Positions 1 through 23,795 of a DNA stretch of 23,795 nucleotides are shown here, in pieces; within the stretch, counting starts at the first letter, position 1; every line of letters begins with the position of its first letter. The position numbers were made by a program, and so were the translations under genes. The DNA is taken from contig JBNKTL010000060.1 in assembly GCA_050298055.1 (NCBI GenBank), positions 1 through 23,795 on the forward strand. Reading direction: 5' to 3'. The stretch comes from Spirochaetota bacterium. GTDB taxonomy: Bacteria > Spirochaetota > UBA4802 > UBA5550. The notes under the pieces are model-generated. The model worked only from the letters and a program-made list of their open reading frames with translations, ran no database searches and was not told the DNA's origin.

Positions 1-2
1 GC

Positions 3-1907
3 GTGCCTGCCGGGATGGAACTTCTTCCCGGGTGCAGAGTTGTTGTTGATTTTTCCGGAAGGCAGACTCCCGCCTTTACAGTGGATGTGCATCACAGGGA
101 ACCGGAAGAGTATAAGGTCAAGGAGATCATCTCCGTTATTGATGACGAACCGGTATTTCACCGGAAACTGATTGAGCTGTCAGAAGAGATTGCGTCCTAC
201 TATTTTTCCTCTCCCGGTGAGGTCCTCTCTCTTGCCGTCCCTTCGGGGAGAAAGCCTTCGGGAAGATACAGGGTTCCCTTTGAAAAGAGCGAGACGAGAA
301 ACATAACCCTGAACCAGGACCAGGCCCGGATATTCGGGGAGATGAGAGACCAGTATGAAGCGGGAAACCTGCATCACCTCCTCTTCGGGGTAACCGGGAG
401 TGGTAAAACAGAAGTTTATATAGAGCTTGCAAAATACCTCATTGAAAAAGGGAGGTCGGTTATCTACCTTGTGCCGGAAATATCAATTTCATCCCAGATC
501 TTCAGCAGGCTCTATAATGTATTCGGTGATGAGCTGATCATCTACCACAGCAGTATTACTCCCAACCAGAGACTTCACAGCTGGAATAAGTTCCTCAAGG
601 GAGAGGCCCGGATAGCCGTCGGGACACGGTCCGCGGTTTTTCTCCAGTGTCCCGATCTCGGGGCCATTATCATAGATGAGGAACATGACGGATCATATAA
701 GGAGAACAGCTCTCCCCGGTACAATGCCAGGAGGGTCGCGTTTTACAGGAGCAAAAATGAGGGGAGCCTTGTTGTTCTCGGTTCGGCAACGCCGTCGGTT
801 GAATCACTCTATGCCGCGGAAACCGGTGCGCTGAAACTCCACAGGTTTGGGAAACGGTACGGAGGTTCAAAGCTCCCTGAGGTTGAAGTCGTTGAATTTA
901 ATCCCGGCGACGGAAAGGACTATCTCTCATCGACCCTGAAGCTTTTCACCAAAAGGGCTGTTGATGAAGGCAACCAGGTCATTTATCTCCTGAACAGGAG
1001 GGGATTTTCCCCCTTTGTCATATGTGACAGCTGCGGTCATGTTACGGAATGCCCCCATTGCAGCATATCCATGAACTACCATGGATCGGCGGGTCTTCTC
1101 TGTCACTACTGCGGTATGAAGAAAAGACTTCCCGAAGTCTGTGAAAAGTGCGGTTCCCGGAAGATCGTCAAGCTGGGGTCCGGCACACAGAGGGTTGAGG
1201 ATTTCATCAAGAACGCTTACGGGGATTTCAGGATATTCAGGCTGGACAGGGACAGCGTTAAGAAAAAGAACCATGCGGGCGAACTTGTTGAGAAGATGAA
1301 CAGAGGGGAGATCGACCTGCTCCTGGGAACACAGATGGTGGCCAAGGGATTCGATTTTCCCGGTGTTACCGTTGTGGGCGTTCTCATGGCCGATATCGGG
1401 CTCCACCTTCCCGATTTCAGGGCCTCGGAGCGAATATTTTCACTGCTGGTCCAGGTTGCGGGCCGCTCCGGAAGGGGGGAGAAACCGGGAAGGGTGATAC
1501 TCCAGACCCTCAACAGTGAACACCCTGTCTTCAGGTATATCAGGGACCACGACTATTACAGCTTCTACAGGTCTGAACTTGAGGAGAGAAAGCTTCTGAA
1601 TTATCCGCCATACTCAAGACTTGTACGCCTCCTTGTAAGGGGGCATGATGAAGGGAGGGTCCTTGAGACTGTGAACAGGCTCAGAAATATGATCGACAGT
1701 TTTCTCAAAACCACAAAGGCTGATATTACCGTTCTCGGTCCCGCGTCAGCGCCCCTCTCTAAAATTGCCGGGAACTACAGGTACCATATAATACTCAAGT
1801 CGAGGAATGCAGAAGAACTCCACAGGACCGTATCAGAAGCAAGAAAGATTACCGGTACCGGGAAGATATATCTTGAGATCGATATGGACCCTTATGATCT
1901 CCTGTAG
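3..1907 (+). CDS. priA: Primosomal protein N' (replication restart helicase), 5' end outside window
   Basis: Walker A GVTGSGKT, LVPEI, DEEHD, GSATPS, LNRRGF, Cys-rich region with four CxxC pairs, GTQMVAKGFDFP, QVAGRSGR, C-terminal DMDP. Confidence 0.97.
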   Translation: MPAGMELLPGCRVVVDFSGRQTPAFTVDVHHREPEEYKVKEIISVIDDEPVFHRKLIELSEEIASYYFSSPGEVLSLAVPSGRKPSGRYRVPFEKSETRNITLNQDQARIFGEMRDQYEAGNLHHLLFGVTGSGKTEVYIELAKYLIEKGRSVIYLVPEISISSQIFSRLYNVFGDELIIYHSSITPNQRLHSWNKFLKGEARIAVGTRSAVFLQCPDLGAIIIDEEHDGSYKENSSPRYNARRVAFYRSKNEGSLVVLGSATPSVESLYAAETGALKLHRFGKRYGGSKLPEVEVVEFNPGDGKDYLSSTLKLFTKRAVDEGNQVIYLLNRRGFSPFVICDSCGHVTECPHCSISMNYHGSAGLLCHYCGMKKRLPEVCEKCGSRKIVKLGSGTQRVEDFIKNAYGDFRIFRLDRDSVKKKNHAGELVEKMNRGEIDLLLGTQMVAKGFDFPGVTVVGVLMADIGLHLPDFRASERIFSLLVQVAGRSGRGEKPGRVILQTLNSEHPVFRYIRDHDYYSFYRSELEERKLLNYPPYSRLVRLLVRGHDEGRVLETVNRLRNMIDSFLKTTKADITVLGPASAPLSKIAGNYRYHIILKSRNAEELHRTVSEARKITGTGKIYLEIDMDPYDLL

Positions 1908-2078
1908 GAGTGAGGCGAGACTTCAGAATAATCATTATTTCATAATATTTTGCGGAAAAATGATCGATATAGATAAAATATCCCGGTTAAATTTATTCTT
2001 ATTTTACCGGCAGTATTGCCGTTCAGGAATTTTTTTTATTATTGATGTACTTTTTTTTATTTCTTTAGTAATTAATAT

Positions 2079-3470
2079 ATGGCTAAATTAGTAAAAATAT
2101 CAGACGAGAGGAAAAAGAAACAGCAGGAAGAGGAATCAAAGCTTGCCAAAAAGCAGGCTGAGATCAAAAACCTGAAAAAGGAGATCAAAAAGCTTAAACA
2201 GCAGGTTGAAACCCTGGGGCTCAGTCTGGATACAATTCACGGAAGGTACCTGGAATCAGCCCTTGTTTCTGTTGACCTTCTGGAAGACCTTGAATACCAG
2301 AAGTATAAATCTTCGTTTATTGATATCGGGATAAAGGCCCAATCGGATTACACCAGGCTGAAAAAGTACAGAACACTGATAAAAAACTTTTTCCTCAAGG
2401 AACTGAGGTGCTGCTATATCAAAGTAAGCTATATCGGGAGAAACAATAAGATAAAACATGAGCTTACCTTCAAATCATCGATAAATCATCAGAATGCATC
2501 AAGTTTCATCGATACATACAGCAAGTTTTACCATGTGGAACTGGTGGATGTTATGTTCCCCAAGCGTATTATCGGCAGGATCATAATCGGACGGCAGCCC
2601 TTTAAGGACAGCAAAAAGGAGAAAGACTACGAGAAGAAGATCAGGGATGAGATCCATTTTACACGAAAGGTCATAGAAAATACAATATCCGAGATCCATA
2701 ACAAGGAGCTTGCGGTCAAGGACCCGCTCACGGGTCTCTATAACAGGAAGTTTCTCGAGGAGAAGCTGAGAGACGAATTTAACAGTATTGACCTGCTTCC
2801 CACGCTTGGTCAGACAGAGAAGGATGTCCTTGATATCATCATGAAGTCGGACGGTAATGCATACAATATTATCAGGGACCAGTATATGTTCAAGCAGGGG
2901 ACAAAAGATGAAGAGCTCTTTGTCCAGACTATTGACAATCTTCGCGGCAATAACATCATCTCTTCACGGAAGGACATCTATCTCGGGCAGCTGATGGATT
3001 TTTACTCTTTTGAAAATTCAAAAAGGGACTACAGCCTTTTCATCGCGCTTTTTGATCTTGACCACTTCAAGGACATCAATGACAACTGGGGAGGCCACGA
3101 GGTTGGCGACAGAATACTTATAGAGTTTGCGGCAATAATGAAGAAGCATATACGAACAACAGATATTGTTGTAAGGCAGGGAGGGGAAGAGTTTATTATT
3201 ATATTTTCCCGCGCAATCTCAATGATGAAGATCAAGGAGGTCCTGGAGAAGATCCGAATGGAGTGTGAGAACAACCTGATTGTACGGTACCGGGGAAAGG
3301 AGAGAAACGTGACCGTTTCCATTGGTCTTACCAGGATAAGCAAGTATGATGTTAATTTCAACCAGATGATCACCAGGGCCGATGCCGCACTCTATGCCGC
3401 CAAGAATATCAGGAACAAGCTGATTATCTATGAGCAGGGTCCCGATGACTATATCAGGTATCACCTCTAG
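2079..3470 (+). CDS. Diguanylate cyclase: N-terminal coiled coil, GAF-like region, GGDEF domain interrupted by an insertion
   Basis: DPLTGLYNR, FDLDHFKDIND, GHEVGD, I-site RTTD, RQGGEEF, VTVSIG, ADAALYAAK; K/E/Q-rich heptad N-terminus. Confidence 0.9.
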   Translation: MAKLVKISDERKKKQQEEESKLAKKQAEIKNLKKEIKKLKQQVETLGLSLDTIHGRYLESALVSVDLLEDLEYQKYKSSFIDIGIKAQSDYTRLKKYRTLIKNFFLKELRCCYIKVSYIGRNNKIKHELTFKSSINHQNASSFIDTYSKFYHVELVDVMFPKRIIGRIIIGRQPFKDSKKEKDYEKKIRDEIHFTRKVIENTISEIHNKELAVKDPLTGLYNRKFLEEKLRDEFNSIDLLPTLGQTEKDVLDIIMKSDGNAYNIIRDQYMFKQGTKDEELFVQTIDNLRGNNIISSRKDIYLGQLMDFYSFENSKRDYSLFIALFDLDHFKDINDNWGGHEVGDRILIEFAAIMKKHIRTTDIVVRQGGEEFIIIFSRAISMMKIKEVLEKIRMECENNLIVRYRGKERNVTVSIGLTRISKYDVNFNQMITRADAALYAAKNIRNKLIIYEQGPDDYIRYHL

Positions 3471-3569
3471 TGCTGCGCCCGTGTGATCTACACCAATAAG
3501 ATTCTCTTAATAGTTGGATATTCCAGCAGTTAACCAATCATGATTAGTTAAAAATCACACAGTGGAAGT

Positions 3570-3589
3570 ACCGGGCCGGGAAGCCCGGT
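3570..3589. terminator. GC-rich hairpin between convergent genes, possible terminator
   Basis: ACCGGGC-CGGGAA-GCCCGGT, 7-bp perfect stem between stops at 3470 (+) and 3609 (-); U-tract is weak. Confidence 0.4.
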
Positions 3590-3608
3590 TTACGGGAGAG
3601 TCCCTCTG

Positions 3609-3956
3609 TTATGAGGCCGATTCACAGCTTGATACTGCTTCTTCTTCGTTATCATACAGGTCGAACATATTTATGATATTAAGGTTCTCAAAAAGTGTCC
3701 TGTTTATTTCATTGAGGCTGCAGATCTTCAGTCTCTTTTTAAATTCTTCCAGGATCTGCATGGTTGAATAAATAACTCTCATCCCGATGCTGCTGATGTA
3801 TTCCACATCCTCGAGGTTGAGGACAATATTGGACTCTTTGTTCCTTAATATTGTACTGTTGATCTTTTTTTCAATCTCTATAGTAGAGTAGGTATCCATC
3901 CTGCCCCTGGGGCTGATGATCAGAACATTGTCTTTTTCCGTTATTTCATATTCCAT
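3609..3956 (-). CDS. STAS-domain anti-sigma factor antagonist (RsbV/SpoIIAA-like)
   Basis: GRMDT, IVLNLEDVEYISSIGMR (phosphoacceptor Ser motif), ends YDNEEEAV; start placed at MEYEITEKD to give a typical 115 aa (track ORF extends to 4052). Confidence 0.9.
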   Translation of the reverse strand: MEYEITEKDNVLIISPRGRMDTYSTIEIEKKINSTILRNKESNIVLNLEDVEYISSIGMRVIYSTMQILEEFKKRLKICSLNEINRTLFENLNIINMFDLYDNEEEAVSSCESAS

Positions 3957-4137
3957 GGGATTTATAAAATGGTTCATAATCGAAATATAATGAAATGCTA
4001 TTAATTTTCCTCCATTATTTTTCTGTGGGGAGAATAACAGTTTTGTGTACATTATGTCTTATTAAAAAAAAGTCAAGTAATATTCTTTTAGAAAAGTACT
4101 TGATTAAAAAACCAGGATTGTTAGTAACTACTCAGCT

Positions 4138-6372
4138 ATGAATTTCTTAAAAGTTTTTTTTTCATGGATATTTAGCCACAAAAAGCTGGTATTCATTTAT
4201 ATACCTCTCTTAATAGCGGCACTGACTTTAAGCTATGTGCTTTTTATCTATGCGGGCTGGCAGGGTGACAGGGATTCTGCTCTTAAAAGACTGGCCAGGT
4301 ATAAACAGCTCATCGATAAAACCGAGGAGTTGAGGAAGGGATTTGTCTACAGTTACAGTGACATTGATCTTAAGGCAAAGGTTGTTGATATTCCCACGAG
4401 AATCTTTGACCGCAATAACAGTATTATCGGAGAGTTTTTTGAACAGAAACGGGAGATTATTCCCTACAATACCATACCTGAATGGATAGTAAAAGGAGTC
4501 ATAGCCAGTGAGGACAGGGATTTTTATAATCACTCCGGTATAAGCTATAAGGGAATAATCAGGGCCTTCTTTGTGAACCTCATCCACTTTGGTGTGGTCC
4601 AGGGGGGGAGTACCATAACACAACAGCTGGCTAAAGTACTTTTTACTGACATGAAGAGGAGCTTAAGAAGGAAGGTCTATGAAGCCTTCTGTGCCCACGA
4701 AATTGAAAAGCTTTATGATAAACAGGACATCCTCTCAATGTATCTCAACCTGATCTATTTCGGGAATGGGGCATATGGTGTTGAATCCGCGTCAAAGATG
4801 TTTTTCGGACTCTCCGTGAGCAGATTAAATATTGTTGAGTGTGCCGCAATAGTCGCGACAATTTCAAGCCCGAGGTTGTATTCACCTCTCTCACATCTTG
4901 ACAACTCCCTGAGAAAAACAAAGAGAATACTCAAATCGCTTTCAGACGCAGGTTTTGTCAACGAGAAGAAGGCAATCTACCAGTATGGAAGGTACCTGAA
5001 AAAATGGGATGTCAGGTTTAATGAAGAGAAAAAAGCGGTATCTTCGCAGATCGGGAGCTTTGTCTACAGTACATACAGGGTGAACAGGGCCCCCTTCTTT
5101 AACGAGAGGATAAGGAGGGTGCTTGTTGAAAAGTTCGGAGAGGATTCTGTAAAGAAGGGCGGCCTGAGGGTCTATACAACAATTGATGCCGAAAAACAGG
5201 ATGTTGCCCTCTCAAACCTCAGGGAGGGGATCAGGCAGCAGCGGGAGTACCATATAAGGAAATCGGAGCGTGAAAAATCAGAGAATATAGAAGGGGCCCT
5301 GGTGTCCATTGATCCCGGTACAGGTGAAATAATCGCCTATGTGGGCGGGTCAGAGTTCTCAGCGGAAAACCAGAACGACCATGTAAGCCAGATCAGGAGG
5401 CAGCCGGGATCCTCAATCAAGCCTCTCGTCTATACTGCGGCAATTCAGAACAGGGACATAACTCCCGCCACGTTATTCGTGGATGAAAAAACCGTGTTTA
5501 AGGGCGGATATTCTCCGGGGAACTACAGCAAGAAGTTTGAAGGAAAAATGACCGTACGGGAAGCGCTCCGGAAGTCAGTAAATGTTATAGCGATAAAGGT
5601 CCTAGAGAAGACAGGTTACAGCCTGGTTTTTGATTATTTAAAGAAAAGCCTTGACCTTTCGGGAAGTGAAATGGGCAGCCGTTTTGGAAAGACTCTTTCC
5701 TTTGCTCTGGGGACCTACGAGATCTCTCCCCTGGAAAACGCTGTCATCCATTCTCTGCTCGTAAACGGGGGAGAGTTTATTCAGCCCTACGGCATACGGT
5801 TTGTAAAGGACTATAACGGCAATATTGTTTGGGACAACGAAACCGGCATCAGGAAAAGTATGGATGAGAAAAGAAGGGATACAGGGAAAATACTTGACCC
5901 GGCGGCCGCTTCAGTAACAATATCGATATTGAAAAATCCATTCTATCATGCGGTGAAGGTACGAAAGCTGAAATTTGAAGTTGCCGCGAAAACCGGTACA
6001 AGCACAAATCACAATGATGCCTGGTGTGTCGGCTATACAAGCGACATGGTCACCGCGGTCTGGATCGGAAATAAAATGGGTGCTATCTCTCTGGGGAGCG
6101 GCAGGGGGGGGAGCGCAGTGGCAGTTCCTGTCTGGGCCGGGTATATGGCCGGTATTTACAGGAATGAAAAACCTCCGCCCTTCAGCTATCCGGAGGAGGA
6201 AGTGACAACTGAAACCATATGTCTCGATTCCGGGGAGGTCGCGGGAAGAGACGGCCAGTGTCCCCGGACGGCGATTAACCAGCTTTTCATTGCGGGGAGT
6301 GAACCGGGGGTTTTTTGTAAGATACACGTCACAGGCAAAGAGGAGAAAAAAGGAAAAAACAGTGATGAATAA
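4138..6372 (+). CDS. Class A penicillin-binding protein (PBP1A family transglycosylase/transpeptidase)
   Basis: N-terminal TM; GT51 motifs SEDRDF, GGSTITQQLAK, RKVYEA, YLNLIYFG; transpeptidase SxxK (GSSIKP), SxN (SVN), KTG. Confidence 0.96.
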   Translation: MNFLKVFFSWIFSHKKLVFIYIPLLIAALTLSYVLFIYAGWQGDRDSALKRLARYKQLIDKTEELRKGFVYSYSDIDLKAKVVDIPTRIFDRNNSIIGEFFEQKREIIPYNTIPEWIVKGVIASEDRDFYNHSGISYKGIIRAFFVNLIHFGVVQGGSTITQQLAKVLFTDMKRSLRRKVYEAFCAHEIEKLYDKQDILSMYLNLIYFGNGAYGVESASKMFFGLSVSRLNIVECAAIVATISSPRLYSPLSHLDNSLRKTKRILKSLSDAGFVNEKKAIYQYGRYLKKWDVRFNEEKKAVSSQIGSFVYSTYRVNRAPFFNERIRRVLVEKFGEDSVKKGGLRVYTTIDAEKQDVALSNLREGIRQQREYHIRKSEREKSENIEGALVSIDPGTGEIIAYVGGSEFSAENQNDHVSQIRRQPGSSIKPLVYTAAIQNRDITPATLFVDEKTVFKGGYSPGNYSKKFEGKMTVREALRKSVNVIAIKVLEKTGYSLVFDYLKKSLDLSGSEMGSRFGKTLSFALGTYEISPLENAVIHSLLVNGGEFIQPYGIRFVKDYNGNIVWDNETGIRKSMDEKRRDTGKILDPAAASVTISILKNPFYHAVKVRKLKFEVAAKTGTSTNHNDAWCVGYTSDMVTAVWIGNKMGAISLGSGRGGSAVAVPVWAGYMAGIYRNEKPPPFSYPEEEVTTETICLDSGEVAGRDGQCPRTAINQLFIAGSEPGVFCKIHVTGKEEKKGKNSDE

Positions 6373-6396
6373 TATTTTTAAACAGGAGCAAAACAT

Positions 6397-7254
6397 TTGC
6401 CGAACAGGATACTCTTTATTATTTCACTTTTAACACTTGCTTTTATTAATCTGTCTTTTAACTGGCCTCTGAAAAAACCATCGGTTACGTCAACCTATGG
6501 TGAATCACGATGGGACCACTTTCATGACGGAATGGACCTTGTTTCATATAACAAAAAGGTCTTCCCGGTTGAGAGCGGCAGGCTGATATTCCAGTGGAAC
6601 AGAAACCTCTTTCCCGCGGAGAACTACCCGGGTGCCGGGAACTATAAGGTGCTGAAACATAATGATGAGATCTATTCAATCTATATGCACCTTGATGATG
6701 TCTTTGTGCCGGGGACTCTTATGACCCCTGACCTGCCCTTGGGGATTTTTGGTGATACCGGTCACTCCTTTTCTTCCCATCTCCACTTTACAATTATCGA
6801 TATGAGGAGGGAGTGTTCAATAAACCCCCTCCTGAAGCTTCCCCCGGTGCCGGACAAAAAAAACCCCACTATCGGTAACCTTTTTCTCGAGATCAATGAC
6901 AGGCTTGTCCAGCTCCGGAACAGGTCGAAGATAAGGCTGACCAGGCACTATCCCCTTCTTGTGAATATTACCGATTCAATAAGAAGCGGCGAAAGGCTTG
7001 GTCTCTACCGGTTAAAAGCGGTTCATAACGGGAAAGAGTTATTGAATATCAGTTTTGAAAAGATTGATCACTCTTCCGGAAAATTACAGGTGTCGGGGCG
7101 GAACTACGGCAATCTTTATAACAATAAGGGTTACTACAAAATTGAAGGGATAAAATATCTCCAGGGCATAAATGAAATTCTTGTAACCGCCGCGGACTAC
7201 AAGGGGAATAGGACAGAAAAAAAATTCGTACTGAATATCAGTCTCGATATGTAA
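6397..7254 (+). CDS. Secreted M23 family metallopeptidase
   Basis: TTG start after AGGAG; signal peptide; HDGMD (HxxxD), YMHL, GDTGHS, HLHF, INPL. Confidence 0.9.
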   Translation: MPNRILFIISLLTLAFINLSFNWPLKKPSVTSTYGESRWDHFHDGMDLVSYNKKVFPVESGRLIFQWNRNLFPAENYPGAGNYKVLKHNDEIYSIYMHLDDVFVPGTLMTPDLPLGIFGDTGHSFSSHLHFTIIDMRRECSINPLLKLPPVPDKKNPTIGNLFLEINDRLVQLRNRSKIRLTRHYPLLVNITDSIRSGERLGLYRLKAVHNGKELLNISFEKIDHSSGKLQVSGRNYGNLYNNKGYYKIEGIKYLQGINEILVTAADYKGNRTEKKFVLNISLDM

Positions 7255-7289
7255 GATTTTTTACGTGGTATTGAAAATCTGAAATATAT

Positions 7290-8546
7290 ATGGACAGTTA
7301 CCTGACAGTTATTCTATTACTTGTACTTTTTGCGCTCCTTTCTGCGTTTTTTTCAGGGTCAGAAACAGCGCTCTTTTCTCTCTCCAAATCGGACCTGCAC
7401 CGGTATTCATCATCAAAGAGCGGTATCAAAAGGTCCCTGTCAAAGCTTATGATGGAGCCGCAGAAGATCCTTATTACCATCCTAATCGGCAACCTCCTGG
7501 TAAACCTGCTCTTCTCGGCCCTTTCCACGGACCTGATGCTCATGAAGTGGCCGCGGTACGGGCACTTTCTTTCAATAGCAATTGTGACGCCGGTGATGAT
7601 CATACTCTGTGAAATTTCACCGAAGATTTTATCGATTAACTACTATGAACATGTTTCTTCCGGTGTCTATTATCTTCTTAAGGGGTTTCACAGGATTTTC
7701 GCGCCGCTGCGGTTGGTCCTTGAATTTCTTACAAATGGAATAATCAAAATCTTCAAACTGGAAATGCTGCATGATACCATTACCCGGGATGAACTGCATA
7801 CGGCCCTGGAAGCAGGTGAGCTTGAAGGTATTATCGAGAAAGAGGAGGGGGACTATATAAAGAACGTCCTCAGGTTTTCGAAAAAAGACGGTTCGAACAT
7901 CATGTTTCCCAGGAACAGGTCGATCTTCATACAACAGGGATCCTCTATTGAGGATGCAATGAAGATATTCCTGGAATCGGATATAACCCGGGCCCCGGTT
8001 ATAAAGGGAGATCCTGATAATATTATCGGGATGGTCGATTCGAAGGACCTGATCCTGAGTTACCTGGGATTTCGGAGATCAAAAAATATAAACAGGTTTA
8101 TCCGCCCGGTTGATTTTTTCCCCTCATCCATAGAGCTGAATAGTCTTTTGAATGAATTTCTTTCACGGGGTATACAGCTTGCTGTTATGGTTGATGAGTA
8201 TGGAGGTACCGACGGTGTGGTGACCCTCAACTCCATACTTGCCGAACTCATGGGTAAGGACTTCAGTAAATGGGATGTTGATTCCCGGCCCGATATCAGG
8301 ATGCTGGGAGATGAGATCTCCGTTATTTCAGGGGAGATGCAGATAGACGACTTCAACTTTCACTTTGATGAGAGCCTGGAAAGCAGTGAAACAGATTCAA
8401 TCGGGGGATATATCATCGAGAAACTGGCCTTCTTCCCCGGCAGGGGAGATGAGATACAGACAGAAAAATACAGGCTCAGGGTCAGGTTTATCCGGAAAAA
8501 CAAAATTGAGACGGTGGAAGTTATCCAGCTTAAGAATGGAAAGTAA
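7290..8546 (+). CDS. CNNM/HlyC-CorC family membrane protein (DUF21-CBS-CBS-CorC)
   Basis: SAFFSGSETALFSL, ILIGNLLVN, CEISPK, VDEYGGTDG, C-terminal CorC-like domain. Confidence 0.94.
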   Translation: MDSYLTVILLLVLFALLSAFFSGSETALFSLSKSDLHRYSSSKSGIKRSLSKLMMEPQKILITILIGNLLVNLLFSALSTDLMLMKWPRYGHFLSIAIVTPVMIILCEISPKILSINYYEHVSSGVYYLLKGFHRIFAPLRLVLEFLTNGIIKIFKLEMLHDTITRDELHTALEAGELEGIIEKEEGDYIKNVLRFSKKDGSNIMFPRNRSIFIQQGSSIEDAMKIFLESDITRAPVIKGDPDNIIGMVDSKDLILSYLGFRRSKNINRFIRPVDFFPSSIELNSLLNEFLSRGIQLAVMVDEYGGTDGVVTLNSILAELMGKDFSKWDVDSRPDIRMLGDEISVISGEMQIDDFNFHFDESLESSETDSIGGYIIEKLAFFPGRGDEIQTEKYRLRVRFIRKNKIETVEVIQLKNGK

Positions 8547-8560
8547 AAAGGTATACGGTA

Positions 8561-9823
8561 TTGGACATTAATTATATCGCCATATATGAAGCCGCAATTT
8601 TCTGTCTCATCCTGATGTCGGCGTTTTTTTCAGGTTATGAAACGTCGCTGATCTCATCCAGCAGGATAAAGATAGAGACCGACGCGAAGAACGGGTCAGG
8701 GAGTGCCAGAAGGGCTCTTGCTGTCCTTGACAGGATTGAGGACGCAATCGGGACAATCCTCATCGGCAATAATGTCGCGAATATCGGTGCGACCGCCTTT
8801 ATTACCTTCCTTGCCACAAAGACTTATCTCCTGGATGAAAGAGGGCTGCTTATGGTCACCCTGGTACAGACCTTTGTCTTTCTTGTCCTCTGCGAGGTGT
8901 CCCCCAAGGTCATTGCGCGGTCGAAACCGGAAAGCTTCCTGAAAATTTTCTCCTATCCGATCATATTCCTCATGACCGTTCTGAAACCGTTTATATGGTT
9001 ATCGCTCTTTGTGTCCAAGCTGCTTAACAGGAAGATAAAAGCAGACCAGGTGAGTACATCAATCGTCAGATCACGGGACGAACTGGACCTCCTTTTCAAA
9101 CTGGGAAGGAAAGAGGGAGTCATATATAAAGACCACCAGATTTATATATCAGAAATACTCTCCTTCAGGGAGGTCACCGCCTATGAGATAATGACTCCTG
9201 TGGTAGATATTGAATCTGTTGATATTACAACCGGTATAAAGAAGCTTGCCGAACTGATCCACAGTACCGGTTTTTCCCGGATTCCTGTTTTTGACCGCAG
9301 GGTGGACAATATCGTGGGATATATCTTCTACAGGGACATTCTGAAAAATACCGGTGTAAAAGATCTTAAAGAAATTATCACCAAACCCTATTATGTCCCG
9401 GGGACCAAGAATATCTACGAGCTCTACCAGGAGATGTATGATAACTCCCTGCCCATTGTTTTCGTGGTGAATGAATATGGCGGGATAATCGGGATGGTTT
9501 CAAACGAAGATATTGCCGAAGAGGTTGTAGGAGAGATTCAGACCAGCGACCATGAGGAAGATAAACTTATTGTCCGGGTAAATGAAAAAAAGTATCTCCT
9601 CAGCGGTGATCTGAATATCGACTATTTCCAGAGACATTTTGCCATACCCATAGAAAAGCGCGGCTTTAAAACACTGGCCGGTTTTATTACTTATCACTTA
9701 AAAAGGATCCCCAAAAAAGGGGACCGGCTGACTTATAAAAATACGGTTTTTGTTATTGATGAAGCAACCGATCGTTCTGTGGAGAAGGTGATCATGTACC
9801 TTCAGGGGAGCGGAAAAAAATAG
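8561..9823 (+). CDS. Second CNNM/HlyC-CorC family membrane protein
   Basis: SAFFSGYETSL, ILIGNNVAN, CEVSPK, IMTP, GFSRIPV, VNEYGG, EEVVGEI, TLAGFI; TTG start. Confidence 0.94.
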   Translation: MDINYIAIYEAAIFCLILMSAFFSGYETSLISSSRIKIETDAKNGSGSARRALAVLDRIEDAIGTILIGNNVANIGATAFITFLATKTYLLDERGLLMVTLVQTFVFLVLCEVSPKVIARSKPESFLKIFSYPIIFLMTVLKPFIWLSLFVSKLLNRKIKADQVSTSIVRSRDELDLLFKLGRKEGVIYKDHQIYISEILSFREVTAYEIMTPVVDIESVDITTGIKKLAELIHSTGFSRIPVFDRRVDNIVGYIFYRDILKNTGVKDLKEIITKPYYVPGTKNIYELYQEMYDNSLPIVFVVNEYGGIIGMVSNEDIAEEVVGEIQTSDHEEDKLIVRVNEKKYLLSGDLNIDYFQRHFAIPIEKRGFKTLAGFITYHLKRIPKKGDRLTYKNTVFVIDEATDRSVEKVIMYLQGSGKK

Positions 9824-9955
9824 TTTTTTATTAATACAGGTGATTTTTCTTTACATAGTTGAGTCGTTGTAAAAAATTATTATTTACATATATTTCTCCA
9901 TCGGTTATTCTGCCTGATAAAATGTGTGTGTAAAGATACAGTGTAATAATAGAGC

Positions 9956-9976
9956 CATATAGCTGAGTGGTAACAA
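9956..9976 (+). repeat. Left copy of 21-bp inverted repeat (CATATAGCTGAGTGGTAACAA)
   Basis: 19/21 identical to the reverse complement of 11686-11706. Confidence 0.75.
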
Positions 9977-10074
9977 CCAGATTTTGTAATCAGCCTGTTC
10001 TCATAATGGATATTGTTTAAAAATAATCCGGCTTGAAAAAATGAATGGATAAAATATGGGAGGAGAGTAATAAA

Positions 10075-10662
10075 ATGAATTTTAAAATCATGTATGTTTT
10101 TTTATCGATATTTTTACTTTTTATGGTATTTGCATCCGACGAGGTGTCAGCAAGGAGCTATGGGAACTCTTCTCAATACAGGGTCCCTTCCCGGGAAATA
10201 ATTATATCACCTTACGGGGGATTTATTTTTGCTAAAGATCTCTATACTGTTAATCTCGAAGATCAATCGGGCTTCGGCGGCGGTATAAATATGAGAACTC
10301 AGCTTTATAAAAATTTCGGGTATATGGTTGATGTTTTTATTCCCTCTCTTAAGATCATTGAGGAACAAAATATTGATGAAAATGGAGAACCGGGTCCCAA
10401 GTTTGTAGCTATCTATACAGGGGGATTTTATTATAGTATCCCTAACTGGAAATTTGATTTATCCTATGGGGCAATTTCTTCAGGAGTCAATATCATGACA
10501 ATTTTTGTACCCGGTGTTGAATATAACAGAAAAATTTCCCGGAGAATATCTTTTTTCACGAGAGTTGGCTACTTAATTACCAATGACTGGTTTTCGGATA
10601 TGGGTTACGAAGAAAATTATACTTCATTCATGGCATCGGTTGGTTTATCCGTACTCTTTTAA
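10075..10662 (+). CDS. Putative small outer-membrane beta-barrel protein, paralogue A
   Basis: GGAGGAG upstream of ATG 10075; signal peptide; alternating Gly/aromatic strands; C-terminal Phe (VGLSVLF). Confidence 0.75.
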   Translation: MNFKIMYVFLSIFLLFMVFASDEVSARSYGNSSQYRVPSREIIISPYGGFIFAKDLYTVNLEDQSGFGGGINMRTQLYKNFGYMVDVFIPSLKIIEEQNIDENGEPGPKFVAIYTGGFYYSIPNWKFDLSYGAISSGVNIMTIFVPGVEYNRKISRRISFFTRVGYLITNDWFSDMGYEENYTSFMASVGLSVLF

Positions 10663-10790
10663 TGGTATAAGCATATTTAATTATAGACGCTGGAAAATAT
10701 TTATAAAGAATGAAATCTTTTGGAATCAAAGAGTAAAATCATGCCGCTTTTCTCAAAGCGGACGGATAAAAGAGGAGAGGGGAAGAATTA

Positions 10791-11384
10791 ATGAATGTTA
10801 AAGTCATGTCTGTTTTTTTATCATTTTTTTTCCTTTTTATGTTATTTACGTCTGATGTGGAATCAGCCGGGAGAATAGCGAAAGGGAACTCCACTCAATA
10901 CAGGGCTCCTTCCCGGGAAATAATTATATCACCTTATGGGGGATTTATTTACGCGAAAGATCTCTATACTGTTAATCTTGAAGATCAATCGGGATTTGGA
11001 GGTGGTATAAATATCAGAACACAGATTTACAAAAACTTCGGGTATATGGTTGATATTTTTATTCCCTCCCTTGACATTATTGAAGAAGAAAATCTTACTG
11101 ATGACTGGGAACAGGGAACGGAATTTGTCGCTATCTACACAGGAGGATTCTATTATAGTATCCCTAACTGGAAATTCGATTTATCCTATGGAGCGATTTC
11201 TTCAGGTGTCAGTATCATGACGATTTTTATACCCGGTGTTGAATATAATAGAAATATTTTGCAAAGAGTGTCTTTTTTCTCTAAGCTTGGTTATTTAATC
11301 ACCAATGACTGGTTTTCGGATTCGGGGTATGAAGAACATTATACGTCATTTATGCTTTCTGTGGGTTTATCCATAGTATTCTAA
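10791..11384 (+). CDS. Putative small outer-membrane beta-barrel protein, paralogue B
   Basis: Purine-rich RBS; signal peptide; about 82% identical to paralogue A over the last 162 aa (hand alignment); ends VGLSIVF. Confidence 0.75.
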   Translation: MNVKVMSVFLSFFFLFMLFTSDVESAGRIAKGNSTQYRAPSREIIISPYGGFIYAKDLYTVNLEDQSGFGGGINIRTQIYKNFGYMVDIFIPSLDIIEEENLTDDWEQGTEFVAIYTGGFYYSIPNWKFDLSYGAISSGVSIMTIFIPGVEYNRNILQRVSFFSKLGYLITNDWFSDSGYEEHYTSFMLSVGLSIVF

Positions 11385-11454
11385 CAGTATAAACAGATGT
11401 AATTACACCGGCTATGTATAAGAATAATTAAATTTAACAAAAAAAATATAATTG

Positions 11455-11487
11455 ATATGTTCCCGCCGTCCAAGGCGGGGGACATAT
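11455..11487 (+). terminator. Hairpin downstream of OMP pair, probable intrinsic terminator
   Basis: ATATGTTCCCGCC-GTCCAA-GGCGGGGGACATAT, long stem with one bulge, 70 nt after stop. Confidence 0.55.
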
Positions 11488-11685
11488 TGGTGGTATTTTC
11501 GGTAAAGATGAAGTTTTATTTATATATTAGATTTATTTCTGAAAAATGAGATCACATATAAGAGCTCTTCTGACGGTTCATTCCACAATTTTTCGGTCAG
11601 TTCCCTGGAAATCAGTTATGTTTTTTGATCCTCAGCTTGAGTCGTTATGAGAATTGTCCCATTTCGCAATAAAGATGTTGATATT

Positions 11686-11706
11686 TTGTCACGACTCAGC
11701 TATATG
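11686..11706 (-). repeat. Right copy of 21-bp inverted repeat (TTGTCACGACTCAGCTATATG)
   Basis: Reverse complement CATATAGCTGAGTCGTGACAA matches 9956-9976 at 19/21. Confidence 0.75.
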
Positions 11707-11764
11707 ACAAAAAAATCTGTATTTATAAGAAATATCCAGTGACCATAAAGGTTTTATCAAAATC

Positions 11765-13717
11765 ATGAGCAAAAAAATTGATCTTATAAAAAATATTGAG
11801 ATGTTTTCCGGGCTGACAAAAAAGGAGCTTGCTGAGTTTTCGAAGCTGTGCAAATACGCTGATTACAGAAAAAATTCATATGTCTTTAAAAAAGGAGAAA
11901 AGAGCAGTTCCTTTTTCATCGTCGCCGAAGGGGAGATAACTATTCTCGATAAAGGTTCAGATAAAGATGAACAGATCCTTGCCAACTTCATCCCGGGAGA
12001 AATTTTCGGGGAATTTGACCTCTTTGAAAATGACAGGCGGACTGCACATGCAATTGCCGGCAAAAAAACACGGCTCCTGGTGTTTCCTGCAGGTGAAGAA
12101 GATATCGATATCATTTTCAGGAAAAACCCCGGAATATTCGCGAAAATCTGCTACAGCCTGATTACCATTAATGCAGGAAGAATAAGGCACACAAATAAAC
12201 TGGTGACAGAGAAAACATCCTGGATAGAAGACCTTAAAGAACGGATGCTCAAGGATAAATTGACCGGTTTTTATAACAAATCATACCTGGATGAGGAACT
12301 TCCCTCCCTCCTTGCAGACAGGAAAGAACAGCTGAGCCTTCTGGTTGTAAAACCCGATGATTTTAAAACCATTAATGATACCTTCGGGCATGAAGCAGGT
12401 GATAAAGCCCTCATAGAAATATCTGAGACTGTGAGGTCCAGACTGAATGACAAGGGCATCCCGGTGAGGTTCAGGGGCAATGAGTTTATTGTTCTCTACA
12501 TGAATACGCCCCTTCAGGAAGCGTTAAAAAAAGCGGAAGAACTTCATGAAACCCTCAGCAGTATTGATATTGGAATGATCATCGGTGATAAAAATCTCCG
12601 CCTGACCTACAGCTTCGGACTGGCGGTTTATCCGGACAATTCGGACACTATTGATGAGCTCATTGAACTGGCATATTCACGAATGTTCAAGCAGAGAGAC
12701 AAGGGGGGCAACGGGATCCAGTATGTTGATGATATTGACAACAGCAGCCTGGATTTTCTCAAAACCGTAAAAGCATTTTCGTCTCTGCACCTTTCGGAAC
12801 TGAAATCCATATCCGGTTTTATCGAGCCCCTGAATATATCAGAGGGGGAGGCCCTCTGCAGTGAGGGGGATGAAGGCCAGGAAATGTTTATCATTGAGAC
12901 AGGGAAAACCGAAGTCACTATACAGATGCAGGACGGGTCCGCGAAAAAGCTTACCGAATTCACAGCCGGTGACTTTTTCGGAGAAATGGCCATTTTCGAG
13001 GATGCGAAGAGGTCGGCCACATGTACGGCCCTTGAAGAGAGCAGGGTCCTCAGGCTGAATAAAAGCGATTTTCATAAATTTATGAAGAAGTCCCCCTTTG
13101 CAGCCATTAAAATTATGAGAGAAATGCTGGATATCACTTCCCACAGGCTGACAAATACCAGTCGGTTTGTTTCGGAAATGGTGAGATGGGGGGAGGAAGC
13201 CAGTAAGAGGGCCATCACAGATGAGCTCTCCGGTCTCTACAACAGAAGGTATCTGGACACATCACTTGAGGAAGAGTTTCACAAAACGGAAAAAAATAAA
13301 ACACCTCTTTCTCTTATCATGGTAGACTTGGATTTTTTCAGGGAAGTCAACGAGCAGTACAGCCATGAAATTGGTGATGAATATATTGTGGAAGTCTCAA
13401 AGGTCTTTAAGAAGCATTTCAGAAATACTGATATTATCTCCCGTTACGGAGGAGATGAGTTTACCATTATCCTTCCGAATACCGGCTTAAAGGACGCGTA
13501 TGATGTGGCGGAAAATATCAGGAAAAATGTTGAAAAAATTGATTTCCTGAAAAAGTATAAGGGGCCTGATATTAAACTCTCAACAAGCCAGGGAATTGCC
13601 GCTTTTCCCGAAAATACCGCAGACCTGAAAGGTCTGAAAGAACTGGCTGATAAGGCCCTCTACAGGGCAAAGGAGACGGGAAGAAACAGGGTCGTCTGCT
13701 GGGAGGACGAAGCCTGA
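11765..13717 (+). CDS. Cyclic-nucleotide-binding diguanylate cyclase: cNMP - degenerate GGDEF - cNMP - GGDEF
   Basis: cNMP cassettes FGEFDLF..RRTA and FGEMAIF..KRSA; first GGDEF reads RFRGNEF; second has DELSGLYNRR, DLDFF, RNTD, RYGGDEF, ADKALYRAKETGRNRV. Confidence 0.93.
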   Translation: MSKKIDLIKNIEMFSGLTKKELAEFSKLCKYADYRKNSYVFKKGEKSSSFFIVAEGEITILDKGSDKDEQILANFIPGEIFGEFDLFENDRRTAHAIAGKKTRLLVFPAGEEDIDIIFRKNPGIFAKICYSLITINAGRIRHTNKLVTEKTSWIEDLKERMLKDKLTGFYNKSYLDEELPSLLADRKEQLSLLVVKPDDFKTINDTFGHEAGDKALIEISETVRSRLNDKGIPVRFRGNEFIVLYMNTPLQEALKKAEELHETLSSIDIGMIIGDKNLRLTYSFGLAVYPDNSDTIDELIELAYSRMFKQRDKGGNGIQYVDDIDNSSLDFLKTVKAFSSLHLSELKSISGFIEPLNISEGEALCSEGDEGQEMFIIETGKTEVTIQMQDGSAKKLTEFTAGDFFGEMAIFEDAKRSATCTALEESRVLRLNKSDFHKFMKKSPFAAIKIMREMLDITSHRLTNTSRFVSEMVRWGEEASKRAITDELSGLYNRRYLDTSLEEEFHKTEKNKTPLSLIMVDLDFFREVNEQYSHEIGDEYIVEVSKVFKKHFRNTDIISRYGGDEFTIILPNTGLKDAYDVAENIRKNVEKIDFLKKYKGPDIKLSTSQGIAAFPENTADLKGLKELADKALYRAKETGRNRVVCWEDEA

Positions 13718-13730
13718 TCCGCAACAGTCC

Positions 13731-14504
13731 ATGAATTTATTCCTCAGCCAAAGGGAAATAACCAGGCTGGCAGCGGGGATAATACTCTTTATTATTTCCT
13801 GCATACTCCATAAGCTGGCACAGGGGTATGTCTCGCGTCTCCTGGGAGATGATACCGCCGGACAACAGGGCCGCATGACCCCGGACCCCACGCAGCATAC
13901 GGATATATTCGGATCAATAATCTTTCCCTTTGCCGGGGCACTGTCAGGCCTTCCTGCTTTCGGATGGATGAAACCCGTACCGGTAAACCCTGAAAATTTT
14001 AAAAACGCATTTCGCGGGCAGGTCATCACTGCTCTTGCCGGGCCTTCCGCTAATCTCATCCAAGCGGTTTTCGGTTATTTGCTTACAAAGGTCTTTCTCT
14101 TAACCCCCTCTGGGTTATTTACTGACAGTGCGTATGAGATAATATTCAGGTATACATTTATCTATGCTGAAATAAACTTTATTCTCTTTCTCTTCAACCT
14201 TCTCCCCCTGCCGCCCCTGGATGGCGGCCGGATCCTGAAGCTGATGCTGCCGTCCGGTCTTCAAAGAAAATTCGATTTAGTTGAGAAATATGGATGGGTC
14301 CTTTTATTTGTCCTCTTATTAGGAGGATTTTTCAAATACCTTTATGTTCCTGTTCACCATTTTGTTGAAATCGTTTTCGGATATATTCACCATACATCTG
14401 TTTTCACAATACTCACTCTCCTTGTTGCCGGGATAGCGGTCCCTTACCTGTTCATGAGAAGGGGGACGAGGAGCCTGGCAAATGATGAAAGCAGTAATAA
14501 TTAA
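13731..14504 (+). CDS. Site-2 protease (M50) family membrane protein with degenerate HExxH
   Basis: LLGDDT, FGWMKPVPVNP, ALAGPSANL, FNLLPLPPLDGGRI; HExxH position reads HKLAQ. Confidence 0.88.
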   Translation: MNLFLSQREITRLAAGIILFIISCILHKLAQGYVSRLLGDDTAGQQGRMTPDPTQHTDIFGSIIFPFAGALSGLPAFGWMKPVPVNPENFKNAFRGQVITALAGPSANLIQAVFGYLLTKVFLLTPSGLFTDSAYEIIFRYTFIYAEINFILFLFNLLPLPPLDGGRILKLMLPSGLQRKFDLVEKYGWVLLFVLLLGGFFKYLYVPVHHFVEIVFGYIHHTSVFTILTLLVAGIAVPYLFMRRGTRSLANDESSNN

Positions 14505-14516
14505 TCGTCTCTTCTT

Positions 14517-14867
14517 TTAATCGGGTTTGATCATGGGGCCCAGTGATTCCCTGCCGCCAAAAATGTGGATATGCATATGGTCGACCTCCTGGTGGGCGGC
14601 CTTCCCGTTGTTCATGAGGACCCTGTAACCGCTTTCATCAACCCCCTTTATCCGGGCGACTTCCCTTACTGCAAGAAAAAGGTCTGCCATGATATCCGCG
14701 TTGCCGCTGTTAATATCGTTAACGTTCACCAGGTGTTCTTTGGGAACGACAAGCGTATGGACCGGTGTCCGGGGATTGATATCATCAAAGGCCACGACTT
14801 TCCCGTTCTCATAGACTTTTGCGGCAGGTATTTCACCTGCAATTATTTTACAGAAAATACACTCCAT
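14517..14867 (-). CDS. hinT: Histidine triad (HIT) nucleotide-binding protein
   Basis: CIFCKIIAGEIP, AFDDINP, HTLVVPKEH, HMHIHIFGGR; AGGAGGAG RBS. Confidence 0.95.
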   Translation of the reverse strand: MECIFCKIIAGEIPAAKVYENGKVVAFDDINPRTPVHTLVVPKEHLVNVNDINSGNADIMADLFLAVREVARIKGVDESGYRVLMNNGKAAHQEVDHMHIHIFGGRESLGPMIKPD

Positions 14868-14964
14868 CTTCTCCTCCTGATTGATGATATGATATCTTTA
14901 AACCTGTATTCGGAAGCGTCAAGAATTAATCCATAAGACCTGCCGGCTCTTTCCATTTTTACTA

Positions 14965-14993
14965 TTGACTTCGCTGTACGGGTTAATCATATT
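14965..14993 (+). promoter_or_regulatory. Possible sigma70 promoter for the radical SAM gene
   Basis: TTGACT-17 nt-CATATT; implies the track's TTG at 14965 is a -35 box and not the start codon. Confidence 0.4.
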
Positions 14994-15027
14994 ACATTTA
15001 TTCATTACGCATGACGGTTTAATAAGA

Positions 15028-16155
15028 TTGGTAACTGTTAAAGACATTAAAGCTGCTATTTTCAGGAAAATTGATTCGCATAAAACAGCGGTAAAAAATA
15101 TCCTGTCAGTTCCCGGTATAAAGCAGCTGGTCTATAAGGATGACTCTGAGCTGTCCGGCATCATCCGGGATCTCAGGGAGGAGGGCTTCAGGTCAAAAGA
15201 GGTCATTATATTCAGGGAGTTCAAAGGCCGGATATTTCAGAGCTGTCCCGGTTCACGGAATGTTATCTGCTGCAATTATTATCTTCTCAATACAAGCTTC
15301 GACTGTCTCTACAACTGTACATACTGTTTTCTTAATTCATACCTCAACTCTTTCGGAATCGTTCACTTTATCAATATTTTTGATGCCCTGGATGAGATCG
15401 ATTTTGACTCCCTGGCAGAAGAGAAGGGAAAAATCTACAGGATCGGGACAGGGGAGTATACCGATTCGCTGATGATGGATGAAGCCACAGGATTTTCCCG
15501 GGAGCTTATTGAAAGGCTTCTCCCTTATAAAAATGTCATGCTTGAACTCAAAACGAAGTCGTCAAATATCGACCACCTCCTTGACATCGGTGAGAAGGGG
15601 AACGCCGTAGTGTCATGGAGCCTCAATACCGGTCGTTATATCGGACTTTACGAGGAGGGCACCGCGGGACTCAGTGAGAGAATTGGCGCTGCCGCCAGGG
15701 CACAGGACGCGGGATTCCTCCTCGGATTTCACTTTGATCCGATCATTCTCGGGGAGGGGGATTTTCAGGAGTACCTTGAAGTTGTTGATGCGCTCATGGG
15801 GAGTGTTGACGGTGAAAGAATCGCCTGGATATCCCTGGGATGCTTCAGGTACAGTCCCGGCTTTAAATCGATTATATCTGAAAATTTTCCCGGTGAAAAA
15901 CTTACCCTGGGAGAGATGTTCCCCGGTGTGGACGGGAAGTTCAGGTACCTGAGAAAGAGAAGGGTGGAGGCCTACAGGTCGATGAAAGAAAGGATCCGGT
16001 CATATTCAAAAACACCCTTTGTTTATCTCTGCATGGAGACGGACGATGTCTGGGAAGAGGTCTTCGGCTGGAGGCCGGGATCATCGGAAGAGCTTGAAGA
16101 GGCCTTTACCCGGCATCTTAAAAAAAGTTTTTCCTTCCCGCGAAAAATTTATTGA
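15028..16155 (+). CDS. Spore photoproduct lyase (SplB)-like radical SAM protein; start uncertain (frame open from 14965)
   Basis: CLYNCTYCFL (CxxxCxxC), GEYTDSL, ELKTKS, SWSLN, FHFDPI, YLCME. Confidence 0.85.
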   Translation: MVTVKDIKAAIFRKIDSHKTAVKNILSVPGIKQLVYKDDSELSGIIRDLREEGFRSKEVIIFREFKGRIFQSCPGSRNVICCNYYLLNTSFDCLYNCTYCFLNSYLNSFGIVHFINIFDALDEIDFDSLAEEKGKIYRIGTGEYTDSLMMDEATGFSRELIERLLPYKNVMLELKTKSSNIDHLLDIGEKGNAVVSWSLNTGRYIGLYEEGTAGLSERIGAAARAQDAGFLLGFHFDPIILGEGDFQEYLEVVDALMGSVDGERIAWISLGCFRYSPGFKSIISENFPGEKLTLGEMFPGVDGKFRYLRKRRVEAYRSMKERIRSYSKTPFVYLCMETDDVWEEVFGWRPGSSEELEEAFTRHLKKSFSFPRKIY

Positions 16156-16200
16156 AAGAGCCCCTCTCTGGATGATATATTCATTTATGAGAGTAAAAAT

Positions 16201-17583
16201 ATGAAAGAGAATTTCCTACAACTCTTACGGACCAGGATATTCTTCAAATCCCTTGCGTCTTATGCCATCCTTCTCCTCCTGAATATCAGTCTGCAGATTA
16301 TCATTATACTTTATAATCAATCCGGTCTTGCCGGCAAGGTGGAAATCCAGGACCTCTATCTTGAAAACCTTAAATTCAGGAAGTTTCTCTCCAGTAAAGC
16401 GGAAGAAATGAAAATTTCAGGTGATGACAGAGACCGGGTCATTCAATTGATTAAAAAGTCAGGCATGAGTATGAAATCCGGAACCTGTGAATTATCTCTT
16501 TTCGATGCTAACGGCCGTTTGCTCATGAAAAAGGATTATGGGAATCCCTTATGCTCTGCGGAAGAAAGTGAAAGCTCTTCCCTTGATGACAAAAGAATGG
16601 CCCTCAAACTGATCTTTAAATATAGAATCGACAGAACCGGATCTCTCTATAATATCAAATCAGAGTCTCTCATGAACAGCTTTCTGATATTTCAACCCGG
16701 CGGTAATATCTATGTTTTGAAAACATCCAGACAGCTCCGGGAGATGAGAAGGCTTTCACGTGTTCTCTTTTTCCAGGTCCTGGTGGTATTCTTCATCTCA
16801 CTGGTTATTCACTCCCTGTTTACCTACCTGATCTATAAGAATATTATCAGGCCTCTCAAGAACCTTAATGCGATGACAAAAAAGGTCATGGAGGGAGATT
16901 TTACAGGAAAAATTAATTATAAAGGCGGTGATGAAATCGGCGAGCTCTCAAATTCATTCAATGAGATGACAATGGCAATTAATAACCTGAGGAATGAAGC
17001 TCTTGATTCTAATCCTCTCACCGGTCTCCCGGGAAACAATGTGATAATGCGCACTGTAAACCAGTGGCTTGAAAAGGGAAGTGCTTTTGCACTGGCTTAT
17101 GTGGATCTTGATAATTTTAAACCCTTTAATGATAAGTTCGGATTTGAGACCGGTGATACTGCTATCATTCTTCTGAGTGAGGTCCTTAAGGATATATGCA
17201 AAGAAAATCCCGGTGTTTTTGTTGGTCATACAGGTGGAGATGACTTTGTTTTTCTGTCGGATTATCAGGATTATGAAAAGATCGGGAATAAAGTTATCCA
17301 TGAGTTCTCCCGGAGGTCTGAGCAACTTTACTCTCCCGAAGTCATACAGAGAGGCTACTATATTTCAAAAACACGGAGCGGTGAGATCAAAAAGTTCCGG
17401 CTTCTCAGTATTAGTATCGGTGTGGTAACAAACAACTCAAGGAAATTCGCATCATACTCAGAGATCGTCCAGGAAGTCACAAAGATGAAAAAATATGCGA
17501 AAAATTTTGAAGGGAATACATTAACCCCGGGAATGTTTTCCCCCGGAAACAGGAAGGGTTCCAGGGCGGAGGTTCCGATATGA
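16201..17583 (+). CDS. Membrane-bound HAMP-GGDEF protein (GGDDF variant)
   Basis: Two TM helices flanking an extracytoplasmic domain; HAMP (IIRPLKNL..DEIGELSNSFNEM); NPLTGLPGN, DLDNFKPFND, GHTGGDDF. Confidence 0.9.
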   Translation: MKENFLQLLRTRIFFKSLASYAILLLLNISLQIIIILYNQSGLAGKVEIQDLYLENLKFRKFLSSKAEEMKISGDDRDRVIQLIKKSGMSMKSGTCELSLFDANGRLLMKKDYGNPLCSAEESESSSLDDKRMALKLIFKYRIDRTGSLYNIKSESLMNSFLIFQPGGNIYVLKTSRQLREMRRLSRVLFFQVLVVFFISLVIHSLFTYLIYKNIIRPLKNLNAMTKKVMEGDFTGKINYKGGDEIGELSNSFNEMTMAINNLRNEALDSNPLTGLPGNNVIMRTVNQWLEKGSAFALAYVDLDNFKPFNDKFGFETGDTAIILLSEVLKDICKENPGVFVGHTGGDDFVFLSDYQDYEKIGNKVIHEFSRRSEQLYSPEVIQRGYYISKTRSGEIKKFRLLSISIGVVTNNSRKFASYSEIVQEVTKMKKYAKNFEGNTLTPGMFSPGNRKGSRAEVPI

Positions 17584-18163
17584 ACAGTTCCGCGGTGCTC
17601 CATGGTTGTTTCAACGAGTAATGCCGCCACCTGGTGTCCGGGAGTGTCCTGCTCTTCGGTTGAGTTAAAAATAGTGTGGTTTACGCCCACACGGTTTCCC
17701 TTTTTGCCGGAACCAGCCGTGTTCCATTTCATCCCCTCTCCGCCGGGAAATGCCAGCGAACCTCCACAGCTGTTCATAGCGATCTTCTCAAGCTCAAGGG
17801 GGTTAAAACCGAATGAATGAAGATAGCTGCCGGCTGTTTTATTACTGGTTGCCGAGGCCAGTGAAAGCCAGCGCATGGGGGGAAGCATCCTGTCGGCTTT
17901 TTTATCCGTACCTCTTCTTTTGCTGACCCGATTCGGAGCCAGAAATGAAGCTCATCCGCAGGGCCGGCTTCTTCATTTTGGAAGGAGTAGCCCTTACATG
18001 ACTGTGCCAGTAACATCACCTGGCAGAGGGATCCTTCCCTGTCCGGAAAATCACAGTTGCCGGGAATGTTGTTCATAAACCGCCGGCAGGGGAGATTGAA
18101 CATAATAATGTCTTCTGAGCCGGTCTTGCGGCTTGATACAAAACTGCGGGGGTTGGTGATCAT
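17358..18163 (-). pseudogene. Unknown gene split over two frames (frameshifted pseudogene, recoded gene, or sequence error)
   Basis: Strong RBS AAGGAGGA 7 nt before ATG 18163; first frame joins the open -1 frame of ORF 17888..17358 around A_AAA_AAG (17903-17897). Confidence 0.5.
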
Positions 18164-18337
18164 CGGGGAATCCTCCTTTAACTTTAGTTAAAAAATGCGG
18201 CCTTGAGAAAATCGACCTTTTCTATTACAGGGACGGGGATATTTCTGAAAAGGATACACAGAATCCGAAATTATTTTTCAAAACCCGAACCCGGATTTTA
18301 TTCATTTTGATTAATGAAGATTATTGAAAAATAAAAT

Positions 18338-18652
18338 GTGAAAGGCAGGATGGCTTTCCCCACAGGTATCTATGCCTGTTCGCCTGATCCAGGTGCAACA
18401 GGCACCGACAGCGTAACCTTCAGTGCCAGTGACAGCGCTTCCATACATAGCTGGAGGTTCGCTTACTACGGCACCACTGAATGGCTCTCATTGCACCGGT
18501 CCGCAACCGGAGCTCAACCGGCAAAGGCCCTTAAAGCAGAAGAAGCGGTAAATGGAAAATGGCTTGATCTCTTCACCCTTTTAACTATCTCCAGAGAACA
18601 AGTATTATCCCGAAAACCGTACAGTTCACCAGATAGTAGAGGCTGTCAATAA
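18338..18652 (+). pseudogene. Possible remnant of an extracellular Ig/cadherin-like repeat protein
   Basis: Segment PDPGATGTDSVTFSASD resembles such repeats; no signal peptide; 3' end runs antisense into the next gene. Confidence 0.2.
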
Positions 18653-18995
18653 CAAGCAGCATGAAGGACTTTCCCTGAAACTGCGCGGAAATCAGCATTG
18701 TTGAAAAAATAAATCCGGCCCATACCGCCAGTGAAATTCTCATTCCCTCCAACAGTGTAAATCCTCCTGAGAGGGAGATGATATAGCTGATTGTCAGTGC
18801 TATAAGCAAATGACCGATAAAGGACAGACCGTAAGCTCTGAGGGGATTAAAATCACTCCTGAGCTCTTCTTCGCTCAGACCCATCTCCTTCATCCAGACT
18901 TTCCCCAGAAGCGGCCCGTACCACAGTGCACCAGCGGGCATTGCAATAATTCCACAGAGAAGAACCGCAGCATAATTAATATAAACTGAATTCAT
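18585..18995 (-). CDS. DUF1761 family small membrane protein
   Basis: INYAAVLL..GALWYGPLLGKVWM signature, four hydrophobic helices, GAGGTGAG RBS. Confidence 0.88.
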   Translation of the reverse strand: MNSVYINYAAVLLCGIIAMPAGALWYGPLLGKVWMKEMGLSEEELRSDFNPLRAYGLSFIGHLLIALTISYIISLSGGFTLLEGMRISLAVWAGFIFSTMLISAQFQGKSFMLLVIDSLYYLVNCTVFGIILVLWR

Positions 18996-19678
18996 AGTTA
19001 CTCACCTCACATCAAATTATCTCTTTTATACTCTCCGATATCATTTTTTCAAATCGTTACTTTTGTCTCGATGATACCCACTAATAGTTTAGAAAACATA
19101 TTAATTCATTTGATTCAGGATTTCCCTATTATCCCATAGAAAAAGTTTCACCTGTTTCGAAATCTCATCATCTCTTCTTGATATCGGCGAAATCCAGCTC
19201 TTTCAGCTTGCTCATACCCAATGGTTCGGGGAGGAGGGTGATAATAGTGGTAGAGTAGAGCCAGACGCTTCCCACGGCACATTATTTAAGGTAAAACAAC
19301 AGCGCCAAACCCACAAGGGAGAAGAGCAGGGAACCTGGTATGACCCCGGTACTATAGTTAATTTTTTTGTCATTATCCACTTTTGTCCCGTACCCCCTGT
19401 CCCAGAAACAGGCCGTGGGGGGAAAATTATTTTCTCATTTACTATAGGGCATAACGCAGAAAAATGCAATTATCATTTCCACTGAACCTGCGGGGCAGCA
19501 TCCGGGGGGATCCTGCCGGAAATATGTAATCGGGGAAATTTTTAAATCTGATTTTTTTAGCTGGGCCGGATGGTTATTTTTTTCTTTTAATAATTCGTTT
19601 TTTAACTATACTTGTAAGTAATATCTTTTCACACTGGCTTGCCGGGAATAAGTTTATTCCCGGTTCATAATCCTGGAG

Positions 19679-22600
19679 ATGATGATGAAGTTTATCGGAT
19701 CAAAAACCATGAGAATACTTTTCCTCTTATTTCTCTTCCCCGGGGCCCTCTCCGCCGCTTCCCCTGTTACCATTGAGAAGGGGAAGGAGATATACCCCCT
19801 GGCTCCTCATGTCTCCATTCTTGAAGATAAAACAGGTTTACTCTCAGTCACAGAAGCGGTCAGGAGACAGGCTGAATTCCGGGACAATACGAAGAAAGAG
19901 ATCGGTTTCGGGTTTTCACAGTCAGCCTACTGGACTCACTTCACACTGCAATCTGAAAGTCGAAAAAGCACTACATGGTTTCTGGAACTGGCAAATGCCC
20001 GTATGCAGAAAATCGATCTCTATATTTTTCAAAACAAGAAACTGCTTACTCATAAAAAGAGCGGAATAGATCTCCCCTTTCACCGGCGTGACATCGATTA
20101 CCGCTTTTTCATCTTTACCCTTCATCTAAAAGCACCGGGAGAGCTCTCCGTTTTTATCCGGACAGAGACAAGAACATCCCATTTCCTCCCCCTTACCCTT
20201 TATTCCTCTGAAGCCCTGGCGGAAAAAAGGCAGACTGATTATGCTTACAGCGGGTTATTTTACGGCTGTATTTTAATTATGTTTATCTATAACCTCTTTT
20301 TATTCTTTTCCATCCGTTCAAGCGATTATCTCTTTTACGTCTGCACTGTTTTATTTTCGTTACTTTACACCTTATCTTTTGAGGGTTTCGGCTATCAATT
20401 CCTCTGGTCTCATTCACCGAACTGGAATCTGCCAAGCCCGTTAATTGCGGGACAAATAACTATAGTGTTTTTCATTATTTTTTCAACGGGACTTCTGAGA
20501 ACTGCAGACTATTTACCCCGTTTGCATCGTTTTTTAAAGGGCGCAAATTATGTATTGATAGTCACTCTCTTTGGTCATTTTTTTATCGATTACTATATCA
20601 TGAATTATATTTTTACGATTTTCCTTTCAATCATTATTTTTAGTTTTGTTCCCATAAGTTTCTTCATTGTAAAAATGGGGAATAGATCGGCCAGGTTTTT
20701 TATCTTTACATTTCTCTGTCTGCTCCTGGCATCCACTCTCCATGTTATCAATCTCATGGGCATGTTGGAAGAATCTTTTCCAACGATAAATATTGTTCGT
20801 ATCAGTTTATTAATTTTGCTCACTTTTTTTTCACTGGCCCTTGCCGATTATATCAACCTGATGCGCGAGCAGTTGATGGAGCAGAACATCAGGCTGCAGA
20901 AGCTTGATGAGCTGAAAGACGAGTTCCTTGCCGGCACTTCCCATGAACTGCGCACCCCCTTAAACGGCATCATCGGACTTGCGGAATCGATGATCCAGGG
21001 TATCGGGGCTCCCCACAGGGAACAGACCCTCTCCAATCTCCGGATGATCTCCTCCAGCGGCAGGCGACTTGCCCGCCTGGTAAACGACATCCTTGACTTT
21101 TCCCGGCTGAGGCACCGGGATATTATTTTACAGAAAAAAGCTGTTGATCTGAACCCCATGGTGGACATGGTCTTCCGGTTTTCCCGTTCCATGATGGGAG
21201 ATAAGGAGATTAAACTATTAAATGAGTGCGGCTCTCTTCCCCTTCTCCTGGGGGACGAAAACCGGCTGGAGCAGATCCTCTATAACCTCATCGGCAATGC
21301 CGTTAAATTCACCGATGAGGGGTCTGTCACGGTATTGGCAAAAGCCGCAGGGGGGATGGCCGAAATCTCCGTCTGCGATACGGGAATCGGCATCCCGGAG
21401 GAGAAGCGGGATATTATCTTTGAATCCTTTCAGCAGGGGGACGGTTCCATCTCCCGAAAATACGGAGGCACCGGCCTGGGGCTTTCCATTACAAAAAATC
21501 TTGTTGAGCTTCACGGGGGGACAATCCGGGTTGAATCCTCTCCTTCGGCTTCGCTCGGGATAAACCCTTCAGTTCAGCTCAACACAGGTGACTCTAATAA
21601 ACAGAGGGGTGGCCCCCCAGCAGAGCCAAGGGGTTCATGTTTTATCTTTACCATTCCCCTGGCTGATGAAAAAGATCTGGCAGAGGCGAAGGATGACGGC
21701 AGAGAAAAGGTTCACCGTTTCCTGAGTCCTGACCCTGTGCTCATGGAAACCCCGCCCGGAGAGGAGACTCAAAGGGATGCCGCTCCGGGAACCGAAATGA
21801 AAAAATTCACCGATACCGGCGGTTTACCGGAGCACACCGGCAGATGTACAATACTGGCTGTGGATGATGATATTATTAACCTGCAGGTTATCGAGAACCA
21901 TCTCTCACTGAAGGGATACCGGGTGATCACCGCCCGGAACGGGACCCGGGCGCTGGAAATACTTGAAGGGGGGGAAAAAACAGACCTGGTTTTGCTTGAC
22001 CTCATGATGCCGGGATTGAACGGGTATGAAGTCTGCAGGATCATACGGGAGAAGTACAATCCCAACGAGCTCCCCGTCATTATCCTTACCGCCAAGAATA
22101 ATATCTCCGACCTCGCCGACGGCCTTGCCTTCGGGGCAAACGATTTTATCCCCAAGCCCTTCTCCTTCCCCGAGTTGACCTCCAGGGTGGAAAACCAGGT
22201 GAAGATGTCACGATTTTTTCTGAATATAAAAGACCTCAACGAAAACCTTGAGCGGAAGATCGAGGAGCGGACGGCGGAGCTGAAGGAAACAATGGTGGAG
22301 CTCCGCTCCGCCAATACCGCCAAGAACAGGTTCCTCTCCATCATATCCCACGACCTGAGGGGCCCCATCGGAAACCTTGCCAAGGTCTTTAACAGCGTGG
22401 CCGGGAAGGGGTCGGACATATCGGACACCCTATTCCAGCAGCTGCGGGAGACAACCATAAGTGTTTCCCACATGCTGGAGGACCTCCTCATCTGGGCGGC
22501 CCTGCAGAGGGAGAAGCTTGAGATTCATCCGGAAAACTTTGATATCTGCAGAGGGGCTAACCTTGCCGCCGATCCCATGAGGCTCCTTGCCCGGAGCAGG

Positions 22601-23002
22601 AAGATTACCCTGAACCTCCCTGATGAAAATGAATCAATAAAAATCCTGGCGGAATCCCGGTCGGTGATAACCGTTTTAAGAAATCTTATTTCAAACGCCA
22701 TTAAATATACCTCCGCCGGCGGAAGCATAAGCGTTGAAGTAAAACGGGAGAATGATACGGTTAAGGTCAGCGTGACTGATACGGGGAGGGGGATTACAGA
22801 GGAGAAATTGAAGGAGCTCCTCAATCCTGAAAGAGCCGATTCGGTAAAGATCGACAGTGAAAAGGAACAGGTTTCCGGATTCGGCCTTATGCTCTGCAGG
22901 TACTTCATCGAAGCCAACGGCGGGGAGATAGGGGCAGAGAGCGTTATCAACAGGGGAAGCACCTTCTGGTTCCGGTTGCCGGCAGGGGAGGGGACGGGTT
23001 GA
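19679..23002 (+). CDS. 7TM-DISM hybrid sensor kinase: DISMED2 - 7TM - HisKA/HATPase - receiver - second HisKA/HATPase
   Basis: Signal peptide; FGFSQSAYW; GLFYG..YNLFLF; SHELRTPLNG, NAVKF, DTGIGI, GGTGLGL; receiver VDDD, DLMMP, KPF; second SHDLRGP, NAIKY, DTGRGI, SGFGL. Start may be ATG 19685 by RBS spacing. Confidence 0.94.
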   Translation: MMMKFIGSKTMRILFLLFLFPGALSAASPVTIEKGKEIYPLAPHVSILEDKTGLLSVTEAVRRQAEFRDNTKKEIGFGFSQSAYWTHFTLQSESRKSTTWFLELANARMQKIDLYIFQNKKLLTHKKSGIDLPFHRRDIDYRFFIFTLHLKAPGELSVFIRTETRTSHFLPLTLYSSEALAEKRQTDYAYSGLFYGCILIMFIYNLFLFFSIRSSDYLFYVCTVLFSLLYTLSFEGFGYQFLWSHSPNWNLPSPLIAGQITIVFFIIFSTGLLRTADYLPRLHRFLKGANYVLIVTLFGHFFIDYYIMNYIFTIFLSIIIFSFVPISFFIVKMGNRSARFFIFTFLCLLLASTLHVINLMGMLEESFPTINIVRISLLILLTFFSLALADYINLMREQLMEQNIRLQKLDELKDEFLAGTSHELRTPLNGIIGLAESMIQGIGAPHREQTLSNLRMISSSGRRLARLVNDILDFSRLRHRDIILQKKAVDLNPMVDMVFRFSRSMMGDKEIKLLNECGSLPLLLGDENRLEQILYNLIGNAVKFTDEGSVTVLAKAAGGMAEISVCDTGIGIPEEKRDIIFESFQQGDGSISRKYGGTGLGLSITKNLVELHGGTIRVESSPSASLGINPSVQLNTGDSNKQRGGPPAEPRGSCFIFTIPLADEKDLAEAKDDGREKVHRFLSPDPVLMETPPGEETQRDAAPGTEMKKFTDTGGLPEHTGRCTILAVDDDIINLQVIENHLSLKGYRVITARNGTRALEILEGGEKTDLVLLDLMMPGLNGYEVCRIIREKYNPNELPVIILTAKNNISDLADGLAFGANDFIPKPFSFPELTSRVENQVKMSRFFLNIKDLNENLERKIEERTAELKETMVELRSANTAKNRFLSIISHDLRGPIGNLAKVFNSVAGKGSDISDTLFQQLRETTISVSHMLEDLLIWAALQREKLEIHPENFDICRGANLAADPMRLLARSRKITLNLPDENESIKILAESRSVITVLRNLISNAIKYTSAGGSISVEVKRENDTVKVSVTDTGRGITEEKLKELLNPERADSVKIDSEKEQVSGFGLMLCRYFIEANGGEIGAESVINRGSTFWFRLPAGEGTG

Positions 23003-23011
23003 GAATCCGGA

Positions 23012-23158
23012 CCCCCCCCACCCCCCCCAAAAGGGGGGCTTTAAAATGTTTGTTAAAAATAAAATGGATATTTATCATTACTGAAATAACCTTTAAAAAG
23101 TCCCCCTTTGGGGGATTTAGGGGGCTGGCGGAGTTAGAGGGCTTTCCCCCAAAGGGGG
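23012..23158. repeat. C/G-tract palindromic intergenic repeat (REP/MITE-like)
   Basis: Three CCCCC-(A/T)3-4-GGGGG units; 23012-23046 and 23092-23124 are imperfect inverted copies. Confidence 0.7.
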
Positions 23159-23193
23159 TTGTTAAATGAAGAGGAACCAGACTGGAGATAAAA

Positions 23194-23795
23194 ATGAAGT
23201 TAATTCAATCAAAAACCATGAGAATACTTTTCCTCATATTTCTCTTCCCCGGGGCCCTCTCCGCATCTTCCCCTGTTACCCTTGAGAAGGGTAGGGAGAT
23301 ATACCCGCTGGGGCTCCACGCGGAGTACCTGGAAGATCAAACGGGAAAACTCACCTTTGAGGAGGTCATCTCCCCGGCAAATGATGGGAAATGGAAAACA
23401 AGTAAAAAGGAGAACCTCAGCTTCGGCTATACCACTTACGCCTACTGGGTGCGGCTGCAGCTTGACCATGCATTTCAGGCCACTGAAAAGTGGGTCCTTG
23501 AAGTGGGTTACTGCAATCTTGACCTGATCGATTTTTACGTATCCCTCCCCGGCGGGAGATGGAAACATACCCGGTCCGGCGACATGTTCCCCTATAAACA
23601 GAGGGAGTTCCGTTACCTGGACTTTCATTTCTCCCTCCCCGGTCCCTACTCCGGTACGCAGCAGGTATATCTCCGGGTGGAGAGTACCAGCAGCATTGTT
23701 ATCCCCCTTACCCTCTACAGCCAGAAGGCCCTGGGAGAGAAGGAGGAGAACGGAGGCATCCTGCTGGGGCTCTTCTACGGCATCATGATCGTTAT
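23194..23795 (+). CDS. Second 7TM-DISM sensor protein, runs off window (absent from ORF track)
   Basis: GGAG RBS then MKLIQSKTMRILFLIFLFPGALSA..YLEDQTG..SFGYTTYAYWVRL..LRVESTSS..LLGLFYGIMIV; frame open to window end. Confidence 0.92.
   Translation, partial: MKLIQSKTMRILFLIFLFPGALSASSPVTLEKGREIYPLGLHAEYLEDQTGKLTFEEVISPANDGKWKTSKKENLSFGYTTYAYWVRLQLDHAFQATEKWVLEVGYCNLDLIDFYVSLPGGRWKHTRSGDMFPYKQREFRYLDFHFSLPGPYSGTQQVYLRVESTSSIVIPLTLYSQKALGEKEENGGILLGLFYGIMIV

Follow-up and report, generated by a model that had tools for sequence, protein, structure and literature searches.

A Spirochaetota GGDEF diguanylate cyclase with a predicted winged-helix module nested in its catalytic domain

In GGDEF cyclases, the catalytic domain is normally compact and contiguous, and control comes from separate sensor domains on its N-terminal side. 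A cyclase gene in a 23,795-nucleotide stretch of DNA from a Spirochaetota bacterium (referred to here as the window) raised the question of whether a folded domain can instead be placed inside the catalytic domain. In a preliminary description, which was made from the DNA sequence, a winged-helix-like insertion was placed within the GGDEF domain of the encoded protein, and it was proposed to be an embedded DNA- or protein-binding module. Here, we asked whether the insert was real, how it was likely to fold, where it occurred, and what it might do.

Pfam recognized one family in the protein encoded by this gene, GGDEF (PF00990; 119 bits versus a cut-off of 23.8; E value of 2.1e-34). The match was split into two stretches, and the main stretch covered aa 313-444 and started at profile position 25 of 161. 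A profile of the protein's own family matched solved cyclases with an E value of 1e-32. When aligned to PleD and SiaD, the catalytic residues of the window cyclase were intact (the metal-binding motif D326xD328xFK331, the guanine-binding N334 and D344, G368GEEF372, K442, and R445), and G368GEEF372, D326, D328, N334, and D344 were invariant in 47 sequences. The primary I-site RxxD motif (R359TTD362), which was located 5 residues upstream of GGEEF, was also intact, and R359 and D362 were invariant. Thus, both motifs were present as originally described, and the window protein, as judged by its residues, is apparently active as a diguanylate cyclase and subject to product inhibition; its family is lineage-restricted. 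In addition, an invariant W337-G-G-H340 segment (aa 336-340) had one residue more than the NDxxGH loop of SiaD and PleD.

In the case of the region preceding the GGDEF domain, the long N-terminal helices gave weak coiled-coil-type matches only, and the Pfam scan assigned no family to the small alpha/beta domain at aa 113-172. F105, C111, D157, P161, R163, G166, and G171 were invariant in or just before this domain, and the alpha/beta unit is a candidate sensor domain. The conserved N-terminal unit (aa 90-172) was always found alongside the insert. The positions of these features are shown in Table 1.

Table 1. Features of the cyclase gene, of the rest of the window, and of orthologous loci (positions are those of the window unless a locus is named)
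Feature	Residues	Nucleotides	Strand	Basis
Whole gene, 463-aa GGDEF diguanylate cyclase with predicted nested winged helix		2079..3470 (including stop codon)	+	ORF translation, Pfam
N-terminal long helices, K/E-rich, coiled-coil-like	2-86, 90-108	2082..2402	+	AF2 DSSP
Conserved N-terminal unit	90-172	2346..2594
Small conserved alpha/beta N-domain	113-172	2415..2594	+	AF2 DSSP, alignment
Long stalk helix into GGDEF domain	178-213	2610..2717	+	AF2 DSSP
GGDEF N-terminal extension: wide turn D215xLTGLxNR223 and helix alpha0 (aa 223-237)		2721..2789	+
Motif D215PLTGLYNR223	215-223	2721-2747
81-aa nested module, predicted winged helix	238-318	2790..3032	+	AF2, Foldseek, VIA-align, alignment
GGDEF catalytic core, beta1 onwards	319-463	3033..3467	+	Pfam, PleD/SiaD alignment
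Motif D326LDHFK331	326-331	3054-3071
Segment with W337-G-G-H340	336-340	3084..3098
Motif R359TTD362 (primary I-site)	359-362	3153-3164
Motif G368GEEF372	368-372	3180-3194
priA		3..1907
Tandem CNNM/CBS/CorC_HlyC transporter paralogues		7290..8546, 8561..9823	+
Two ORFs of about 200 aa		10045..10662, 10791..11384	+
650-aa GGDEF/cNMP-binding protein (GGDEF stretches at nt 12251-12712 and 13211-13690)		11765..13717	+
HAMP-GGDEF protein		16201..17583	+
7TMR-DISM hybrid histidine kinase		19679..23002	+
7TMR-DISMED2 protein		23194..23793	+
Small cNMP-binding genes of orthologous loci		L009:3340-3870, L010:2846-3469, L013:3337-3867, L015:2857-3414	divergent to cyclase

The preliminary description had estimated a gap of about 100 residues, versus the usual 20-25, between the DxLTGLxNR and DxDxFK motifs. 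We counted the residues that separate the arginine at the end of DxLTGLxNR from the initial aspartate of DxDxFK in 269 proteins, 33 of which had no motif pair. The spacing in the window cyclase was 102 residues (R223 to D326), and the same value was found in all 52 motif pairs of the insert-bearing family. The comparison set, which consisted of about 200 non-family proteins that were the best GGDEF matches to this query and not a random sample, yielded 236 motif pairs; the spacing was 22-46 residues in 234 pairs and exactly 26 (the mode) in 196. The two outlying spacings, 202 and 233 (P0134 and P0165), were rejected as large inserts, because these proteins have tandem GGDEF domains and the regular expression had paired motifs across different domains. 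A spacing of 102 in the family versus 22-46 elsewhere indicated that the insert was real and not a chance feature. The first placement of the insert (2784-3030) corresponds to aa 236-318; the insert as delimited here is aa 238-318, which are 81 residues within the alpha0-beta1 loop of the GGDEF domain. The insert added about 76 residues at a site that was otherwise nearly constant in length, and comparisons of the family profile with solved cyclases left 84 profile positions unaligned against 8 residues of SiaD (7e6g) and 92 profile positions unaligned against 16 residues of PleD. The window cyclase does not have a contiguous GGDEF domain with a short alpha0-beta1 loop (spacing of about 26); its long spacing is a variant architecture and not grounds for exclusion from the GGDEF family.

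We aligned the query with 46 of the 49 homologues from the word-seeded search described below; P0003-P0005, whose identity to the query was 84-86%, were left out. Every aligned homologue had the insert, and its length was 81 residues in 47 of 47 sequences with zero indels. The insert was 25-48% identical to those of the homologues (77% for the closest), and the whole protein was 39-60% identical (86% for the closest). Residues L243, L251, L288, and F311 in the core of the insert were conserved, and D277, G303, E304, S314, and K315, which are surface or junction residues, were invariant or near-invariant. A conserved F311-E-N-S314-K315 junction followed the hairpin described below, and the invariant S314-K315 was located six residues before beta1.

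AlphaFold2 predictions for the full protein, which were based on the 47-row alignment, had a mean pLDDT of 83.6, and the means of 10-residue blocks were 87-92 across aa 231-310. The elements predicted in the insert were H1 (245-257), S1 (about 260-261), H2 (262-273), H3 (278-290), and a hairpin (294-301/304-311); these were followed by beta1 (aa 321-327) and then a normal GGDEF core. The same elements were predicted when the 81 residues were folded alone (mean pLDDT of 80.5). When the insert model was compared to the PDB with Foldseek, there was no match at an E value of ≤0.001. The best E value was 7.1e-3, and every match listed was a winged-helix protein; BlaI/MecI, LmrR/PadR, NolR, ScpB, TFIIE, and CodY-C were among those listed, with TMq values of 0.57-0.76. 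VIA-align, which was run against 48,161 representative chains, placed MecI at the top (Z score of 11.6, 75 aligned residues, rmsd of 3.6), followed by RosR (10.6), Nur (Fur; 10.3), BlaI (9.9), and MarR and PadR (about 9). The best 50 matches listed (Z scores of 11.6 to 8.6) were all winged helices, and the tool states that a best Z score of 7-8 is typical for models without a clear Foldseek match.

With its predicted H1-S1-H2-H3-S2-S3 order and structural matches above background, the insert is predicted to fold as a winged helix. This agrees with the helix-helix-helix-hairpin pattern that had been read from the sequence; the model was confident, not disordered, and returned only winged-helix proteins, including the PadR/LmrR, BlaI/MecI, and MarR types. 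The fold does not tell what the insert binds, however, because the structural matches were a mixture of DNA binders (MecI, BlaI, Fur, MarR, PadR, histone H5, and ORC) and protein-binding winged helices (cullin WHB, Z score of 9.9; Stn1, 9.9; RPA32C, 9.6; ScpB, 9.2; and ESCRT-II, 8.7).

As for relatives in sequence, a Pfam scan of aa 223-321 with E values up to 10 yielded only HTH_DNAJC9 (E value of 0.12). Scans of the window genome with the PadR (PF03551), MarR (PF01047), and Penicillinase_R (PF03965) profiles at an E value of ≤0.001 identified 1, 6, and 0 places, respectively, and none was in the cyclase gene. Thus, with no Pfam profile match, membership of the insert in the MarR, PadR, or BlaI/MecI family was not supported, and the MarR/PadR-like label that had been attached to it should not be taken to mean family membership. 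A search for stand-alone relatives among proteins shorter than 254 aa produced 3 candidates, none of which had an E value of ≤1. Among longer proteins, an insert-only profile (A3, which was built from 21 sequences) revealed no other architecture, and 10 of 10 matches were to the same GGDEF-only family, which is weak evidence. Comparison of the insert profile with PDB sequences yielded only designed repeat proteins (E value of 0.008) and noise, and ESM Atlas features for aa 238-318 gave no usable match. At the sequence level, the insert appears to be an orphan that is confined to one GGDEF family.

A word-seeded search of 5.8 billion proteins yielded 49 matches (P0002-P0050) that were 40-86% identical to the query. 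Forty-eight of these matches covered at least 92% of the query, P0048 (403 aa) covered 79%, and further matches covered the catalytic core only. An exhaustive HMMER search of 1.84 billion cluster representatives produced 367,411 GGDEF-type matches. Among the 150 matches listed, three full-length clusters spanned the insert (P0005, P0046, and P0050) and two fragments reached into it (P0121 and P0207); P0122 and P0123 were core-only fragments with about 60% identity. The source names on two clusters were Spirochaetota or Spirochaetes bacterium. When a query consisting of the N-terminal region plus the insert was used, matches were found in 22 of the 401 genomes that were sampled from the phylum, with the window genome counted; in one of the 22 (G188), the match was weak, partial, and outside the insert. 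With the A3 profile, exactly one place was identified in the window genome and in 20 genomes out of the 39 that were sampled from its GTDB family; none was identified in 361 sampled Spirochaetota genomes of other families. The 401 genomes yielded no orthologue that lacked the insert, and the insert was present in this gene alone among the 28 GGDEF matches in the window genome. In these searches, the insert occurred in a single protein family, which came from a single bacterial family of Spirochaetota.

The location of the insert suggested a link to product inhibition. In GGDEF domains, a wide turn with the DxLT motif and helix alpha0 lead to beta1, and the order is then beta1-alpha1-alpha2-beta2-beta3-alpha3-beta4-alpha4-beta5 (PMC8041772). 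The secondary I-site arginine is R125 in SiaD and R313 in PleD (PMC8457831). In the case of DgcR, R163 on alpha0' is at the secondary I-site, with "arginines enriched at either position" (PMC8041772). In our alignments, the loop replaced by the insert was SiaD 124-131 and PleD 308-323 (chain index). The insertion point is the place of the secondary I-site arginine in PleD, SiaD, and DgcR. According to nucleotidyl-cyclase topology, beta1 and beta2 should run in the same direction and reach the active site with their C-terminal ends. Their N-terminal ends, which are the insert junction in the case of beta1 and are preceded by RxxD in the case of beta2, would be on one face, opposite the GGEEF hairpin, and, if so, the insert would project from the product-inhibition face. 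We infer that the insert adjoins the I-site, and this is topological reasoning and not a measured contact.

The reading that we tentatively put forward, and to which we give close to an even chance, is that the insert, as a nested module on the product-inhibition face, serves in regulation or docking and does not read DNA. Such a module might replace, reshape, or block the secondary I-site, with the conserved basic residues R/K266 and K/R300 and the invariant K315 as candidate contact residues. Alternatively, it might offer a surface for a partner protein; the conserved surface candidates in or next to the insert are R/K266 (helix 2), K/R300-Y-x-G303-E304 (wing tip), and S314-K315. In both cases, the insert would control whether the catalytic domains of a stalk-linked dimer are kept apart or released. 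Against this reading, no known c-di-GMP-binding motif could be recognized in the insert, the gene neighborhood suggested no partner, and the top structural matches are DNA binders. It is also conceivable, although we consider it quite unlikely, that the insert is a new secondary I-site or c-di-GMP-responsive latch inside the cyclase domain. The cyclase's own product would then clamp the winged helix onto RxxD, or free it for a target protein or DNA, and one polypeptide would emit a local c-di-GMP signal and also be the first to receive it. A homodimer prediction with two copies of aa 178-463 and the family alignment, which was run without controls, had a score of 0.00 versus a mark of 0.42 and speaks neither for nor against any of these readings.

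In favor of the DNA-binding function that had been suggested for the insert, the best structural matches (MecI, RosR, Nur/Fur, and BlaI) are DNA-binding repressors. A nested winged helix that binds DNA or RNA might tether c-di-GMP synthesis to the nucleoid or to a locus, or it might make the protein a one-component regulator. Helix 2 was basic (family mean charge of +2.6), and a DNA helicase gene was upstream of or adjacent to the cyclase gene in 6 of 20 loci (PriA in L001-L003 and UvrD/PcrA in L006, L007, and L014). The UvrD genes, however, were convergent and hence not co-transcribed with the cyclase gene. Moreover, helix 3, which is the usual recognition helix, was near neutral (mean of +0.4; -2 in the window protein), and its exposed positions (282, 283, 286, 287, and 289-291) were variable, with column entropies of 2.1-3.1 bits; the buried L288 of this helix was invariant. 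The wing was acidic (mean of -2.1; -1 in the window protein), with the conserved E304 at its tip, and it lacked the acidic-x-Arg pattern (a D-x-R type wing motif) that was present in the MarR wings of the window genome. There was no match to a Pfam HTH or wHTH family, and the extra dimerization helices of MarR and PadR were absent. The net charge of the insert (-4 in the window protein; family mean of +1.0, range of -6 to +8) provided weak support only against DNA binding, because the range overlapped that of real MarR/PadR segments of the window genome (-1 to +7). Given the variable exposed surface of helix 3, a wing tip (G303-E304) that is not basic, and a charge of about neutral, the suggested DNA binding was not favored. 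We view binding to DNA or RNA as unlikely, and we lean toward protein contacts or allosteric control.

A MarR- or PadR/LmrR-like insert might also sense a small molecule, and the ligand would then switch the cyclase from within its catalytic domain. The insert was structurally similar to the ligand-responsive LmrR, PadR, MarR, BpsR, and VanR, and Pfam recognized no sensor domain elsewhere in the protein. We find this very unlikely, because the pockets in those regulators are at the dimer interface or in extra helices, which are absent from the 81-aa core, because the conserved insert residues are mostly core hydrophobics, and because the N-terminal alpha/beta domain is a more obvious sensor candidate. 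It also seems rather improbable that the insert is a tolerated structural decoration, that is, an ancient insertion that became fixed but does nothing specific in regulation. The alpha0-beta1 loop is outside the catalytic core, and the insert was less conserved than the whole protein. On the other hand, there was no indel in 47 sequences down to 39% overall identity, the surface and junction residues listed above were invariant or near-invariant, and zero insert-less orthologues were found in the 401 genomes.

The priA gene was located upstream of the cyclase gene, with a gap of 171 bp. Downstream, there was a STAS gene, which is encoded on the opposite strand, and then a class A PBP gene. This gene order was kept in the two closest relatives only, and the STAS gene was missing from both. 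No conserved neighboring gene was found across 19 orthologous loci; the neighbors, by locus count, were PriA/PBP1A (3, including the window), UvrD (3), M48 peptidase and FKBP (2), and tRNA_edit (2). Because the neighborhood varied among orthologues, no operon partner could be inferred, and a promoter and terminator scan yielded nothing informative. In 4 of the 19 orthologous loci, a gene for a small cNMP-binding protein (177-208 aa) was located upstream of the cyclase gene in the divergent orientation.

Two other proteins encoded in the window had GGDEF sequences. The 650-aa protein, which contained two GGDEF stretches and two cNMP-binding stretches, may be a tandem cNMP-GGDEF duplication. In the case of the HAMP-GGDEF protein, which had a GGDDF motif, Pfam GGDEF matched the first half of the domain (profile positions 5-94 of 161), and the rest of the domain showed a faint similarity to the Cas10/Cmr2 palm2 (E value of 0.0064). 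The window also contained the two tandem transporter paralogues shown in Table 1, two ORFs with no Pfam family in a stretch with a GC content of 0.35 (versus 0.40-0.53 elsewhere), and a 1107-aa hybrid histidine kinase that also contained a receiver and, in its C-terminal region, a second HATPase-like part; the 7TMR-DISMED2 protein that followed the kinase runs off the window.

If c-di-GMP synthesis were regulated or localized through a folded domain nested at the secondary inhibitory site, this would differ from the usual control by separate sensor domains, and we found no description of a nested-domain GGDEF architecture in the full text of open-access papers and bioRxiv. If product inhibition is tuned by the insert, or if the insert recruits a target, then the cyclase would illustrate domain-insertion allostery in second-messenger signaling in a compact and natural form, and it would be a testable handle on "local" c-di-GMP signaling. 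The practical reach is limited because this cyclase occurs only in a single family of Spirochaetota, which is largely uncultured.

The window cyclase was similar to the stalk-linked cyclases PleD, DgcR, SiaD, and WspR in its DxLTGLxNR wide turn, alpha0, and DxDxFK motif, in its guanine-binding N and D, in the RxxD five residues before GGEEF, in its C-terminal K/R pair, and in the long helix that precedes the GGDEF domain. It differed from these cyclases in having an N-terminal domain with no Pfam family, and from PleD and SiaD in having one extra residue in the NDNWGGH loop. Furthermore, PleD and SiaD have an 8- to 16-residue alpha0-beta1 loop with the secondary I-site Arg, whereas the window cyclase has the 81-residue predicted module.

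The predicted H1-S1-H2-H3-hairpin topology of the insert was common to BlaI/MecI, PadR/LmrR, MarR, and Fur (TMq of 0.71 with BlaI and 0.6-0.76 with LmrR/PadR). These repressors had no sequence match to the insert, which corresponds to the winged-helix core only and has no dimerization or sensor helices. They are also free regulators, whereas the insert is nested in an enzyme domain and has a variable helix-3 surface and an acidic wing tip. The winged helices of cullin WHB, RPA32C, Stn1, ScpB, and ESCRT-II serve as docking surfaces and are not known to read DNA. These protein-binding winged helices, which are mostly from eukaryotic or chromosome-maintenance complexes and have no sequence relation to the insert, had the same predicted fold as the insert with comparable Z scores.
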